A DNA stretch of 64,000 nt. It comes from an uncultured cyanobacterium (GTDB lineage: Bacteria; Cyanobacteriota; Cyanobacteriia; Pseudanabaenales; Pseudanabaenaceae). Shown one piece after another: positions 1 through 64,000 of this stretch. The stretch spans positions 3,040,001 to 3,104,000 of the forward strand of contig OY969811.1 in assembly GCA_963703315.1 (NCBI GenBank), given 5' to 3'. A model generated the notes under the pieces. It saw only the letters and a program-made list of their open reading frames with translations, searched no databases and had not been told where the DNA came from. The translations under genes and the position numbers were made by a program. How positions within the stretch are numbered: the stretch's first letter is position 1; every line of letters starts with the position of its first letter.

Positions 1-424
1 ATTCCCTGTGCAACTCGATGACGCATTCGGGTTAGCCTCTGACATTGCAGTAATCTCAAAGACATTCCCGCCAACAAAAAGCAAAGTGCTGTGTTAGGTT
101 TCATGGTCAATTCCATTCCATAGAAACCACTCTTGAGCAAAGTGATGTCAAATTGCCAACCCAGTATTACAAAACACCCGATAGCAATAACAAATAGACT
201 AGTTATCTGAGAAATGCGGTTGTTCATAAGTCAGTTGATTGGGTTAAGAAAATTCTCCAATTCACAAAGTCTCCATTCAGTTATCAGCTTTTACTAGTAT
301 TTATGATTTTAGTAGAGATTGAAAGCGATTATTTAGATTGAAAAAGCTTGTAGCCTAATTATTCAACTATACTATTTGTTTATAGACTGACTAATGATGT
401 CATAGGGAATTAGGTTATTTCAGT

Positions 425-2575
425 ATGATTAGCGAGACGGCTAATAACTATAAAGGCAACATTTTAATTGTTGACGATCTACCTGATAACTTGCGCTTAC
501 TTCGAGATACATTGAGCGAACATGGTTATAAAGTTCGTAGTGCGACCACAGGAGAAATGGCAATCAGAGCCGCGCAATCCCCAGCAACAGAACTAATTTT
601 ACTTGATATTAAATTGCCCGATCTCGATGGTTATGAAGTATGCCAAAGATTAAAATCTGATGATCGCACTACCGATATTCCTGTCATTTTCTTAAGCGCC
701 CTCAATGCCACTTTAAATAAGGTGCAAGGACTAGCTGTGGGAGGAGTCGATTATATAGCCAAGCCCTTTCAAGTCGAAGAAGTATTAGCGCGTGTTGAAA
801 CACATCTCACAATCCGACGACTCCAAAAAAGTCTTCAAGAAAAAAATCTACAACTTGAGGAAGAGATTGCGGAACACCAGCGTCTCGAAGATATCATTTT
901 TGCGGAAAAGGAACTGGCGCAGGTAACCTTACAATCAATTGGTGATGCCGTGATTACCACTGATGCTAAGGGGCATATTCGCTATATCAATCCCGTAGCT
1001 GAGCATCTCACGGGTTGGAAAGCTCAAGAGGCAGAAGGACTTCCTTTATTGACTGTCTTCCAAATCATTAATGAAGTCACCAGAAAGCCTTGTGAGAATC
1101 CCATCAACCAAGCTCTGTTAGAAGAGAGAATAGTAGGCTTAGCAAACCATACGATTTTGATTGCACGGGATGGTACAGAGTATGCCATTGAGGACTCAGC
1201 CGCACCAATTCGCGATCGCCTTGGCAATATCATCGGCGCAGTCTTGGTGTTTCATGATGTGACAGAAGCACGTCACCTTAACCGTCAACTCTCTTGGGAA
1301 GCTAGTCATGATGCACTGACGGGTTTAATCAATCGTCGCGGATTTGAGGATAAACTAGTATCAGCGATCGCCTCTGTCCAAAAGCATGAACAGCAGCACG
1401 CCCTCTGTTATCTAGATTTAGACCAGTTCAAAGTCGTTAACGATACCGCAGGTCATATTGCTGGCGATGAGCTACTGCGCCAAATCACCGCACTGTTACA
1501 AAAAGGAATTCGCGCTAGTGACACACTAGCTCGTTTGGGAGGTGATGAATTTGGGCTTTTACTCTCACAATGTCCTCTGTCTCAAGCGGCTCAGATTGCA
1601 GAAACCATCAAAGACCTAGTACATCATTTTCGATTTGTTTGGGAGGGCAAAACCTTTATGATCGGTGTCAGCATTGGTGTTGTGGCGATCAATCAACCCA
1701 GCCAAAGTTTGATGGAGGTGATGGGGGCAGCCGATGCAGCTTGTTATGCTGCTAAAGCTAAAGGTCGCAACTGTGTCCATGTATATCGTCTAGATGATAG
1801 TGAGTTAATTAAGCAACGTGGGGAGAGACAAATAGTTTCTCAAATCAGCAGAGCGTTAGAAACCAATCGTTTTTGTCTCTACCGTCAAAAGATCATCTCT
1901 CTTACTGCCAAAGCATTAAGAGAACATTATGAAATTCTGATCAGAATGGTGGATGAAAATGGAGAATTAGTATCTCCTAATGCATTTATTCCTGCTGCCG
2001 AAAGCTATGGCTTGATCAACGACATCGATTGCTGGGTAATCGAAACATTTTTTTCCAATTATCATAAATTACCTGAGCCGCAAGCTGGTAAAGGCTTGTA
2101 TACAATCAATCTATCGGGAGCAAGTGTCGGTAACAATCAATTTTTGAAGTTTTTAATCGAACAGTTTCCTCGCTACCAAGTCCCCCCACAGAGTATTTGT
2201 TTTGAAATCACGGAGACAGCCGCGATCGCTAACTTTGAGCAAGCGAGATATTTCATCGGTGAACTTAAAAAGATTGGCTGTAGCTTTGCCTTAGATGACT
2301 TTGGGAGTGGATTGAGTTCCTTTGCCTATTTAGTAAATTTACCCGTTAATTATCTCAAAATCGATGGTGCGTTTGTCAAAAGTGTTAGTCATAATTTAAT
2401 TTCCCAAGCGATCGTTGAAGGCTTTAATCGCATTGCCCATGCCATGCATCTAGAAACTGTGGCTGAATTTGTGGAAGATGAGGCAATCTTAGAAAAATTA
2501 CGAGAGATTGGAGTCGATTATGCTCAAGGCTACGTGATTTCGCATCCCATGCCTATTAATTTCAATGCCTATTAA
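425..2575 (+). CDS. Receiver-PAS-GGDEF-EAL diguanylate cyclase/phosphodiesterase
   Basis: N-terminal REC (ILIVDD...LLDIKLP), PAS, RLGGDEF, EILIR and LDDFGSG motifs. Confidence 0.93.
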   Translation: MISETANNYKGNILIVDDLPDNLRLLRDTLSEHGYKVRSATTGEMAIRAAQSPATELILLDIKLPDLDGYEVCQRLKSDDRTTDIPVIFLSALNATLNKVQGLAVGGVDYIAKPFQVEEVLARVETHLTIRRLQKSLQEKNLQLEEEIAEHQRLEDIIFAEKELAQVTLQSIGDAVITTDAKGHIRYINPVAEHLTGWKAQEAEGLPLLTVFQIINEVTRKPCENPINQALLEERIVGLANHTILIARDGTEYAIEDSAAPIRDRLGNIIGAVLVFHDVTEARHLNRQLSWEASHDALTGLINRRGFEDKLVSAIASVQKHEQQHALCYLDLDQFKVVNDTAGHIAGDELLRQITALLQKGIRASDTLARLGGDEFGLLLSQCPLSQAAQIAETIKDLVHHFRFVWEGKTFMIGVSIGVVAINQPSQSLMEVMGAADAACYAAKAKGRNCVHVYRLDDSELIKQRGERQIVSQISRALETNRFCLYRQKIISLTAKALREHYEILIRMVDENGELVSPNAFIPAAESYGLINDIDCWVIETFFSNYHKLPEPQAGKGLYTINLSGASVGNNQFLKFLIEQFPRYQVPPQSICFEITETAAIANFEQARYFIGELKKIGCSFALDDFGSGLSSFAYLVNLPVNYLKIDGAFVKSVSHNLISQAIVEGFNRIAHAMHLETVAEFVEDEAILEKLREIGVDYAQGYVISHPMPINFNAY

Positions 2576-2640
2576 CTTCAATTAAAATAATTTGATTGTA
2601 TCAAGGCTTAAAAGAGGCGATCGCGGCGGATATTGATTGG

Positions 2641-3285
2641 TTAAGGCGCAATTATTTTGGCAATGCATCGCAAAATTTTTAGTACAGTCGGAAGATGATT
2701 ATCTGGGGGCGAAATAGAAAATAGAGAAGATGGCGCGTATTGTGGTGGTTCGGTAGGTGAGTTGGGATGATTTAGTTTCAAAAAGCGATATTCGCCGCCA
2801 TTAGTAATTAACCCAAAAGTAGTTTTGGATGAGTTAGGGCTTGCGAGCATATAGGCTAGGGCTTGGGGCAATGCTTTGTGTAAGGAAAAGCTGCTACTTT
2901 TGGACTCGATGACTAGTACCCACAGATTTTGTTGGATTACGAGAATATCAATACGTCCTCGATAGATGGTTTCTCCGTCATTAGTGGTTATTTCGACGGA
3001 TTCTTCATCAGCGATCGCAAATTGAGAGCTATAAAACCCTGCCAGTTCGAGTAATGGGGACAAAATCGCCATTTTGATGATGTTTTCTGAAACTACCGAT
3101 CGCCGATTAATGCGGTCATAAAGTTCGGTAATTCTTTGCAAGTTTTCGCGATCGCTTTCTGTCAAATTTGGCAAATCTTGCTGCCATTCTAAAAAGAAGT
3201 TGCGATCGTCGTTACGTTGTAAGAGAAAGTCTTGTTCTAGTCTCTCAAGACTTGTTTCTTCAGAAATTCGGAGAAGTTGAACCAT
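2641..3285 (-). CDS. PD-(D/E)xK nuclease, HsdR N-terminal-like cyanobacterial family
   Basis: GRIDILV...VIESK...QALAYM...GLITNG pattern. Confidence 0.7.
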   Translation of the reverse strand: MVQLLRISEETSLERLEQDFLLQRNDDRNFFLEWQQDLPNLTESDRENLQRITELYDRINRRSVVSENIIKMAILSPLLELAGFYSSQFAIADEESVEITTNDGETIYRGRIDILVIQQNLWVLVIESKSSSFSLHKALPQALAYMLASPNSSKTTFGLITNGGEYRFLKLNHPNSPTEPPQYAPSSLFSISPPDNHLPTVLKILRCIAKIIAP

Positions 3286-3533
3286 AATTTCAATTTTTCT
3301 TATTAGGATTTGATTACAGATTTTTAGTTCACAAAAATATCTGTTTTATCTTCGATACATCCAACTAAACCAAGTTCTGTAAATATTCTAAGTTGCTACC
3401 TATTAAAACAGCGTTACAAAGTACTACTTTTTTAATAGGGTAAAGTTAACAGGGTGAAATCCGAATAACGACACAGGTGCGTGATGATGACATATCAGTA
3501 CAATAGACTGAGAGTAAATCGTAAACATAAACT

Positions 3534-4130
3534 ATGATCCCAACCGTAATCGAACAATCTGGTCGTGGCGAAAGAGCCTTTGATATTTTTTCGCGTCTGC
3601 TGCGGGAGCGGATCGTATTTTTGGGACAGCAGGTTGACGACAGTATTGCCAACATCATTGTTGCTCAGTTGCTATTTCTGGAAGCCGATGATCCCGAAAA
3701 AGATATTTTCTTGTACATCAATTCCCCAGGGGGATCTGTGACCGCAGGGATGGCAATTTACGATACGATGCAGCACATTCGCCCTGATGTTTCCACCATT
3801 TGTGTGGGTCTAGCGGCAAGTATGGGCGCTTTTCTGCTCACTGGTGGCGCAAAGGGCAAGAGACTATCTTTGCCCCATACTCGGATCATGATTCACCAAC
3901 CTCTCGGTGGCGCACAGGGTCAAGCGACGGATATCGAAATCCAAGCAAAAGAAATTCTTTATCACAAGAATCGCCTGAATGAGTTGATGGCTTTCCATAC
4001 AGGACAGCCCATCGAGCGGATTGCCGATGACACCGATCGCGATTTCTTTATGGCTCCTGATGAAGCTAAAAATTATGGACTAATTGATGAAGTTGTCAAC
4101 CAACGTCCAAAGTTTGAAGTCGCTGCTTAG
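3534..4130 (+). CDS. clpP: ATP-dependent Clp protease proteolytic subunit
   Basis: [31 protein letters not shown]. Confidence 0.98.
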
Positions 4131-4138
4131 AATATTGC

Positions 4139-4173
4139 AAACAAGAAGGCTCACGATGTGAGCCTTCTTGTTT
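4139..4173 (+). terminator. Hairpin after clpP
   Basis: AAACAAGAAGGCTCAC-GAT-GTGAGCCTTCTTGTTT perfect inverted repeat. Confidence 0.7.
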
Positions 4174-4302
4174 ATGGCTATTGACTTTAATCGCAACTTA
4201 ATTGCAAATATATAGGTCATCATTTTCTATCAAGTTGCCTCCTATGGAGGCAACTTGATCAAAGGTCATCAAAATACTTTCGGGTGTGTGGAGGTTAAGT
4301 GT

Positions 4303-5673
4303 ATGAAATTGTTTGGTACGGATGGTATTCGTGGTCACGTAGGCAAATTTTTGACGGCGAATCTAGCCCTAGAGGTCGGCATTAGTGCAGGCAAAATTTT
4401 AAAGGAACGGGTTGACCTTGATCGGACTAGTAAAGCAAAGGTCATTGCGATCGGTCAAGACTCCCGCACATCGGGCGATATGCTTTCTTCAGCAATCTCC
4501 GCAGGTTTGACGGCGGCGGGTTGGGATGTGTGGCACATTGGGCTATGTCCTACCCCTGCGATCGCCTATCTCACTGCCAACTCTCCCGAAATCTTTGGCG
4601 GTGTGATGATTTCCGCCAGTCATAATCCCCCAGAAGATAATGGCATCAAGTTTTTTGGAAACAATGGCACAAAGCTGTGTGGGGAAACGCAGCAAGCGAT
4701 CGAAGCTCTATTAGAATCACGCATTCACGCCGATCTAGTCAATTCATCGACGGATTGGGGAAAATATCACGAAAAGGCACATTTAATTTCTGACTATCAA
4801 GATTCTCTCCAAAATTCGATCGCTACAGATTTAAACGGCATCAAAGTAGTTCTTGATCTTGCTCATGGTTCTGCAACTCGCGTGTCATTGGAAGTATTTC
4901 GCAACTTGGGCGCAGAAGTAATTTGCTTGCACCATGAACCTGATGGCGATCGCATTAATGTCAATTGCGGCTCTACGCATCTCGAACCCTTACGCGCCGC
5001 CGTAAAAGAACATCATGCTGATATGGGTTTTGCCTTTGATGGTGATGCCGATCGCGTATTAGCAGTTGATAGCAATGGACGTGTCGTTGATGGCGATTAC
5101 ATCTTGTATCTATGGGGACAAGAGTTACTAGAAAATAATCAACTCCCTAACAGTGCGATCGTCACAACGGTGATGGCAAATCTTGGCTTTGAACGGGCAT
5201 GGCAAAAGATTGGCGGTAACTTGGTGCGTACACCTGTTGGAGATCAATATGTTCATGCAGAAATGGTGCGATCGGGCGCAATGCTGGGCGGCGAACAGTC
5301 AGGTCATGTTCTATGTCGTCATTACGCAGTTAGTGGCGATGGTTTGCTAGCTGCACTGCATCTCGCTGCCCTTGCCAAGCAAAAAGCCCCCTTATCCGAA
5401 TTGATGGACCAAAGTTTTCATCCTTTTCCACAACTACTCAAAAATGTGCGTGTCGAAGATCGGGAATTGCGCCGCAATTGGCAAACCTGTGATGCTCTCG
5501 TACAGGCGATCGCTTTAGCCGAACAAGATTTAGGCGATCGGGGTCGCATTTTGGTACGTGCTTCTGGCACTGAGCCATTAATGCGAGTGATGGTGGAAGC
5601 AGAAAGTCTTGAACTCGCAACCCATTGGACAGATAGTTTGACAGGGCTGATTGAGAAGCAATTAGTTAAATAA
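4303..5673 (+). CDS. glmM: Phosphoglucosamine mutase
   Basis: [38 protein letters not shown]; start moved to ATG 4303. Confidence 0.95.
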
Positions 5674-5703
5674 AAAAAGCCGCGCAAAGCGCGGCTTTTT
5701 TTA
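5671..5703. terminator. Bidirectional palindrome whose ends are the stop codons of glmM and the Uma2 gene
   Basis: TAAAAAAAGCCGCGC-AAA-GCGCGGCTTTTTTTA. Confidence 0.8.
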
Positions 5704-6273
5704 AAACTCCACATCTTCATAAATCTCAGATAAGCTAAGCTCGATGCCCAGTGATGACAATTTGATTTGATTCTCTAGTTGAGAATATTCTATCAATAAC
5801 CACTGATTAGCGCCCTGTTTGACGTAATGCTCAACATGAGGCTGGTTTTGCTCCACTAATAGATATTCCTGAAAGCTAGAAATTGTCCGATAATCAGCAA
5901 ATTTTTCACCACGATCATAGTTTTTAGTCGATTTCGATAGAACTTCAGCAATAAAAATTGGCTGTGTCACCGTATCTTTGCGTCCCTCTTGCAAGGCGAT
6001 CGGACGTGGTACAACCATCACATCAGGGTAAGTATGCACTTGGCGATCGGGAATCCACAGTCTCTGATCGGTCACAAATACCTGTAAGGGTTTACCCCGC
6101 AGCCCTAAACTAAGCAATACCGTCATTGAGCGAACTAATTCATTATGCGTAGGCGTGCCGCCAGTCATTTCTATAATCTCTCCTTGGCGATATTCATGAC
6201 GGTTAGTCGCTTCGAGTTCTAAAGCTAGATATTCTTCTGGTGTGAAGGTTTTAGCGGGAGTGGCAACGGTCAT
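5701..6273 (-). CDS. Uma2 family endonuclease
   Basis: TPEEYL...HEY..GEIIEMTGG, YPDVMVV, EVLSKST..YDRGEKF..Y. Confidence 0.92.
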   Translation of the reverse strand: MTVATPAKTFTPEEYLALELEATNRHEYRQGEIIEMTGGTPTHNELVRSMTVLLSLGLRGKPLQVFVTDQRLWIPDRQVHTYPDVMVVPRPIALQEGRKDTVTQPIFIAEVLSKSTKNYDRGEKFADYRTISSFQEYLLVEQNQPHVEHYVKQGANQWLLIEYSQLENQIKLSSLGIELSLSEIYEDVEF

Positions 6274-6462
6274 ATCTTCGCCTCCACAATTTAACTGTAG
6301 CAATCAGTTTATACTAAAGCTCAAAATCTGGCGGTAGCCAGATTTCAAAGTTAAGCATTATCGCAATTGTCACAAGTTGCTATCACGTTAAGATAATGAC
6401 TTTAGAATAGTCAGTGCTTTGCGCTGACTATTCTAAAGTCATTCTGGTTTTCCGCATTTGGG

Positions 6463-8757
6463 GTGCTAATGCAAGGTTTAAAGTTTTTTAAAGGATTTTT
6501 TCAAGTGCGTCATCTGGTGAAATTTGGCGCGATCGCCATGACCTCACTTTTGATAGTTCTATCACTGAGTGGACTATTTCCGCGATCGCTGGCTGCTCAA
6601 TCCACAGAAATCGCGATCGCCGTATCTGTCCCCCTAAGCGGTGATGGCGCAAGTGGTGGGCAGGAAATCGTCGATAGCGTCAAGTTATATATTGATGCGA
6701 CCAATCAGCAGGGCGGTATCAACGGTCGAAAAATAAAGCTATTACCTTTCGATGACAAAGGCAGTGCTGAAGCTGTGAAACAAGTTGCTCCTGAGATTGT
6801 TAAGAGTAATGCCCTAATTGTCTTGGGACATCGCTCCTCTGATGTATCGATCGCCGCAGGTAATATTTATCAAGAGGCAAAATTACCAGCAATTACTGGC
6901 ACTGCGAATAGTGAGCAAGTCACCAAAGATCGTCCTTACTATTTTCGGATGATCTATACCAATCCTGCCCTTGCCAAAACTCTATCGCTTTATGCACAGC
7001 AGGTTTTGCAGTTCAAAACCGCTAGCATTATTTACGACAGTGCCAGTAAAAATGAGCAGTCCCAATCGGAAGTGATTAAAGCTGCCTTTGAGACTAATGG
7101 CAATGGCAAAATTCAGCGTACTTGGGCGATCGCGGCTGACCCGAATAATCGTAAACAATCGATCCAGCAAATTGTTAATGAATTGGCGGCTGAACCTGAA
7201 GCGGGAATTATCTTTTTGACCTTGACTAAAGAAGATGTCGCTGAAGATTTACTGGTCGCGCTCAAACAAAAGGGAATTAAAAATCCGATCTTAGGCGAAC
7301 AAGCTTTAGGAAGAGAATCCTTTGCCAAGCGGTTTGAGAAATATGATGAAGAGAAGAATAACATTGGATTCTTTACCGATGGAATGTATGTGCCATTACC
7401 GATCTTGTTTGATAGTGCGGGTGCTGATGCTCAGGACTTTCTTGCCGCATATCAAAAAGCCTATGGCAAACCTCCCTCTTACTTAGGAGCTAAATTCTAT
7501 GAAGCCGCGATCGCCGCAGTCGATGCGATTCGGAAAGCTAATCCGAAATTAACTGATTTAAAGGGCGATCGCGAACAGGTACGTGCTGAACTTGATAAGC
7601 TCAACAATCGCAAAGTGGGACTGCGGGGTTTAACGGGTCTACTCTATTTCAATGCCAATCGCAACAGCGATCAGCCTGTCCGTCTAGCCCAGTTTGAAAA
7701 TCATCGTCTGGTTTCGGCGGCTCAACAGTTCACACCCGTAACTACGCCTGAACGTTTGGATTTAGCAAAGGAAACTCAAGCAGGCAGTATCGTCCAATCT
7801 GGCACACAGTATTTCTGGCGACAGCGTGTGGTTTACGCAGGGTTGGATATCAATAAACTGAATCGCATTGATAAAGGTAGCTATACGGCAGACTTTTATG
7901 TGTGGTTCCGCTATAACGGCAATGACCAACCGACAGAAATTCAATTTCCTGAAGCTGTTAGCAACAGCGTTAATCCCAATGCACCAGTATTTGATGCCAA
8001 AGCACCGATCAAAGCCGAATTGGTGAATGGATTGAACTATCGTCTCTATCGAGTACGTGGTGAGTTTCGGAATTCCTTCGACTTTCGCGACTATCCCTTT
8101 GACTCACAACGTTTAATCCTGCGCTTTGACAATCCTAATCTCTCAACGGAAAGATTGATCTATGCGATCGATACGATTGGACTAAAATTGCCGAAACCCG
8201 AAGCTCTAGAGCGTCTTCCATTTCAAGGGCTACAACTCTGGAATTTTAAAGATATTACCTACTTCCAAGATTCTTCAAGGGTTACTTCTACCCAAGGTGA
8301 TCCCGATCTATTTCAGTCCAATGCTCAAATTGAGTACCCCGGACTCAGTGTACGGATGTCCTTTCAGCGCAAAACTTTAGTGTTTTTGTCCAAGAATCTA
8401 CTGCCCCTGATTCTACTTTCACTATTAACTTACTGCTGCCTATTTTTCCCTTACACAATGTTTGTGCCACGCACGATGGCTCCCGCATCAGCATTGCTAT
8501 CGGGAATTGTGTTATTGCTTTCTTTTAACAATCAATTACCAGAAGTTGGCTACACAGTTGCCCTAGAATATGTGTTTTATGTCTATTTCAGTTTGTGTTT
8601 GCTACCAATTTTAGTAACGGTGATTGGCACAAAATTAGATAAAGATGGACATAAGAACGCATTCCGTATTCTGAATATTGGCTCATGGATTCTCTATCCT
8701 GCGATTATGCTTACCACGATCGCTAGTTATGCGATCGCCTACGGTAGCCGCCTTTAA
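6463..8757 (+). CDS. LIV-type periplasmic binding domain fused to a pentameric ligand-gated ion channel (Pro-loop) domain
   Basis: Signal-like N-terminus; PLSG...N..GGINGRKI...DD binding-protein motif; ADFYVWFR, DFRDYPFDSQ; four C-terminal hydrophobic helices with LPEVGY. Confidence 0.8.
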   Translation: MLMQGLKFFKGFFQVRHLVKFGAIAMTSLLIVLSLSGLFPRSLAAQSTEIAIAVSVPLSGDGASGGQEIVDSVKLYIDATNQQGGINGRKIKLLPFDDKGSAEAVKQVAPEIVKSNALIVLGHRSSDVSIAAGNIYQEAKLPAITGTANSEQVTKDRPYYFRMIYTNPALAKTLSLYAQQVLQFKTASIIYDSASKNEQSQSEVIKAAFETNGNGKIQRTWAIAADPNNRKQSIQQIVNELAAEPEAGIIFLTLTKEDVAEDLLVALKQKGIKNPILGEQALGRESFAKRFEKYDEEKNNIGFFTDGMYVPLPILFDSAGADAQDFLAAYQKAYGKPPSYLGAKFYEAAIAAVDAIRKANPKLTDLKGDREQVRAELDKLNNRKVGLRGLTGLLYFNANRNSDQPVRLAQFENHRLVSAAQQFTPVTTPERLDLAKETQAGSIVQSGTQYFWRQRVVYAGLDINKLNRIDKGSYTADFYVWFRYNGNDQPTEIQFPEAVSNSVNPNAPVFDAKAPIKAELVNGLNYRLYRVRGEFRNSFDFRDYPFDSQRLILRFDNPNLSTERLIYAIDTIGLKLPKPEALERLPFQGLQLWNFKDITYFQDSSRVTSTQGDPDLFQSNAQIEYPGLSVRMSFQRKTLVFLSKNLLPLILLSLLTYCCLFFPYTMFVPRTMAPASALLSGIVLLLSFNNQLPEVGYTVALEYVFYVYFSLCLLPILVTVIGTKLDKDGHKNAFRILNIGSWILYPAIMLTTIASYAIAYGSRL

Positions 8758-8791
8758 CTAAAAAAAGGAGGTGCGAAGCACCTCCTTTTTT

Positions 8792-9709
8792 TTAAACGGG
8801 TTTCTTATACCTTGTTAACCAACTAAAGAACAAAAGTGGCATGGAAACTGCCACTAAGGACTCTGCCCAGAAGAAGGATAGAAAATCAGTCAAACTACCA
8901 AGGGGAGGTACACCAGGTTGTAGATTGCGTACCGCAGGCAAGGCAAACAACATCCCTGCAATTAAGGTATACATCCCAAATTCAATGGGACGCGGCTGAA
9001 AAACGACAACTATAGTCATGATGAATACGACTAAACCAATGAGCCACATCGCAATCATCAAAAAGATGGAGAAAGATTTTGTAATCACCGATCGCGATAC
9101 TCTTACTCGAATCCCCATATAGCTATCGCTAGACTCAAATTCAGACTTAGGAATGTAATCAGCATCAATATTAAAGCCCGACAATGCTCCATAGAAATTG
9201 ATATTCATCGGAATATCTTCAGCTTCGTCTTTAGGGTTAGTAAAGAAGATATAAAAGTCAGAAGTATGGACATCAAAGGGATAGTCGCTAACTCTACCAC
9301 CGTATAGAGATACTGAGCCATTCACAGTTTCAGGAATGCGATTCTTTTCAAGGGTTACTTCCGATTTACCGCTTTCAATCCCTGTAAAAAACTTTAAATC
9401 TTGAGTTAGCCTACCATCCTTAGCAAATTTACCCTCTGGACTAGGCGCAAAGCGTAGATTTAGCTCACCTTTAATCGGATCGACTCCTAATAAACTTATG
9501 GCTAAATCGATACGATTGGCTGCTTTTTCATCACCAAAGGATTGATCTGCTGAGCGTTGAGTGCGATCGTTCTGATAGAAATATAAAGCACTAGAGAAAG
9601 AACCGATAAAAAGTGCCAAACAAACGATAATAATCAGAATCCTTTTGATCAAAAGTTTACGAGATGTTTCTTCCATATAATTTTTTAGATTAAATCGTTT
9701 CAGATGCAA
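8792..9709 (-). CDS. DUF4436-like membrane protein (Pro-loop-like)
   Basis: N-terminal TM, DYPFD, C-terminal TMs with LFALPAVRNLQPGVPPLGSLTD.LSFFWAE. Confidence 0.75.
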   Translation of the reverse strand: MHLKRFNLKNYMEETSRKLLIKRILIIIVCLALFIGSFSSALYFYQNDRTQRSADQSFGDEKAANRIDLAISLLGVDPIKGELNLRFAPSPEGKFAKDGRLTQDLKFFTGIESGKSEVTLEKNRIPETVNGSVSLYGGRVSDYPFDVHTSDFYIFFTNPKDEAEDIPMNINFYGALSGFNIDADYIPKSEFESSDSYMGIRVRVSRSVITKSFSIFLMIAMWLIGLVVFIMTIVVVFQPRPIEFGMYTLIAGMLFALPAVRNLQPGVPPLGSLTDFLSFFWAESLVAVSMPLLFFSWLTRYKKPV

Positions 9710-9870
9710 TCATATAGCGCTTTCACTCGATCAGCCTTGAGACAAAATACTTGGAAGAAACTTCATTGCAGAGAAATTGCAATCAAAAAGCGAATGTATA
9801 ATGAAAAATGTTGGAGGTTTCTTCAATTTGGGTATCTTTAAGACCAGTTCCCTGAAGTGTGACCATAAAA

Positions 9871-9974
9871 TAAGTAGCTAGGCATAAGTAAACTTAAAAC
9901 CTAGAAGCTTGTGCCGCCCGCTACGCGGGCGGCACAAGCGCTGGTTTTGGGTTTTAACTATGCTGAGCTACTTA
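9871..9974. repeat. MITE-like palindromic element, family A (TA-AGTAGCT...AGCTACT-TA)
   Basis: Terminal inverted repeats and central GC hairpin; relatives at 15024, 31531, 52778, 55898, 57084, 57354. Confidence 0.75.
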
Positions 9975-9996
9975 GCAATGCTATTTTGTCGTTTGG

Positions 9997-10099
9997 TTAC
10001 AGCACTAAGCGCTGAATGAAAACCCAGAGAAATTTTTGAAAGCGCCGCGAAGCGGCGCTTTCAAAAATTTCTCTGTACTAAAGGCTTAAAAGGCTGTAA
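9997..10099. repeat. MITE-like palindromic element (TTACAGC...GCTGTAA)
   Basis: Central perfect hairpin CAGAGAAATTTTTGAAAGCGCCGC-GAA-GCGGCGCTTTCAAAAATTTCTCTG; half-copy near 52591. Confidence 0.65.
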
Positions 10100-10174
10100 G
10101 TACCTAGATGATAAACATTTCCAAGATATTCCTTCAAATAGTTCACTAAACATTTTTAGTGGAGGTCTAGCCTG

Positions 10175-13100
10175 ATGAATCACTGCCAAACGAACATTCA
10201 TCCTCATGACAACTTGGTTGCGGAGATTATGGATGGTTTTGATGATGTCGTCTGGTCAATGACCTTACCCAATCTCACACCACTATATTTCAATGCCACT
10301 GCTGCCGAGCTTTATCAATGTAGTAATGATTATTTGCAGGACAGTAGTTGTCTATGGCTCGATCGCATTAACGTTGATGATCAGCCGAAAATGCAACAGG
10401 CGATCGCCCAAGCTCAATACTCAGGTTCATCGCAAGTTCGGTATTGCATTCATGAATCAAATGGAGACAGATGTTTTTTAGCCCGTTTAAAAATATTTAA
10501 AGATGCGTCAGGAATGCCCATTCGCCTAGATGCGATCGCCACCGAAATTACCGAAATTAAAGAGAATCATCCAGTTGAGTATCAATATCAACAAACAGAA
10601 GAAATTCTCTTGCATGGTGAGAGGCGTTATTATGACATGATCCAAAAACAAAGTGATTTTATTCTGCGATCGTTGCCAGACACGACGATTACCTTTGCCA
10701 ATGAATCTTTATGTGAGGTACTAGGAAGTAGTCTAGAAGAAGTAATTGGCAAAAAATGGATTGATTTTGCTGATCCCAATGACTTACAAACTATTTTGGC
10801 TCATTTGTCGATCATGAGTCCAGAACAATCAAGCTTTATTGCCGTAAATCGCGATCGTCGTGCTAATGATCAGATTGGTTGGACTCAATGGATCAATCAA
10901 GGCTTTTTTAACCAACAGGGAGAACTAGTTGGGATTCAATCGGTGGGGCGAGATATTACCGATCTCAAACTATCAGAGCTAGCCCTCAAACAACTTAACG
11001 AAGAACTAGAGATACGGATCGAGCAGCGTACTGCGGAATTGCGACAGAGCGAAGCTCGTAATCGCGCAATTCTCCATGCTCTGCCCGATCTTTTACTATT
11101 GATTAAACCTGATGGCACTTGCATCCAATGCATCATGCCTACAACTCAAGATAGGAATAAATATTTACCAATTCATCACCACCTCTCTGAAGTATTACCT
11201 CTCGAAGATCTCCAAGTTCAGACCACCCTATACAAGGCAGCGATCGCCACAGGTGAAGTTCAAATCTATGAACATGAGATATTTAAGTATGGTAAGAAAG
11301 TCTATGAGGAGGTACGAATCGCCCCTTACTGTGATGATGAGTTACTGGTGATTGTCCGTGATATCACTGATCGTAAATTAGCCGAAGCCAATCTGCTCAA
11401 AAGTGATAAGCATCTCAAAGCGGCTCAGCGTATTAGTAAACTCGGCAGTTGGGAACTTGATCTCCTCACAGAGGATGTCGTCTGGTCAGAGGAAGTGTTT
11501 CGCATTTTTGGACGTGATCCTCAGATTGCTACACCAACCTATCCAGAATTACGAAAATATCTACATCCCGATGATTGGGATCGGTTTAATCAAACTGTGC
11601 AAACAGCGATCGATACCGCGCAATCCTACGACATTGAATATCGTATTTTCTGGACTGATGGCACATTAGTTTATGTCTTAGCTAGAGGCGAAATAATTTG
11701 TGATGCGATGGGCAAAGCTATCCAAATCATCGGCACGGTCATGGATATTACTGATCGTAAAGTCGCGGAGCAGCAACTTCAAATCGTTACCGATCGCCTG
11801 ACACTAGCCTTAAAATCAGCCTCCATTGGCATTTGGGAATGGGATATTGCCAACAATCGTCTGATTTGGGATGCGCGAACCTATGAGCTATATTGTGTTA
11901 ACCCAGATACATCAATCGATGCTTATACAGCATGGGCAAGTCGTATTTATCCTAGCGATCTGGAACTTGCTGAGACTGAAGTTCGACTAGCTTTAAGCGG
12001 GGAAAAAGATTATGACCATGAATTTCGGATCGTGCTACCTGATGGCAGTATTCGCTATCTTAAAGCCTATGCTTCAGTCCAACGAAACGAGGAGGGCTTA
12101 CCGCAGAGGATGCTCGGTATTAACTTTGATATTACTGATCGTAAATTAGCGGAACAAACGCTTATTAAAAGTGATACTCATCTAAAAATTGCCCAGCGCA
12201 TTGGCAAGGTCGGCAGTTGGGAATACGAAATCAATACGGGAAATCTCACATGGTCGGATGAGATTTTTCGGATTTACGGACTTGAGCCTAGTAACTATCC
12301 ACCCAATTATGATGATTTAAAGGTATATATCCATCCCGATGACTGGGAGCATTTTCACCAAACCGTCCAAAATGCGATTAATTTTTCCCAATCCTACGAT
12401 CTCGAACATCGCATAATTCAGCCTAATGGCACATTGATCTATGTGCTGGCGAGAGGGGAGATGATCTACGATGCATCAGGTCAATTAACCCACATCATCG
12501 GCACAGCGATGGATATTAGCGATCGCAAACTCATTGAAAAACAGCTTCAGAGCGTAACCGATCGCCTAACTCTCGCCGTAAAGTCCGCCGCGATCGGTAT
12601 TTGGGAATGGGACGTTGTTAACAACATTCTCATTTGGGATGAACGGATGCATGAAATCTATGGAGTGCCATTTACTTCATCTACTAATACTTATGAAACT
12701 TGGGCAAATAGCTTGCATCCTGATGATCGGGTAAACGCCGAGTCCGTAATACAACTATGCGTACAAGGAGAAAAAGATTTTGATATTGAGTTTCGGATCA
12801 TCCTAGCTGATGGCAACATTCGCTATATCAAAGCTTTTGCCTTGTTACAGCGTAACCATGAGGGAGAAGCACAAAAGATGATTGGGATTAACTTTGATAT
12901 TACCGATCGCAAATTGGCGGAAGCAGAGTTACACCGTAGTCACGATTTACGCGAAGCTCTGTTCAATGAATCTACGGATGCGATGTTTTTGGTCGATCCT
13001 GAGACGGTACTGACGACCGACTGTAACCACACAGCCGTCAGATTATTTGAAGTCTCCCATCCATCAGAACTCATCGGTATCGAAGGACATATACTTCAGC

Positions 13101-14008
13101 GCACCCAGTTTTCTGACCAAGAACTCCAAGATATTCAGTTAGAGCTTGAAACCCAAGGTTTTTGGAGCAGTGAAGTTGAATATGTGAGTCGTCAAGGTCG
13201 CACTTTTTGGGGAAATCTTGCCGTTAAGCCGATCACAGTGGCGGGAAAGACCATCAACCTTGTGCGAGTGTCCGATATTAGCGATCGCAAACTTGCCGAA
13301 GCCAAAATTGTCCAAACAGCAAATCAGTTAGCCAATACCAATCGCGAATTAGAATCCTTTTGCTATTCCGTCTCCCATGATTTGCGAGCGCCTTTGCGTC
13401 ACATGAATGGATTTGTCAATGCTTTACAACAAAGACTAAACCACCATGAAGCTCTGAGTGATCCTAAAGTTATGCATTATCTCGAAGTGATTAACAAAAG
13501 TAGTCAGAAAATGGGGAATTTAATCGATGGATTACTTACCCTATCTCGCTATGGACGGCGACCCCTAGAGTCTCAGCCCATATCCATCCGCGCCCTCGTT
13601 GATGAGGCGATCGAAATTATTAGTACTGACCCTAGTCATAATCCCCTCGTAGAGTTTGCGATCGGTGATTTACCGAAGGCAATAGTGGGTGATCCGACAT
13701 TGTTACAGCAGGTTTTTCTCAACCTAATTAGCAATGCCGTCAAATTTAGCCGCCACCAGCCTCATCCTTACATCGCAATCAACAGTTTGCCCGATGGCAC
13801 AATCTGCATCAAAGATAATGGAGTGGGCTTCCAAATGGAATATGCGGATAAGCTCTTCGGTGTTTTTCAACGATTACATAGTGAAGTAGAGTTTGAAGGG
13901 ACGGGAATTGGCTTAGCGATCGTGCAGAGGATTATTCAACGTCATGGAGGATCCGTTTGGGCGGAGGGATATCCCGATCAAGGGGCAACTTTCTTTATCA
14001 AACTTTAA
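10175..14008 (+). CDS. Multi-PAS sensor histidine kinase
   Basis: Repeated PAS/PAC (GIWEWD...HPDD...DITDRK); ELESFCYSVSHDLRAPL H-box; NLISNAVKF, DNGVG, GTGIGL. Confidence 0.95.
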   Translation: MNHCQTNIHPHDNLVAEIMDGFDDVVWSMTLPNLTPLYFNATAAELYQCSNDYLQDSSCLWLDRINVDDQPKMQQAIAQAQYSGSSQVRYCIHESNGDRCFLARLKIFKDASGMPIRLDAIATEITEIKENHPVEYQYQQTEEILLHGERRYYDMIQKQSDFILRSLPDTTITFANESLCEVLGSSLEEVIGKKWIDFADPNDLQTILAHLSIMSPEQSSFIAVNRDRRANDQIGWTQWINQGFFNQQGELVGIQSVGRDITDLKLSELALKQLNEELEIRIEQRTAELRQSEARNRAILHALPDLLLLIKPDGTCIQCIMPTTQDRNKYLPIHHHLSEVLPLEDLQVQTTLYKAAIATGEVQIYEHEIFKYGKKVYEEVRIAPYCDDELLVIVRDITDRKLAEANLLKSDKHLKAAQRISKLGSWELDLLTEDVVWSEEVFRIFGRDPQIATPTYPELRKYLHPDDWDRFNQTVQTAIDTAQSYDIEYRIFWTDGTLVYVLARGEIICDAMGKAIQIIGTVMDITDRKVAEQQLQIVTDRLTLALKSASIGIWEWDIANNRLIWDARTYELYCVNPDTSIDAYTAWASRIYPSDLELAETEVRLALSGEKDYDHEFRIVLPDGSIRYLKAYASVQRNEEGLPQRMLGINFDITDRKLAEQTLIKSDTHLKIAQRIGKVGSWEYEINTGNLTWSDEIFRIYGLEPSNYPPNYDDLKVYIHPDDWEHFHQTVQNAINFSQSYDLEHRIIQPNGTLIYVLARGEMIYDASGQLTHIIGTAMDISDRKLIEKQLQSVTDRLTLAVKSAAIGIWEWDVVNNILIWDERMHEIYGVPFTSSTNTYETWANSLHPDDRVNAESVIQLCVQGEKDFDIEFRIILADGNIRYIKAFALLQRNHEGEAQKMIGINFDITDRKLAEAELHRSHDLREALFNESTDAMFLVDPETVLTTDCNHTAVRLFEVSHPSELIGIEGHILQRTQFSDQELQDIQLELETQGFWSSEVEYVSRQGRTFWGNLAVKPITVAGKTINLVRVSDISDRKLAEAKIVQTANQLANTNRELESFCYSVSHDLRAPLRHMNGFVNALQQRLNHHEALSDPKVMHYLEVINKSSQKMGNLIDGLLTLSRYGRRPLESQPISIRALVDEAIEIISTDPSHNPLVEFAIGDLPKAIVGDPTLLQQVFLNLISNAVKFSRHQPHPYIAINSLPDGTICIKDNGVGFQMEYADKLFGVFQRLHSEVEFEGTGIGLAIVQRIIQRHGGSVWAEGYPDQGATFFIKL

Positions 14009-14216
14009 TACCAAAACTAAAAATGGCTACGCTGTTTTTAGTTTTAAAAACCATTTCCGAGTTTTATATCTATAGTCAATTATGTTAGGACAAAACCAAA
14101 ACCCAAAAGAGAGTTGCGGCGCTTCGCGCCACAACTCTCTTTTGGGTTTTATGTCTTAACTTGCTTGGCTATGGCTATAATTCACGAAATTGTTATTACA
14201 CTTTCGTGAATTGGTA
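14006..14216. repeat. Family C mini-element with a nested family B element (14065-14179)
   Basis: Outer ATACCAA...TTGGTA ends shared with 40847-40924 and 55562-55666; inner element is an inverted homolog of 52802-52916. Confidence 0.7.
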
Positions 14217-14273
14217 CAAAACTTAGTGGCACAAAGCGCCTCTAAATCCTCAGAAAATTTATGATCAAAATAT

Positions 14274-14711
14274 ATGGAACCAACGCAAATTTTGCTGGTC
14301 GAGGATGATCCTAATGATGTTGAGCTAATCCAAATCGCCTTGGATAGCTATAACTTCGTTAACAAAATTGATGTCGTCTCAGATGGCGAACAAGCCATCC
14401 ATTACTTATTCGGACGTGATGGACAGCCGCCCACACAGCCATTACCACGGTTAGTTTTATTAGATCTCAAATTACCCAAAATTAGTGGCATTCAAGTTTT
14501 ACAGGCAATTCGCTCATCCCTCCGCACTCGCCATCTAGTCGTTGTGGTCATGACCTCATCCGCCGAAAACCGCGATCTCAAAGCTTGCTACGATCTGGGA
14601 GTCAATAGTTATATCGTCAAGCCATTAGATTTTCAGCAGTTTGTCGAAATGTCACGTCAGGTCGGCTTTTATTGGATGATGCTCAATCAGATCCCCATGC
14701 TCGAGCAGTAA
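14274..14711 (+). CDS. Single-domain response regulator (Rcp1-like)
   Basis: ILLVEDDPND, LLDLKLPK, CYDLGVNSYIVKP, FYW. Confidence 0.93.
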   Translation: MEPTQILLVEDDPNDVELIQIALDSYNFVNKIDVVSDGEQAIHYLFGRDGQPPTQPLPRLVLLDLKLPKISGIQVLQAIRSSLRTRHLVVVVMTSSAENRDLKACYDLGVNSYIVKPLDFQQFVEMSRQVGFYWMMLNQIPMLEQ

Positions 14712-14973
14712 AGAAGATTTTTGGTCGGTGAGTCGTTAATCCCAAAGCACAAAATGGCGTAGCCATTTTGTGCTTTGGGATTAACGAGAAAATCATCAAA
14801 ATATAAGGTTAAATTAAGGGATAGCGCGGGAATAAGCTAGTATTTTTATTGAGGCACTAGTAATTTAAGTATTTTTTCATATATACTTTGGTAAATAGAA
14901 ACTATTGCCTCATGATCAACCAAGCATTTAGGATTACACAATTGCTTGGGAATAATCCATACTAAATAAAAGT

Positions 14974-15161
14974 CTTAGGGCTTACATGATCAATCTCTCT
15001 AGGAACGATTCATGGATCGTTCTTAAGTAAGTAGGCGAATTAAAGATAAAACCCTAAAAGCTTTGGCGATCGCGCAGCCACAGCTTTTAAATCTGTTTTT
15101 TAATTATGCCGAGGTACTTAGAGAGAAAAGGCTCTCATGTTATTTCTGTGTAAGTCCTAAG
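14974..15161. repeat. Mini-element with CTTAGGGCTTACA/TGTAAGTCCTAAG ends containing a nested family A element (15024-15120)
   Basis: Terminal inverted repeats; inner element splits the outer hairpin at a duplicated TA. Confidence 0.6.
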
Positions 15162-15246
15162 TCTAAAGAAGGATAGTCGCCTTAGCAAGCTAACACTTTT
15201 TTAGATATTTTCTGATTCAAGCCAGCATAGCTAGTTAGAAGAAAAC

Positions 15247-17586
15247 ATGATCTCGGAGTTTGAAGAGTTTGAGCATTCACAGTCACAGCGATCTGGGCGA
15301 TCGCTGCACATTTTGATCATTGAAGATGTTGAAGCTGATGTAGAACTAACATTGTTAACTCTAGAATCAGCAAACATATCTTTTACATACGATGTAACTG
15401 CTACTGCCGCCGAATGTCAGAAATATTTACAAGAGCAAACCTACGATGTCGTTTTGTCTGACTATCGGTTACCTAGTTTTAACGGTTTACAGGCTTTCAA
15501 GTTTTTACAGCTATCAGGGCAAGATATTCCTTTTATCTTAATCACTGGCAGTTTGGGAGAAGAAGCTGCGGTTGAATGTATTAGGTCAGGCATGACGGAC
15601 TATGTTCTAAAAGATCGGTTGTTTCGGCTGCCTAGTGCCTTAAAACGGGCTTTGCAAGAGTTTGAGTTACGGAAGCAGCAAAAAGAGGCGATCGCCCGCA
15701 TCGAGCAGCAAGCATGGCGGGAAACGATTATTAACCGTATTGTGCAGGCAATGCGCGAGACACTCATTTTAGAAGATGTCCTCCAAACTACCGCCGATCT
15801 GTTACATGAAGCTTTGCAGGTGAGTTTTTGCCTCATTTTTCAGCCCGATAAGTCCCAAACAATGCGGGTAAATTACATCAGTAAAAGTAGTAGTAAAAAC
15901 AGTTCCAATAACAGTATCACTCAGGGCATAGATTGCAATCTCTATAAATTTTATCAAGATGATTTATCGTTAGGGAAACAAGTTGTACTTGATCAAATTG
16001 ATGAGCGTATTCCTGAACTCAAGGAGGTCAAAGAAATCTATGGCATTCTATCGCTGGTGATTACACCTTTGTTTTATCAAAAAGTTTATTTGGGCGGCAT
16101 TAATCTTTATCAAAACGATCGCCAACGGACTTGGTCTGAGAATGAATTATCGTTAGTCAAAGCGATCGCCGATCAATGTGCGATCGCCATCCATCAGTCG
16201 CAACTCTACCAAAATGCTCAGTCCGAGTTGATGGAGCGCAAAAAAATGGAAGCCCAACTGCGTCACGATGCTTTTCATGATACTTTGACAGACTTACCCA
16301 ATCGCGCCTTATTTCTAGATCGGCTAAGCCATGCTTTACAACTATCACAAAGGCGATCGCACTTAAATGACAGCAGCCTTCCTGAGCAGTTTGCGATTCT
16401 CTTTTTGGATTTAGATCGATTTAAAGTCATTAATGACAGTCTCGGACATTTGGCAGGTGATCAATTATTAAAGACTGTCGCTAAACGGCTCATCACTTGT
16501 CTGAGAGCAGGAGATACGGTCGCAAGGCTGGGGGGAGATGAATTTGTGATGTTACTTGAAGAAATTGAAACGATCAATGATGTCATTGAAGTTGTCCAAA
16601 GAATTCAAGACATCTTAAAAGTGCCTGTTTATATCGATGAGAATGAAATCGTTATTAGTACCAGTATCGGCATTGCGCTCAGTTCTCCTAGTTACACTCA
16701 ACCAGATCAATTGCTCCGTGATGCAGACACCGCTATGTACCGCGCTAAAGAACAGGGGAGAGAGAGGTATGAAATATTTAACACCTCTATGCATACAGAA
16801 GCCCTTAAAAAGTTACGGTTAGAAAATGAGTTGCGACGAGCCATTGATCGCCAAGAATTACTATTGCATTATCAACCGATTGTGAATTTGCAATCTCTTG
16901 AAATCATTGGCTTTGAAGCTCTTGTCCGTTGGCAACATCCTGAACAAGGTTTAATTCCACCTGCCGAGTTTATTCCCATCGCCGAAGATGTCGGTTTAAT
17001 TACCTTGATCGACTTTTGGGTATTACAAGAAGCTTGCTTACAGTTACAAATATGGAAAAAGCAGTTTCCAAGTGCTAAAAATCTAACGATGAATGTCAAT
17101 CTATCTGGCAAACAGTTTAGTAAATCTAATTTGATTAGCCAAATTGATCAAGTATTAGAGAGAAATAACCTTAGTAAGGGTAGCCTCAAAATAGAAGTTA
17201 CGGAAAGTATATTAATTGAGAAGACTTCTCTAGCAACTCAAATCTTGCATGAACTGAATGAACGGCACATTCAAACCTGTATTGATGACTTTGGTACGGG
17301 CTATTCTTCGTTGAGCTATCTACACCGTTTCCCCATTCATACCATTAAGATCGATCGCTCTTTTATTACTCAAATAGGTACTAATTCGGAAAACAATGAA
17401 ATTGTCAAAGCAATTATTGTTTTGGGCATAAATCTGGGGTTAAATGTGGTGGCAGAAGGGATCGAAACTGCTGAGCAGTTGAAGGTGCTGCAAAGTTACG
17501 GTTGTCATTTAGGTCAAGGGTTCTATTTATTTAAGCCTTTAGAAGCGGCGGCGATCGACAAATTATTAGAACCTAGTTCCATATAG
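15247..17586 (+). CDS. Receiver-GAF-GGDEF-EAL protein
   Basis: REC, GAF (ADQCAIAIHQ), RLGGDEF, EALVRW, DDFGTGYSS. Confidence 0.93.
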   Translation: MISEFEEFEHSQSQRSGRSLHILIIEDVEADVELTLLTLESANISFTYDVTATAAECQKYLQEQTYDVVLSDYRLPSFNGLQAFKFLQLSGQDIPFILITGSLGEEAAVECIRSGMTDYVLKDRLFRLPSALKRALQEFELRKQQKEAIARIEQQAWRETIINRIVQAMRETLILEDVLQTTADLLHEALQVSFCLIFQPDKSQTMRVNYISKSSSKNSSNNSITQGIDCNLYKFYQDDLSLGKQVVLDQIDERIPELKEVKEIYGILSLVITPLFYQKVYLGGINLYQNDRQRTWSENELSLVKAIADQCAIAIHQSQLYQNAQSELMERKKMEAQLRHDAFHDTLTDLPNRALFLDRLSHALQLSQRRSHLNDSSLPEQFAILFLDLDRFKVINDSLGHLAGDQLLKTVAKRLITCLRAGDTVARLGGDEFVMLLEEIETINDVIEVVQRIQDILKVPVYIDENEIVISTSIGIALSSPSYTQPDQLLRDADTAMYRAKEQGRERYEIFNTSMHTEALKKLRLENELRRAIDRQELLLHYQPIVNLQSLEIIGFEALVRWQHPEQGLIPPAEFIPIAEDVGLITLIDFWVLQEACLQLQIWKKQFPSAKNLTMNVNLSGKQFSKSNLISQIDQVLERNNLSKGSLKIEVTESILIEKTSLATQILHELNERHIQTCIDDFGTGYSSLSYLHRFPIHTIKIDRSFITQIGTNSENNEIVKAIIVLGINLGLNVVAEGIETAEQLKVLQSYGCHLGQGFYLFKPLEAAAIDKLLEPSSI

Positions 17587-17615
17587 AAGGGTCGCAGCGC
17601 GACCCTTCTATGTTT

Positions 17616-18497
17616 TTAAAACGCGATCGCCTGTTCTAAAGTGCTGACATTGACGAGGGCTAAACTGGGAGCCGTACGCTTGACTAGTCCTGTCAAAACC
17701 TTACCTGAACCAACCTCGATCGCCTGTTCATAGCCTTGTGCTGCTAGATACAAGCAAATTTCTCGCCAACGTACGGGTGAGGTCATCTGTTGACTAAGGC
17801 GATCGCGCAACACCTGTCCAGAAGTCGTTGCGTCATTTGGTTCCACATTAGAAATAACAGGAACTTCTGCATCATTAAAAGTAGTGCTATTCACAATGGC
17901 GGCAAACTGGGCGGCGGCATCTGCCATCAAAGGGGAATGGAACGCACCACTCACGGCTAAGGGAATTGCCCTTTTGGTTTTTACCTGTTCCACAATTGAT
18001 TTCACCGCAGCTTCCGTTCCCGAAATTACTACCTGATCCGCACTATTATCGTTTGCCAGAATTACGTTCTCAGTTTGGGCGATCGCTGTTTCTAGTTGTG
18101 GGCGATCGAATCCAATCAAAGCTGTCATTGCGCCGCCACTTGCCTCTGACATTAAAAGCGATCGCTGCTGCACTAGTTTTAAACCCGTAGCAAAGTCCAC
18201 CACACCTGCACAGTAGAGCGCACTATATTCTCCTAAGCTATGCCCTGTCACTACGTCAGGCTTTGCATCCTTTGATTTTAAGATATCAGCAAGGATTGCC
18301 GAAATTACATAGAGACAAGGTTGTGTAAATTGCGTTTTAGAAAGCTCTGTCGCATCGGTTTGCGATTTTTCTAAAATCGACCAGCCCAAAATTTGATCTG
18401 CCTGATCAAACTTGTCCTTGCCCACTTCCGCAAGGTCTAAGCCCATCCCCACAGCTTGAGAGCCTTGTCCGGGAAATATCCATACATTTTTGGTCAT
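17616..18497 (-). CDS. fabD: Malonyl-CoA:ACP transacylase
   Basis: FPGQGSQ, GHSLGEY, VSGAFHS. Confidence 0.97.
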   Translation of the reverse strand: MTKNVWIFPGQGSQAVGMGLDLAEVGKDKFDQADQILGWSILEKSQTDATELSKTQFTQPCLYVISAILADILKSKDAKPDVVTGHSLGEYSALYCAGVVDFATGLKLVQQRSLLMSEASGGAMTALIGFDRPQLETAIAQTENVILANDNSADQVVISGTEAAVKSIVEQVKTKRAIPLAVSGAFHSPLMADAAAQFAAIVNSTTFNDAEVPVISNVEPNDATTSGQVLRDRLSQQMTSPVRWREICLYLAAQGYEQAIEVGSGKVLTGLVKRTAPSLALVNVSTLEQAIAF

Positions 18498-18551
18498 TCT
18501 TGTAGGTTTATTTTATGTTTATTTATGGTTTCTAATTATCGCAATAAAAAT

Positions 18552-18734
18552 GTAGGGGCTTAGCATTTGCGCCACAATTTTTAAACCCATTACAGAAATT
18601 CCGATCCGCAAATGCTAAGCCCTCTGTGCTTTTACAGACAATTTACCCCTGCGTTGCGAGGTTTTGGGCAGAGCATTCCCAAAGAAAAACTATCTAAAAA
18701 TTGATAAATTTACGCGGGAATGCTTTGCCCCTAC
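18552..18734. repeat. GTAG-type REP/REPIN doublet, unoccupied
   Basis: GTAGGGGC...GCCCCTAC termini and two internal hairpins; inverted homolog of 36308-36482. Confidence 0.85.
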
Positions 18735-18740
18735 GTTTAC

Positions 18741-19235
18741 CTAATGAATGATATATTTTTGCCATTCGTCATGGTTGCCCGATCGCAGATATTTGGTCAC
18801 CTCAAAATGCAAACCACTATGGGGGCGACGGGGTTGCTTGCGGAGAGGCATTGATGCTTCTTTAGGGGTGCGGTTGCCTTTTTTGACATTGCAACGGACA
18901 CAGGCGGTAATAATATTGTCCCAACTGTCACCACCACCACGCGATCGGGGCAGCACATGATCCAGTGTTAGGTCATCGCCTGTATGCCCACAGTACTGGC
19001 AAGCATGGGCATCACGATGGAGAATATTACGACGGGTTAGGGGAATTTCTTTGTAGGGAATGCTGACATATTGCAACATTCGTATCACAGTGGGCAATGG
19101 CATCCCCGGATAAATCATTCTGCCATTGTGTTCGACTTGTTCTGCTTTGCCTTTTATGACCAACACAATTGCACGCTGCCAGTTGGTGATGTTCAGCGGC
19201 TCATAGGATGCGTTTAGTACAAGGACTTTTGCCAT
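18741..19235 (-). CDS. HNH endonuclease
   Basis: VLVLNASYEPL, CQYCG, TLDHVLPRSRGG...N...C..CN..K. Confidence 0.93.
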   Translation of the reverse strand: MAKVLVLNASYEPLNITNWQRAIVLVIKGKAEQVEHNGRMIYPGMPLPTVIRMLQYVSIPYKEIPLTRRNILHRDAHACQYCGHTGDDLTLDHVLPRSRGGGDSWDNIITACVRCNVKKGNRTPKEASMPLRKQPRRPHSGLHFEVTKYLRSGNHDEWQKYIIH

Positions 19236-22166
19236 TACTATCCAGCGAACTTACAAGAGATGCTAGCACAGCTAATCCACATCAGCCAAAAATTTGTCAA
19301 ATTTCACTCAAAAATGTGATGGCACTATCGGCGATCGCACAGCAAAAGTCAGCGATCGTAATCTTTAACCTTCTAGCCCACCCTTAATTGCGGCAATTAC
19401 AACTTTTGCGACAGGATGATTGATTGCTTCTTCTAGTGCGGTAATGCCCCCTTCTTTGAGAGCATTGAGTATTTTGTGTTGAAGCGTGGAATCTTTTTTT
19501 ATCGTATTGATAGCTTCATCTTTGATAAGATTTTGTCCCTTTTCGGTATTGGGATTGTACTCTTCCGAAAGTTGCTCGAGTAGCTCTTTGATTTCTTTGG
19601 CAGCTTGTGCAAGATTTTGGGAATTGTTGATTTGAGTTCCGATTTTATCGCGTCCAACTTTGTCACCACCGATTTTATCACCGCGCACATAGTCACCGCC
19701 AAAGCTAGTTTGTGAATTGCTCATAGTTTGCTCTTGGTTTTGATTAACGTAAATGCTAACAGATGCTGAATTTGATAGTTGGTTATCCTTATCCAATCGT
19801 TTATTTTCATCTTCAAAAGATTTGGATAGCATTGACCTTAAGCCAGCATCATCAATTAAGCCTAATACATTGACAGATTCATAACTAATGTCACACTCAA
19901 CGGTGTATTTGCGGTTTTCATAGCGACGTTTGAGGTTGGTGAATTCGTAGAAATGGGGATTTTGACTGCCGCCACAGGTGTTGCAGTTGCAGGGGATGAG
20001 CTTTTGATATTTGTCGGCGAGGCGTTTGTAGGAGTTGTGGATTTTGTCGAGTTCGTGGGTGACTACTGTTAATAGGTCGCGCTTGTTTTTGCCAGAGACG
20101 CGGATCTTGATTTCGCGTTTGCCATAGTTTTCAATGACTTCGGCATAGGTGTTGCTGATATTTTTGCAGTGGATGATTACGCCGCTACGCCAGACGATTT
20201 GGTTATTGGCTAGGTCTTTATTGATATGTTCGTGCATGGCGACGATGAACTGACGCACGATGCCTTTGGGCATGAAGTCGTAGGTATAGCGGAGGATCAG
20301 GTTTTCGGATTCATCCCAAGCGTATTCAGGTTGGTTTTCGGTGAGGAGTTGGGGGGCGATGTAACTGCCTTTTTCTTGCGGGATTTCGTAGCAGAGTTGA
20401 AACTTTTTCATTAGTTCCAGTAAGCCGCTATGCATTCCTGTATATTCGTCTGCGCTCCAAATTTGGGCAAGTTCTTTGTTGCTGAAGCGTCCAAAGTTGC
20501 GGATTACTTCGGGATTGTCGAGAACGGCATAGGCGGCATCGGTTCCCCATTTTGGTTTGAGGATAACGATTTGATAGAGGGGAGACATTTCATCGTCTTG
20601 GAAATGCAGACAGATGCCGAGGTCATGGAGATAGCCGCTAAGCTGTAATGCGTCTTTACGCTCTTTAAAGCCTTTGTCCTCGCAGATTTGGAGATATTCA
20701 CTGAGGTTAATGTAGTTGCGCGGATCGTTCTCTAGGGCTTGGCGGACTTTGACCCATGTTTTGGGTAGGGTTTGACCGATGTGGGGGAGTTGATTGAGTT
20801 GATGTTTGGCTTCTTTCAGGATTTTATCTAAATCGCGGTTGGTGGCGAGATTGGTGGCAAAGACATCTTTAAAACTGCCAAATTCTCCGCGCAGTTCTTT
20901 GACATTAATTTCCCTCTGACGGTCTTGTTTTTCGTTTTTGATAATCAGAATCGGGCTGTTGTCGCTAAGGAGTTCGATGACGTTGAGCCAATAGTAAAAA
21001 TCGGTGTCTTCTTTGCGGGTATCGGCAACGAGGAGATAGAGGGAGCGTTTGGTGAGGAAATATTGATGGGTGGAGTGATAGATTTCTTGTCCGCCGAAGT
21101 CCCAGATATTGACGTTGAATTGCTTGCCATCGTTGCGGGGAAATGACCAATGTAATACTTCGATGCCTTTTGTGCTGTCTTCTTCGCAGAGTTGGTAATT
21201 GGGATTAATGATTTTATTAGCAAGGGAGGTTTTGCCTGCGCCGCCTTCACCGACAATCAGGAGTTTTGCTTCGTAGAGGTAGTCTACGCCTTCGGCTTCT
21301 ATTTGTTTGAAATATTGACGAATGGCTTCAATACCTTCTTTTACTACTTCTAAGGGTGGTTCTGTTATTGGATTTTTGTCTAGATTTAGATAAGAAAGTT
21401 TGGTTAACCTTGTAATCAAGTCGGGAATCGCGCTGAGATGTGTGCCGATAAGGTCAAGGGATTGGAGATTGGTTAACCTTGTAATCGAGTCGGGAATCGC
21501 GCTGAGACTGTTGTAGCTAAGGTCAAGGGATTGGAGATTGGTTAGCCTTGTAATCGAGTCGGGAATCGCGCTGAGACTGTTGTAGCTAAGGTCAAGGGAT
21601 TGGAGATTGGTTAGCCTTGTAATCGAGTCGGGAATCGCGCTGAGACTGTTGTAGCTAAGGTCAAGGGATTGGAGATTGGTTAACCTTGTAATCGAGTCGG
21701 GAATCGCGCTGAGACTGTTGTAGCTAAGGTCAAGGGATTGGAGATTGGTTAACCTTGCAATTAAGTAGTAAATATAGATGATACTGTTTCCGCTAAGGTC
21801 AAGGGATTGGAGATTGGTTAACCTAGCAATCGAGTCGCAAATCTCGCTGATACTGTTGTTTTTAAGGTCAAGGGATTGGAGATTGGTTAACCTTGTAATC
21901 GAGTCGGGAATCTCGCTTAGACTGTTTCTGCTAAGGTCAAGGGATTGGAGATTGGTTAACCTTGTAATCGAGTCGGGAATCTCGCTTAGACTGTTTCCGC
22001 TAAGGTCAAGGGATTGGAGATTGGTTAACCTAGCAATCGAGTCGCAAATCTCGCTGATACTGTTGTTTTTAAGGTCAAGGGATTGGAGATTAATTAACCT
22101 TGTAATCGAGTCGGGAATCTCGCTTAGATTGTTTCCGCTAAGGTCAAGGGATTGGAGATTGGTTAA

Positions 22167-23425
22167 CTCAGATCTTGCACCATTCCTGAAAATGTTAAGT
22201 GGGAATGGGTTTGAGAATAATTTCAAAGCCATGACGAGCAGCAATATCGGCACTAATTTGAAGATACCTGAGAAGTTTCAACCAAAGGACAGAAGGGAAT
22301 AAAACAGAAAGAGTTAAATCACAGGTAGCTTTCCAGTCCAAGATGGGAGGACTCGACCATTGATCAATCCAATGAACCAAAAGATAAGCAAGCAGAGAAA
22401 GGATAAGCCAACGATAAACGCCAAGTTTTGTAGATTGTCCAAAACAATGCAAACCAAAGCGATGTTTGATGGTTTTGAAGAAACCCTCAATTGCCCAACG
22501 CTTACGCCCCAACATAACCAGATAAGCACCAGAATAAGGATGAGAAGAGACGACAAAGCGTAACTCCCGTTTACTATCGGCTCTTTTGAGCCAGAACCAA
22601 GAGATGGTCAAAGGCTTAGTTAGCCCTTTCAGTAAAACTTGTTGTCCACGGTTGCCATGGCGATAAAGTTGTTTGACGGTACGTCCATCTTGAAGTTTGC
22701 GATTGTTGCGTACGCCAACAACTATGCGCCAAGACTTGGCGCGGACAGCATTGAAAAACTTCACCGTACTAAACTCAGTATCAGCAAGGACAATCACAGT
22801 CTTGCCTTGGGTTAGTTGCTTGGGTACTGTCCCCAACAACTTACAAGCTAAGTCAGAGGGACTGGGGTATCCTTTGCCGCGCCATACTCTAAAACTCCAT
22901 GGTACGCGCCACTCTCCATAGACCAAATACAGTACAACCAGATGTAGTCCTCGCTTGCCGTTTAGTATTCTCACCCATGGGTCGGGTTTGTCTTTAGTGG
23001 GATTGCTCAATTGTAAGAACTTGCCGCATTTTTCTAGGGTCGTCAAATCTATCAGGATCTTTAATGGCACTTGTTTCGATGGATGATGCTTGCCGATTTG
23101 TCCCAAAATAGCCTGCCTTGTTGCTCGAATTAGTCCTCTGGTTGACCAGTTATAGTGATTGAGAAATCGACTGAGCGCACTTGCTGATTTTATCTGTGTA
23201 TGTTCTGGATAAGGATGCCCTTGTGCTTCCAGAAATAGCCCTAATATTGCATTGAGACTTGCTTTTTGATACACACTTGGCATCAAACACAGAAGACTAT
23301 ACACTAGCCATTGGGCGTGTTTAACGATGCTTTCCATAATCGTTATTTGAATTTACTACTACGCCCTTTTTTTCACATTTCTGCTCTTTCTACAACCCCT
23401 TTTCTTGAATGGTGCAAGATCTCAG
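22167..23425 (-). mobile_element. IS701-like (IS4 superfamily) insertion sequence, 1259 bp
   Basis: TIR CT(C/G)AGATCTTGCACCATTC (18/19); TTAA duplicated at 22163-66 and 23426-29 (alternatively read as GTTAAC, 6 bp); family assignment tentative. Confidence 0.88.
22195..23337 (-). CDS. DDE transposase
   Basis: LIDLTTLEK, VLADTEF, RWAIEGFFKTIK. Confidence 0.9.
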   Translation of the reverse strand: MESIVKHAQWLVYSLLCLMPSVYQKASLNAILGLFLEAQGHPYPEHTQIKSASALSRFLNHYNWSTRGLIRATRQAILGQIGKHHPSKQVPLKILIDLTTLEKCGKFLQLSNPTKDKPDPWVRILNGKRGLHLVVLYLVYGEWRVPWSFRVWRGKGYPSPSDLACKLLGTVPKQLTQGKTVIVLADTEFSTVKFFNAVRAKSWRIVVGVRNNRKLQDGRTVKQLYRHGNRGQQVLLKGLTKPLTISWFWLKRADSKRELRFVVSSHPYSGAYLVMLGRKRWAIEGFFKTIKHRFGLHCFGQSTKLGVYRWLILSLLAYLLVHWIDQWSSPPILDWKATCDLTLSVLFPSVLWLKLLRYLQISADIAARHGFEIILKPIPT

Positions 23426-24156
23426 TTAACCTTGTAATCGAGTCGGGAATCTCACTTAGACTGTTTCCGCTAAGGTCAAGGGATTGGAGATTGGTTAACC
23501 TTGTAATCGAGTCGGGAATCTCGCTTAGATTGTTTCCGCTAAGGTCAAGGGATTGGAGATTGGTTAACCTTGTAATCGAGTCGGGAATCTCGTTGAGATC
23601 GTTGCTTCCAAGGTCAAGAGATTGGAGATTAGATAATTCTGCTATTTCAGTGGGTAAAGTTTTGAGCAAATTAACCAAAAGGGTTAATGTACCACTACTA
23701 TAACCCTTATCAGACAAGTAATGATTTGTTTCAATGATTGTTCCTAAAACCAATTTCTTCAAACTTGTGCAATTCCCGATCGCTGCTGGTAATACCTCAA
23801 TCCCCTTCCCCGACAGATCGAGTTCTTCCCAATTCTCCCGCGCCGCCTGTTCAATAAGTTCTTCTAATTCCGATGGCAACATGATTTCAAGGAAAAAGTA
23901 AAAGGGTAAAAGGAAAAAATTGGGTTGAGGTTGAGGGCGATTGTATGAAATTTACAGTAAACCAAATGTTAGACATTAAGAATAACTTACAAATATTCTA
24001 AATTGCCAACCATATCTTCAGGCGTTAACACCTCCCAGATCAAAATCAGACTCCTCAAAATCTCGCCAGTTGTCCGAGATCGCTTTAGGTCTTTCTCTGG
24101 ATGACGTTAAACAGTTAATATCTGAGTAAAATAGGCAGTAAGTTAAAAATTTAAGG

Positions 24157-24381
24157 GTGTCAATTATGACCCAAGCATTACACGCCGCCATTGAGTCAGT
24201 TAAATCGCTCAGCCTAGAGGAGAAGCATCAACTCTGGTTAATTCTCGATGAGGCGATCGCCCAAGCTGAAGAGCAAGACTGGCTAGAGGACGATGAAACG
24301 GCTGCGAAAATTCAGCAAGTACGCGAAGAGTATAGACAAGGTGAATACATTACGTTTCATCAGTACCTTACTCAAAAATAG
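24157..24381 (+). CDS. Putative antitoxin
   Basis: Small acidic ORF directly upstream of the RelE-like toxin. Confidence 0.65.
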   Translation: MSIMTQALHAAIESVKSLSLEEKHQLWLILDEAIAQAEEQDWLEDDETAAKIQQVREEYRQGEYITFHQYLTQK

Positions 24382-24383
24382 TC

Positions 24384-24647
24384 ATGACTTACACAATTAT
24401 CGTCACCAAGTCTATCCAAAAAGATTTAGATAATCTTCCTAATGACATCAAAACTAGGATTTACAGCAAAATATCACAACTATCCGAAGATCCACGTCCT
24501 GACAGTGTAACCAAACTAAAAGGTTATGAGAATGAATATCGGATTAGAATCGGTGACTATCGGGTTCGTTATGAAATTATCGACAAAGACGAAACTGTTT
24601 TGCTGTTGCAATGCAAGCATAGGCGAGAGGTTTATAAAAATCGTTGA
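24384..24647 (+). CDS. RelE/ParE family toxin
   Basis: KLKG...YRIRIGDYRVRYEI...HRREVY. Confidence 0.9.
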   Translation: MTYTIIVTKSIQKDLDNLPNDIKTRIYSKISQLSEDPRPDSVTKLKGYENEYRIRIGDYRVRYEIIDKDETVLLLQCKHRREVYKNR

Positions 24648-24654
24648 ATACCAT

Positions 24655-24849
24655 ATGAAAAAGATTAGTTATAGCAAAGATGTTGATGCGCTCTTAATTG
24701 AAATTTCTAATGATGCGATCGCCTATGCAGAAGAAGATAGTCAAGTAATTTTGCATTATTCACCAGACGATAAACTGGTTCTAGTTGAAATTCTAGACTT
24801 TCGCCGCTTTATGTCTAAGGAGTCCGTTGCTGCTATGTTAGCAGTTTAA
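24655..24849 (+). CDS. DUF2283-like protein
   Basis: MKKISYSKDVDALLIEI...VEILD; start moved to ATG 24655. Confidence 0.75.
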   Translation: MKKISYSKDVDALLIEISNDAIAYAEEDSQVILHYSPDDKLVLVEILDFRRFMSKESVAAMLAV

Positions 24850-24888
24850 AAACTAATTGATTCCGCCATAACGCTCCTTCAACTTTTG

Positions 24889-25173
24889 TTACAAAAGAGA
24901 AGTCGTTTTAGCCTTCATTTCTATCGCAAAAGCCTCATCTTCAGCGATCTGTTGTCTAATTTCTCGAAAATGATCATGATAATAAGCCAATGCAGAATAA
25001 ACATCCGACAGCGTGATAGATGGATATTGAGAGACTATTTCATCAGCAGACAAACCCATTCGTTCATGCCAAATCACAATATCCTCAACCCTAATCCGAT
25101 GTCCAGCAATCCGAGGTTTACCTCCGCAGACACCTTGATTAATCTCAATATGGTTATTAATTACTGTTGTCAT
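24889..25173 (-). CDS. DUF433 protein (antitoxin-like)
   Basis: VCGGKPRIAGHRIRV...YPSITLSDVYSALAYY. Confidence 0.88.
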   Translation of the reverse strand: MTTVINNHIEINQGVCGGKPRIAGHRIRVEDIVIWHERMGLSADEIVSQYPSITLSDVYSALAYYHDHFREIRQQIAEDEAFAIEMKAKTTSLL

Positions 25174-25261
25174 AATAAGTAAAAAGGTAAAAGGAAAAAA
25201 GGGGGACATTTACAATGAGATTAGACTCTCTTTGACTTGTTGACTCAGGTATATCTCGCTG

Positions 25262-25618
25262 TTAGCTTATCTCATAATCCAAACACAGCATCAAAGCATC
25301 CAACAAATCTCTAACCACCTCATCTGAGACAACACCCACATATTTTACTAAACGTTCCACAGAAACACTACGAATTTGCAAAACATTTCCTGCTGAATCT
25401 ACATCAAGTCCATTGCTATCTGTTTTGAGTATGGGAACCATAAACGGACGGTTTACAAACTTCGGATGCCATGTCGCTACAGGTACAACGATCCGCATTT
25501 GAATATCTGACAAAAAATTAGAACTGACAATCACGGCTGGACGTGTTTTCTGAATCTCTTGTCCCCTTGTCGGATCGAGTTGAACTAACCAAATTTCACC
25601 ACGTTTAGAAACTCTCAT
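25262..25618 (-). CDS. PemK/MazF family toxin
   Basis: RGEIWLVQLDPTRGQEIQKTRPAVIVS, QIRSVS. Confidence 0.92.
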   Translation of the reverse strand: MRVSKRGEIWLVQLDPTRGQEIQKTRPAVIVSSNFLSDIQMRIVVPVATWHPKFVNRPFMVPILKTDSNGLDVDSAGNVLQIRSVSVERLVKYVGVVSDEVVRDLLDALMLCLDYEIS

Positions 25619-26006
25619 CTACTCTATCCCAATCCTCGCCATCCAACACCGCAAACTCCGTCAACTCAGGATCATTAGCAAAATCTTCAGCCATTTCAGC
25701 CACAAAAGGCGACAACAAACGATGGCGCTCAGTCAAGGGCAGCTTAATCAACTCTCGCAAAGATAACCCATGTCCATCTGTAGCCAATCTAGCCTCAGAA
25801 ATCCTAACTTCATCACTTCTTTGTTGATATAGCCTCAGACTCTCTCGTAACCCATCATGCGCCTTAATTAAAACTTTATTGGCACTCGATACATCGCTTC
25901 CATTTACCAAAGACTGTTCAACATCTTCACAAAGAAACTGCATCGCTTGCAGCTTTTCCTCAAGTGATAAATCATGTAATACAGGTAGCAAACTTGTGAT
26001 ACTCAT
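25605..26006 (-). CDS. Putative antitoxin/hypothetical
   Basis: Overlaps the mazF-like start; acidic C-terminus DPELTEF. Confidence 0.6.
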   Translation of the reverse strand: MSITSLLPVLHDLSLEEKLQAMQFLCEDVEQSLVNGSDVSSANKVLIKAHDGLRESLRLYQQRSDEVRISEARLATDGHGLSLRELIKLPLTERHRLLSPFVAEMAEDFANDPELTEFAVLDGEDWDRVDESF

Positions 26007-26094
26007 ACTCTTAACAAGGAAAAAGTAGAAAGGTAAAAGGAAAAATTGTATTTTTTAGAGCTATTAGCCTTCGCTAATCTCAAGAAAAATCCAA

Positions 26095-26664
26095 TTACCC
26101 CAGTTTGTAATTAGATAGACTTTCATTAATTTCAGCCAAGTCAAAAGCCTCAGCATCAAGCCCTCCCTCGTGATATTCCATCATTTCGGCATAATCTGGA
26201 TGACTAGGATCTGACAAAATCTCTAATAGATCCATATAGCCCCATGCTCCACCACAATCTTCAGGCGGACAAGCTCGTTTCCCCTTAATGCAAATAGGAT
26301 ACTTAAGTTTGGGATCGGGAGCTAAGATCTTCTCTAAAACAATTTTATGTTGCCAACCATCACCCATGTCATAGATATACCTGATCCAACTTTTCTCATG
26401 GGTCAACACCTGATTAACTTTAAATTTTGTCTCATCCTTGGAAGGTGTTCCAAAATCAAACAAATCGTTATCGGGCATTAATGGCATATAACTAGCTTCA
26501 CTACTTTCAAAACTGTGTAGGTGGTAATTTTGCCAAGGCATGATTGCTTGAATTACCAGATGTAGCTCATCTAACTTCATCGTACTTTCTACTAACACCC
26601 TGCGCCAAATCGGAGGGCGAATATCTTCTAAAGTAATTTTTAGTTGAAATATTGATCGGGGCAT
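26095..26664 (-). CDS. Plasmid pRiA4b ORF-3 family protein
   Basis: QLKITL..IRPPIWRRV, YDMGDGW.H, GKRACPPEDCGG. Confidence 0.92.
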   Translation of the reverse strand: MPRSIFQLKITLEDIRPPIWRRVLVESTMKLDELHLVIQAIMPWQNYHLHSFESSEASYMPLMPDNDLFDFGTPSKDETKFKVNQVLTHEKSWIRYIYDMGDGWQHKIVLEKILAPDPKLKYPICIKGKRACPPEDCGGAWGYMDLLEILSDPSHPDYAEMMEYHEGGLDAEAFDLAEINESLSNYKLG

Positions 26665-26797
26665 TAGTTAATTAAAGACTAAAGGTTTTTAAAATTCTAC
26701 TACCTAAATAATTACATCAAGCTAACTCTTTAACTAATCCCTAGCGATCGCTTCTGGCAATACCTCAATCACCTTCCCCGACAGATCGAGTTCTTCC

Positions 26798-26855
26798 TAG
26801 GACGTGTCATCAATTGATTAGGGTTTTCCCCTAGTTTAATTGATGACACACCCTA
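26798..26855. repeat. TA-flanked palindromic mini-element
   Basis: TAGGACGTGTCATCAATT...AATTGATGACACACCCTA. Confidence 0.6.
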
Positions 26856-26884
26856 CATAAAGAGTAGAAAAGGCACAGCCATTT

Positions 26885-27967
26885 CTAAACTGGTTGGAAA
26901 TAAAATGCGAAACCTAAAATTGCATAGGTTGCAACTAGCAAAGATCCTTCTAACCAATTCGATCGCCCATCGGAACTAATCGAATTCGCAATCAAAACTG
27001 CTACCGCCACAGCCACTAACTCAAAGGGATTGAAGTTTAAATCCATCGGCTGACCGATAAACCAACCAACAATTACTAGCAATGGTGCAACAAATAGGGC
27101 AATTTGCATACTTGAACCTACGGCTACTGATACCGATAGTTCCATTTTATTTTTCATTGCGACCGTAATCGCTGTTGTATGCTCCGCCGCATTACCAATA
27201 ATCGGTAAGAGAATTACCCCAGTAAATAGTTCCGTTAAACCTAGTTGGGCAGTTGCCTCTTCTAAAGTTCCTACTAAAAGCTCAGATTCTAAAGCAACTA
27301 ATAAAGTTACACCCAGTAGAACTGAAATCCATAGTTTAAGATTGATTTCCTGCGGATGACCTTCCGCCTCCTCAGCATCATCTGCTTCAGATTTGCCCAC
27401 ATCATAGAGATAGGCATGAGTTTTCATGGAGAATAGAAGCGTTAAACAATAAACAACAATTAAGACGATCGCTACAGAGATCGATAATTTTTGCAATATT
27501 TCTTCACTAATCCCAGTAGTTGTAAAATTTGCCGCCGTTGGTAACAAAATGGCAATTACCGCCAAATTCATCACCGAAGCATTTAATCGCGCCATCGTCG
27601 GCTGAAATTCTTGCTCTTTGTAACGCAGTCCACCCAAAAACATCGATAAGCCCATTACCAGCAACAGGTTGCCAATGATCGAGCCAGTGATGCTAGCTTT
27701 GACGACACCAGTAAATCCTGCATTCAAAGCCACGATCGCAATGATTAGCTCAGTCGCGTTACCAAAGGTGGCATTTAACAAACCGCCCCATGAAGGTCCC
27801 AAAACCACCGAGATTTCTTCGGTCGCAGTGCTGAGCCAACCTGCTAAGGGCAAAATGGCGATCGCCGAAGTCACAAATACCAGTGTCGAGTTCCATCCTA
27901 GCAAGTGACCGATCACCGATATTGGTACAAACGCAAGCAAACCAAAGGAAAAGATTTTCTTAAACAT
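26885..27967 (-). CDS. cax: Ca2+/H+ antiporter (CAX/ChaA)
   Basis: NATFGNATELI and GNAAEH alpha repeats. Confidence 0.93.
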   Translation of the reverse strand: MFKKIFSFGLLAFVPISVIGHLLGWNSTLVFVTSAIAILPLAGWLSTATEEISVVLGPSWGGLLNATFGNATELIIAIVALNAGFTGVVKASITGSIIGNLLLVMGLSMFLGGLRYKEQEFQPTMARLNASVMNLAVIAILLPTAANFTTTGISEEILQKLSISVAIVLIVVYCLTLLFSMKTHAYLYDVGKSEADDAEEAEGHPQEINLKLWISVLLGVTLLVALESELLVGTLEEATAQLGLTELFTGVILLPIIGNAAEHTTAITVAMKNKMELSVSVAVGSSMQIALFVAPLLVIVGWFIGQPMDLNFNPFELVAVAVAVLIANSISSDGRSNWLEGSLLVATYAILGFAFYFQPV

Positions 27968-28117
27968 ATTGCGGTTGTTGTAGAGTCAAGGCTAAATATA
28001 CCAACAAAACCCAAAAAAGTTAGAGGAGGTTACGACGTAACCTCCTCTAACTTTTTGAAGGTTGCGATAAAATGTTCTAACAACTCAATGCTTGGCTGCT
28101 AATCAACAAAAACTTCT

Positions 28118-28726
28118 ATGACCGAACTTACCGCCGAACAACATCGCACCAAGATGCAACGCCGCCAAGAGGTGCAACATCAAAAAGTCGCAGAGCGTAA
28201 CCTCGAAAAAGGGCTGATTATCATTAATACGGGTGACGGCAAAGGCAAAACCACTGCGGCGTTGGGGATGGTATTGCGATCGCTAGGGCATGGGTACAAA
28301 GTGGCGATCGTCCAGTTCATCAAAGGGGCCTGGGAACCTGCGGAAAAGAAAGTTTTTGAAATGTGGCAGGATCAACTGGTTTTTCAGGCTCTCGGTGAGG
28401 GCTTTACATGGGAAACCCAAGACCGCGATCGCGATATTGCTAAAACCAAGGAAGCATGGGAAGTGGGACTTGGCTATATTAAAGATCCTGAGTACAAACT
28501 GGTTCTGCTCGATGAGGTGAATATTGCACTCAAATTAGGCTATCTTGATGTCGAAACGGTGATTGCAGGACTGCAAGAGAAACCTGCTGATTCCCATGTG
28601 ATTCTCACTGGACGCGGCGCACCTCCTGAACTAATTGAAGTTGCTGACTTAGTTACGAGAATGGAACTTGTCAAACATCCCTTTAGAGAACAAGGTGTTA
28701 AAGCTCAAGCAGGAATCGAGTTTTAG
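28118..28726 (+). CDS. cobO: Cob(I)yrinic acid a,c-diamide adenosyltransferase
   Basis: TGDGKGKTTAA, VQFIKG, LLDE, TGRGA, KHPF. Confidence 0.96.
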   Translation: MTELTAEQHRTKMQRRQEVQHQKVAERNLEKGLIIINTGDGKGKTTAALGMVLRSLGHGYKVAIVQFIKGAWEPAEKKVFEMWQDQLVFQALGEGFTWETQDRDRDIAKTKEAWEVGLGYIKDPEYKLVLLDEVNIALKLGYLDVETVIAGLQEKPADSHVILTGRGAPPELIEVADLVTRMELVKHPFREQGVKAQAGIEF

Positions 28727-28782
28727 AAAGAGCGCAAAGCGCTCTTTCTAAAAAAGTTCAAATCATTAAATTAGTAAGGAAT

Positions 28783-29871
28783 ATGTCAAAAATTGGTGTT
28801 GGTATTATCGGAACAGGATTCGGGCAGATTATCCATATTCCTGCTCTACAAATTCATCCTGATACCGAAGTTGTGGCGGTATACCATCGCGATCGCCTCA
28901 AAGCCCAACAAATTGCCGCTAAATTTAATATTCCCCATGCTTGCGATCGCCTTGAAGATTTACTGGCACTTCCCGCAGTCCAAGCAGTGACGATCTCCAC
29001 ACCACCGAGTTTTCACTATGAACAGGCAAAAGCAGCGATCGCCGCAGGTAAACATATTTTGCTAGAAAAACCTGTAACGATGAACTTTCAAGAGGCGATC
29101 GACCTATATCGGCTTGCCCAAGAGAAACAGGTAATCACCGCTACTGATTTTGAATTTCGCTGTGTTCCGCAATGGAAGTATTTCAAGCATTTGCTAGACC
29201 ATAATCATATTGGCAAAAAACGTCTAATTCAAATCGATTGGCTCGTACAAGGTCGCGCCGATCCAAAGCGGGTGTGGAATTGGTATAGCCAAAAAGAATT
29301 TGGTGGTGGCGCATTAGGAGCGATCGGTTCCCATGCCTTTGATTATGTGCGGTGGTTATTTGGCGATATCAAAAGTCTTTCTGGACAACTCAGTACAGGC
29401 ATTACCGAACGTCCTGATTCTAATGGAACGATGCGACCCGTTGATGCCGATGACACTTGCAACATTCTCTTAGAACTTGCCGATGGCACTCCCTGCAATA
29501 TTTCTTTAAGTACAGTCACCTATCGCGGTCGTGGGCATTGGCTAACAGTTTATGGGGAAAATGGAACGCTAGTATTAGGAAGTTCCAATCAATCAGATTA
29601 TGTGCATGGCTTTAGTCTGCGACAAGGCAAACTCGATCGCTCAGAAATGGAAATTGTCCCGATCCCTCCTGAGTATGATCTGCCGCAAACCTATACCGAT
29701 GGTCGCCTCGCGCCAGTACTCGCGATATGCGATCGCTGGGTACAGTCCATTCAAACTGGACAACCGATGACTCCGAGTCTCTATGAGGGGGCATGGTCAC
29801 AGTTACTGATGGATTTAACCCAAGAGTCCCATCATCAAAAGAAATGGATTGATGTACCTTCATCTATCTAA
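28783..29871 (+). CDS. Gfo/Idh/MocA oxidoreductase
   Basis: GIIGTG, GKHILLEKP, GGGALGAIGSH. Confidence 0.9.
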   Translation: MSKIGVGIIGTGFGQIIHIPALQIHPDTEVVAVYHRDRLKAQQIAAKFNIPHACDRLEDLLALPAVQAVTISTPPSFHYEQAKAAIAAGKHILLEKPVTMNFQEAIDLYRLAQEKQVITATDFEFRCVPQWKYFKHLLDHNHIGKKRLIQIDWLVQGRADPKRVWNWYSQKEFGGGALGAIGSHAFDYVRWLFGDIKSLSGQLSTGITERPDSNGTMRPVDADDTCNILLELADGTPCNISLSTVTYRGRGHWLTVYGENGTLVLGSSNQSDYVHGFSLRQGKLDRSEMEIVPIPPEYDLPQTYTDGRLAPVLAICDRWVQSIQTGQPMTPSLYEGAWSQLLMDLTQESHHQKKWIDVPSSI

Positions 29872-29875
29872 GCAA

Positions 29876-30658
29876 ATGATCGAACAAATTACGCCCTTAA
29901 TTCTTACCTATAATGAAGCTCCCAATATCAAGCGCACCTTAGATCAATTACTTTGGGCAGAAAGAATTGTCGTCATCGATAGTTTTAGTGATGATGAAAC
30001 CTTAGATATTTTAGCTAGTTATCCCCAAGTAGAAGTTGTGCAACGTAAATTTGACAACCATACGGATCAATGGAATTACGGGTTAACCCAAGTAAAATCT
30101 GAATGGGTACTCTCTCTTGATGCTGATTATTTATTGTCAGAGGAACTAGCGCGAGAAATCCAATCAGTGATTGAAAATGAAAAATCTCAATTGATCGATG
30201 GATATTTCGCTCAGTTCCGCTATTGTGTATTTGGGAAGCCATTGAGAGCAACTTTGTTACCACCTCGTCAAGTTCTATTTCGTCCAAACAAAGCTATTTA
30301 TATAGACGATGGACATACACAGTTACTCCAAATGCGTGGTCAATCGGGAAATCTCAAAGCTTATATAGATCATGACGATCGCAAATCATTAAGTCGCTGG
30401 TTGCAATCGCAAGATCGCTATATGCAACTTGAGGCAAAGAAATTGTTGAGTACGCCGTCAAACCAATTAAGTTTAGGCGATCGCCTCCGCAAGCAAAAAG
30501 TAATCGCTCCGATAGTGATTTTGGTGTACTGCCTAGTTCTCAAGGGTGGAGTTTGCGATGGATGGGCAGGTTGGTATTATGCTTGGCAAAGAATGCTAGC
30601 TGAAGTTTTATTAGCGATTCGCTTAATTGAGTTTGAGCGCAATGAGCAATCCCCATAA
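29876..30658 (+). CDS. Glycosyltransferase family 2
   Basis: ILTYNE, IDSFSDD.T, LSLDAD. Confidence 0.9.
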   Translation: MIEQITPLILTYNEAPNIKRTLDQLLWAERIVVIDSFSDDETLDILASYPQVEVVQRKFDNHTDQWNYGLTQVKSEWVLSLDADYLLSEELAREIQSVIENEKSQLIDGYFAQFRYCVFGKPLRATLLPPRQVLFRPNKAIYIDDGHTQLLQMRGQSGNLKAYIDHDDRKSLSRWLQSQDRYMQLEAKKLLSTPSNQLSLGDRLRKQKVIAPIVILVYCLVLKGGVCDGWAGWYYAWQRMLAEVLLAIRLIEFERNEQSP

Positions 30659-30691
30659 GAGAAAGAGCGATGCGTTGCATCGCTCTTTCTC

Positions 30692-31264
30692 TTATGGATT
30701 TCTTCTTTGAGCAGTTGTAGTAGTGGGCATGATGCCGTCATTATTGGGTGAAGCGATTTCAGACGGGTCAAGTAACTTAATTGTCATTTGATTATTTTTG
30801 ATCCAGCCCTGCTTTCTTAAAAATATCTCTTGAGACTTACCAGAGTTTAGAGTTTGAGGTAATTTTTCTCTTAAGACATTTACCTTCTGCTCGACCGAGT
30901 TTACCTCATTGATGATTTCATCAAGGCGCTCTTTTTGGGATGACTGATAAGGAAGTAATTTGGTGATTGCCGCGATCGCTGCGAGCGACAGGGCGACATT
31001 GACCGCAATTACGATAATTGCCTCAGTTGCCTTAGACCGACAATACTGTTCGCGTTTGCGCTGGACATTTTGCGCGATCGCCTCACTATAGGGATTTGCC
31101 CCATTAAAGGCAGATGGCGAGTTAGTACTAGAGGTCGCATGGTTACTATGCGAAGACATACTCACAACATCATTTCGCCCGTACTGATCCTGCGATCGCA
31201 GGTTTTGTCTTGGTACTTGTGCAGAAAAGCGCGGAGATAAGTTTCGTTTAGCGACCATTTGCAA
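30692..31264 (-). CDS. Membrane-anchored coiled-coil protein (slr1601-like, possibly cell division)
   Basis: One TM followed by KLLPYQ and a coiled coil. Confidence 0.55.
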   Translation of the reverse strand: MQMVAKRNLSPRFSAQVPRQNLRSQDQYGRNDVVSMSSHSNHATSSTNSPSAFNGANPYSEAIAQNVQRKREQYCRSKATEAIIVIAVNVALSLAAIAAITKLLPYQSSQKERLDEIINEVNSVEQKVNVLREKLPQTLNSGKSQEIFLRKQGWIKNNQMTIKLLDPSEIASPNNDGIMPTTTTAQRRNP

Positions 31265-31296
31265 CCTCTAGGCTATAAAAATAGGTATTATGAGGA

Positions 31297-31395
31297 CTAA
31301 GAATTGGAAAGAGCGGAACCTAAGAGAACTGCTAATACTGCGGGAAACAGAGCAACTAGTAGTGCGGTGAAAACTTGAGCATCTGAGAGGTTCAT
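31297..31395 (-). CDS. psaM: Photosystem I subunit XII (not in ORF track)
   Basis: Manual translation MNLSDAQVFTALLVALFPAVLAVLLGSALSNS; AGGAG upstream. Confidence 0.85.
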   Translation of the reverse strand: MNLSDAQVFTALLVALFPAVLAVLLGSALSNS

Positions 31396-31530
31396 AGAAT
31401 ATCTCCTAAATATAGTTTATATAAGTGATTATTTCGATCTTAACAATACACTGTCATATCCAAAAATAAAACCAAAAACTTAGTACAAATATGCTTTGCA
31501 TATCTTTACTAACGTTTACTAATATTTACG

Positions 31531-31623
31531 AAGTAGCTGGGCGCAATTACATATAAGATCCAAAAACCTGTGGCGCACGCGCAGCGTGCGCCACAGGTTT
31601 TTGGGATTGTGCCGAGGCACTTA
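31531..31623. repeat. Family A mini-element; its terminal TTA is the esterase stop codon
   Basis: AAGTAGCTGGGCGCAATT...GTGGCGCACGC-GCA-GCGTGCGCCAC...CACTTA. Confidence 0.7.
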
Positions 31624-32253
31624 ATTTTGGTGTTCTAGGATGAATTGCTGAATGCGATCGCAAGTTTCAGGACGAATCTCATGAGCCATTTCGTACTCTT
31701 CATAGTCCACGCTTGCACCTAAACCCTCAAATACTTGTTTGGCATTACGCGCCGCACCAATCGGAACTACAGTATCCTCTGAGCCATGAGCAATAAAAAT
31801 CGGTGGAAATTTTTCATTGGCAAACTCCTGTAATTCCTCTTCTGAAATATGCAAATATCCACTTAGGGAAATTAACCCTGCTAAGGGAAATCCTAAGCCA
31901 ACATCTAAGGTCATTGCTCCGCCTTGTGAGAAACCTAATAGAAATGTCTTCTCTAGGGGAATACCAGTAAGTGATGGTAAATCTTCAAGGAATTGACTGA
32001 GTAGTTCACAGCTTTTAGCTAAACCTTCAGCATCAAGGCTTTGGAGGTCGTACCACATTTTGCCATTGGGCATCGGATGGTTAAATGGGGCTTCAGGACA
32101 AATCCATTGATAATTAGCAAGTCCGACTAATGGGGCAAGGGAAACTAAATCATCACAGTTTGCTCCCCAGCCATGCAGGGCGACGATCGCACCTTGGGCA
32201 TCGGGATTGGGTAATTGCGTAGGCAGCGATCGGTAATTTAAGGTCATGAGCAA
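31621..32253 (-). CDS. Alpha/beta hydrolase (carboxylesterase/phospholipase)
   Basis: LHGWGAN, GFSQGG, HGSED.VVP, HEI. Confidence 0.92.
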   Translation of the reverse strand: MLMTLNYRSLPTQLPNPDAQGAIVALHGWGANCDDLVSLAPLVGLANYQWICPEAPFNHPMPNGKMWYDLQSLDAEGLAKSCELLSQFLEDLPSLTGIPLEKTFLLGFSQGGAMTLDVGLGFPLAGLISLSGYLHISEEELQEFANEKFPPIFIAHGSEDTVVPIGAARNAKQVFEGLGASVDYEEYEMAHEIRPETCDRIQQFILEHQN

Positions 32254-32283
32254 AATTATATATTTATATAGCGATCGCCTAAT

Positions 32284-32892
32284 TTATGGTAGCAATCCAT
32301 AATTGGGAGCTGCATCTAGCGAGATGTCTGGCAGATGACGCAGCATAGCATCCCATGTCGTTTGTGATTGCAGCGACTTGATAACTAGAGGCAAGGGTTC
32401 GGCAAGAATGGCGGGGAAATTTGCTTCTTCAGAGAACTGCGTTTTAAAGGCTAATTGTTCATGGGGCGGTGTGAATTGCGCGTTGACTCCAGCTTTGTTG
32501 CCTCTAGCATCCACTCTATACCAACCAAATTCAGGTAAATAGATCGCATTAAACCCATGCAAACAATAAGGAGCGCCTTGATCATCAATGCTTAATCTCT
32601 GATAACAAAATCCTGTAGGAATCTGATTGGCGCGGAGTAAGGCGGTGAGGAGATGGCTCTTGGCATAGCAATAACCTGTTTTGTATTGCAGTACATCTGA
32701 CGATCGCCAAGTTACAGGATTCATTTGATAGTCAGAACTATGACGGATCTCGTCACGTACCCATTCAAAGCAAGCCTTGGCGATCTCTTCTGATGTTTGA
32801 TGACCCGATGCGATTTGGTGAGCGCATTTGATGATTTCGGGATGTTGCCAATCAATAACTACACTAACTTGTAAATAATCTTCCATCTTCAA
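32284..32892 (-). CDS. Transglutaminase-like protein
   Basis: GYCYAKSHLL.ALLR, HGFN, WYRVDARG. Confidence 0.88.
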   Translation of the reverse strand: MKMEDYLQVSVVIDWQHPEIIKCAHQIASGHQTSEEIAKACFEWVRDEIRHSSDYQMNPVTWRSSDVLQYKTGYCYAKSHLLTALLRANQIPTGFCYQRLSIDDQGAPYCLHGFNAIYLPEFGWYRVDARGNKAGVNAQFTPPHEQLAFKTQFSEEANFPAILAEPLPLVIKSLQSQTTWDAMLRHLPDISLDAAPNYGLLP

Positions 32893-33041
32893 AAGCTTGG
32901 ACTCTCACCTGCGGAATTTTTTGGACTTTAAGGAGCAAATGGTAAGGCTTATCAACATCGCTTACAATAAAAACGCATAGAAAATGCACTTTTAAAAATC
33001 AAATCATAAAACCTTCTAAAAACTGCTGGAGAAATGCCTGA

Positions 33042-34121
33042 ATGCAACTCGTCGCGCTTCAGAACTTACTAGATAACACCTCATTTGCGATCCTTTTTAC
33101 GACTATGCTCGTTTTTTGGATTCATGTCGCATTTCCGACTTTGCCCTATCTGCGATCGCTAGGAAATGCAGGCATGGCGATCGCCAATCTTTGTATTGCT
33201 GCATTACTGGGAGCGCGTTGGATTGATGCAGGCTATTTCCCACTCAGCAATCTTTACGAATCACTATTTTTCTTGGCATGGGGCATTACGACCATGCACC
33301 TTGTGGTTGATCGCATTGGCAATAAGAGCGCTAACGATACTGCCAAACGCTTGATTGGGGCATTTACTTCACCGATGGCAATGGGAATCACTGCCTTTGC
33401 AGCTTTAGCTTTACCTTTAGAGATGCAGTTGTCAGAGCCATTAGTCCCTGCTCTGAAGTCCAACTGGCTAATGATGCACGTTACGGTGATGCTGCTGAGC
33501 TATGCTGCTTTGATGACAGGCAGTATTTTAGCGATCGCCTTTTTGATTGTTACTCGCGGTCAAGAAGTCGTTTTACAGGGCAGTTCCTTCGGTACAAATC
33601 TTCGCAGTGTGAAGGACACAAAACATTCTAATTCACAATCTAATCCTGAGACTTTTGCTGCATTTGCCGTTGAAGGTATGGGCAGTGTTTTAAGTGCAGC
33701 TAATTTACCATCGGTAAATACGGCAGCAAATATGTCAGCAAATACAGCTACATTAGTTTCTGAAAATATTACCCAGACAAAACCGCTATCTTTGCGTCGT
33801 CTTACCCTTGGCGAGACTTTGGACAATCTCAGTTATCGGGCGATCGGGCTAGGTTTTCCGCTACTGACGATCGGTATCATCGCTGGGGGGGTATGGGCAA
33901 ATGAAGCATGGGGTTCGTATTGGAGTTGGGATCCTAAGGAAACGTGGTCTTTAATTACATGGTTAGTATTTGCAGCTTATTTACATACGCGCATTACCAA
34001 AGGTTGGCAGGGACGTAAGCCTGCAATTTTAGCAAGTGTGGGCTTATTAGTAGTGTGGACTTGCTATCTCGGTGTAAACCTGCTCGGTAAAGGTTTGCAT
34101 AGTTATGGCTGGTTCCTCTAG
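33042..34121 (+). CDS. ccsA: Cytochrome c biogenesis protein CcsA (CcsB/Ycf5 type)
   Basis: [18 protein letters not shown] (WWD domain), WLMMHV. Confidence 0.96.
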
Positions 34122-34224
34122 TTCAACCAAAGCTTCGCAAATCCCGTAAAAGCAAAAGGTGGCGCAATGCGCCACCTTTTGCTTTGCTATACAAGAGATT
34201 TTTTAGCGCGAAGCGCTATATTTT

Positions 34225-34869
34225 CTAGCGATCGCTTAACTCTTGTTGTAGTTTAGGCAGACTCTCTAATTCAAATACAGTGATTTGTCCAGAATTAGCG
34301 CCCCCCCTGCCATTTTGAAGTAACTCCACCCAATAGCCATATTTTTTACCTTGACGGACTTCCCCTTGCAAAGCCCACAGAATTGCGGAAGCGTTCTTGC
34401 TGCGCGATCGCTGCACCATTGCCGCAGTGGGATAGGCATACACCCGTTTAGCAGTAGCATAATCGCGCATTACTTCAGGACCATAAATAGAACGTAATGA
34501 CTCTTCTAGACGCGATCGCGTGACACCATTGACGATATCCACAAATCTAATCTGCTCACTTCTAATCAAGTTAGCATCGCTACTCTTGATGGTAGCTATT
34601 CCTGGTAGCACGACACTGGCTTGAAATTGAAAGCGTCTTGATGGCGTATCACTTTTTTTTACCAACAGTCTTTCACCTGCTTCTGGACGTAAGGCAGGAT
34701 TGGTTCTAATCCAATCGATAACTTGATCGGGCGTTTGACCGGGTAAAGCGATCGCCGATGGGATCGTTTGCCATGCAGTCGGCACAGCAATGCTTAATAT
34801 TTGCGTCAAAAGCGTTGTAGCGATCGCCGTTTTCACATGGTTAATGTTTGCGCTCTTAAAGCAATTCAT
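34225..34869 (-). CDS. Exported hypothetical protein
   Basis: 214-aa ORF, signal-like N-terminus, ALPGQ. Confidence 0.7.
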   Translation of the reverse strand: MNCFKSANINHVKTAIATTLLTQILSIAVPTAWQTIPSAIALPGQTPDQVIDWIRTNPALRPEAGERLLVKKSDTPSRRFQFQASVVLPGIATIKSSDANLIRSEQIRFVDIVNGVTRSRLEESLRSIYGPEVMRDYATAKRVYAYPTAAMVQRSRSKNASAILWALQGEVRQGKKYGYWVELLQNGRGGANSGQITVFELESLPKLQQELSDR

Positions 34870-35068
34870 GAGATTCCTCTACACCAATTAAATCCTAGTA
34901 GACAAATTTAGCTGGCAAATAATGGCTGACAGAATATCATGGACTGGCGTAATTGCAATGACTTTTTCAGTCTTTTTCCGATATTTTTAGGACATCTGTC
35001 GCCGTAGTGTCATTTTTTATTCGTACCCATAGAATAGAACTGTAGATACTGTCTTGAGTACCAAAAAG

Positions 35069-36055
35069 TCAAGAGGGAATTTGAACAAAATTTGGGTCGA
35101 AAGAACGCTGAGACTTGAGAACGCCAAAGACCTGTCGTAACAGCTTGTGCATGACAGCCCCAATGACAGACATTTTGGACTTACCCTTAGCCGTAAGGCG
35201 AGCGCAGAAAGCAGCAATCGGCAAATTATAACGACGGGCAACAATCGCAGGCATAAACAAAGCTTTACGCAAACGCGAATTACCAATTTTAGATAAACGT
35301 GGCTTACCATGAATCGAAGAACCAGATGAGAACTCACGGGGAGTTAAACCCGCAAAAGCTGCCAGTTGATCAGCAGTATCAAAGGCAGAAATATCCCGAA
35401 TTTCCGCCAGTAATATAGTTGCGGTCAGTTCAGCAATACCAGGAATAGAAGTCAACAAATCCCGTTGAGATTTCAAATGAGGGTGTTGATCAAAGTGCTG
35501 ACGGATCAATTTTTTGGTCATCTCAATTTGCTCTTTGAGAAAATCAATGTGAGCATTAATTGCCTCAACCAAAATTGGATCAGCCGTAGCAAGACGATTC
35601 TGCTCTTGCTGCTGCATAGCAGTTAAGCTATCTAAACGATGCACCAATGCTTGTAGTTGCTCAATTTCTAATGCTGGTGGTGTCCAAAGAGCAGGTTTTA
35701 AGGCTGCACAAAATCTAGCAATGACTTTAGCATCAGCACGGTCAGTCTTTGTACGACTTAACTCACTCTTGCCAAAGGCTTTGGGACGGGATGGATTAAC
35801 AATACTTACTTTGTATCCTGCCTCTACTAAGAATCTAGCTAACCCATTGCCGTAAGTGCTGGTAGCTTCCATACAACTATGCAAGTTTGTCACATTTTGA
35901 AGGTTTAGCCATTCTTGTAATTCAGCAAATCCTTCAGGATTGTTGGCAAATACTTTGCTCTTGATTTTGGCGTTGCCTTGGATTAGAGCAACATCAAATT
36001 TGGCTTTGCTGATATCTATTCCTAAAACATCATATACTTCATTGTTATTGTTCAT
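35069..36055 (-). CDS. IS110 DEDD recombinase
   Basis: GIDISK, MEATS, KTDRAD, SIPGI, AFAGLTP..FSSGSS. Confidence 0.96.
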   Translation of the reverse strand: MNNNNEVYDVLGIDISKAKFDVALIQGNAKIKSKVFANNPEGFAELQEWLNLQNVTNLHSCMEATSTYGNGLARFLVEAGYKVSIVNPSRPKAFGKSELSRTKTDRADAKVIARFCAALKPALWTPPALEIEQLQALVHRLDSLTAMQQQEQNRLATADPILVEAINAHIDFLKEQIEMTKKLIRQHFDQHPHLKSQRDLLTSIPGIAELTATILLAEIRDISAFDTADQLAAFAGLTPREFSSGSSIHGKPRLSKIGNSRLRKALFMPAIVARRYNLPIAAFCARLTAKGKSKMSVIGAVMHKLLRQVFGVLKSQRSFDPNFVQIPS

Positions 36056-36091
36056 TGGGGGCAGTCCTCTTGCTAGATTTGTCCATCAAGC

Positions 36092-36300
36092 AATCAGTGG
36101 TATTGAACTATCCTTGTGAATGCAGGTTTACCCGTTGGGCGACCTCTGATACTGTCCAGTCTTTACTTGTTTCCACTGTTTAAGCAGAGACGACTCTATC
36201 TACAAAACGGGCTTGGTGTCCCTAGGGGCAGATCGAGTTTATCTCTGCTTTTGCTTTTTCGGATTGTAGTAAAGATTTTATCCTTTACTTTTCCTCCTAG
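36092..36300 (-). ncRNA. Predicted bridge RNA of IS110 copy L
   Basis: Mirror of copy R; guides at 36224-32, 36200-04, 36148-55, 36113-17; ends approximate. Confidence 0.8.
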
Positions 36301-36307
36301 ATACAAG

Positions 36308-36482
36308 GGGCAGAGCATTCCCGCAGGAATTTATACATTTTTAGATAATCCTCCTTTGGGAATGCTCTGCCCAAAACCTCGCAACGCAGGGAAAAATTGT
36401 CTGTAAAAGCATAAAGGGCAGAGCATTTGCGGAACGAGATTTGTGTGATGGGTTTTCAAATTGTGGCGCAAATGCTCTGCCC
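36308..36482. repeat. REP/REPIN doublet, occupied at both ends by IS110
   Basis: Homologous to reverse complement of 18552-18734; removing both IS restores GTAGGGGC...GCCCCTAC. Confidence 0.9.
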
Positions 36483-36489
36483 CTTGTAT

Positions 36490-36698
36490 CTAGGAGGAAA
36501 AGTAAAGGATAAAATCTTTACTACAATCCGAAAAAGCAAAAGCAGAGATAAACTCGATCTGCCCCTAGGGACACCAAGCCCGTTTTGTAGATAGAGTCGT
36601 CTCTGCTTAAACAGTGGAAACAAGTAAAGACTGGACAGTATCAGAGGTCGCCCAACGGGTAAACCTGCATTCACAAGGATAGTTCAATACCACTGATT
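36490..36698 (+). ncRNA. Predicted bridge RNA of IS110 copy R
   Basis: 5' hairpin, target loop (TCTGCCCCT 36558-66, TGTAG 36586-90), donor loop (ACAGTATC 36635-42, ACAAG 36673-77); ends approximate. Confidence 0.82.
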
Positions 36699-36735
36699 GC
36701 TTGATGGACAAATCTAGCAAGAGGACTGCCCCCCA

Positions 36736-37722
36736 ATGAACAATAACAATGAAGTATATGATGTTTTAGGAATAGATATCAGCAAAGCCAAATTTGATGT
36801 TGCTCTAATCCAAGGCAACGCCAAAATCAAGAGCAAAGTATTTGCCAACAATCCTGAAGGATTTGCTGAATTACAAGAATGGCTAAACCTTCAAAATGTG
36901 ACAAACTTGCATAGTTGTATGGAAGCTACCAGCACTTACGGCAATGGGTTAGCTAGATTCTTAGTAGAGGCAGGATACAAAGTAAGTATTGTTAATCCAT
37001 CCCGTCCCAAAGCCTTTGGCAAGAGTGAGTTAAGTCGTACAAAGACTGACCGTGCTGATGCTAAAGTCATTGCTAGATTTTGTGCAGCCTTAAAACCTGC
37101 TCTTTGGACACCACCAGCATTAGAAATTGAGCAACTACAAGCATTGGTGCATCGTTTAGATAGCTTAACTGCTATGCAGCAGCAAGAGCAGAATCGTCTT
37201 GCTACGGCTGATCCAATTTTGGTTGAGGCAATTAATGCTCACATTGATTTTCTCAAAGAGCAAATTGAGATGACCAAAAAATTGATCCGTCAGCACTTTG
37301 ATCAACACCCTCATTTGAAATCTCAACGGGATTTGTTGACTTCTATTCCTGGTATTGCTGAACTGACCGCAACTATATTACTGGCGGAAATTCGGGATAT
37401 TTCTGCCTTTGATACTGCTGATCAACTGGCAGCTTTTGCGGGTTTAACTCCCCGTGAGTTCTCATCTGGTTCTTCGATTCATGGTAAGCCACGTTTATCT
37501 AAAATTGGTAATTCGCGTTTGCGTAAAGCTTTGTTTATGCCTGCGATTGTTGCCCGTCGTTATAATTTGCCGATTGCTGCTTTCTGCGCTCGCCTTACGG
37601 CTAAGGGTAAGTCCAAAATGTCTGTCATTGGGGCTGTCATGCACAAGCTGTTACGACAGGTCTTTGGCGTTCTCAAGTCTCAGCGTTCTTTCGACCCAAA
37701 TTTTGTTCAAATTCCCTCTTGA
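36736..37722 (+). CDS. IS110 DEDD recombinase
   Basis: Protein identical to 35069-36055. Confidence 0.96.
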   Translation: MNNNNEVYDVLGIDISKAKFDVALIQGNAKIKSKVFANNPEGFAELQEWLNLQNVTNLHSCMEATSTYGNGLARFLVEAGYKVSIVNPSRPKAFGKSELSRTKTDRADAKVIARFCAALKPALWTPPALEIEQLQALVHRLDSLTAMQQQEQNRLATADPILVEAINAHIDFLKEQIEMTKKLIRQHFDQHPHLKSQRDLLTSIPGIAELTATILLAEIRDISAFDTADQLAAFAGLTPREFSSGSSIHGKPRLSKIGNSRLRKALFMPAIVARRYNLPIAAFCARLTAKGKSKMSVIGAVMHKLLRQVFGVLKSQRSFDPNFVQIPS

Positions 37723-37864
37723 CTTTTTGGTACTCAAGACAGTATCTACGTTTTTGTTGCGATAAATCACTGATGGTGCAATAGGTAAGCTTTCGTGAAA
37801 ATGCTTTGATAGTAAGGACTTGCAGCTTTATTCCAAAGAAATCAAAAAAAACATGCTCAAGGTA

Positions 37865-37893
37865 TTGACAAACCTTTTGTAAATCTCCATAAT
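37865..37893 (+). promoter_or_regulatory. Sigma70-type promoter of tRNA-Asp
   Basis: TTGACA-N17-CATAAT. Confidence 0.75.
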
Positions 37894-37982
37894 AAGGAGC
37901 GCTTAAATAAAGAAACGCAAAAACCGCGCTGCAAACCAGTTGGTAGCAAGCAATTCTTTAAATAAAGTTTAAGCAAAAATTT

Positions 37983-38056
37983 GGGTTCGTAGTTCAATTG
38001 GTTAGAGCACCGCCCTGTCACGGCGGAAGTTGCGGGTTCGAGCCCCGTCGAACCCG
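37983..38056 (+). tRNA. trnD: tRNA-Asp(GTC)
   Basis: GGGTTCG/CGAACCC acceptor stem, CCGCC-CT-GTC-AC-GGCGG anticodon arm, GTTCGAG T loop; CCA not encoded. Confidence 0.97.
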
Positions 38057-38083
38057 TTCTAGATAAGAATTTTAATAAGAATT

Positions 38084-39154
38084 TTATTTATCATCAGACC
38101 ATCCTAAAAGATTAGATAGCCAACCACGTTTTTGTGGCGGTGCAATAAGTGGCTTTTTTGTGGAATTTGGCTTAGGCAATTTTTTCGCAGTTGCGCTTTG
38201 AGCAGAATTAGGATTGCTCAGATCCTTGATGTGTTTTAATGCCAATGGCTCCTGCGGATTAATCTGAAGCGATCGCATCAGGCTAACTTTTGCCATTTGG
38301 GGCTGATCAATATTTTTGTAAACCACACCGAGCATGGCGTGACATTTGCTACTGTTTTTATCGAGTTGCAAAATCTCGCGCAAATCCTTGAGGGCAGCTT
38401 TCCAATCACCCTGACTCATGTAGATTTCACAAATTTTGAGGCGGTCAGCGATCGCGCTCGGATCTCTTGGCTCAATTCTGGTCTGGATTATCGTTTCATC
38501 GGAAGATGGCGAATTAGGAGATTTGTGACTTGATGAAGAGGAAGTAGGATAAGCGTAACTAGATTTTGCAAGTGATTGGGGATAGGTGGGCATCACCAGT
38601 GGTTTCTGCACCATCGGTTCCAGTACAGGTGGCATATCGGGATCGCCATATTGGTAGCCTTCCTTATAAAGGATATACACCAAATTTAGTTCACTGATCT
38701 GGGCTGTATATTCGAGAATATTATCTAGAGATTGATATTGTAATTTTGCGATCGCGGAAACTGAACGCTCGTAATATCCATCATTAGGAGCTAGCATAAA
38801 CTCACAGGCTAAAGCCGAATGAATTTGAACATTACGCGATTTTTGCATCAGCCGCTTAGCTAGTAACTTAAAGATCCCTTGATAAGCCTTGCGTTCTTCC
38901 TCTTTCATGAGAATGTCGTAGGCAGGATTGACCAGCTTTGCCAAATACTGAGTTGCTACAGCTTTTTCTTTAGCCGAAAAGCCATATACGTCAGGGTGCA
39001 AAATACGAGCAATACTCAGATAGACATGACGAATGTAAATGGGGCTGGTGATAATTGGCAAGCCCAAGGCAGCGTAGTAGTCATGATTGAACTGACTAAT
39101 GCCTCGATTGATGCGGATAAGCTGGAGATTTTGCTCCTTGGGCAGTTGATTCAT
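38084..39154 (-). CDS. J-domain and TPR protein
   Basis: DYYAALG...LHPD...VNPAY; C-terminal TPR. Confidence 0.85.
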   Translation of the reverse strand: MNQLPKEQNLQLIRINRGISQFNHDYYAALGLPIITSPIYIRHVYLSIARILHPDVYGFSAKEKAVATQYLAKLVNPAYDILMKEEERKAYQGIFKLLAKRLMQKSRNVQIHSALACEFMLAPNDGYYERSVSAIAKLQYQSLDNILEYTAQISELNLVYILYKEGYQYGDPDMPPVLEPMVQKPLVMPTYPQSLAKSSYAYPTSSSSSHKSPNSPSSDETIIQTRIEPRDPSAIADRLKICEIYMSQGDWKAALKDLREILQLDKNSSKCHAMLGVVYKNIDQPQMAKVSLMRSLQINPQEPLALKHIKDLSNPNSAQSATAKKLPKPNSTKKPLIAPPQKRGWLSNLLGWSDDK

Positions 39155-39372
39155 AATTGCTCGCGTTGCCCATAACTAAAATGATGGTGGCAAACTGAAT
39201 TTGGCAAATACAATCTTGAAATTCAGTTCGAGATACTTTAGACTTTGCAACATTTCTAACCAAAATATTAGCTTAATCTGTATGGATCTGCGATTTGCTA
39301 AGGAATCAGATTTTTTGTGGCGCGGCTGCGCCGCGCCACAAAAAATCTGATTCCTTATTTTCCTTAATCTAA

Positions 39373-40353
39373 TCAGGAATGTAATGGTAGTACAGCCAGA
39401 GGTAAAAGTGCAAAGCCAATCCAAAGTAAAGCCCACCAAGAAAATTGGGGTAATGGTTCGGGTTCCGCAAGTAAGAAATTAATACGTTCTTCGAGGCGAT
39501 CGCTCGGATTGGTGGAACCAAAGGCAGCCGCAAAGGTTTCATTCTCATTGATATTGCTTATGGTCATATTGCTGCTAACCATTGCAAGTAAAGACTCGGC
39601 AATTAATAAACCATCAGCATAGTTCGCCGCCCAGCGATCGGCACGAAGTTCTCGTAATAGTAGCAGTTCTTCCCATAGTGCTTCGGTATTGGGCAACCAA
39701 GGCATGATTTGACGCAAGCAGCTTAGCCAGAAAAACCAAAAAGTATCGCGATAATGGGCATGGGCGCGTTCATGGAGTAGGACAGCTTCGAGGTGTGGGG
39801 CATCAAGGGTATCGAGTAACCCTTGACTCACAAAAAGCTGCGATCGCCAAAAGCCGATTTGCGCTGCAAATAGCATCGGGATATTTAGCAACTGCACAGG
39901 ATGATCAATGCTTAGGAACCCAATTGTTTGTGGCGCGGTGCAGCCGCGCCACAAACAATCGGGTTCCTTCACAACTAAACTTTGTAACTTTTGTAAAGAT
40001 TGCCAGCCATTCCATACCAGTTGCACTGCACGCAAAATGCTGTAAATCAAAAATATCAGAGCGATCGCATAGCTCAGTCGTCCAGCTTGCAAACCAATCA
40101 TTTGTCCATCGGCTCCCATGCAAAGCACCGCGATCGCCGTCATCACGACTAGCAATGGGGGCAACACGAAACATACTAATGCTTTGTGCCAACGCCTTTG
40201 CCAAGAACTTGACCCTGAATTTTGATGACTTTGATTTTGATGATTTTGCCAGCCATAACGCAATCCCCACGCAAGACAGAGGGAGCCGAGCAGCATCACA
40301 GAATGTATCGACAAAGAATGTATAGGGGAAAAATATACAGAAGAAAAGGACAT
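39373..40353 (-). CDS. M56 family (BlaR1-like) metallopeptidase
   Basis: AVLLHERAH, RELRAD; downstream of the BlaI-type repressor; start uncertain. Confidence 0.88.
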   Translation of the reverse strand: MSFSSVYFSPIHSLSIHSVMLLGSLCLAWGLRYGWQNHQNQSHQNSGSSSWQRRWHKALVCFVLPPLLVVMTAIAVLCMGADGQMIGLQAGRLSYAIALIFLIYSILRAVQLVWNGWQSLQKLQSLVVKEPDCLWRGCTAPQTIGFLSIDHPVQLLNIPMLFAAQIGFWRSQLFVSQGLLDTLDAPHLEAVLLHERAHAHYRDTFWFFWLSCLRQIMPWLPNTEALWEELLLLRELRADRWAANYADGLLIAESLLAMVSSNMTISNINENETFAAAFGSTNPSDRLEERINFLLAEPEPLPQFSWWALLWIGFALLPLAVLPLHS

Positions 40354-40357
40354 TAGC

Positions 40358-40786
40358 TTAACCTTCCTGTGATTGATCTCTGGATTGGCGGAGATTTTTG
40401 AGACGGACGGCGATCGCCTCTAGTTTGTCCATACTGGCATGGTCAAGATCATCGGCAAAAGCGGCAACTATATCGGCATTACCTACTTCCAAAAAACGGT
40501 TAAGTTGGTGGTAGGCATCTAGGGCTTGAGCTTCTTGTCGGGAGATCAGCGCTTGCCAATAGAGAGTCCGTCCCTCTTTTTCACAATTAATCCATCCCTT
40601 CTGCTCTAGGCGACGCAGCACAGTCATTACTGACCCATAAGCTAATTCGCGATCGGGATCGGTCAAAATGCGATCGTGAATATCCGTAGCACCTAGTCTC
40701 GTACTATCCCAAATAATATTTAAGATCTCTGACTCTAGAGGTCCTAGTGATAATTGCTTCGGTCGATATTTTGGTAATGGGGTCAT
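40358..40786 (-). CDS. BlaI/MecI/CopY transcriptional regulator
   Basis: LGPLESEILNIIW, VMTVLRRLEQKGW. Confidence 0.92.
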   Translation of the reverse strand: MTPLPKYRPKQLSLGPLESEILNIIWDSTRLGATDIHDRILTDPDRELAYGSVMTVLRRLEQKGWINCEKEGRTLYWQALISRQEAQALDAYHQLNRFLEVGNADIVAAFADDLDHASMDKLEAIAVRLKNLRQSRDQSQEG

Positions 40787-40955
40787 AAGCGGTCAAACGT
40801 CACTATGTAAGTGTAACTATAGCGCTTTGCAATATGCCAAGATTATTAATACCAAAAGATAAAATCCTTGCTGGGTTGGTTTTTTAATTCACCAAAGTGT
40901 TAGCACATTTTTGTGAATTGGTATAACGAGTCTGAGGCATCAATATAAAAAACTT

Positions 40956-43022
40956 ATGAGTCTTACAACTGGGCAATTAGTCGGTGGGCATTACGAAGTA
41001 ATTGAGCGTCTTGGTGGCGGTGGATTTGGTGAGACCTATCTCTCGCGGGACTTGCATCTTCCCGATCGCCCTACCCGCGTGATTAAAGTCCTTAGCCCTC
41101 ATATTCAAGAAGACACTGTATTGCAGCTATCACGGCGACTTTTTGAAACCGAGGCTCAGGTTCTTTATCGGCTTGGGACACATCCCCAAATTCCCCAACT
41201 CTTTGCCCACTTTGAAGAACTATCCGAATTTTATCTAGTTCAAGAATATATAGATGGTAAAGATCTCAGCCATGAACTCCTGCGCGGTAAGGTATGGGAG
41301 CAGTTCACAGTGGCAAATCTATTACAAAATATTTTGACAGTTCTGAGCTTTGTCCATCAAAACAATGTCATTCATCGTGATATTAAACCTGAAAATATTA
41401 TTCGGCGGCGCGACGGCAAGTTATTTCTAATTGATTTTGGTGTGGTGAAGCAGATTGCCACACCAACTGCGTTGTTAGATGGCAAAACTGCTGAAGGTTA
41501 TACGGTGGGAATTGGGACACCCGGCTATATGCCTAGTGAGCAGGCGCATGGTGAGCCGAAGTTTGCTAGTGATATCTATGCGATCGGTATGATTGGTATT
41601 CAGGCGCTTACAGGTATTTCACCTAATCACTTACCTAAAGATGAAAATCTGGAAATTGTGTGGCGAAAGTCTGCCCCCAAGGTCTATCCTGAGTTTGCAG
41701 ATATTCTTTCGCAGATGGTCAAGTTTGATTTTCGACAGCGATATCTTAGTGCTGAGTCTGCCTATGAATCAATTAAAGAATTTGTTGATCGCTATCCGAT
41801 CGCGGATGTCAATCACAGCTTACCAACAGTGCTAATAAATGCTGAGGTTACTCAAACTACTGGACAAACGACTAATCAAGATCCCTCCCTTGATCAACAT
41901 TCTGCCCAGAAACCTTCCCAGCAACAAGAATCTCCAAAATCATCAATCTGGCAATATTTACGCCCTTGGCATCTAGGTTTAGGAATTGTGACACTGGGAG
42001 CGATCGCCATTACGGCGATCATTCTCTTTGCAGAGCCATCAAAAACAGGACGTACTCACGGATCTCAAGAGTCTTTAGAAATCAGTCCTAATCCTTCTCA
42101 AACACCTTCCGTTAATTCTAGTAATACTTCTACTCCATCCTTAATTAAGGAGTTCTCTGTCAATGGCACAAATGATGCCGTTTATGGAGTTACCATCAGT
42201 CCTGACAGCAAAACTGTAGCAGGGGCAAGTGCGGAACGAACGATTGAGCTATGGGATTTACAAACTAGTAAAAAGCTACAAACTTTTAGAGGGCATAAAG
42301 GCAGAGTTTATGATGTTTTCTTTAGTCCTGATGGCAAGCGTTTAGTTAGTGCTAGTGACGATCGCCAGTTGATTGTTTGGGAAGTCAGTACAGGTAAGAT
42401 TCTCCATACCCTTGAGGGACATCAAGATCGGATTTACACCTCAATCTTTAGTCCTGATGGTAAAGCGATCGCTAGTTCTGGAGCCGATCGCACTATTCGC
42501 CTATGGAATGTAGAAACGGGAAAACTAACTAATACCTTGCAGGAAAAAGCTTGGGTCTATGATGTTTCATTTACACCCGATGGGAAGACTTTAACCAGTG
42601 GTAGTAAAGATGGTGCAATTCGTTTGTGGAATGTAGAGACGGGAAAAGTGATCAAAACCTTAGTGGAAAATGGTAGCCCTGTACGCTCCATTGTTTACAG
42701 TAATGATGGCAAGCTGATTGCTAGTGCGATGGAAGACAGTACGGTACGTCTATGGGATGCAAACACAGGTCAGCTAAAGGATGTTCTCGCAGGACATACT
42801 AGTGAAGTCCATACGCTTGCCTTTAGCAATGACGATCGCTTACTAGCTAGTGGCAGTGCCGATAAAACGGTGAGGATTTGGTCACTCATAGACAAGCGAT
42901 CGCTGCAAACTTTATCCAACTATGAACGCGGCGTATCATCGGTAGCCTTTAGCACTGATCAGAAATTACTGATTAGCGGTAGTCTCGACGGAAAAATTAA
43001 AATCTGGAAATTAGCCAATTGA
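40956..43022 (+). CDS. Ser/Thr protein kinase with TM and WD40 repeats
   Basis: LGGGGFG, HRDIKPEN, DFG; GH...WD repeats. Confidence 0.95.
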   Translation: MSLTTGQLVGGHYEVIERLGGGGFGETYLSRDLHLPDRPTRVIKVLSPHIQEDTVLQLSRRLFETEAQVLYRLGTHPQIPQLFAHFEELSEFYLVQEYIDGKDLSHELLRGKVWEQFTVANLLQNILTVLSFVHQNNVIHRDIKPENIIRRRDGKLFLIDFGVVKQIATPTALLDGKTAEGYTVGIGTPGYMPSEQAHGEPKFASDIYAIGMIGIQALTGISPNHLPKDENLEIVWRKSAPKVYPEFADILSQMVKFDFRQRYLSAESAYESIKEFVDRYPIADVNHSLPTVLINAEVTQTTGQTTNQDPSLDQHSAQKPSQQQESPKSSIWQYLRPWHLGLGIVTLGAIAITAIILFAEPSKTGRTHGSQESLEISPNPSQTPSVNSSNTSTPSLIKEFSVNGTNDAVYGVTISPDSKTVAGASAERTIELWDLQTSKKLQTFRGHKGRVYDVFFSPDGKRLVSASDDRQLIVWEVSTGKILHTLEGHQDRIYTSIFSPDGKAIASSGADRTIRLWNVETGKLTNTLQEKAWVYDVSFTPDGKTLTSGSKDGAIRLWNVETGKVIKTLVENGSPVRSIVYSNDGKLIASAMEDSTVRLWDANTGQLKDVLAGHTSEVHTLAFSNDDRLLASGSADKTVRIWSLIDKRSLQTLSNYERGVSSVAFSTDQKLLISGSLDGKIKIWKLAN

Positions 43023-43067
43023 ATTTACATTCAGCAGATGACAAAATTTTTTCAACGCTAACTAATT

Positions 43068-43436
43068 CTATAGTTCAATCAATCCTAAGCTAATTTGAAT
43101 CGCGTTATCTACATATCCCATGAGGCGATCGGAGACGATACCCATTCTTTTGATTAAGCGTTGTTTGTCAATGGAACGAATCTGATTGAGAAGCACTACG
43201 GATGTTACGGTTAGTCCGCCTTCGGGGGGATTGATTAAAACTTCTGTGGGATATGTCTCAGGATCGAATTGGGATGTGATGGCAGCAACGATGGTAATAG
43301 GGCTGTATTGATTGGAAATATCATTTTGAAGAATGAGAGCAGGTCTAGTTTTCTGAATTTCTGAGCCAACGGTAGGGTCAAAGTTAACCAAATAGATTTC
43401 GCCTCTCTTGGGAAATTCTATTTTTCGTTTTGCCAT
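43068..43436 (-). CDS. PemK/MazF family toxin
   Basis: RGEIYLVNFDPTVGSEIQKTRPALI, QIRSIDKQRL. Confidence 0.94.
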   Translation of the reverse strand: MAKRKIEFPKRGEIYLVNFDPTVGSEIQKTRPALILQNDISNQYSPITIVAAITSQFDPETYPTEVLINPPEGGLTVTSVVLLNQIRSIDKQRLIKRMGIVSDRLMGYVDNAIQISLGLIEL

Positions 43437-43672
43437 GATTCCTCATCAATATTAAACCAGTCTTGAGCAATCCCTAAGTCTCGATCTGCGCGACGTAATG
43501 CGCCCTGTTTGAGTTTTTCCCGTAGATTTTTCTTGGCTTCAGTGTTGATGTAGTATTTCACGGCTTGGTCAATGAAGTGACTGCGATCGCCTTTTGGTGC
43601 TATGCGATCGAGTAGCTGAAGCGTTTCGTTGGGTAATGTGATGTTAATGCGTTGATACATATATGGGTACAC
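43418..43672 (-). CDS. Ribbon-helix-helix antitoxin
   Basis: RINITLP...RSHFI..A; overlaps the toxin. Confidence 0.85.
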   Translation of the reverse strand: MYPYMYQRINITLPNETLQLLDRIAPKGDRSHFIDQAVKYYINTEAKKNLREKLKQGALRRADRDLGIAQDWFNIDEESWQNEK

Positions 43673-43808
43673 ATTGGCTATGTGTATTATGCTAACTCAT
43701 ATTGATGGCTAAAGGTATAGGCGATCGCTAAATCTTTACCCACTCACTATATTCATCGGCTATTCGATAGGATATAAGATGGTAAATGTAGCCTACTAAA
43801 ACATTGTT

Positions 43809-44051
43809 ATGAATGAACTGCTATCAGTTACTTTCGATGGGTCGGTGCTTACACCAGATAAGCCGCTTAAACTTGAGCGAAATAAGCGCTATTTAATCAC
43901 GATTGTTCCTGAAGAAGTAGCTCCTGTTCAGAATGCTTGGGATTTGTTAGAGAATTTGACGGGAACAGTTGAGGCTCCTGAAGATTGGTCGGCGGAACAT
44001 GATCATTATTTGTATGGGACTCCTAAACGACAGGATGAGAATGTGTCATGA
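43809..44051 (+). CDS. Putative antitoxin
   Basis: FDGSVLTP, DWSAEHDHYLYGTPK; ATGA overlap with the PIN toxin. Confidence 0.8.
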   Translation: MNELLSVTFDGSVLTPDKPLKLERNKRYLITIVPEEVAPVQNAWDLLENLTGTVEAPEDWSAEHDHYLYGTPKRQDENVS

Positions 44052-44464
44052 GAGAGCGATTATTGCTAGACACGTCATTCATTCAGGCGTTGCTGAATTC
44101 TAAAGATCGGCATCATCAACGGGCAAAGGTTCTATTACCGAGGGTTTACAATGCAAGGGAAGTATGGGTAACTGAGGCGGTGTTGGTTGAGGTGGGAAAT
44201 GCTTTTAGTGCGATGAATCGTGGTGCGGCTTCTCAATTTATTCGACAGTGTTATCAAACTCCAAATATTAGGGTGATTACGGTGGATACGGCGTTGTTGG
44301 GTCGTGCTTTGGAACTTTATGGTGCTAGACCAGATAAGGGTTGGGGTTTGACGGATTGTATTTCTTTTACGGTGATGTCAGAGAATAGTTTGATTGATGC
44401 GGCAACTGCTGATTTTCATTTTGTGCAAGCGGGATATCGGGCTTTATTGTTAGAAGTTGTGTAG
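44048..44464 (+). CDS. PIN/VapC toxin
   Basis: LLDTSF, VLVE, LTDCISF, TAD.HF.QAG. Confidence 0.92.
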   Translation: MRERLLLDTSFIQALLNSKDRHHQRAKVLLPRVYNAREVWVTEAVLVEVGNAFSAMNRGAASQFIRQCYQTPNIRVITVDTALLGRALELYGARPDKGWGLTDCISFTVMSENSLIDAATADFHFVQAGYRALLLEVV

Positions 44465-44720
44465 AACTGAAAAACTGCTTGATATTTTAGGTTGGATCGC
44501 CTTGTCATCTCATGGTTAAGTGCATAGGCGATCGCTAAGTTAGGCTGTGGTTTGGCAAGCAATTCCGCTAATATCTCAATCCTTGTCCAAGCGGTTTCTA
44601 AATCGATTTGAGCGGGTTCGTAGGGAAATGTATCAAGGGGTTGATATAAATAGACGCGCCATGACATGGACTGAAGTTGTAAAACCCATCGGGTTGCTTC
44701 TTCGACGGTGGCGGTGACGA

Positions 44721-45787
44721 GGCACTGGTCAGTTAATTAGTGAGGTAATGAAAGCCCCTTAATGATAGTAATTCCAGCATAGAAACGGGACGATTAAAAA
44801 GTCCGATTGCCATAGCAGGGGTCTTGTTCTTGCCCAAACCCTCATGAGGTCGTACCCAATTGTGAATTAAGCGTTGTACCGTGACTGCTCGTTGCAAGCC
44901 CTCGGTATTTTTAGCATACAGGTTTTGTCTGCGGCGAAAAGCACTACACCTTCTTCTCAAAGCACTGTTGTTAGCTTCATTATGATTAGCATGAACGTCA
45001 CTCTTATCGCTGATGGCAGTATAAGGATGCTCAGGTTTGACCCATTCGACTCGACGCTTTCCCTGTGAACCTTTAATTTTCATGGCAACTTCCAATCCAT
45101 AGCGCCATACCTTGCGATGTCCATATTCACGAGTGACTTCCGATGATTTGAGATAAACACTTGCCATTTGCCATAGTTGTTGAGCGTAGCGTCTTTCACC
45201 ATCGGTAAACCATCGAATGTATTGACTAGTTTTTGCCCATGACCATGCAGTGTTGATGGCTTGCTTAAATAAGTCCGTTGTTTTCATTCCTGCTTTTGCT
45301 TCAATCCAGTAGCGACTCCCACGCTCAATAAATGTGATTGTCCACCCTTTTGACTCTGAGGGGGGGGAGGTTCTCGCCTACGCGAGTGTAAACCTCATCT
45401 CCCTCGACTGTTATATCTCCTCCTGTTGGGGCATCTGGACTCCATTGCTGTGACTGAGTTGCCAATTTTTGCTCCCATCTCATGATGCTGACATGAGATT
45501 TTTCTAGAACTCTTCCACTGGCTCTAATCCCCATTCCTTCACTCCTCATCTTAAGTGCTAATGAAACCACATTTTCTGGTGTTCTCAGCCTTGACATTGG
45601 CGTTCCTGTCCTTTCACTGAATCTTTTGCCGCATTCTTTGCATAAATAGTTTTGGATGGCTTTGCCGTCTTGATGGTGATGTTTGCCATTTTTGATGATC
45701 TTTTGACTATCGCAGTGGGGGCATTCCATAGCTTTTTCCTTTACTCTGCCTCTATTTTCTCATATCACTAATTTACTGACCAGTGCC
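44721..45787 (-). mobile_element. IS1 family element, 1067 bp
   Basis: TIR GGCACTGGTCAGT(T/A)AATTAGTGA; 8-bp target duplication GGTGACGA at 44713-20 and 45788-95. Confidence 0.92.
44733..45729 (-). CDS. IS1 transposase split across two frames at a C8 run
   Basis: CPHC...C..C zinc ribbon and GDE (45325-45729); FTDG and EANNSALRRR in the second frame. Confidence 0.85.
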
Positions 45788-46326
45788 GGTGACGATGAGT
45801 AATGGTTTGGCTTGTTGTTGGTATAGGAGAGTGCTAATTAGTCCCTTGCCTAAGCGGGATAGTCCTGATAGGGATATACTTTTGGCTGTTTTTAGTTTCT
45901 CGCCTATTTTTGTGGCGATCGGGCTATGTTCTCTAGGACTGCTGTGAAGATCATGGGTGGGGATTAATTTAGTCGGTAGTGATCCGAAAGTAGTGTTATC
46001 TGAAATGCTCTTGAGTAATGACTTTTAAGATTATTTTCACAAAAGCAAAGTTAATAAGGTTCTGTGTCAGTCTGAGGCTCAAACACTGATTGTTTCGTAA
46101 ATTTTGAGCATTTACCGCCTAAATCAGAGCTATACTCAAGCTATTCAATTTCTACTCTTAAACCCTAGAACCTAATATATAGCAAATATTTCAAACATCA
46201 CTACTTGTGGATCACAACCAAAATATTATTTTTTGTCCTAAATAACCTGCTGAATGTAGGGATCAGTTATTGTACAGTTACCATGCCAAACCGCCTCTTA
46301 GTTGATTTAAAGTATCAAGAGTAAAT

Positions 46327-47634
46327 ATGTCAAAACCAGCAGAATCTGATTTTTCTCTCAAAAATCCTTTTATCTCCGATCAAACAATCGATCAACTTCT
46401 TGAAAACGGATATATTGGGGTAGATTTAGCACTATCTGATGATAGTGCTTTTGCGGGAGCAGCCCACAAATTCAAAGAGCAAGTCAAGTGGACTAAGAGC
46501 CAAGTAGATGAGGAGGGAGATGTTGCTTTAATGACATCTAATTTATCTGAATTTGATCAATTGCTAAATTTTATGCTTGCCCAGTTTGGTTGGTGTCCTC
46601 AAGTCTATTCAAATCAAGAAATCCCAGATGTTTTCATTTTTTCACCCCAAAGTGAATTACAAGAAGGTGCAATATTTTTAGCAACTGATGGAGAGAAGGG
46701 ATGGCAAGGCTCTCTTTACAGCCTAGATTATGTTGATTCAATAGAAAATGCGAATATACTGGGCTTTATTTTTGCGACCAAACCAAAAGATGATTCGCAG
46801 CAAGAGTGGCTTTTAGTAGAGGTTAATCGCCAGAAAAATACAAGGGGCTGGAGTGTACATTCAGGAACATTAGAGCAGGTTTACTACATTTGGGCAGAAA
46901 GGGTTGAAATTTCAGAACCCAACTTTAAACCAACAACTGATGAAGTTTTAGATGCTTTGTCTTTTGAGAATACTCAACCAGAAGCGGTATCAAATCAAGA
47001 AGATGATGATGAAAAGGAAGAAATAGATTTTAGTTGCCCTGAGGATATGTCTTCTGAATATACAAGCAGAAGTAATTTTTATAATTTTGCATACGCTTTT
47101 AACCATCTACATTATACGAAGAAAGATTTAGCCGAACATATCGCAAATAATGGAATGGATGATGCCGAGTCTATTATGAGTGAAGTTATTTTTTGTAGTG
47201 ATAACGAGGAATGTGATAACTATGGTGTTCCTGACTCTCTTGATCAAGCAATATCTGATTTTGGTAGTTTTGTGATTGAAAATAACGAAGAGGTGACTGG
47301 AGATTATGGTTTAAGTTCCTTTTTCTTGGAATACCTTGGATCTAATCGTGAACTTTTAATTGATGAATGTAAAGATTGGATTGATTCCTTTGAAAATAAT
47401 TCTGACCTATTCTTAAATAATAATGGCTGGGGAAATAAAACAAAATTTCTTGAAGACTATACCTATATTGTCCTAAGAGAGTTTTTGAGTACATACCCAG
47501 CATTAATTAATGTTGACGAGGATGATGATGAACTGGTTGAAAAGGTTGAGGAATGGTATGAAGAGTTCGCACTTCCTAAGTTACTCCCTTTTCTTGAAGC
47601 GATTAATGAACAGTTTGAACACATTCGTAACTAA
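46327..47634 (+). CDS. Highly acidic hypothetical protein
   Basis: 435-aa AT-rich ORF, D/E-rich, no motif recognised. Confidence 0.7.
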   Translation: MSKPAESDFSLKNPFISDQTIDQLLENGYIGVDLALSDDSAFAGAAHKFKEQVKWTKSQVDEEGDVALMTSNLSEFDQLLNFMLAQFGWCPQVYSNQEIPDVFIFSPQSELQEGAIFLATDGEKGWQGSLYSLDYVDSIENANILGFIFATKPKDDSQQEWLLVEVNRQKNTRGWSVHSGTLEQVYYIWAERVEISEPNFKPTTDEVLDALSFENTQPEAVSNQEDDDEKEEIDFSCPEDMSSEYTSRSNFYNFAYAFNHLHYTKKDLAEHIANNGMDDAESIMSEVIFCSDNEECDNYGVPDSLDQAISDFGSFVIENNEEVTGDYGLSSFFLEYLGSNRELLIDECKDWIDSFENNSDLFLNNNGWGNKTKFLEDYTYIVLREFLSTYPALINVDEDDDELVEKVEEWYEEFALPKLLPFLEAINEQFEHIRN

Positions 47635-47665
47635 ATCGATCGCCTCAATCTTGCCAGCTTTATGG

Positions 47666-48052
47666 CTATTGCAAATAGGACAAGCTAACCAAAGATTCGA
47701 CATTCATTAATCCACGCATCACCGCAACCTGCATTGCTTTAGCTTTCCGTACCGAACCATGACGATAAACCTGCATTAACTCATTCAGCTTCTTAACTTC
47801 CTGTGCATCAAGCAATCCTTCACTATTTCGAGCTTGTAAATCGCTAAAAAACCTTTGCTGCTGTCCGCCCATTTGCAAATTACAAAGAGCGAGAACCTGT
47901 TCATCAGGCAAAGTATCTATGGGAATCTCATTAATAGTGCGATCGATCCATTCAATCAGCATTTCTTCAATCCCCTGACGATTGAGCGCAGCTATTTCCT
48001 TAACCTTTTTTGCCAAAGGTTCGGGAAGTTCTAAGGCGATCGACTCAGACAT
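47666..48052 (-). CDS. Hypothetical antitoxin-like protein
   Basis: RHH-like N-terminus, LPDEQVLAL...RKAKA...AV.RGL. Confidence 0.6.
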   Translation of the reverse strand: MSESIALELPEPLAKKVKEIAALNRQGIEEMLIEWIDRTINEIPIDTLPDEQVLALCNLQMGGQQQRFFSDLQARNSEGLLDAQEVKKLNELMQVYRHGSVRKAKAMQVAVMRGLMNVESLVSLSYLQ

Positions 48053-48116
48053 ATTGCCTCGTAGACAACACTAAATTTTGATTGATTAAATACAGTATAA
48101 CCGTCAAAAACCGCAC

Positions 48117-48401
48117 CTAAGCAATCTCCGCCAAAGGCATAAAACTGGCACTCTCCAACGCACGAGAAGCAAACAGCAAACAAGCCCTGATATCTGCTTC
48201 AACCAAACCTTCATACTCTTCCAAAATTTCCGTCACCGTTGCACCATGAGCCAGCAGATTTAGAATGTACTCAACAGATAACCGCGTCCCTCTAATGACA
48301 GGCTTTCCCACCATCACTCTAGGACTAGAGTAGATCCGATTTAACAACTCTTGTTCTTTCATATTTTCTAAGAATTTAACCTGACTTATCACAACCATCA
48401 T
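48117..48401 (-). CDS. DUF433 protein
   Basis: MVGKPVIRGTRLSVE.IL..LA.G; true start probably MKEQ. Confidence 0.88.
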   Translation of the reverse strand: MMVVISQVKFLENMKEQELLNRIYSSPRVMVGKPVIRGTRLSVEYILNLLAHGATVTEILEEYEGLVEADIRACLLFASRALESASFMPLAEIA

Positions 48402-48419
48402 ACATAATCATACTTCTCA

Positions 48420-48671
48420 TTACTTTTTGCGAAGTCTCTCTAGAAGTTGAATCCGTTTTTGTTGCCACCAATCATCATTAATCTCGATCGCCTCACCACT
48501 ATCCAAACCCTCTAACAGCAAAGTTTCCAGACGCGCTTGAGCAACCCTCTCCGCCTCTTGACGCAGCAACTGCCGAATATATTCACTCGTAGTACTGTAG
48601 CCACCTTTAGAAACCTGCTCATCGATAAAAGCCTTCATAGAATCAGGAACAGAGATATTTACTGTAGTCAT
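48420..48671 (-). CDS. ParD-like RHH antitoxin, no adjacent ParE
   Basis: NISVP...GGYSTTSEYIRQLLR...LLEGLDSG. Confidence 0.88.
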   Translation of the reverse strand: MTTVNISVPDSMKAFIDEQVSKGGYSTTSEYIRQLLRQEAERVAQARLETLLLEGLDSGEAIEINDDWWQQKRIQLLERLRKK

Positions 48672-48830
48672 AGCTAGTAGTTATGTATATTTCTGACAGT
48701 TCAATTATGGCAAATATTGCCATAATTGAACTGTCAAACAGCGATCATGATTCAGGGCAGAGATGATAAGATATCAAAGTATAAACCTCAGCGTGAAAGT
48801 GATTTATACAGAGAATTTAGGAGTTAACTT

Positions 48831-49049
48831 ATGCGAACAATCACCCTACAAATTGATGATAGCGTTAGCGACAAATTTCTATGGTTACTCGATCGCTTCT
48901 CTAGAGACGAAATTAAAATTTTAGACCAATCCGATTATGTCAGCGATGATGAATATCTCAGAGGAATTGAAGGAATGGTTCAAAGTATCAATTCAGCCCT
49001 TACTGAACCCATTGAACAAGGTGTAACTCTAGATAAGCTGGATTGGTAA
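48831..49049 (+). CDS. Putative antitoxin
   Basis: EYL..I.GM..SI...EP..G...LDW; TAATG coupling to the YoeB remnant. Confidence 0.7.
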   Translation: MRTITLQIDDSVSDKFLWLLDRFSRDEIKILDQSDYVSDDEYLRGIEGMVQSINSALTEPIEQGVTLDKLDW

Positions 49050-49250
49050 TGTACAAAATAATTTTCATGACGTAAGCTCAAAAAGATGCCAAAAAGCTTG
49101 CTTCCAGTGGATTGAAACCTAAAGTTCTGCAACTCATCAAGATCATTGAAGAAGACCCATTACAATATCCGCCAGATTATGAATTTTTAAAAGGAGATAT
49201 GAAAGGGCTAATCAGTCGCCGCATCAATAAACAGCATTGGATGGTTTATG
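49049..49250 (+). pseudogene. Txe/YoeB toxin pseudogene
   Basis: MYKIIFMT*AQKDAKKL... with in-frame TAA at 49073; SRRINKQH.MVY followed by loss of similarity. Confidence 0.8.
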
Positions 49251-49649
49251 GAAACTTAGCCAAAGGTTTACCACAGAAAGGACAAGCAAAACTAGTAACC
49301 TCCGCCGTCACTGCATTCTCACCCTTTGATTGAAGAATCTCCCACTGATTACGGCGATCGCTGTTTGATTCGAGATTAAGAGCAATTTTGCTAGGTATTA
49401 ATCCACGCATCACCGCAGCCTGCTGCATTACCTTGTCTTTCTGCACCGAACCATGATGACAAACCTGCCTTAACTCATTTGTGGAGTCATTGCTAGTTTT
49501 TTTGACTTGTGTGTACATGGTAGAAAACGGAATAGGGATGATGGCTTCAGACTACTGATTAGCTAATCTACTTTTAGGCAACGTACTAGCCAATAGTTAT
49601 AGACTGCTAAAATGCAAATAGCAGTTACGACAGCAATTATCTAAGCCTC

Positions 49650-50900
49650 ATGACATTAACCTATGAAAAGACTTTGGCAGAGCGGGTCAGAGCAGATTTT
49701 GAGATTTTGAATCAAGAGGTCAATGGTAAGCCCCTTATTTATTTTGACAATGCCGCCAGTTCGCAAAAGCCCAAAGCCGTAATCGATGCATGGAAATATT
49801 ATTACGAGCATGACAATGCCAATGTGCATCGCGGCGCACATACTCTCAGTGCCAGAGCCACCGATGCATACGAGGGAGCGCGAGAAAAAGTTGCTAGATT
49901 TGTGAATGCCAAGTCATCGCAAGAAATCATTTATACCCGTAATGCCAGTGAAGCAATAAATCTAGTTGCCTATACTTGGGGCTGGGCAAATCTGAAGACA
50001 GGTGATGAAGTTATTCTCTCAGTCATGGAGCATCACAGTAACATCGTTCCTTGGCAGTTGATTGCTCAGCGTACAGGTGCAGTCCTCAAATTTCTAGAAC
50101 CAAATGAGCAGGGAGAATTGAGTGTAGAGCAGTTCAAGTCCTTCCTGAATGCCAAAACAAAACTGGTGTCGCTTGTTCATGTTTCTAATACTCTCGGCTG
50201 CGTCAATCCAGTGGAAGCGATAATTCCTCTAGCCCATGCTCAGGGTGCGAAGGTGTTACTGGATGCTTGCCAGAGCGTTCCCCATATGCCGATAGATGTA
50301 CAAGCTCTAGATTGCGATTGGCTAGTAGCTTCAGGGCATAAAATGTGTGCGCCTACGGGAATTGGTTTTCTCTATGGAAAGCGTGACTTGTTGCTGGAAA
50401 TGCCGCCATTTATGGGTGGTGGCGAAATGATTTCTGAAGTATTTCTCGATCATTCTACCTACTCAGGTTTACCTCATAAGTTTGAAGCAGGAACCCCTGC
50501 GATTGGCGAAGCGATCGCCCTCGGTGCGGCGGTGGATTATTTAACAGCTATCGGCATGGATAAAATCCACGCCTATGAACAGGAATTAATTAACTACTTG
50601 ATGGATTATCTTGATGATATTCCCGACATCAAGGTATATGGGCCTCGTCATCATCGCGCAGGTTTAGCCGCCTTCACGATCGCGCATGGTATTCATGCCA
50701 ATGACCTATCGGCGCTACTAGATCAAGATGGAATCGCCATTCGGTCTGGACATCATTGCACACAGCCCTTACATCGCTTTTTAGGACTTAGTGGCACGGC
50801 AAGAGCCAGTGTCTATTTCTATAACACCAAAGCAGAAGTAGATACCTTTGTAGCTTCCCTAAAAGATGCGATCGCCTTTTTTAAAAGTGTCATGGCATAG
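49650..50900 (+). CDS. sufS: Cysteine desulfurase
   Basis: [22 protein letters not shown]. Confidence 0.96.
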
Positions 50901-50904
50901 ACCT

Positions 50905-51468
50905 ATGGTAAGACTTATTCTATTAGGAGCTTCAGGATCGGGACGCACTACCCAAGCTTTGCGACTTCAGGCTTTGCTGAATATTCCTGTGATTTCAACT
51001 AGCGAAATTTTACGATTAGAAATTAGCACAGGCACAAATTTAGGGATAGAAGTTCAAAAATTTTTAGATGCAGGTGAACTCGTTCCCGATCTATTGATGA
51101 TTGCTCTGATGCGATTGCGACTTGGGATGGAAGATGCTCAGCGTGGATGGATTTTAGAAGGCTATCCGCGTACTGCTTTTCAGGCAGAAGAGCTAGATTT
51201 TTTGTTGCATGAGTTGGGCTGTCCTGTTGATCATGCGATTTATCTCAAAGCTTCTCAAGAAGTGTTAATGCAACGATCTCTATCGCGTGGTGGCTCTGAT
51301 GACACAATGGAAATCATCCAGAAACGGATTGAGCAATTCTTTGAGATGACTATTCCTCTCTTAGAATATTACGGTTATAAGCAGAAACTCCTAACAATCG
51401 ATGGTGATTGTGATGTAGCCACAGTCGGCACTCATCTAGAACATGGCATTAACCATTTACTTCAATAG
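50905..51468 (+). CDS. adk: Adenylate kinase-like protein
   Basis: GASGSGRTTQA, GELVPD, LEGYPRT; start moved to ATG 50905. Confidence 0.85.
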   Translation: MVRLILLGASGSGRTTQALRLQALLNIPVISTSEILRLEISTGTNLGIEVQKFLDAGELVPDLLMIALMRLRLGMEDAQRGWILEGYPRTAFQAEELDFLLHELGCPVDHAIYLKASQEVLMQRSLSRGGSDDTMEIIQKRIEQFFEMTIPLLEYYGYKQKLLTIDGDCDVATVGTHLEHGINHLLQ

Positions 51469-51482
51469 AACCTCTAGCCTTT

Positions 51483-52592
51483 ATGAGCCTTAGCCCAAAC
51501 CCAGAAAGAGCCTACTGGCTAGCATGGTCACAAGTACGTGGTATTGGACCAGTTTTAATCAAGCGGCTGTACCAAGCTTTTGGCTCAATGTCAGAAGCTT
51601 GGAAAGCCTTGCCCAGTGATTTACAAACGATCGAAGGTATCGGTGGTCAAACTCTAGAAACCATTCGCCAAGCACAACGGGAAGTGGAACCTCTGTCTCT
51701 ATTGGCAGTACATGAACACCACAATCTCAATTTCTGGACTCCCAGCGATCGCGAATATCCGCAGTTACTTTGGGAAATTCCCGATCCGCCGCCAATTCTC
51801 TATTATCACGGTCATCTCACTCATTGGAATGAACGCAATACAGTAGCGATCGTCGGTACACGCAACGCTACCCCCTATGGCAAGCGCTGGACTAAAAAAC
51901 TTGTCGCCGCCTTAGCCAATCGTGGCTTTACGATCATTTCGGGGATGGCAGAAGGTATTGATGGTGAAGCTCACAAGGCTTGTTTGGAAGTTGGCGGTCA
52001 AACCGTAGCCGTGGTGGGTACAGGAGTCGATCGCATTTATCCCCATAAGCACAAGTCTCTCTATGACCAGATTGTCGCTTCAGGACTAGTCATCAGTGAA
52101 TATCCTCAAGGCACTCCCCCCGATAAAACCCATTTTCCTGCCCGCAATCGGATTATTGCAGGACTCAGCCGCGTCACTCTCGTATTAGAAGCCCCAGAGC
52201 GATCAGGAGCCTTAATCACCGCCTATCAAGCCAATGAATATGGACGTGATGTCTATGCTCTGCCAAATTCACTAGAAGTGAACGAGGCAAAGGGTTGCTT
52301 GAAATTATTAGGTAAGGGCGCTCAGGCGATTTTGGGTGTGGATGAGTTATTGGAAGCTTTGGGAATGTTGCCGAATTTGGATCAGCCTAGTCCTGCGATC
52401 GCGATTAAAGAACTTCCTGTATTGCAACAAAATATTCTCCAAGCGATCGGTTTTGGTGATCCTGTAGGCTTAGATTGGATTGTCGAGCAGGTCAAAGCAC
52501 CTTCTGGCGAAGTTTTAGGGGCGCTTACCCATTTAGAACTTGTAGGGGCGATCGCGCCATACCCTGGAATGCGATACCAACGTTTAGTTTAA
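51483..52592 (+). CDS. dprA: DNA processing protein
   Basis: AIVGTR, SGMAEGIDG.AH, FPARNRIIAGLS. Confidence 0.96.
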   Translation: MSLSPNPERAYWLAWSQVRGIGPVLIKRLYQAFGSMSEAWKALPSDLQTIEGIGGQTLETIRQAQREVEPLSLLAVHEHHNLNFWTPSDREYPQLLWEIPDPPPILYYHGHLTHWNERNTVAIVGTRNATPYGKRWTKKLVAALANRGFTIISGMAEGIDGEAHKACLEVGGQTVAVVGTGVDRIYPHKHKSLYDQIVASGLVISEYPQGTPPDKTHFPARNRIIAGLSRVTLVLEAPERSGALITAYQANEYGRDVYALPNSLEVNEAKGCLKLLGKGAQAILGVDELLEALGMLPNLDQPSPAIAIKELPVLQQNILQAIGFGDPVGLDWIVEQVKAPSGEVLGALTHLELVGAIAPYPGMRYQRLV

Positions 52593-52777
52593 GAAATTTT
52601 TTGAAAGCGCCGCTTTGCGTATACAAGAAGTAATTGATAATTATCTCTAACTTTCTTGCTTAATGCATAATTTTCAAACTTATTAAACTGAAATAGTTAG
52701 TTGTTTTTAGTCTGTCTAACTAGATGTTTATATACCAACTAACTTGACATATTTGCTTTATAGTATGCCTTGAAAAA

Positions 52778-52994
52778 TAAGTAAGTAGACTTAATTAAAT
52801 ATATAGCTATAACCAAGCAAGTTAAAACATAAAACCCAAAAGAGAGTTGCGGCGCGAAGCGCCGCAACTCTCTTTTGGGTTTTGGTTCCGTCCTAACATA
52901 ACTGACTACAACTATAAAAGCCTAGAACTTATGACAAAGGCTGTGCTTGCGCCATAGGTTTTAGATCTGGTTCTTAATTATACTGAGCTACTTA
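52778..52994. repeat. Family A element with nested family B element (52802-52916)
   Basis: Inner AAAACCCAAAAGAGAGTTGCGGCGC-GAA-GCGCCGCAACTCTCTTTTGGGTTTT flanked by duplicated TA. Confidence 0.72.
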
Positions 52995-53186
52995 GTAGCT
53001 GTAATATGATTTATATAGAGAAAAACTGATATAACTCTCTAAATTTTTACTTCTCATTGATCAGCTAATTTACTTACCCTAAAATATGTTCAATACTTGA
53101 CACTATAGGCTAATCTTAAGACTAAGTGATGTGAGTGTAATTGCTTGTCTTAACAACAAGCAAATCTTTATAAGTAACAGCAAGCT

Positions 53187-55181
53187 ATGAGCGATCAAGA
53201 TCAACAAAAGAAACCAGAAAATATTAGCGATCGCGTTGAAGAGACTCCCGATCTCCAACAAAAGTCCAGCTTCCGCCCTAAACTCCGCTATGTACTAGTC
53301 ATGTTGTTTATGGGGTTAGTCCTAAGTGGGGCAGCCGCAAGAACTTGGCAGATGGTCGGTAAGCAAAAAACATCCATAGAACCAATCTCTCAAAATCCTA
53401 ATGATCCAATAAAACTCTTTGATCGCAATGGCTTGCCGCTTTTAAATCCGCAACCACCTAGTGATGCGGAGGTATGGGAATGTGATGTGGCAGTTGTTGG
53501 CGGCTCGTTAGGTGGTGTAGCCGCAGCATATCACTCGATGAAAACTGGAGCTACTACTTGTTTAATTGAGCTTACACCAATGCTAGGTGGTCAAGTTAGC
53601 TCACAGGGAGTCAGTGCGATCGATGAATCACTATTGATGCGCTATCGTCAGCAATTCCCCCTCAGTTGGACACATTTCAAAAATATTATTGCCAGCCAAC
53701 CAGCATTGCCAGATAAATATTCGTATTTGAAACCGGGGGCAGTGGTTGCAGATACGAATAGTTGCTGGGTTGGGAATCTCTGCTTTACGCCCTATTCAGG
53801 GGAATTAGCATCTGAAGAATTTTTGCGTGAGGCTCAGCGCTCAGCACCCAAGAGTCGGTGGGAAACCCAGATCGCCTTTAAGGGAGCTAGCTTTAATGAA
53901 AAAGGCGATCGCATTACCGCAATTCATGCAGTCAAGAGGATTCCCCTCGACCCCAACTATTTACCCCAAGGGCGCTTATCTCGCGAATTAAAAAGTTGGT
54001 TTAACTGGAACTCTGACGAAACCTTTAATAAAAAGCCAATCCGTTTGCAGCCGCCTGCTGGCAAACAAATGATAGTTATTGACTCTACCGATACTGCCGA
54101 ACTGATTGCTTGGGCAAATTTACCGCATCGCTTAGGAGCAGAAGGATTTGGGACAAATGGTGAAGTTCATGCAGTAGCTGACAATCCCGAATGTACTCAG
54201 GCATTTACTTTTCCCTTCGTCCTCAAAATTGCTGATGATGAAGGGCGATCGCTGAAGGAATTACGCAAAGTCCAACCGGGGTATTCTCGTGAAGAACATC
54301 GCAAAGATTATGACTTAGGCAGATTTCCGATGTTTGAAGGCAATAGTGTATTTAACTATCGCCGTATTGTCAGCATGAAACGGGATGACCCATTTAAAGC
54401 GACTCCTGCTAAAGGGGATATGACCGTGATTAACTGGAATCGCGGTAATGATTGGGGGATTATGAATCCACCTTTAATCTTGACTGACAAACAAATTCGT
54501 GACTCTGGTCAACAGCAAAACTGGCTCGGCGGTCTCAATACGACAGCACTGAAAGATGGGGAAAATCATGCCCTCTTATTTGCTGAATGGTTAATGGAAA
54601 AGTACGCTTCTCCTGAATTTCCATTGCGGATGATGTCAGGACCTGATAGCCCGATGCCAACCGATTCTGGGCTGAGTATGTATCCCTATATTCGTGAAGG
54701 TCGTCGCATTATCGGACGAGCCGCCTATGGTCAGAAAGAATTTATTATGCGTGAGCAAGATATTCGCAATGACATGGAAGATGGTCGTGACTTTACAAAA
54801 ACCTCGATTGGGCTGACTCACTATGCCATTGATATGCATGGTTGTCGCTATCGCAATTGGGAACCATCTAAATCGCCCAGTGCAGCTCCTGCTAATGAGG
54901 ACAAGGTAAGACCGATTATTCTGCCCTTTGAAAGCTTGATTCCGCAGCGTATCGATAATTTGCTGATGGGTGGTAAGGCGATCGCTGTTAGCCACATTGT
55001 TAATGGGGCAACGCGCATTCATGTGGGAGAGTGGTCAGCAGGAGCCGCCGCAGGAGCCGCTGCCGCTTGGATTGCCCTACAGGATGACCCAACTTTGACT
55101 CCGCAGGCAATTCTTGAGCGCGGTAGGATTGGCGAATTACAAACCCTATTAAAATCTCAAGGCACGATACTGCAATGGTAA
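53187..55181 (+). CDS. FAD-dependent oxidoreductase
   Basis: DVAVVGGSLGGVAAA, LGGQ.SSQGVSA.DE, PYIREGRR; N-terminal TM. Confidence 0.88.
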   Translation: MSDQDQQKKPENISDRVEETPDLQQKSSFRPKLRYVLVMLFMGLVLSGAAARTWQMVGKQKTSIEPISQNPNDPIKLFDRNGLPLLNPQPPSDAEVWECDVAVVGGSLGGVAAAYHSMKTGATTCLIELTPMLGGQVSSQGVSAIDESLLMRYRQQFPLSWTHFKNIIASQPALPDKYSYLKPGAVVADTNSCWVGNLCFTPYSGELASEEFLREAQRSAPKSRWETQIAFKGASFNEKGDRITAIHAVKRIPLDPNYLPQGRLSRELKSWFNWNSDETFNKKPIRLQPPAGKQMIVIDSTDTAELIAWANLPHRLGAEGFGTNGEVHAVADNPECTQAFTFPFVLKIADDEGRSLKELRKVQPGYSREEHRKDYDLGRFPMFEGNSVFNYRRIVSMKRDDPFKATPAKGDMTVINWNRGNDWGIMNPPLILTDKQIRDSGQQQNWLGGLNTTALKDGENHALLFAEWLMEKYASPEFPLRMMSGPDSPMPTDSGLSMYPYIREGRRIIGRAAYGQKEFIMREQDIRNDMEDGRDFTKTSIGLTHYAIDMHGCRYRNWEPSKSPSAAPANEDKVRPIILPFESLIPQRIDNLLMGGKAIAVSHIVNGATRIHVGEWSAGAAAGAAAAWIALQDDPTLTPQAILERGRIGELQTLLKSQGTILQW

Positions 55182-55222
55182 ACAAATAGAGGGGCGGCGC
55201 AAAGCGCCACCACTCTATTTGT

Positions 55223-55543
55223 TTACGTTTGAGGCTTACTGAAGAGAGAAGTAAACACTTGCTTAATCGTTAGTAATACTAATCCCAAGGCAATTACCCC
55301 AAAAATCATGGTTGCACCTGTACCGATCGCCAACAATGCGGTGCGAACCAGCGTCGCCACCCGATTAGCAAGGGTATTTGTGGTTTGTAGAGGTGCGGAA
55401 GCAAGCTTGTGTGCCACCATATTGGTAAAAGCATAGAGTCCCGTAGCAAGAGTGGCAGAGATGAGCGCTCCTGTGAGGTTTTTGAAGGGAGAGGGTGATG
55501 CTTCGGGAGAGGATGGAGATGGAAGTCTGGCTTCTTTAGACAT
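55223..55543 (-). CDS. DUF3082-like membrane protein
   Basis: Two TMs, LVRT...G...AT.IFG...LGL.LL. Confidence 0.7.
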   Translation of the reverse strand: MSKEARLPSPSSPEASPSPFKNLTGALISATLATGLYAFTNMVAHKLASAPLQTTNTLANRVATLVRTALLAIGTGATMIFGVIALGLVLLTIKQVFTSLFSKPQT

Positions 55544-55992
55544 ATAGAGACTGGCAAAATATAATACTAATTTAAAAAATGGCGTTGCCATCTTTTAAAC
55601 TTCAAAACCTTACTAGGTTTATTTTTTAATTTATTGAAGTGTTGACTCACTTCAGTGAATTGGGATAAAAGCATATAGAGGTGCGATACACTTCTATATG
55701 CTTTTAGGTATTGCGACTAGTGATCGCAAAAAAATCATTAAAAGCGGTAAAAATCTTAATATCTTTGACCACAAAATGATTTAAGATATCGGCACTCAAC
55801 ACAAAAATGCTAGTCCCACTGGAAGCAGTGGGATTTTTTTTTGTACTTTTATCATTGCACAAAATGTTTGTGTGGTGCGATAACAAATTTAGAGAAGTAA
55901 GTAGCTAGGCGCAACGAAATATAAAACCAAAAAAAATGTGGCGCACGCGCAGCGTGCGCCACATTTTTTTGCTCTGAATCATCAAAGAAGAA

Positions 55993-57012
55993 TTAGATTG
56001 AATAATCTAGAGGGAAAGACTTAGTATCTTTAGGTTCGATATGGACATACTGCTGTGGTTGTAACTTCAACTCATCAAAGCGATCGCGCGTAATATGAGC
56101 AGTTAAAACCTGTCCATCACCTAGCACCAACTCAGCTTGGACTTCCCAACCAAGATGGATCAGGCGATTGATTCGTGCTGATACAGATGTGTTAGTTGGT
56201 TCAGTCTCAATTAAAATATCGCGAGGACGAATGTACATATCCTCTCTAACATTATGAACTTTATGAAGTTCACTATAGCGATCGCTATTTGCGGGAAGTA
56301 CATTCACAGAACCAATAAAGCTCATCACAAAGGGAGTCGCGGGATTGTCATAAACGTTCGCAGGTGAGCCAATCTGCTCGATTTTGCCTTTATTCATCAC
56401 CACGATTTCATCAGCTACTTCCATTGCCTCTTCTTGATCATGAGTTACAAATACAGTAGTTACGTGAACTTCATCATGAAGACGACGTAGCCATGCCCGC
56501 AAATCCTTACGGACTTTAGCATCTAAAGCTCCAAAAGGCTCATCAAGGAGTAATACACTTGGCTCTACAGCTAAGGCACGAGCGAGAGCAACCCTTTGGC
56601 GCTGTCCACCTGAAAGTTGAGAAGGATAACGGTTGCCTAAACCTTTCAACTGGATTAGTTCTAATAATTCTTCAACGCGATCGGCAATTTTGGCTTTAGG
56701 CTGGTTACGAATTTCCAAGCCAAAGGCGATATTTTTGCGGACAGTCATGTGCTTGAAAAGCGCGTAATGCTGAAATACAAAGCCAATGTTGCGATCGCGC
56801 ACATCTTGATCGGTAGCATCCTTACCTGTGAGAAAGATTTTTCCGTGATCGGGAGTTTCTAGACCTGCAATTAGTCTTAAGAGGGTAGACTTACCAGAAC
56901 CAGAAGGACCTAATAACGCAACCAATGAGCCAGTTTTGACTTCAAGATTGATATTGTCTAGGGCTAAAAAATCACCAAATCGCTTATTTACATTCTCTAC
57001 AACAATGCCCAC
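55993..57012 (-). CDS. cysA: Sulfate ABC transporter ATP-binding subunit
   Basis: [43 protein letters not shown]. Confidence 0.95.
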
Positions 57013-57083
57013 GTTGCACTTGCCTCAATTAAAAAAATCTAATTAAAAAATCTTATTTTGACTTCATCGACTTTGTACATCGT

Positions 57084-57187
57084 TAAGTAGCTAAGCGCAA
57101 TTAAATATAAAACCCCAAAACCTGTGGCGCACACTGCGCGTGCGCCACAGGTTTCGGCTCTGGTTTTTAATTATGCCCAGCTACTTA
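57084..57187. repeat. Family A mini-element
   Basis: TAAGTAGCT...AGCTACTTA ends; related element at 57354-57450. Confidence 0.75.
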
Positions 57188-57571
57188 ATGATGTTGCATT
57201 CACAAAACCACAGTTAACCTGTGTATTTACCGTTGATTACATATAATCATAATACACTCTAATTTGCCTGATTGACTGACAAATCTTACCCACAAATAGG
57301 CAAGATGCCCGTTCCACTAAAAGCGTGGCACTAATCGCCATTTTTAGTTTTGGTAAGTAGGCGGGTTTAATTCAGATTTAAAAGCTATAACACAGGCTGT
57401 GCCTGTGTTATAGCTTTTAAATCTGGGGTTTAATTATGCCGAGATACTTAATAACATGACAGTAAATTACGATTTATCGCTAAAGTGGATACATAGAACA
57501 CCGACAAACTATTGAGAAATTGTGGGGAATTGTGGCTCGTCTTCAAGAATTTTCACAATTTCCTGTAATTT

Positions 57572-59128
57572 ATGATTATGAGACCAACTGCATTTATTCC
57601 AATCACCGTATTCATACTTACTCTTGCTTTGCTAGGGTGGGGATATTTTCGTTCCCGCAAGTTTGGCAAGCTGGGGTTACTGTCTTGGCTACAATTTGTT
57701 TCCCTAATGTCGCCTTGGCTAGTTTACTTTGGCTTGTTTGTGTCAGGTGTTTTTATAAATTTCACAACGCTATTATTTTTATTAGTTAGCTCGACGATCG
57801 CCTATGTCCTGATTGGCAATCAATTGCGTAAGGTTGCCTCAGTCGAGAGAGAAGCGATCGAGCAGAAATTAAGACAGGATCTGGAAACGTCGGGAGAACA
57901 ACTCAACACTGCCAACAATCCAATTAATAACTCACCCATTAATTCGCCTATTGCGATCGCGATGTCGCAGGGTAAGACACAGCTAAAACTGTTTAAGGCT
58001 TTGCCTATGGAGGATCTCAAGTTAATCCAAGGAATCTTTGGCATTGAAACCTATTACGTTACCGAAACAATTCCCTATCAAGAGGGAGTAATTTTAAAAG
58101 GTAATTTGCGGGGAGAGCCTGATGTGGTACACGATCGCTTGACCCAATCCCTAAGCGATCGCCTCGGTGACAAATACAATCTGTTTTTAGTGGAAGGTCA
58201 AGATCGTAAGCCTGTCGTGATCGTGCTGCCTAGTCGAGCTATTTTTAATAATGATACGATTCCTCAAAAAATATTAATTGCTGTATTAATTTTTGCCAAT
58301 ATCTACACATCGCTCAGTTTGGGAGCTTTAGTTGCAGGGATTCCTGTAGTCCAAAATCCTCAAGAATATTTAGTAGGATTACCCTTTGCTCTGGGTATTG
58401 GTGCGATTTTGACATTACGCGAGTTGTCGATGCGATGGATGGCAGGCAAATATAAGGTGAAGATGAGTTTGCCATTTTTACTACCTTCTTCACAGTTAGG
58501 TTCCTTTGGCTCATTTAGTCGCATTGTGTCCCCCTTACCGAACCGTGTCGCCTTGTTTGATATCGCGATCGCCCCAGTAGTGGTGAGTGGATTGTTATCT
58601 TTGGTGCTGCTGCTAGTGGGTTTACAACTTTCAGCGATCGGGATGGGAAGTATTGATATTCCTAGCCAAATTTTCCAATCATCAGTACTAGCAGGAACCT
58701 TAGCCAAACTATTTCTCGGTGAGGCATTACATTCTAACTTTGTCTCAATTCATCCGTTAGTTGTGTTGGGATGGCTCGGCTCCACCATTACGGCGCTAAA
58801 CTTAATGCCCGCAGGACAGCTTGATGGCGGCAGGATTGTGCAATCTATGTATGGACGAAGGACGGCTAGTTGGACGACGGTAGTGACATTGGTTTTCTTA
58901 GTGATTGCCACAGTGATTAACCCCTTAGCACTTTATTGGGGGGGGATTGTCTTAATTCTGTTGCGAGATTTGGAACGTCCGATGTTGAATGAGCTTTCAG
59001 AACTTGATGGCGATCGCGAAGCTTTGGGAATGGTAGCTCTATTTTGGATGCTAATCACTCTATTACCACTTACCTCTGGTGTCGCTGAACGACTAGGTAT
59101 TGGTAGTGTTGGTGGACTCTTACCATAA
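57572..59128 (+). CDS. Site-2 protease (M50) family protein with degenerate zinc motif
   Basis: NLMPAGQLDGG present; HExxH position reads RELSM. Confidence 0.85.
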   Translation: MIMRPTAFIPITVFILTLALLGWGYFRSRKFGKLGLLSWLQFVSLMSPWLVYFGLFVSGVFINFTTLLFLLVSSTIAYVLIGNQLRKVASVEREAIEQKLRQDLETSGEQLNTANNPINNSPINSPIAIAMSQGKTQLKLFKALPMEDLKLIQGIFGIETYYVTETIPYQEGVILKGNLRGEPDVVHDRLTQSLSDRLGDKYNLFLVEGQDRKPVVIVLPSRAIFNNDTIPQKILIAVLIFANIYTSLSLGALVAGIPVVQNPQEYLVGLPFALGIGAILTLRELSMRWMAGKYKVKMSLPFLLPSSQLGSFGSFSRIVSPLPNRVALFDIAIAPVVVSGLLSLVLLLVGLQLSAIGMGSIDIPSQIFQSSVLAGTLAKLFLGEALHSNFVSIHPLVVLGWLGSTITALNLMPAGQLDGGRIVQSMYGRRTASWTTVVTLVFLVIATVINPLALYWGGIVLILLRDLERPMLNELSELDGDREALGMVALFWMLITLLPLTSGVAERLGIGSVGGLLP

Positions 59129-59159
59129 ACAAAAAGCGGCGCATCGCGCCGCTTTTTGT

Positions 59160-60110
59160 TTATGATCTGAATTCTGCAAAAATCTTATTGAGAATATCTT
59201 GAGCGCCTTTGTCCTTAAGTTGATGAGCTAGCTCCATACCAATTTGATCAGGCTTTGTCAATTCACCTGTCACTTCTCCTTTCACAAAAGTCTGACCATC
59301 GAGGCTAGCGACAATTCCTTTTAGAGTAAGCTGATCGCCATTAATGGAAGTATTCACACCGATGGGAACTTGGCAACCGCCTTCTAGTTCACGCAAGAAG
59401 GAACGCTCTGCTAGACAGCGTTGGGTGGTCGGATAGTGGATAATTGGTGCAAACAAAGCCAAGATTTCAGGATCTTCGGCACGACATTCGATACCCAATG
59501 CACCTTGTCCAACGGCATGGAGCGAGATTTCTGGATCAATCACTTCGTGGACGCGATCGCCAAATCCTAGACGCCGTAAACCTGCGGCAGCAAGAATCAG
59601 CGCATCATACTCACCTGAGTCTAACTTTTGTAACCGAGTATTGAGATTACCGCGTACATCTTTAAATGTGAGGTGAGGATAGTAATGACGCAACTGAGCA
59701 AGGCGACGTAATGATGATGTGCCAACAACAGTACCAGCAGGTAAGGTGGCAAGGGTTTTGTCCTTTAGCTTTTCATGGACAACTAAGGCATCGGCGGGAT
59801 CTTCCCTCTCCGTAATTGCACCGAGGATCAGCCCTTCAGGTAAATTAGTTGGTAAATCTTTAAGACTATGTACGGCAAAGTCTGACTCTTTCGTCAGCAT
59901 TGATACTTCTAATTCTTTGGTAAATAAGCCCTTATCACCAATTTTAGCAAGAGCTACGTCAAGGATTTTATCCCCCTGTGTACTCATGGTAACAACTTCA
60001 AACTGGTGATCGGGGTGTGCTTTACTTAGTTCCGCTTGTACCCAATGCGTTTGTACCAGTGCTAGCTGACTTTTGCGAGAACTAATGCGAACTGTTGAGG
60101 ATGCAACCAT
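59160..60110 (-). CDS. hemC: Hydroxymethylbilane synthase
   Basis: [30 protein letters not shown]. Confidence 0.98.
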
Positions 60111-60318
60111 AGGACAGACTAATTAATATAAAAAATAACAGTATTTAAAGGTGGGTAAGGACGGCGCTTTGCGCTGTCCTTGCGTAATTAAAAGCACTAT
60201 TTTCTATTCAAACAGGTTTTGCTACGGTTTCTATGCGATCGCCTAGTTGCAAAATGTAAAGAATTCTTACATGAAGTATTAAAAACTGATGACGCAAGCG
60301 CAGCTTGCGTCATCAGTT

Positions 60319-60927
60319 TTAGAATTGGGTTTGCTCAAACTGCACTGGTTTATATAAATCACTAACGGCGATTTCTAGATTTACGGACTTTAAGAACAGG
60401 CGATCGCTTAAGCCATATTCCGAAAACAACCATTTACCATCTTGATTGCGCTGAAATACTTCTACGATTGGTTGCTCGACTTGGACTAGGACATATTCTT
60501 GTAAGCTATCAAATTTGCGATATTGCGAAAACTTAAAGCCGCGTTCGCGTAGCGTCTCTGAAAGAGATTCGTAGGCTTCGGTAGAGGGTGAAAGCACTTC
60601 GATAATTAGACAAGGAAATAATACTAACTGCGCTTCGGTATCGCGTTGGTCACAGGTAACTACCACATCAGGATAGAAATATTTTCGGCTTGGCTCGACT
60701 TGGACTTTGACATCAGCTATGTAAACTTCACAGGTGCGATCGGCTAAACCGTTATCCAACACTTTAAAAAAGTTAAGTGCAACTCGATTATGGTTGCGCG
60801 TACCACCAGCCTTAGCGATCGCTTCCCCATTGAAATATTCATGGCGGGTTTCTTGGGTTGACTCCCACGCAAGATATTCTTCGTAACTCATCAAGAGGCG
60901 ATCGCTTAAGGCAACCATAACTGGCAT
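60319..60927 (-). CDS. Uma2 family endonuclease with an 8-aa in-frame insertion
   Basis: YFYPDVVVTC, IEVLSPSTEAY[ESLSETLRE]RG.KF. Confidence 0.9.
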   Translation of the reverse strand: MPVMVALSDRLLMSYEEYLAWESTQETRHEYFNGEAIAKAGGTRNHNRVALNFFKVLDNGLADRTCEVYIADVKVQVEPSRKYFYPDVVVTCDQRDTEAQLVLFPCLIIEVLSPSTEAYESLSETLRERGFKFSQYRKFDSLQEYVLVQVEQPIVEVFQRNQDGKWLFSEYGLSDRLFLKSVNLEIAVSDLYKPVQFEQTQF

Positions 60928-61005
60928 TTAGAAAAATGGTTTGCAGTTTAATTTTAGCCCAAGGATTTTTAATGGCGCGGCTTTGCCGCGCCATTAAAAA
61001 TTTGG

Positions 61006-61716
61006 TTATTTGCGGACAGCTTCAATCAGGCGTGAGAAATAAAATGAGGTAGCGGTAAATTCTTTACGTTTGATTGTGAAGCCTAACTTCTTGAGAACCC
61101 CGATCACATCAGATTCTTTGTGCAGATAGGCGCGAGTTGCCTTGCTAGGACCTGGAACCATGTCGCCGACTTTTTTCATCAACAGATAGTAAGGATTTTT
61201 GGGGGCAAAGCTGAGAATTAAGCGCGATTTGGCGAGGGAGGCGAGATGCTCGATCATTAATTCTGATTCGCGATCAGGATAATGAATCAATACATCTAGA
61301 CAGATTACCGTGTCGTATTCGCCAGACAAAGCGGCTAAGTCTTTAACTTCAAAAACAGGATTTTCAGGATCGGTGGCGCGACTTTTACCTTCACCAACCA
61401 TTTTCTCAGAAATATCGCTGGCGTATACCTTTGCGCCCATTTCAGCGAGGGGAATGCTCAAGCTACCAGTACCACAACCTGCATCACAGACGGTTTGCTC
61501 AGAGGCATTTTTGTCATTTTTAAACCATCCCAACACATAATCGACGGTTTGTTGATGTCCAGTCCGAATATCGCGTTGGACACGGTTAACATCACTACCT
61601 TCACCATAGATGCGCCGCCAGCGATCGAAGCCAGTGGAATTAAAGTAATCGCGAACTATTTCCTTATCTTTAGGTGCTTTTGAATTTGAGTTCTTAGTGA
61701 GAGCTTGATTAGCCAT
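61006..61716 (-). CDS. chlM: Mg-protoporphyrin IX methyltransferase
   Basis: YFNSTGFDRWRRIYG, DAGCGTG, CLDVLIHYP. Confidence 0.96.
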   Translation of the reverse strand: MANQALTKNSNSKAPKDKEIVRDYFNSTGFDRWRRIYGEGSDVNRVQRDIRTGHQQTVDYVLGWFKNDKNASEQTVCDAGCGTGSLSIPLAEMGAKVYASDISEKMVGEGKSRATDPENPVFEVKDLAALSGEYDTVICLDVLIHYPDRESELMIEHLASLAKSRLILSFAPKNPYYLLMKKVGDMVPGPSKATRAYLHKESDVIGVLKKLGFTIKRKEFTATSFYFSRLIEAVRK

Positions 61717-61835
61717 GTTTGTGAAGAAAGTTTACAAAAAAATGATTTTAACCCAGAAATGAAAGGCGGCGCATCGCGCCGCCTTTCATTTCTGGGTTTT
61801 ATATTAAACTAAAGCAGATACCAGAAAAATTTGCT

Positions 61836-62846
61836 ATGCAACTCAATCGCATCATTGCTCTTGTTTTAGTCGCTGTTTGCTTCATTTCCGCAACCTTTGG
61901 CATCCAACGCCGCCAAATGGAGGAGTCCTTAAGTTTAAAGAAAGTACTCGATCGCGATCGCCTTGAACTGGTTTCCTTAGATGGTGCAATTACGGGAGCT
62001 AGGGCTTCATCATCAGGGGCAATGGCAGTACGCGATCGCCTACGGGAACTGATTGAAGACGAATCTGTAAAGGGAGTTTTGCTATCGATTAATAGCCCTG
62101 GGGGAACGGTTGGTGCAAGTAAGGAGCTATACGCAGCCGTTAAGGACTTGAGCGAGAAAAAGCCTGTCGTCGTGAGTATGCTCGATCAAGCTACCAGTGG
62201 CGGCTACTATGCAGCGAGTTCCGCAACTAAAATTTATGCAAATGCTGGCACATTGACGGGTAGCATTGGCGTAATTTTAAGCGGCTTTAATGCGAAGGAA
62301 TTACTCGATAAAGTTGGTATCCAGCCCCAAACAATCAAAACGGGTCCTTACAAAGATATTTTTTCGCCATTTCGTGAATTAGGTGAGCCAGAGCGTCAGC
62401 TTCTCCAAGAGCTTTTGCAAAGTACCTATCAAGAATTTATTACCGATGTTTCTAAAGGACGTAAGCTCGATTTAGAAGTGGTGCGAAAACTTGCCGATGG
62501 TCGAATTTATACGGGTCGCCAAGCTAAGGACAACAAGCTCGTTGACGCGATCGGTACTTTAGACGAAGCCTCTGCCGATCTCAGAACTTTGGCGAAAAAG
62601 AAATTTAATTTACCTGAAGGCAAGGAATTACCAATTCGCAAGTCCCCTGCCTCCTTTGAAAGAATTTTAGATCAATTGCTCAGTCAGTCCAATGTGAGCA
62701 TTGCTCTACCATTTTTTGATCTGGCAGGAAATGGCAAGCTTTCTGGGGCGATCGCCGATCAGCTAACCTCAAAACTCGCAGGTCACAATATGCAAGCAGG
62801 CAATTACGATCCACCAATTCTATTAATGCCCAGTTGGGTTAATTAA
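61836..62846 (+). CDS. sppA: Signal peptide peptidase
   Basis: INSPGG, SGGYY, TGSIGV, K.G.YKD, ADGRIYTG. Confidence 0.93.
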   Translation: MQLNRIIALVLVAVCFISATFGIQRRQMEESLSLKKVLDRDRLELVSLDGAITGARASSSGAMAVRDRLRELIEDESVKGVLLSINSPGGTVGASKELYAAVKDLSEKKPVVVSMLDQATSGGYYAASSATKIYANAGTLTGSIGVILSGFNAKELLDKVGIQPQTIKTGPYKDIFSPFRELGEPERQLLQELLQSTYQEFITDVSKGRKLDLEVVRKLADGRIYTGRQAKDNKLVDAIGTLDEASADLRTLAKKKFNLPEGKELPIRKSPASFERILDQLLSQSNVSIALPFFDLAGNGKLSGAIADQLTSKLAGHNMQAGNYDPPILLMPSWVN

Positions 62847-62876
62847 TAAAAAAGGCGCAAAGCGCCTTTTTTTGTT

Positions 62877-63122
62877 TTAGGGTTTAGCGATTTTTTGTTT
62901 GACTTTAGAAATCACACCGCTAGCGATCGCCCCAGCCATGACAATACCTAGCACAGGCTGAATCAGTGGTTCCCATAGTTGTCGCCATAGCTCTAAACCG
63001 AGATTAACCTTGAGGGTTTCGCCACCGAGGGCAACGAGTAGCCATACAAAAAAGAAAAATACTAAGAACAAATTGAACATCAAAAATTTGTTCGTCCAGC
63101 GTCCGATAGTTTCCATAGTCAT
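62877..63122 (-). CDS. Small membrane protein
   Basis: Two TMs, LW..LW.PLIQP.LGI.M.GA. Confidence 0.65.
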   Translation of the reverse strand: MTMETIGRWTNKFLMFNLFLVFFFFVWLLVALGGETLKVNLGLELWRQLWEPLIQPVLGIVMAGAIASGVISKVKQKIAKP

Positions 63123-63367
63123 TAAAAATATGATTTTTTTATCTACAGCGCTTTGCGCTGACATGAGAACCAATAATTTTGTTAAAAGTCTTGCTTTGCA
63201 AGACTTTTAACAAAATTATTGTGGTTCGCTTGGTTTTAAAAACAATCGGGGTAACGTTGCCGTCACCCCAATTGTTGATATCGTTTTTGTTTTATAAATG
63301 CGTCAGTACAAATGTACTTAAAAGTTTTTTATAAGTTTTTTGGTTAAGTCAAGACTTAAATTTAAAC

Positions 63368-63505
63368 CTATTTGAAACCAACTGCGGCTTGCCATACAAA
63401 AGCAAGTAGCAAGAAGAATACAGGAATCACGGGAAGAACGTTTACCAGTGGATCGAAAATTCTATACGCTTCAGGTAACGTTGCAATCAATAGACTAAGT
63501 GGCAT
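63368..63505 (-). CDS. psbK: Photosystem II protein K
   Basis: [34 protein letters not shown]; start ATG 63505 after GGAGG. Confidence 0.96.
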
Positions 63506-63712
63506 TAAAAATAGACCTCCTTCAAGAGCTAAGATGAATTTTACCACGTCAAAGAAGCCATTCTTTTCTGAAAACTTTTTATGCGTAGTATCTTTATAGC
63601 GATCGCCAGTCTTGCTAGGAAAAACCCCAGAAGAGATTTGCGGCGCATCGCGCCGCAAATCTCTTCTGAGCATCAAAAAGAAAAAGGCGGCGCGATGCGT
63701 CGCCTTTTTCTT

Positions 63713-64000
<288 letters not shown>

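Follow-up and report, generated by a model that had tools for sequence, protein, structure and literature searches.

Guide match and occupancy of GTAG REP ends by an IS621-like IS110 element in a cyanobacterial genome

Introduction

Two REP composites in a 64,000-nucleotide window of a cyanobacterial genome are identical at 154 of 179 positions (86%) and differ in their occupancy: one is empty, whereas the other carries a copy of the same IS110 element at each of its ends (Table 1). The window is the whole stretch of DNA that was analysed; coordinates without a contig label are positions in it, and the genome studied is designated G000. The empty copy raises the question of whether it was passed over on account of its mismatches to the guide of the element or for another reason, and of what the variation among REP ends represents. 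Guide–target concordance with 0–2 mismatches in natural IS110 elements, REP targeting and action in trans, the latter for the IS621 bridge RNA, are already described in the accessible parts of Durrant et al. (2024; PMC11208160), and handshake and excision work on the bridge system is found in those of PMC13626964.

Table 1. Coordinates of the REP composites, IS110 copies and guide-related features in the window
Feature	Position	Strand	Remarks
Empty REP composite, 183 bp	18552–18734	.	Two GTAG-tagged hairpins, tags outward; RAYT-associated family
Empty end TAAGCCC-CT-AC	18552–18562	-	Heptamer 18556–18562; 2 mismatches to TCTGCCC guide
Empty end TTTGCCC-CT-AC	18724–18734	+	1 mismatch to guide, position 2
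Doubly occupied REP composite	36306–36484	.	Span includes both left CT cores
Internal half-site TCTGCCC-AA	36366–36372	+	Without CT core; empty
Internal half-site TCTGCCC-TT	36416–36422	-	Without CT core; empty
IS110 copy, 1261 bp	36485–37745	+	CT cores 36483–36484 and 37746–37747
Second IS110 copy, inverted	35046–36305	-	CT cores 36306–36307 and 35044–35045
Recombinase gene, 328 aa	36736–37722	+	PF01548 + PF02371
Recombinase gene of inverted copy, identical protein	35069–36055	-	
Putative bridge RNA, target- and donor-binding stem-loops	36535–36700	+	Approximate ends; fold z = -2.9
Left target guide (LTG) TCTGCCCCT	36558–36566	+	Mirror copy 36224–36232 (-)
Right target guide (RTG) GTAG (36587–36590) with 5' extension TTTT	36583–36590	+	
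Left donor guide (LDG) ACAGTATC	36635–36642	+	Matches element right tip 37739–37746
Right donor guide (RDG) ACAAG	36673–36677	+	Reverse complement of core + left tip, CTTGT
Candidate -35 box TTGACT	37719–37724	+	18-nt spacer to TATCTT

The element and its putative bridge RNA

The genome holds seven copies of the element, which are 99.8–100% identical and differ at only two columns. Their boundaries can be read directly: CT lies on both flanks in 7/7 copies, no target-site duplication extends beyond this core, and the reconstructed empty sites are REP ends or a coding region. The recombinase has the domain arrangement of IS110 transposases, with an N-terminal DEDD domain (PF01548), a C-terminal PF02371 domain that carries the conserved serine and a length within the 300–460 residue range; it contains the motifs GIDIS (12), CMEAT (61), KTDRAD (103) and REFSSG (240) and scores 244.7 bits against NF033542 (cut-off 140). 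Its closest solved relatives found with phmmer are ISCro4 (PDB 9t56; 3.5 × 10−76 over residues 9–321, compared as protein) and IS621 (7 × 10−73), while named relatives at 93–97% identity are mostly titled Pseudanabaena. The element is best classed as an IS621-like IS110 of the published bridge-RNA kind.

The left end contains two internal loops, one with the LTG and RTG and the other with the LDG and RDG, which match the target and the donor, respectively. A consensus fold of eight left ends gives two stems with the guide loops open, and 7 of 37 pairs are changed on both sides. An Rfam scan of 34700–38200 returned a tRNA and sub-threshold matches only, with no family for the left-end RNA; the tRNA gene (37983–38056) follows the right IS copy at a distance of 240 bp. 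A promoter-like arrangement, TTGACT-18-TATCTT, arises only across the computed circle junction, and the left end in its integrated state gave no promoter-like site in a consensus scan. No circle joint was present among the assembled contigs of four sequencing runs, one of them an RNA run; one contig of run X1 skips 36483–37745, as an empty allele would, but it reaches just 25 letters on one side, may derive from another REP copy and was set aside. The RNA, its pairing and the circle promoter are modelled on the IS621 work, and transcription of the bridge RNA and its binding by the recombinase are putative.

The two copies in the window form an inverted pair (35046–37745) of 1.26 kb near-perfect inverted repeats around a 179 bp spacer, and a second inverted IS pair occurs at G000:C1:2714878–2717573. 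Three of 48 genomes (G018, G020 and G056) retain a 31–39 bp palindrome of two right tips joined at an internal TCTTGA/TCAAGA repeat, which is probably what is left after such a pair has collapsed; the scar in G018 adjoins a truncated RAYT-like start.

The REP family and the two composites

The empty composite folds as DNA into two hairpins (z = -6.2) and has 46 blastn matches in the genome, the REP copies being approximately 67–90% identical to it. The GTAG tag stands at the end of the palindrome and the copies are many and extragenic, with 62 AATGC-type ends in the genome, 60 of which are backed by a hairpin. A single RAYT gene (G000:C1:348804–349283; 85.7 bits against NF047646, cut-off 80) lies between two copies of the repeat, which is assigned on these features to the RAYT-associated GTAG REP/REPIN families. 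Cyanobacterial GTAG palindromes, their dimers and single RAYT genes flanked by repeats are likewise described in the available text of Di Nocera et al. (2013; PMC3733652), in which the name Pseudanabaena does not occur.

At 44 of the 60 hairpin-backed ends the same variant is present in both arms, and this is also the case for all ten TCTG outer ends. The TAAG end of the empty composite belongs to this majority, its inner arm (18616–18622) carrying the same TAAG variant, whereas the inner arm behind the TTTG end (18666–18672, -) still reads TCTGCCC, so that the hairpin contains a G–T wobble. A tandem array of six 131 bp half-elements of the family, with TTTG and TATG ends mixed and all empty, is found at G000:C1:3985034–3985869.

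The neighbours of the empty composite are an acyltransferase gene (PF00698; 17616–18497) and a gene for an HNH protein (PF01844; 18741–19235), the stop codon of which is 6 bp from the composite. Genes with 13 copies of a 69 bp (23-residue) tandem repeat, leucine-rich-repeat-like by period, follow at 19365–23882. Short palindromes with GCGC-rich cores form another abundant class of repeat in the window, with no relation to the GTAG family (14098–14150, 39296–39357, 52831–52883, 55898–55976, 57373–57425, 59123–59164, 61748–61800 and 63622–63715).

The strings quoted in the sequence-only reading for the empty, occupied, half-site and guide DNA are all present at the places given. Both occupied ends read TCTGCCC-CT, at 36476–36484 (+) and 36306–36314 (-), with the AC resuming beyond the elements, and no other composite in the genome's element list is perfect at both ends. 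That reading regarded the empty copy as a natural specificity control. The pattern is as described, but two of two occupied against none of two amounts to a probability of 1/6 by hand arithmetic and is not above chance. The internal half-sites are indeed empty, as are all 21 core-less half-sites in the genome (occupied 0); since they lack the CT core, they test the requirement for a core and not the match to the guide.

Occupancy across the genome

A census of all 62 AATGC-type REP ends with CT-AC in the genome provides the larger sample that the window lacks. Tabulated by mismatch number, as the sequence-only reading had proposed, occupancy follows the match: five of ten perfect ends are occupied against one of 52 mismatched ends (Fisher p = 2.2 × 10−4), and the ends with a single mismatch already differ from the perfect ones (1/32; p = 1.6 × 10−3). 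Neither variant found at the empty composite is occupied in this genome, with 0/5 for TAAGCCC and 0/10 for TTTGCCC; some TTTGCCC ends are nevertheless occupied in the relatives G026 and G063. Extending the count to all genomic CTAC sites gives 5/10 with no mismatch, 1/59 with one, 1/230 with two and none beyond. A lone perfect left arm followed by CT-AA is empty.

The seven copies accordingly divide into five at TCTGCCC-CT-AC, one at TCTACCC-CT-AC, also a REP end, and one at TATTCCC-CT-AC. The last, a two-mismatch insertion (L024; G000:C1:3868926), lies outside any REP and apparently interrupts a minus-strand coding region. Guide match predicts occupancy and is neither sufficient, as five perfect ends are empty, nor necessary, as two of the seven copies stand at mismatched sites. 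At these two sites the right flank matches the sequence 5' of the right guide over runs of 4 and 5, which are reached by only 5/59 one-mismatch and 9/230 two-mismatch genomic sites. Across 22 related copies with both flanks, such right-flank compensation gives ρ = 0.56 (p = 0.007), a trend that was noticed post hoc. Mismatched sites are used less often and would be preferred where the right flank extends the pairing 5' of the right guide.

That the composite at 18552–18734 is empty by chance or through its locus context (transcription, the hairpin or selection near convergent or adjacent genes), and not because of its mismatches, is very improbable. Half of the perfect ends are empty too, so that one empty element is weak evidence by itself, and a target stem-loop enhances insertion of ISPpu10 according to the accessible part of the report on that element (10.64898/2026.03.19.712850). 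All ten perfect 11-mers in the genome are REP ends, and the role of the hairpin is therefore inseparable here from that of base pairing. The hairpin context is, however, common to all AATGC-type ends, yet their occupancy divides by guide match. The composite is most simply empty because both of its ends would be poorer targets for this guide allele. Local hopping as the origin of the two doubly occupied elements is not claimed, each having a chance of approximately 0.22 by hand arithmetic.

Guide alleles and insertion sites in relatives

The element is present in 10 of 47 congeners and, in a phylum sample that does not speak for absence elsewhere, in this genome and one other out of 401. A plasmid collection gave no IS match, and viral contigs gave one pattern match that is not an IS left end. 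Guides and sites were paired for 49 copies from genomes and 11 metagenome loci. The latter are what was kept from 40 matches of a pattern scan after 29 without a left end upstream had been dropped (28 chance matches and one truncated true copy, L124), and one of them (L134) was removed as a duplicate of L129. Setting aside the more distant Chamaesiphon copies (L036 and L037), L010/L040, L042 and L009 leaves 54 close-family pairs, of which 18 are perfect over LTG positions 1–7, 19 have one mismatch and 17 have two or more. In the 49 genome pairs, 49 of 56 mismatches fall at positions 1–4.

Nine alleles occur at guide positions 1–4: TCTG, TTTG, TATG (in one truncated copy), TCAG, TCAA, TAAA, GAAA, GCAG and ACAG. 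Single steps join them into a network, and guide changes are confined to these positions, where diversity is 0.50 compared with 0.078 in 195 other columns (26 haplotypes); the recombinases across the series share 94–97% amino-acid identity. A tree of 27 IS bodies (17 different), in which six of 14 inner branches are open, pairs L003 with L066 and places the GCAG and TAAA alleles split.

The guides track the sites. The mean number of mismatches at positions 1–4 is 1.04, against 2.11 when the pairs are permuted (p ≤ 5 × 10−5; 20,000 permutations over 25 genome–guide groups, among which kin are not independent), and all 41 distinct right junctions start with AC. Two complete genomes show reciprocal occupancy: G000, with the TCTG guide, occupies 5/10 TCTG ends and 0/7 TCAA and TAAA ends, whereas G021, with the TCAA guide, occupies 0/10 TCTG, 2/3 TCAA and 2/10 TAAA ends (occupied ends compared between the two: p = 0.008). 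That the shift in G021 follows its guide also argues against chance or locus context as the cause of the empty copy in G000. The draft genome G026 departs from perfect matching, with perfect sites at 0/9 of its TCTG-guide copies that have a readable left junction; two of these copies stand at TTTGCCC and two at TATGCCC. The occupied TTTGCCC site in G063 carries a TTTG-guide copy, and some relatives, such as L024 and L014, stand at non-REP sites.

The proposal that occupancy follows guide complementarity thus holds in this genome, reciprocally in G021 and across the 25 genome–guide groups, in a looser form than the sequence-only reading implied, given the empty perfect ends and mismatched copies counted above and the one third of family pairs (18/54) that match perfectly. 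It is highly probable that occupancy follows guide complementarity at the level of both the genome and the genus, with an IS621-type bridge recombinase homing into REP ends. The left end would encode a bridge RNA whose guides, TCTGCCCCT and GTAG, pair with TCTGCCC-CT-AC, directing the recombinase to the outer GTAG ends of the RAYT-associated REPs.

REP variants and the question of escape

The variants at mismatched ends had further been read as possible escape alleles, that is, TTTGCCC and similar ends would have arisen or spread in an IS–REP conflict by escaping the TCTG guide. This is distinctly unlikely. Three congeners in which no IS copy, guide or junction was found (G023, G031 and G041) hold the same REP variants as this genome, and perfect TCTG ends are not depleted here relative to these IS-free congeners (10/62 compared with 14/71; p = 0.66). 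The TTTG sites are also not safe from insertion in relatives, being taken by TCTG-guide copies in G026 and by a TTTG-guide copy in G063.

An escape change would be expected to leave TTTG in the outer arm and TCTG in the inner arm. This asymmetry is found in 6/15 ends here compared with 24/202 in congeners (p = 0.009), and the right end of the empty composite is of this kind. However, two of the six are tandem duplicates, drafts without a detected copy show similar proportions (G033 3/5, G019 3/10 and G044 5/18), and the other TCTG-guide genomes do not differ from the rest (2/14 compared with 22/188; p = 0.67). Nor do genomes with and without a sign of the IS (16/106 compared with 14/111; p = 0.70), where G032 is counted among the former (with 1 of the 16 and 6 of the remaining 90 ends) although its right-junction match, in an unrelated context, is probably due to chance. 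A C-to-T change in the outer arm gives a tolerated G–T pair, and asymmetry would then be expected from the hairpin constraint.

Two further observations bear on escape. In G026, which has many TCTG-guide copies, none of 27 AATGC-type ends is TCTG (p = 0.0095 relative to the IS-free genomes); as this is a draft of 270 contigs, where a doubly occupied element would appear as a short contig, the count may reflect either depletion or a gap in the assembly. The palindromic scars in 3/48 genomes suggest that double occupancy can destroy a REP, and there would thus be a cost to escape from. Against this, the seven IS copies differ at two columns and the REP copies are far more divergent, and the REP variation therefore looks older than the invasion; the sharing of a variant by both arms is likewise expected if subfamilies are copied as units. 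The REP variants would thus represent old subfamily variation that predates this invasion, and would constitute a menu of targets from which sibling copies in congeners, bearing other guide alleles, take other variants. Support for an arms-race reading of REP variation is removed in this system.

Guide change, possible trans guidance and guide DNA as a breakpoint

One copy is a mosaic. L003 (G021:C1:4538390–4542373) has a TCAA loop, yet it agrees with L066 at 111 of the 116 sites that are diagnostic between this GCAG-lineage copy and the TCAA-lineage copy L019. The exceptions are five consecutive sites in the target loop (73, 74, 77, 90 and 99), and apart from a 233 bp insertion L003 and L066 differ nowhere else; of the five, 73, 74 and 77 alone are diagnostic in the strict sense, and the lineage-diagnostic sites 57 and 125 delimit the patch. 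L003 sits at ACAGCCC, the kind of site that GCAG guides typically occupy. For this copy, present in a single assembly, the simplest explanation is that a 27–67 bp target-loop patch underwent gene conversion after insertion. The insertion that interrupts L066 (G021:C1:1596192) is MITE-like, with terminal inverted repeats, and a similar sequence occurs in the left end of L039.

If guides and sites had come to agree only after insertion, by homogenization, or if the mosaic were an artefact of assembly or polishing, the alleles would carry little information on the history of targeting. The mosaic does rest on L003 in a single assembly, and the target is repeated directly in the guide DNA over 9 nt, approximately 81 bp away, both being involved in rearrangements. 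At occupied ends, however, the variant of the inner arm equals that of the flank (TCTG/TCTG 10/10), which argues that the flanks were not rewritten, and the L003 patch has lineage-diagnostic sites on both sides. Direct copying of guides from the adjacent target flank was considered and rejected, as the base before the guide is A or T and that before REP targets is C. Agreement acquired after insertion, or an artefactual mosaic, is on this evidence unlikely.

Alternatively to an extended right pairing, guidance in trans by a co-resident allele, modelled on IS621, might allow a mismatched site to be used. L034 (guide GAAACCC), a 92%-identical copy in another cyanobacterial family, stands at ACCGCGA with six mismatches, yet this site is a perfect target of the co-resident IS110 L042, which has the same donor tips and belongs to the same metagenome-assembled genome; this single genome suggests horizontal transfer together with trans guidance. 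In G026 a TCTG copy is found at TAAACCC and a TAAA allele is co-resident. Over the 17 pairs with at least two mismatches, a co-resident guide lowers the number in six and brings it to 0–1 in three, so trans action accounts for only some mismatched sites. Half-match insertion is another source of such sites in the accessible part of a published report (10.64898/2026.08.31.748434).

The guide DNA reads TCTGCCCCT-AG at 36558–36568, which the sequence-only reading took as a possible means of avoiding self-insertion. In keeping with this, none of the 41 distinct right junctions enters the guide flank; in relatives, on the other hand, the guide CT is a breakpoint. L094 (G021:C1:1266186) is a left-end stub that ends at the guide CT and joins a REP right flank, thereby recreating a perfect target, and L095 (G058:C1:2022719) is a stub ending at the same CT base. 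In L109, L131 and G026:C109 (with one extra T) a second left end begins at the guide CT, although the contig names of L109 and L131 point to one metagenome. L137 is likewise a left-end stub or tandem left end broken exactly at this CT. These breaks may stem from the recombinase acting on the guide DNA as a pseudo left target, or else from slippage at the 9-nt direct repeat.

Comparison with known systems

At its core the result confirms, in a new host, a bridge-RNA rule that is already published. As far as the accessible parts of Durrant et al. (2024; PMC11208160; PDB 8wt6) extend, IS621 of E. coli likewise has PF01548 and PF02371, a CT core, a GTAG-REP end target ending in CCTAC, guide loops in the left end and a target guide of 9 nt on the left and 4 nt on the right. 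Both elements tolerate G-to-A at position 4 of the target (here at site 2716314) and give a hint of extended right-guide pairing. Unlike what those parts describe for IS621, the host here is a cyanobacterium, the target is a 183 bp two-hairpin REP composite with approximately 6/62 ends occupied, nine guide alleles occur within one element lineage, and both ends of one REP are occupied by inverted copies, twice in the genome.

ISPpu10 of Pseudomonas putida likewise targets an arm of a repeated stem-loop, and its left guide is strict near the core but permissive of mismatches at the distal positions 1–4, according to the accessible part of 10.64898/2026.03.19.712850. This tolerance matches the natural spectrum of mismatches found here; unlike the ISPpu10 pattern described there, some relatives stand at non-REP sites. 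Searches of open-access papers and preprints brought up neither the target-loop patch nor an allelic series of guides with reciprocal occupancy, although Supplementary Data 2 of PMC11208160 may list these guides.

Biological implications

The value of the system lies in a natural allelic series, with nearly identical recombinases, nine guides and ends that can be counted as empty or occupied. It provides an in-genome dataset on mismatch tolerance, in which positions 1–4 are loose, positions 5–9 are nearly fixed and pairing on the right is longer at mismatched sites. The odds slightly favour viewing the lineage as a population of interchangeable guides, with a single-step allele network that mostly matches REP variants, conversion of a 27–67 bp loop, guidance in trans and guide DNA that acts as a pseudo-target and leaves stubs that regenerate landing sites. 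Target-loop conversion between copies together with trans guidance is a candidate route for natural target change, and the lineage would, if this is true, constitute a natural record of how the specificity of bridge RNAs is reprogrammed.

Follow-up and report, generated by a model that had tools for sequence, protein, structure and literature searches.

Within the window, the 64,000-nucleotide stretch of DNA analysed here, two copies of one IS110 element stand head to head at positions 35044-37747. Copy L (35044-36305, minus strand) is 1,262 bp long and carries the C5 allele, and copy R (36485-37747, plus strand) is 1,263 bp long and carries the C6 allele. The sole difference between them is C5 versus C6 in a homopolymer run before the ATG. 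The resulting near-perfect 1.26-kb inverted repeat is far beyond chance. Between the copies lies a spacer (36306-36484) of 179 bp including both CT cores, or 175 bp between the cores. These coordinates and the near-identity of the arms confirm an earlier sequence-only reading, which had described two divergent IS110 copies as inverted repeats of about 1.26 kb around a 175-bp REP. The left neighbour is a gene on the minus strand (34225-34869) that encodes 214 aa with no Pfam or NCBIfam match and is adjacent to tRNA-Asp in relatives. The right neighbour is tRNA-Asp(GTC) (37982-38057, plus strand), which starts 235 bp after copy R, at the distance given earlier. A predicted sigma-70-like promoter (11/12; 37865-37893, plus strand) precedes the tRNA gene outside the IS pair, and its -35 region is also visible in relatives. 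Given that this promoter-like site is intact and lies beyond the IS, an effect of the pair on tRNA-Asp, as its position upstream might imply, is not borne out. The flanks of the pair are unique, and they are natural neighbours of each other at 18 of the 19 relative loci examined.

Each copy contains an intact ORF for a bridge recombinase of 328 aa (35069-36055, minus strand, in copy L; 36736-37722, plus strand, in copy R), and the two proteins are identical. The product carries the domains PF01548 and PF02371 and scores 244.7 bits against NF033542 (cut-off 140). The catalytic residues of IS621 (RuvC-like DEDD plus Tnp serine), listed as D11, E60, D102, D105, and S241 in the available text of PMC11208158, have their counterparts here in D14, E63, D105, D108, and S244. 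The best matches in a structural database were ISCro4 (E 3.5e-76) and IS621 (E 7e-73). The element has 251 bp before the ATG and 25 bp after the stop codon, and its ends are not reverse complements and have no terminal inverted repeats. A long left end and a short right end define the IS110 group in the available portion of PMC12288879. Judged from its sequence, the element is an IS621-like member of the IS110 group of the IS110 family.

The non-coding left end of copy R (36485-36735, plus strand) is predicted to encode a bridge RNA, in which we located four guides by sequence match, all on the plus strand: a left target guide (36558-36566, 9 nt), a right target guide (36587-36590, 4 nt), a left donor guide (36635-36642, 8 nt), and a right donor guide (36673-36677, 5 nt). 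The guides stand in the order expected for an IS621-type bridge RNA, a layout known from PMC11208160 (section 6) and PMC11208158 as far as these texts were available. By identity with copy R, the left end of copy L (36056-36305, minus strand) mirrors this region and its predicted bridge RNA. Both target guides sit on opposite sides of one predicted stem-loop. The donor guides flank a stem in single-sequence folds, for which the minimum-energy and centroid structures disagree. The target guide matches both REP ends of the doublet described below. The donor core may resemble that of IS621, a likeness that the paper's text does not confirm (0 occurrences). In the short right end of copy R (37719-37747, plus strand), a -35-like TTGACT (37719-37724) is followed after 18 nt by a -10-like hexamer whose last base, in the computed junction, comes from the left end only upon circularisation. 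This arrangement would be compatible with promoter activity at the junction of a circular form. An antisense promoter-like site inside each copy reaches only 9/12, which is chance level (5 found versus 6.7 expected).

The spacer is a REP doublet (36306-36484) composed of hairpin A (36308-36372), a linker, and hairpin B (36415-36482). It folds as two separate hairpins (z -6.7). Its termini form a perfect inverted repeat of 14 bp, and when the whole doublet is compared with its reverse complement, 80 of 179 positions agree. The description of the doublet as palindromic therefore holds for the terminal 14 bp but not for the whole, which has a non-repeated centre of 151 bp. With such a centre, the cruciform formation proposed earlier is unlikely. 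Each hairpin has a long variable loop and a length of about 67 bp, above the unit size of 20 to 40 bp given for REPs. In unfilled doublets, a GTAG tag stands beside the palindrome, with the tags outside. One such doublet of the same family lies in the window at 18552-18734, departs from the guide by one mismatch at one end and by two at the other, and serves as a natural comparator. The genome holds 19 two-ended doublets of this family. A RAYT gene of this genome (G000, 348969-349250; PF01797; NF047646 at 85.3 bits, cut-off 80) carries a REP doublet on each side, and extragenic placement is seen both at the pair locus and at the RAYT locus. By their tag and their link to the RAYT, the repeats are REP-like, and they are larger than classical REPs.

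Copy L occupies the CT core of an A-type (GGGA) REP end, and copy R occupies the CT core of a B-type (GCAA) REP end. Both junctions show ATGCTCTGCCCCT, then the IS, then AC, just as the claim of insertion at the CT core of a REP terminus had it. Outside copy L, the remnant of the A-type end (35014-35043, minus strand) consists of AC and the conserved flank extension; it is identical to an unfilled A-type flank at 24 of 30 positions and to the B-type at no more than 16 of 30. Outside copy R, the corresponding remnant of the B-type end (37748-37777, plus strand) also consists of AC and the conserved flank extension, with 23 of 30 positions identical to unfilled B-type flanks and no more than 14 of 30 to the A-type. 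The two target ends face outward, in agreement with the proposal that the divergent orientation follows from target symmetry.

We located seven near-identical copies of the element in the genome, all of them (7/7) with a CT core followed by AC. Five copies stand at perfect REP ends, one at a REP end with one mismatch, and one at a non-REP site with two mismatches. The perfect 11-mer TCTGCCC-CT-AC occurs 10 times in the genome, each time as a REP end (10/10). In a census of 58 REP ends, from which two inner false ends were left out, the element occupied 5 of 10 perfect ends, 1 of 35 ends with one mismatch, and 0 of 13 ends with two mismatches. The doublet at 36306-36484 is the only one of the 19 in which both ends are perfect to the guide, and given that 5 of 10 perfect ends are occupied, the chance that both of its ends are filled is 5/10 x 4/9 = 0.22. 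Because both ends are perfect, the double filling of this doublet needs no special mechanism; the match alone is enough to explain it.

The genome also contains a second head-to-head pair, within 2714.5-2718.0 kb of G000 and thus out of sight of the sequence-only reading, which has its own spacer and its own flanks. The spacers of the two pairs are identical at 140 of 179 aligned columns. The arms of the second pair differ as well (C5/C6, plus one SNP), there is only 5 bp of inner identity, and the mismatched end has been kept unconverted. Four of the seven copies thus stand in pairs. The sole insertion at a one-mismatch REP end adjoins a resident copy, while five perfect ends elsewhere are empty. 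The copy at 347314-348575 has a partner end with one mismatch that is empty. The probability of two doubly filled doublets among six REP insertions was 0.006 under uniform choice, 0.012 when ends were weighted by their mismatch class, 0.025 when the exact sequence of the left target was used, and 0.057 when the right-target extension was added; all of these values are post hoc with tiny n. Two pairs together exceed what target availability predicts, being somewhat unlikely on that basis.

We compared guides and targets over 23 distinct junctions and six guide variants. Each guide against its own target gave 29 mismatches in total compared to a shuffled mean of 51.4, with 0 of 100,000 shuffles as low; the junctions include kin that are not independent, and six rows come from G000. 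Eleven of the 23 junctions match their own guide perfectly, and 5 of the 23 differ at three or more of 7 positions. This covariation of guide and target in relatives, together with the four guides in the left end, supports the earlier claim that insertion is RNA guided. In G044, whose guide fits B-type ends, none of 10 examined sites was paired; three of them have a partner end, empty at 2 to 3 mismatches. For G044 and G063 together, paired sites numbered 0 of 13.

None of the genus's 47 other genomes contained the head-to-head pattern with spacers of 160 to 190 bp; 17 of the 47 hold the left end, and most are fragmented drafts. Across 400 other genomes of the phylum, a looser pattern matched in 19, with IS110 in 0 of these 19 loci (tblastn), and the pattern with short spacers matched in 0 of 401 genomes. 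A metagenome scan gave five matches. One of them, L090, is a candidate IS110 pair with another IS110 and another REP, and this contig is suggestive of the same arrangement. The other four were rejected: L088 is a fold-back-like palindrome without IS110 (158 of 176 positions mirrored), and L087, L089, and L091 contain an unrelated repeat. Also set aside was G002, in which two divergent copies separated by 4.1 kb are unrelated insertions, one truncated and one interrupted. With the whole structure as query, no match was found in E. coli genomes, and plasmids matched only in REP pieces. This REP was present in 0 of 18 orthologous intergenic regions of reference genomes, which yield no strain-level empty site there.

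Contigs of public runs, with small-share runs left out, bear on whether the structure is real. X1 is possibly the source sample, and one of its contigs crosses the inner copy-L junction with no differences; the X1 contig at the outer junction extends 27 letters into the IS, below our 31-letter rule, and is not counted as bridging. Depth in X1 is about 71 over the IS versus 11.4 over the flank, although depth is not a copy number. In a contig from X3, 35043 is followed directly by 36306, with precisely copy L missing, so that the left end appears to be unoccupied in a related strain. The C6 allele is present in runs X2 and X5, and the X1 contig across the homopolymer run shows C5 only. The C5/C6 difference in this assembly may be a homopolymer sequencing error.

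We consider it probable that two separate bridge-RNA-guided insertions into one doublet explain the pair. An IS621-like IS110 element would have multiplied recently in this genome, and its left-end bridge RNA would recognise TCTGCCC-CT-AC, which is the GTAG-tagged outer end of the RAYT-associated REP hairpin on the opposite strand. Because each doublet has one tagged end facing outward on either side, it offers two targets in opposite orientation. A circular copy inserting at one end would split that target only and leave the other intact, where a further, separate insertion would then produce the head-to-head pair. The 2.7-kb inverted repeat would probably be a functionless by-product. The circle intermediate, the junction promoter, copy-type multiplication, and a low excision rate are likely by analogy with published IS621 work. 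The literature offers a copy-and-paste model (10.64898/2026.08.31.748434, section 6) and describes insertion as favoured over excision (PMC13626964, section 11). Published IS621 work suggests that target immunity would be absent, IS110 is described as lacking it (10.64898/2026.08.14.744561, section 8), and a doublet with two matching ends that has been filled twice shows that no such immunity operates over 180 bp. The independence of the two insertions in time we only infer. Two insertions were also the preferred account of the sequence-only reading, and this account agrees with the difference between the arms (C5/C6, also between public runs) and with the apparently empty left end in X3. Against it stand the presence of two pairs (P 0.006 to 0.057), the one-mismatch insertion beside a resident copy while perfect ends elsewhere are empty, the 5 of 23 junctions in relatives that are off guide at three or more of 7 positions, and the chance that the C5/C6 difference is a sequencing error.

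The same observations can be read in other ways. An assembly artefact, whether a mis-joined repeat or the fold-back named earlier as a possible refutation, would agree with the near-identical arms, the lack of the arrangement in the 47 other genomes of the genus, and the lack of a read or contig spanning the whole structure among the public-run contigs. It is nevertheless very improbable: neither the centre (80/179, compared to 158/176 in the fold-back-like L088) nor the flanks are mirrored, the flanks are unique with natural neighbours, each outer flank has the extension that belongs with its inner end type, the second pair has its own spacer and flanks, and X1 supplies both a contig over the inner copy-L junction and far greater depth over the IS than over the flank. 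Template switching at the inverted REP ends, which would have copied the first IS into the other end without transposase, has a 14-bp perfect inverted repeat available beside the first copy, but return to the template would depend on only 2 bp of outer identity. Given also the 5 bp of inner identity and unconverted mismatched end of the second pair, the differing arms, and the position of every junction exactly at the recombinase core, we regard this route as highly unlikely. Movement or inversion of IS-REP-IS as one composite unit is extremely unlikely, even though the genome holds two such units and the literature describes both IS110-cargo-IS110 units and half-match recombination. The two spacers differ, and each retains the ancestral orientation between flanks of its own that match it. 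The outer ends are both donor-left on opposite strands, so by geometry no canonical donor junction encloses the unit. Recombinase-driven inversion is predicted to leave a chromosomal right-end/left-end junction, and none of 48 genomes of the genus contained one. The earlier suggestion of composite mobilisation therefore finds no support. Nor does that of spacer inversion, since in both pairs end type and outer flank are still combined as in the ancestral state.

A resident copy might also make insertion more frequent at the partner end, which lies 180 bp away. The copied-out circle and its recombinase-bridge RNA complex might, for instance, arise close to the target, or transcription from the resident copy might open the partner site. 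The pairing of four of seven copies, the P values of 0.01 to 0.06 for two pairs, the adjacency of the only mismatched REP insertion to a resident copy, and the candidate pair in L090 point in this direction, as does the repeated local insertion reported for IS110 loci (10.64898/2026.08.14.744561). However, local copying predicts identical arms, and the arms differ in both pairs. In addition, the copy at 347314-348575 has an empty one-mismatch partner end, none of the 13 sites in G044 and G063 is paired, significance fades once the right-target extension is included (0.057), and the antisense promoter-like sites are at chance level. The evidence for such assistance is weak, and we consider it unlikely. 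Equally doubtful is its broader form, the reverse of target immunity, in which a resident copy would promote insertion at the partner end and relax guide fidelity, making REP doublets nurseries of head-to-head pairs. If it were true, such pairs would be substrates for a recombinase-driven flip between the inner junction of one copy and the outer junction of the other. The product of this flip would be a chromosomal right-end/left-end junction that has both a full donor site and a live promoter, and it might be one way to the tandem IS110 arrays described in other work. Neighbour-assisted insertion, if it occurs, would bear on the growth of IS110 loci and on how bridge-recombinase tools act off target in the vicinity of an integrated copy. 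With two separate guided insertions, the explanation that we favour, the pair is a clean natural illustration of bridge-RNA targeting, in which guide changes follow REP variants and occupancy falls with mismatches. The close relatives with their six target guides form a small natural reprogramming series.

Insertion of IS110 elements in REPs has long been known; double filling of one doublet was not found in the literature searched. The element resembles IS621 of Escherichia coli and ISCro4 in its catalytic set, CT core, long left end with four guides, and short right end with a -35 box. Like the element described here, IS621 inserts at a REP edge (available text of PMC3184786, citing Choi 2003). 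The present element differs from IS621 and ISCro4 in its target guide, its REP family, and its cyanobacterial host, and the portions of the literature examined contain no doubly filled doublets for either of them. IS1594 of Anabaena is likewise a cyanobacterial IS110/IS492-family element in REP-like sequences; by its description in the available part of PMC3184786, its target repeat apparently differs, and that part mentions no paired arrangement. ISPpu9 and ISPpu10 of Pseudomonas putida also prefer inverted REP pairs, according to the available text of PMC12288879. For ISPpu10, whose target folds as a stem-loop, convergent pairs <200 bp apart make up 40.8% of targets, and in the authors' view this may increase the density of sites locally (10.64898/2026.03.19.712850, section 7). 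The available texts on these two elements report single insertions, composite IS-cargo-IS structures of >100 kb, and tandem arrays, rather than filling of both members of a pair, and the hairpins here, at about 67 bp with long variable loops, are unlike their targets. The expanded IS110 loci of Hu et al. (10.64898/2026.08.14.744561) share with this locus multiple copies by repeated local insertion and no target immunity. As far as that text was available, they involve tandem duplications and half-match cargo gain, whereas the copies here are canonical, full-match, and in opposite orientation (the inversions in its Fig. S5 may include such cases). Finally, the doublets share with GTAG REP dimers, or REPINs, the outward GTAG tag and the HH dimer form (available text of PMC3733652), and share with GTAG REP systems a RAYT gene flanked by repeats (available text of PMC2817692). 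Compared to GTAG REPs of 20 to 40 bp, the units here are longer, and each doublet joins two hairpin types into a heterodimer whose outer extensions are conserved.

The head-to-head IS110 pair is the expected outcome of known targeting rules, and it occurs twice in one genome (G000, a single 4.57-Mb contig with 7 copies of the element). In the window, copy L (35044-36305, minus strand) and copy R (36485-37747, plus strand) differ only in a C run ahead of the start codon (alleles C5 and C6) and encode an identical 328-aa IS110 transposase. Among proteins with solved structures its top relatives are ISCro4 and IS621, all five catalytic residues described for IS621 are kept, and its nearest relatives lie mostly in Pseudanabaena records. 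The density of HIP1, 1.8 per kb, marks the host as a cyanobacterium. The spacer between the copies measures 179 bp, both CT cores included, and consists of two unlike hairpins and a linker. The sequence-only reading had the coordinates and description of the copies right, and tRNA-Asp does start 235 bp past copy R; its palindrome label does not hold, since the hairpins differ and the perfect inverted repeat is just 14 bp at the spacer's ends. Another palindromic repeat family, with a GC-rich core and AT-rich arms, lies near the pair both inside and between genes (39296-39356, 39909-39969 and 34149-34185). The second pair (G000:C1:2714875-2717575) surrounds a 176-bp doublet, and its arms are distinguished by one SNP and the same C5/C6 run. 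One end there is a one-mismatch target; the SNP is confined to the copy at that end and lies two bases ahead of its left target guide.

Four guides lie in the left end of the element. The first matches 9 nt of the target, from its left side through the core, and the second (4 nt) is complementary to the core and right target; the third matches 8 nt at the right end of the element itself, and the fourth (5 nt) is complementary to the element's left end. Their order is the IS621 layout (PMC11208160 and PMC11208158), and the predicted fold places the two target guides on opposite sides of one stem-loop. Over 23 distinct junctions and six guide variants, with six rows from G000 and kin that are not independent, guides differed from their own targets at 29 positions, compared to 51.4 with shuffled guides, and 0 of 100,000 shuffles scored as low. 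The fit was perfect at 11 of the 23 junctions and at least three positions off at five. The four guides, and the way the guide follows the target, bear out the RNA-guided insertion proposed earlier.

REP doublets form a dispersed family in G000, with 58 tagged ends and 19 two-ended doublets counted after in-silico removal of the IS copies. Each doublet offers two outward-facing ends. All ten perfect 11-mers in the genome are REP ends, and occupancy was 5/10 for perfect, 1/35 for one-mismatch, and 0/13 for two-mismatch REP ends. The seventh copy occupies a non-REP site with two mismatches. Both mismatched insertion sites have an extended match to bases beside the right target guide, which fits the extension of the guide reported for IS621 (n = 2). 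A REP-associated tyrosine transposase (RAYT; G000 348969-349250) has a doublet on each side, matching the hallmark of RAYT-REP systems (PMC2817692), and GTAG tags outside are the commonest REP dimer type (PMC3733652). The doublet upstream of the RAYT has its outer end filled by one IS110 and the end adjoining the RAYT empty (G000:C1:347314-349520). A BIME-like array at G000:C1:3985040-3985760 repeats a 131-bp unit six times in tandem; every unit has a single A-type REP hairpin, and the flank is shared by all six. Another divergent pair (G000:C1:3887809-3891523) consists of identical 1.3-kb, putative DDE/IS701-like elements with a 401-aa ORF and 16-bp terminal inverted repeats, enclosing a TPR-like gene and REP-like hairpins.

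Of 19 relative loci examined, 18 have the left gene next to tRNA-Asp, with a gap of 250-853 bp in 17 anchored relatives compared to 596 bp here, copies subtracted. The window's REP was absent from 18/18 relative left gene-tRNA-Asp loci. This gap (window 34990-35043 and 37748-37860) is a hot spot, with various unrelated palindromic repeats in relatives L022-L029. For all 17 unfilled ends that have a close neighbour, the 30 outside bases predicted REP end type; at 4/4 ends of the two IS110 pairs, the flank is proper to the inner type, which argues against mis-joining. A fold-back artefact, the refutation anticipated earlier, is made unlikely by these flanks and by the natural neighbours in relatives. 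Contigs from four sequencing runs were compared over 33800-36515. Run X1 may be the source sample. One of its contigs spans the inner junction of copy L with no differences and another extends 27 bases into copy L across the outer junction; among the X1 pieces listed for this interval, none lies at the inner junction of copy R. X1 depth was approximately 71 over the IS and 11.4 over the flank. One contig of run X3 links 35043 to 36306, exactly copy L missing; its shorter side covers 76 letters, and it was placed at 90% likeness, a level at which other repeats can intrude. No other REP flank of G000 scores above 46 against those 76 flank bases, so the contig most likely represents a related strain's version of this locus in which the left end is unfilled.

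Both ends are perfect in only one of the 19 doublets, the window's; given that half of perfect ends are filled, the probability that both are filled is 0.22. In the relative G044, whose guide fits one end type only, paired sites numbered 0 of 10 examined, and the three partner ends found were all empty and two to three mismatches off. Recent studies describe copy-type excision of IS110 (10.64898/2026.08.31.748434), a circle junction promoter and a bias to insertion (PMC13626964), and an absence of target immunity (10.64898/2026.08.14.744561). By extension, this element would be excised by copying, a promoter would form at its circle junction, insertion would be favored over excision, and missing immunity would permit a second insertion beside the first. 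Two separate insertions, as the sequence-only reading proposed, are supported by arms that differ in both pairs and by the X3 contig, the likely empty left end. The unlike arms also count against local copying, as does the C6 allele in runs X2 and X5; the C5/C6 difference may be a homopolymer error of this assembly. Alternatively, a resident copy could promote filling of the partner end. For two pairs to arise among the six REP insertions under pure independence, the post hoc probability is 0.006 to 0.057, depending on site stratification, which points toward such assistance, yet we consider it improbable.

Given the 4/4 agreement of outer flanks with inner end type, both spacers stand uninverted in the assembly, and the spacer inversion suggested earlier was not seen. 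Homologous recombination could in principle invert the spacer, which would alter only non-coding sequence. A recombinase-driven flip would be expected to produce a chromosomal right-end/left-end junction, which was absent from all 48 genomes searched in the genus. With 151 bp of non-repeated sequence at the center, the structure is unlikely to extrude a cruciform. Movement as a composite unit finds no support: the two spacers share 140 of 179 columns, each in its own flanks, and the two outer ends are unable to form a canonical donor junction. The promoter-like site of tRNA-Asp is intact, outside the pair. Both neighbor genes are transcribed away from the pair, therefore little sense read-through is expected into either left end; since IS621 excision needs read-through (PMC13626964), the paired copies may be quiet.

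A metagenome contig scan for the head-to-head arrangement returned five matches. In L090, another IS110 (54-60% identity), carrying a matching guide of its own, fills one end of a 190-bp doublet that is also different; at the opposite end, where the contig ends, a second left end is represented by 68 identical bases. Further pattern searches of genus and phylum genomes, mostly drafts that break at repeats, found no pair outside G000. Contigs L087, L089, and L091 hold a repeat of approximately 185 bp whose inverted ends contain tandem 7-base units; it has no relation to IS110. In the relative G002 (L030:1304-2150, 6075-8485), one IS110 is truncated, lacks part of its target-binding loop, and is joined to a REP hairpin; another is interrupted by a 1.1-kb, putative IS630-like element with two ORFs. 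In several relatives with a different guide (L064, L053, L067, L078, and L085), another GTAG-tagged repeat follows 15-30 bases past the IS right end, so a different REP family is targeted there.

We found no description of double filling of one REP doublet in the literature, subscription papers and preprint supplements (notably Fig. S5 of 10.64898/2026.08.14.744561) aside. IS110 elements in REPs have long been known, including IS621 and IS1594 of Anabaena (PMC3184786) and ISPpu9 (PMC12288879), and the targets of ISPpu10 are frequently convergent pairs <200 bp apart (10.64898/2026.03.19.712850). The window's IS110 belongs to this already known kind of REP-targeting elements.

What the first reader, a model, noticed from the sequence alone, without database searches (positions are those of the whole stretch)
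36483..36735. Fully readable bridge RNA: an IS621-like donor loop paired with a target loop programmed for a cyanobacterial REP
Seen: the reconstructed empty target is TCTGCCC-CT-AC and the circle junction (donor) is ACAGTAT-CT-TGTAT. The 251-nt leader contains, in order, TCTGCCCCT (36558-66, 9/9 to left target plus core), TGTAG (36586-90, revcomp CTACA, right target), ACAGTATC (36635-42, left donor) and ACAAG (36673-77, revcomp CTTGT, right donor). These lie in internal loops closed by AGCAGAGA/TCTCTGCT and CAGTGG/CCACTG, after a 5' hairpin AGTAAAGGAT/ATCTTTACT. Established: this is the IS110 bridge-RNA architecture, and as I recall the donor equals that of E. coli IS621. Inference: a natural cyanobacterial ortholog with a re-programmed target guide, a candidate programmable recombinase for cyanobacteria.
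Basis: partly seen in the sequence, partly recalled or inferred. Interest (0 to 1): 0.92.

Follow-up and report, generated by a model that had tools for sequence, protein, structure and literature searches.

The report
Bridge RNA of a cyanobacterial IS621-like element
The stretch is the guide ("bridge") RNA gene of a small jumping gene related to E. coli IS621, aimed at a repeated hairpin of its cyanobacterial host; it is a clear new example of a mechanism already described, not a new kind of system.

Summary
Observation confirmed; interpretation supported. Window 36485-37747 is a 1263-bp IS110-family element, one of 7 near-identical copies in the genome. A second copy lies head-to-head at 35044-36305. 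Its recombinase matches IS621 and ISCro4 over its full length, and all five catalytic residues align.

The 251-nt left end has the IS621 bridge-RNA layout: a 5' hairpin, a target loop and a donor loop. The donor (ACAGTAT-CT-TGTAT) is identical to the published wild-type IS621 donor.

Three independent tests support a bridge RNA:
- A covariance model built only from 34 distant orthologs hits this leader end to end (75.7 bits, E 5e-20).
- The loop-closing helices covary.
- Across orthologs the target guide tracks each element's own left flank (21 of 29 at 6/7 or better, against 2% for mismatched pairs).

The target is a genuine REP. It is the outer end of hairpin doublets that also flank the genome's single RAYT gene. 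Five empty exact targets remain.

Not shown: the RNA itself, circle formation, recombination and reprogrammability. Verdict: new member of a known kind, moderate interest.

The parts
36308..36482 (.). REP doublet between the two IS copies. REP-a hairpin is 36308-36372 and REP-b hairpin is 36416-36482. Both outer ends carry the target.
   Evidence: The same doublet type flanks the RAYT gene.
36476..36484 (+). Left target TCTGCCC (36476-82) plus the left copy of the core CT (36483-84).
   Evidence: Five empty sites TCTGCCCCTAC elsewhere in the genome, all in REP arms.
36485..37747 (+). IS110-family element, 1263 bp: TGTAT...ACAGTAT plus core CT.
   Evidence: 7 copies. They differ by one C-run length and one SNP.
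36485..36735 (+). Left end / leader, 251 nt, which encodes the bridge RNA. The structured part is about 36501-36697.
36501..36522 (+). 5' hairpin, AGTAAAG / CTTTACT.
36541..36607 (+). Target-binding stem-loop. Outer stem 36541-48/36600-07, second stem 36552-55/36594-97, inner hairpin 36568-70/36579-81.
36558..36566 (+). Left target guide TCTGCCC plus core CT. [quoted passage not shown]
   Evidence: 9/9 match to the flank. Covaries with the flank in orthologs.
36583..36592 (+). Right target guide, TTT-TGTAG. TGTAG is the reverse complement of CTACA, and its U can pair with A or G. It is followed by the handshake dinucleotide AT (36591-92).
   Evidence: The same GTAGAT occurs in IS621.
36612..36695 (+). 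Donor-binding stem-loop. Outer stem 36612-17/36690-95, lower stem 36629-33/36680-84, upper stem 36645-48/36663-66.
36635..36643 (+). Left donor guide ACAGTATCA. It matches the right end ACAGTAT+C and is identical to the IS621 string.
36669..36679 (+). Right donor guide AT-(TC)-ACAAG, pairing discontiguously with CTTGTAT, then the handshake dinucleotide GA.
   Evidence: The discontiguous 9-on-7 pattern is described in PMC11208160.
36736..37722 (+). Recombinase gene, 328 aa: DEDD RuvC-like domain plus Tnp domain. The catalytic residues are D14, E63, D105, D108 and S244.
37719..37747 (+). Right end. It holds the -35-like TTGACT (37719-24, overlapping the stop codon), the left donor ACAGTAT (37739-45) and the core CT (37746-47). 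TATCT plus the first T of the left end would form a -10 only on the circle.
   Evidence: No promoter-like site lies upstream of the leader in the integrated state.
37748..37749 (+). Right target AC.
   Evidence: 7 of 7 copies.
35044..36305 (-). Second copy of the element (1262 bp), head-to-head with the first. Its bridge-RNA region is 36093-36247 (-).

Best explanation
Window 36485-36735 encodes the bridge RNA of an active or recently active IS621-like (IS110-group) insertion sequence of a cyanobacterium.

Inferred cycle:
1. The element leaves as a circle in which the right end (...ACAGTAT-CT) abuts the left end (TGTAT...).
2. The junction completes a sigma-70-type promoter: -35 TTGACT in the right end, an 18-nt spacer, and a -10 TATCT|T across the junction. 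This promoter drives the roughly 200-nt leader RNA.
3. The RNA folds into a 5' hairpin and two stem-loops, each with an internal loop.
4. The donor loop reads the circle junction: ACAGTATC pairs with the bottom strand and AU..ACAAG with the top strand.
5. The target loop reads the outer end of a host REP hairpin: UCUGCCCCU pairs with the bottom strand and UGUAG with the top strand of CTAC[A/G].
6. A tetramer of the DEDD/serine recombinase exchanges strands at the CT core, leaving the element flanked by CT.

Shown here: element anatomy, copy number, guide-to-site matches, conserved and covarying architecture, an intact enzyme, and the REP nature of the target. Inferred from IS621 biochemistry: circle, promoter use, RNA production, RNA-protein complex and strand exchange.
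For: 1. Enzyme. Pfam PF01548 and PF02371 both match. NCBIfam NF033542 'IS110 family RNA-guided transposase' scores 244.7 bits against a cut-off of 140. The protein aligns end to end with the solved IS621 (E 7e-73) and ISCro4 (E 3.5e-76) recombinases. D14, E63, D105, D108 and S244 align with IS621 D11, E60, D102, D105 and S241 (residues named in PMC11208158; the numbering offset was checked on the IS621 ORF start). These columns are invariant in 9 of 9 cyanobacterial relatives.

2. Layout. The leader is collinear with the 177-nt IS621 RNA of Durrant et al. Supplementary Tables 1-2. It has the same GTAG-AT after the right target guide, the same ACAGTATCA, the same AT-NN-NCAAG-GN, and the same donor 14/14.

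3. Independent model. A covariance model built from 34 orthologs, excluding this element and its 7 closest relatives, hits 36543-36697 over model positions 1-161 at 75.7 bits, E 4.7e-20. There are only 2 hits in the window, one per IS copy, and exactly 7 in the genome.

4. Structure. On 42 leaders, 33 proposed pairs are 76.3% paired against 65.0% in shuffles (0 of 500 reach it) and 32-49% when slid. The four loop-closing helices are 83-99% paired, with changes on both sides.

5. Guide-to-site covariation.
- Left target guide against own left flank: mean 5.55 of 7; 21 of 29 unique pairs at 6/7 or better; non-self pairs mean 2.19 with 2.1% at 6/7 or better; 0 of 10,000 permutations reach the observed mean.
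- Right target guide against own right flank: 3.26 of 5 against 1.94; 0 of 10,000.
- Left donor guide equals the right end in 36 of 41 loci, including 6 with the same non-standard base on both sides.
- The first donor-loop handshake base is complementary to target position 7 in 21 of 28 unique pairs, against 44% for non-self pairs.

6. Activity. There are 7 copies differing only by one C-run length and one SNP. Five are in exact targets. One is in TCTACCC, where guide G faces bottom-strand T. One is in TATTCCC.

7. Promoter logic. In 5 of 7 orthologs scanned, a -35 TTGAC[A/T] in the right end pairs with a -10 TAT[C/G][T/C]T in the left end at 17-18 nt spacing (L024 instead shows the junction-spanning arrangement described next; L070 gave no candidate). 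In this element the -10 spans the junction. No promoter-like site precedes the leader in the integrated state.
Against: - No direct evidence for the RNA. The only RNA run that held the sequence is kept as contigs. Its contigs cover 36479-36787 but come from a relative's copy in another flank, and could be read-through or DNA.
- No circle-junction joint was seen in the 4 runs laid. Contigs would rarely show one.
- In the single-sequence fold, AUCUGC of the left target guide pairs with GUAGAU. Across orthologs that pairing is 59.8% against 51.2% in shuffles, but it is no better than some slid controls in covariation, and two of its six pairs are unpaired in 29 and 35 of 42 sequences.
- The junction -10 (TATCTT) is a 4-of-6 match.
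- The second handshake base of the donor loop (A) does not match target position 6 (C).
- Only 5 nt of the right target guide match the flanks, so natural specificity is about 11-12 bp.
- Rfam 15 gave no hit on the leader at E up to 1.
Confidence: 0.9

Rival explanations
1. The leader is a genuine bridge-RNA gene by descent, but the element is now inert, so the guides are a fossil record of past insertions rather than a working system.
For: There is no RNA or circle evidence. The junction promoter is weak: the -10 is TATCTT and an 8-bp expansion of the right end moved the -35 relative to orthologs. The C-run between the ribosome-binding site and the ATG varies between copies.
Against: The 7 copies are almost identical, with intact 328-aa frames and all catalytic residues. 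One DNA metagenome contig joins 36482 to 37746, which is an unoccupied allele of this very site, though its shorter side is only 25 nt. Five exact empty targets remain.
Confidence: 0.07
2. The structured leader is only a cis-regulatory 5' UTR or small RNA that controls transposase expression, as was once proposed for ISPpu9, with no guide role.
For: It lies directly upstream of the ORF, and a further hairpin (36698-36723) sits next to the ribosome-binding site. Single-sequence folding partly buries the target guide.
Against: A regulatory UTR does not predict that loop bases track the DNA outside the element in ortholog after ortholog. It also does not predict that a donor-end change appears in the loop too, as seen in 6 cases.
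Confidence: 0.02
3. The four short matches arise by chance in an AT-rich leader.
For: ACAAG and TGTAG are only 5-mers, and ACAAG occurs twice in the leader.
Against: The 9-mer is 4 observed against 0.46 expected in the window. Order, spacing and strandedness equal those of IS621. An independent covariance model hits at E 4.7e-20.
Confidence: 0.01

Closest known systems
IS621 of Escherichia coli and its 177-nt bridge RNA (Durrant et al. 2024, PMC11208160; Hiraizumi et al. 2024, PMC11208158)
   Same: - Same enzyme family, with a full-length alignment.
- RNA encoded in the left end, with a 5' hairpin, a target loop and a donor loop.
- CT core and identical 14-bp donor ACAGTATCTTGTAT.
- Identical left donor guide string, the same AU handshake in the target loop, and right target AC.
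- The target is the outer end of a REP hairpin followed by CTAC.
   Different: - The left target guide is TCTGCCC rather than ATCGGGC.
- The right donor guide uses ACAAG (a Watson-Crick A:T pair) where wild-type IS621 has GCAAG.
- An 18-nt linker separates the 5' hairpin from the target stem-loop.
- 40 nt with an extra hairpin lie between the RNA and the ATG; in IS621 the RNA abuts the ATG.
- The -35 lies 8 bp further from the end, so the -10 falls on the junction itself.
- No DNA-level similarity: blastn against 5,426 E. coli genomes found nothing.
- The host is a cyanobacterium.
ISCro4 / IS622 bridge recombinases (PDB 9t56; bioRxiv 10.1101/2025.05.14.653916, search listing and abstract only)
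   Same: This is the best solved-structure match to the recombinase (E 3.5e-76), and it belongs to the same clade as IS621.
   Different: I did not compare its RNA. ISCro4 has been engineered for human cells; nothing is known about activity of the element described here.
ISPpu10 of Pseudomonas putida (bioRxiv 10.64898/2026.03.19.712850, abstract only)
   Same: An IS110 element whose insertions all fall in copies of one intergenic repeat that forms a stem-loop 5' of the paired target. Here the left target is itself the end of a 65-nt REP hairpin.
   Different: Whether the hairpin adds specificity here is untested. One of the 7 copies sits outside any REP.
IS1111-group seekRNA elements (as described in PMC11208160, Extended Data Fig. 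10 legend)
   Same: Same enzyme superfamily and RNA-guided logic.
   Different: The IS1111 group has short left ends and long right ends. This element has a 251-nt left end and a 25-nt right end, so it belongs to the IS110 group.

Membership tests
IS110-group bridge RNA (IS621 type) | Encoded in a long left end directly upstream of the recombinase gene, with a short right end | tested here: met
   The left end is 251 nt (36485-36735) and the right end is 25 nt after the stop codon.
IS110-group bridge RNA (IS621 type) | [quoted passage not shown] | tested here: met
   Overall 76.3% paired against 65.0% in shuffles (0 of 500). Loop-closing helices are 83-99% paired with compensatory changes. Outer helices are only 56-64% on the MAFFT alignment. 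A model built from distant orthologs hits at 75.7 bits.
IS110-group bridge RNA (IS621 type) | The 5' side of the first loop equals the top strand of left target plus core; the 3' side is complementary to core plus right target | tested here: met
   9/9 and 5/5, with U opposite A or G. Ortholog covariation gave 0 of 10,000 permutations for both sides.
IS110-group bridge RNA (IS621 type) | The second loop reads the element's own joined ends: left donor guide 8-9 nt, right donor guide discontiguous 9-on-7 | tested here: met
   ACAGTATC matches 8 of 9. AU-UC-ACAAG reads CTTGTAT. The guide equals the end in 36 of 41 orthologs, with 6 compensated variants.
IS110-group bridge RNA (IS621 type) | Handshake dinucleotides 3' of each right guide, complementary to positions 6-7 of the other substrate | tested here: met
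   The target-loop AU pairs with donor AT at 2 of 2 positions. The donor-loop GA pairs with target CC at 1 of 2, as in wild-type IS621, whose G166/U167 faces target G6/C7. The first base is complementary in 21 of 28 orthologs.
IS110-group bridge RNA (IS621 type) | A promoter reconstituted across the circle junction | tested here: inconclusive
   The sequence fits and no promoter-like site precedes the integrated leader. No transcript start was observed.
IS110-group bridge RNA (IS621 type) | The RNA is made, binds the recombinase and directs donor-by-target recombination | not testable with these tools
   Only contigs of one RNA run were available, and they are uninformative.
IS110 family recombinase | N-terminal DEDD RuvC-like domain, C-terminal Tnp domain with a catalytic serine | tested here: met
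   PF01548 E 8.5e-27, PF02371 E 1.4e-26. NF033542 scores above its cut-off. The five catalytic residues align.
REP / REPIN-RAYT system (the target) | A short repeated extragenic palindrome occurring as inverted doublets | tested here: met
   The arm AATGCTCTGCCC occurs 32 times against 0.34 expected. There are 11 hairpins with two perfect arms, and REP-a plus REP-b doublets.
REP / REPIN-RAYT system (the target) | A cognate REP-associated tyrosine transposase gene flanked by the repeats | tested here: met
   There is a single Y1_Tnp hit in the genome. NF047646 scores 85.3 bits against a cut-off of 80. A doublet lies on each side of the gene.

The most novel reading that the evidence does not exclude
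This is a currently active, self-contained cyanobacterial bridge recombinase that uses the host's RAYT-dispersed REP doublets as landing pads. It and its 92-97%-identical relatives would then form a natural series in which only the target guide has been rewritten to suit each host's own repeat. Guide positions differ at 40-60%, against 7-13% for the rest of the leader. That would give a ready scaffold for programmable insertion in cyanobacteria.

Because the donor code is the same from E. coli IS621 to these elements, co-resident elements could also guide each other's insertion in trans. This is hinted at by L026, whose flank matches the guide of its neighbour L034 and not its own.
Probability: 0.45. 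Interest if true: 0.5.

Novelty: new member of a known kind. Interest (0 to 1): 0.3.

Why it matters
The finding extends the best-studied bridge-RNA clade (IS621/ISCro4) to a cyanobacterial host with an unusually legible example. All four guides, both handshake dinucleotides, the empty targets and the REP/RAYT system that supplies the targets can be read from one genome.

On the practical side, a native enzyme-RNA pair with the same donor code as IS621 is a reasonable starting point for programmable insertion in cyanobacteria. I found no report of bridge recombinase use in cyanobacteria.

On the conceptual side it adds nothing new to the mechanism. Large catalogues of IS110 bridge RNAs already exist (PMC11208160; bioRxiv 10.64898/2026.10.21.760802, passages read).

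Tried and rejected
- Rfam 15 scan of 34500-38500 at E up to 1: no family on the leader. The only hits were a tRNA and chance matches, including the REP-a hairpin hitting a microRNA model below its cut-off.
- blastn 'distant' of the whole element against the E. coli genome collection: no match. IS621 therefore had to be compared through the paper's supplement.
- RNAalifold on 42 leaders recovered only 16 pairs, and three of them lie between the invariant donor guides with no covariation. I replaced this with a manual structure.
- Sequencing runs: all four laid runs are contigs.
  - No circle joint was found.
  - The RNA-run contigs over the leader belong to a relative and prove no transcript.
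  - Depth figures were not used.
- Earlier findings of this scan: none near this place.
- Text search of Durrant et al. supplements for four strings of this leader and of the Microcoleus-type leader: none found. Files 3 and 4 are cut as stored and file 2 is unreadable, so absence from their data set is not shown.
- I first took 13 of 47 aligned leaders to lack a left boundary. That was wrong for most of them.
  - Their left end is longer than I had assumed (338-564 nt).
  - The boundary AACCCGCCC-CT|TGTATCTTA was found in 8 of the 9 that I re-examined. L041 has an N there.
  - L036, L038 and L049 are contigs too short to show it, and L033 is disrupted.
  - In one search overall, 12 of 13 loci showed the boundary.
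- Literature searches for IS110 with Pseudanabaena (0 papers), 'bridge recombinase' with cyanobacteri* (1 plant review) and IS110 with 'bridge RNA' and cyanobacteria (2 papers, listings only) gave no prior description.

Full report
**What is there.** The finding's interval, 36483-36735, is the left core copy (CT) plus the whole left end of an insertion sequence that runs from 36485 (TGTAT...) to 37747 (...ACAGTATCT). The genome holds 7 copies. They differ only in the length of one C-run just upstream of the ATG (1263 or 1262 bp) and in one SNP in one copy.

A second copy lies in the window on the other strand (35044-36305), head-to-head with the first. The two are separated by 175 bp (36308-36482) that consist of two hairpin repeats.

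The junctions read ...TCTGCCC|CT|TGTAT and ACAGTAT|CT|AC. The right target AC is present in 7 of 7 copies and is followed by A in 4 and G in 3. The left target is TCTGCCC in 5 copies, TCTACCC in 1 and TATTCCC in 1.

**The enzyme.** The 328-aa ORF (36736-37722) carries PF01548 (DEDD_Tnp_IS110) and PF02371. It passes the NCBIfam equivalog 'IS110 family RNA-guided transposase' at 244.7 bits against a cut-off of 140. It aligns over residues 10-321 with the solved IS621 recombinase (E 7e-73) and over 9-321 with ISCro4 (E 3.5e-76).

The residues named as catalytic in IS621 are D11, E60, D102, D105 and S241 (PMC11208158, passage). They align with D14, E63, D105, D108 and S244 here. Those columns are invariant in an alignment with eight cyanobacterial relatives.

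**Comparison with IS621.** Durrant et al. [quoted passage not shown] The right donor guide pairs discontiguously, nine RNA bases on seven DNA bases. A promoter is rebuilt on the circle (passages).

Their Supplementary Tables 1-2 give the IS621 left end, the 177-nt RNA, its target specificity ATCGGGCCTAC and its donor specificity ACAGTATCTTGTAT. The donor of the present element, read from its two ends, is the same 14 letters.

The leader is collinear with the IS621 RNA:

| Feature | This element | IS621 |
|---|---|---|
| 3' side of target loop | ...GTAG-AT | ...GTAG-AT |
| Donor loop opens with | GG-ACAGTATC-A | GG-ACAGTATC-A |
| Right donor guide | AT-TC-ACAAG-GA | AT-TT-GCAAG-GT |
| 5'-side target guide | TCTGCCC-CT | ATCGGGC-CT |

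At the DNA level the two elements are otherwise unrelated. blastn against the E. coli collection found nothing.

**Is the RNA family real here?** Rfam gave no hit on the leader, so I tested it with orthologs. Protein searches in 401 genomes of the phylum and in the species-representative collection gave loci at 36-97% identity. They came from cyanobacteria (records titled Pseudanabaena, Phormidium, Chamaesiphon, Microcoleus, Tychonema, Leptolyngbya and others), Acidobacteriota, Dehalococcoidia and others.

I aligned forty-seven non-redundant leaders. On 42 of them (I dropped L033, L043, L068, L078 and L087 as disrupted or very divergent) a manual structure of 33 pairs gave these results:
- It is 76.3% paired against 65.0% in shuffles (0 of 500 reach it) and 32-49% with partners slid.
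- The covariation score is 0.409 against 0.230.
- The helices that close the loops are well kept and show changes on both sides: second target stem 82.7%, target inner hairpin 99.2%, donor lower stem 92.0%, donor upper stem 95.8%.
I attribute that partly to alignment of length-variable regions, but I did not prove this.

A covariance model was then built from 34 orthologs that exclude this element and its seven closest relatives. It hits 36543-36697 across all 161 model positions at 75.7 bits, E 4.7e-20. The only other hit in the window is the second IS copy, and there are exactly 7 hits in the genome.

**Do the loops read DNA?** This is the defining test.
- **Left target guide.** Among the 34 of 47 leaders where the boundary CT|TGT... 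lay inside the aligned stretch, there are 29 unique guide/flank pairs. They agree at a mean of 5.55 of 7 positions; 21 of 29 are at 6 or better and 11 of 29 are at 7. Guides paired with other elements' flanks agree at 2.19, with 2.1% at 6 or better. None of 10,000 permutations reached the observed mean. Several of the misses are one-base register errors of the alignment (L055, L086). One (L026) is a real mismatch, discussed below.
- **The other 13 leaders.** These turned out to have a longer left end. In 8 of the 9 I could re-examine, the boundary is AACCCGCCC-CT|TGTATCTTA, and their guide is CCCGCCC-CT.
- **Right target guide.** It agrees with its own right flank at 3.26 of 5 against 1.94 for non-self pairs (0 of 10,000 permutations). 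In this element's clade only the first 2-3 positions (AC, then A or G) match.
- **Left donor guide.** It equals the right end in 36 of 41 loci. Six of these carry the same non-standard base in both places (ACGGTAT four times, ATGGTAT, ACAGCAT). Five are mismatched.
- **Donor-loop handshake.** Its first base is complementary to target position 7 in 21 of 28 unique pairs, against 44% for non-self pairs.

In the minimum-energy fold of the single sequence, AUCUGC (36557-62) pairs with GUAGAU (36587-92), so part of the target guide sits in a stem. In the centroid structure, by contrast, the donor guides lie in an open internal loop.

Across orthologs this intraloop pairing is 59.8% paired against 51.2% in shuffles. 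Its covariation score (0.265) is close to that of the structure slid by -2 (0.203). Two of its six pairs are unpaired in 35 of 42 and 29 of 41 sequences. IS621 has the same AUC...GAU potential (read by eye). I read this as incidental complementarity, not a conserved stem. It stays on the list of evidence against.

**The target is a genuine REP.** The arm AATGCTCTGCCC occurs 32 times in the genome against 0.34 expected. Five arms are followed by the IS and five by CTAC. These five are the only exact 11-mers TCTGCCCCTAC in the genome.

The hairpins are 65-67 nt and come as REP-a plus REP-b doublets whose two outer ends read ...CCC-CTAC outward. This explains the head-to-head IS pair in the window and a second such pair at genome position 2.715 Mb.

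The genome has one Y1 transposase gene. It passes the NCBIfam 'REP-associated tyrosine transposase' model at 85.3 bits against a cut-off of 80, and it has a doublet on each side. An IS copy abuts the upstream one.

Many further arms differ at one guide position (TTTGCCC, TATGCCC, TCTACCC). There are 83 one-mismatch sites in all, 7 of which are the element's own guide-coding DNA.

IS621 likewise inserts at ...ATCAGGC-CT-AC at the end of E. coli REPs. The Microcoleus-type relatives sit at ...CCCGCCC-CT-AC at the end of another palindrome.

**Promoter and expression.** In five of the seven orthologs scanned, a -35 TTGAC[A/T] lies 21-22 nt from the right end, and a -10 TAT[C/G][T/C]T starts at the third base of the left end, giving 17-18 nt spacing only on the circle (L024 shares this element's arrangement, described next; L070 gave no candidate).

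In this element, and in its 97% relative L024, the right end is 8 bp longer. The -35 (TTGACT, 37719-24, overlapping the stop codon) then pairs at 18 nt with TATCT|T, whose last T is the first base of the left end. In the integrated state that position is A.

The consensus scan finds no promoter-like site upstream of the integrated leader and no terminator. This fits the circle-dependent logic, but no transcript start was observed.

Of the four runs laid, all are contigs:
- An RNA run has contigs over 36479-36787, but with another left flank, so they come from a relative's copy.
- One DNA metagenome contig joins 36482 to 37746. It skips exactly 1263 bp with a 2-base ambiguity, which is what an unoccupied allele looks like, though its shorter side is only 25 nt.
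- No circle joint was seen.

**Retargeting in nature.** Relatives with 97, 94 and 92% protein identity (L024, L025, L026) differ from this leader at 4, 6 and 6 of the 10 variable guide positions, but at only 17, 29 and 23 of 231 other positions. For L024 and L025 the new guide matches the new flank at 6/7 and 7/7.

**Novelty.** The mechanism, the architecture, REP targeting and guide turnover are all published for IS621 and its family. Durrant et al. predicted thousands of orthologous RNAs, and their tree table lists a cyanobacterial protein in the IS621/ISCro4 cluster. A 2026 preprint clustered 181,180 IS110-adjacent sequences.

I found no paper describing a cyanobacterial bridge RNA or its use. 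Supplements that might list this very element were cut as stored or not readable.

The finding is therefore a well-supported new member of a known kind.

Noticed in passing
window 35044-36305 (-) with 36485-37747 (+); also G000 2714873-2717577: Two head-to-head IS pairs occur in the genome. Each occupies both outer ends of one REP-a plus REP-b doublet (175 and 172 bp between the copies), so 4 of the 7 copies sit in such pairs.
   Followed up: partly
L104:1285-1815 (G000 348753-349283), with repeats at L104:1110-1310 and 1852-2052: This is the genome's single REP-associated tyrosine transposase gene. It is flanked on both sides by the same REP doublets that the IS targets, and an IS copy abuts the upstream doublet.
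   Followed up: yes
L026 (= L002) and L034, same assembly: L026's target guide (GAAACCC-CT) matches its own left flank (ACCGCGA-CT) at only 1 of 7 positions. The guide of a different, co-resident element (L034, ACCGCGA-CT) matches that flank at 7 of 7. Both elements share the same donor ends, so L026 may have been inserted under the other element's RNA. Only one L026-type copy is assembled.
   Followed up: partly
L035, L040, L042, L043, L054, L058, L071 and others, 270-560 nt upstream of the ORF: In the Microcoleus/Tychonema-type relatives the left end is stretched to 338-564 nt. The extra length is an array of roughly 20-nt tandem repeats (units like CGATCGTACCGACAATCAGG), lying between the left terminus and the bridge-RNA region.
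   Followed up: no
L061, L072-L074, L086, L089, L092, L095, L098 (Acidobacteriota records): In these loci the left junction core reads TT and the target guide also has TT, while the right junction core reads CT. This is what a TT target core and a CT donor core would give if the strands are cut between the two core bases.
   Followed up: no
window 36729-36734 and the six other copies; G000 2716385: The C-run between the ribosome-binding site and the ATG is C6 in 2 copies and C5 in 5. One copy has G to A at the base just 5' of the spacer A that precedes the left target guide.
   Followed up: partly
window 37717-37739: An inverted repeat TCTTGA...TCAAGA spans the stop codon and the -35-like hexamer just before the left donor. 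Orthologs keep a palindrome there (for example CTTGAC-AG-GTCAAG), so it may be a conserved right-end hairpin.
   Followed up: no
window 37865-38056: A tRNA gene (37983-38056, 66.2 bits) with a strong promoter-like site (TTGACA-17-CATAAT, 37865-37893) lies 236 bp downstream of the IS right end.
   Followed up: no
whole genome G000: GCGATCGC (the HIP1 palindrome typical of cyanobacteria; the name is recalled) occurs 16,462 times in 4.57 Mb.
   Followed up: no
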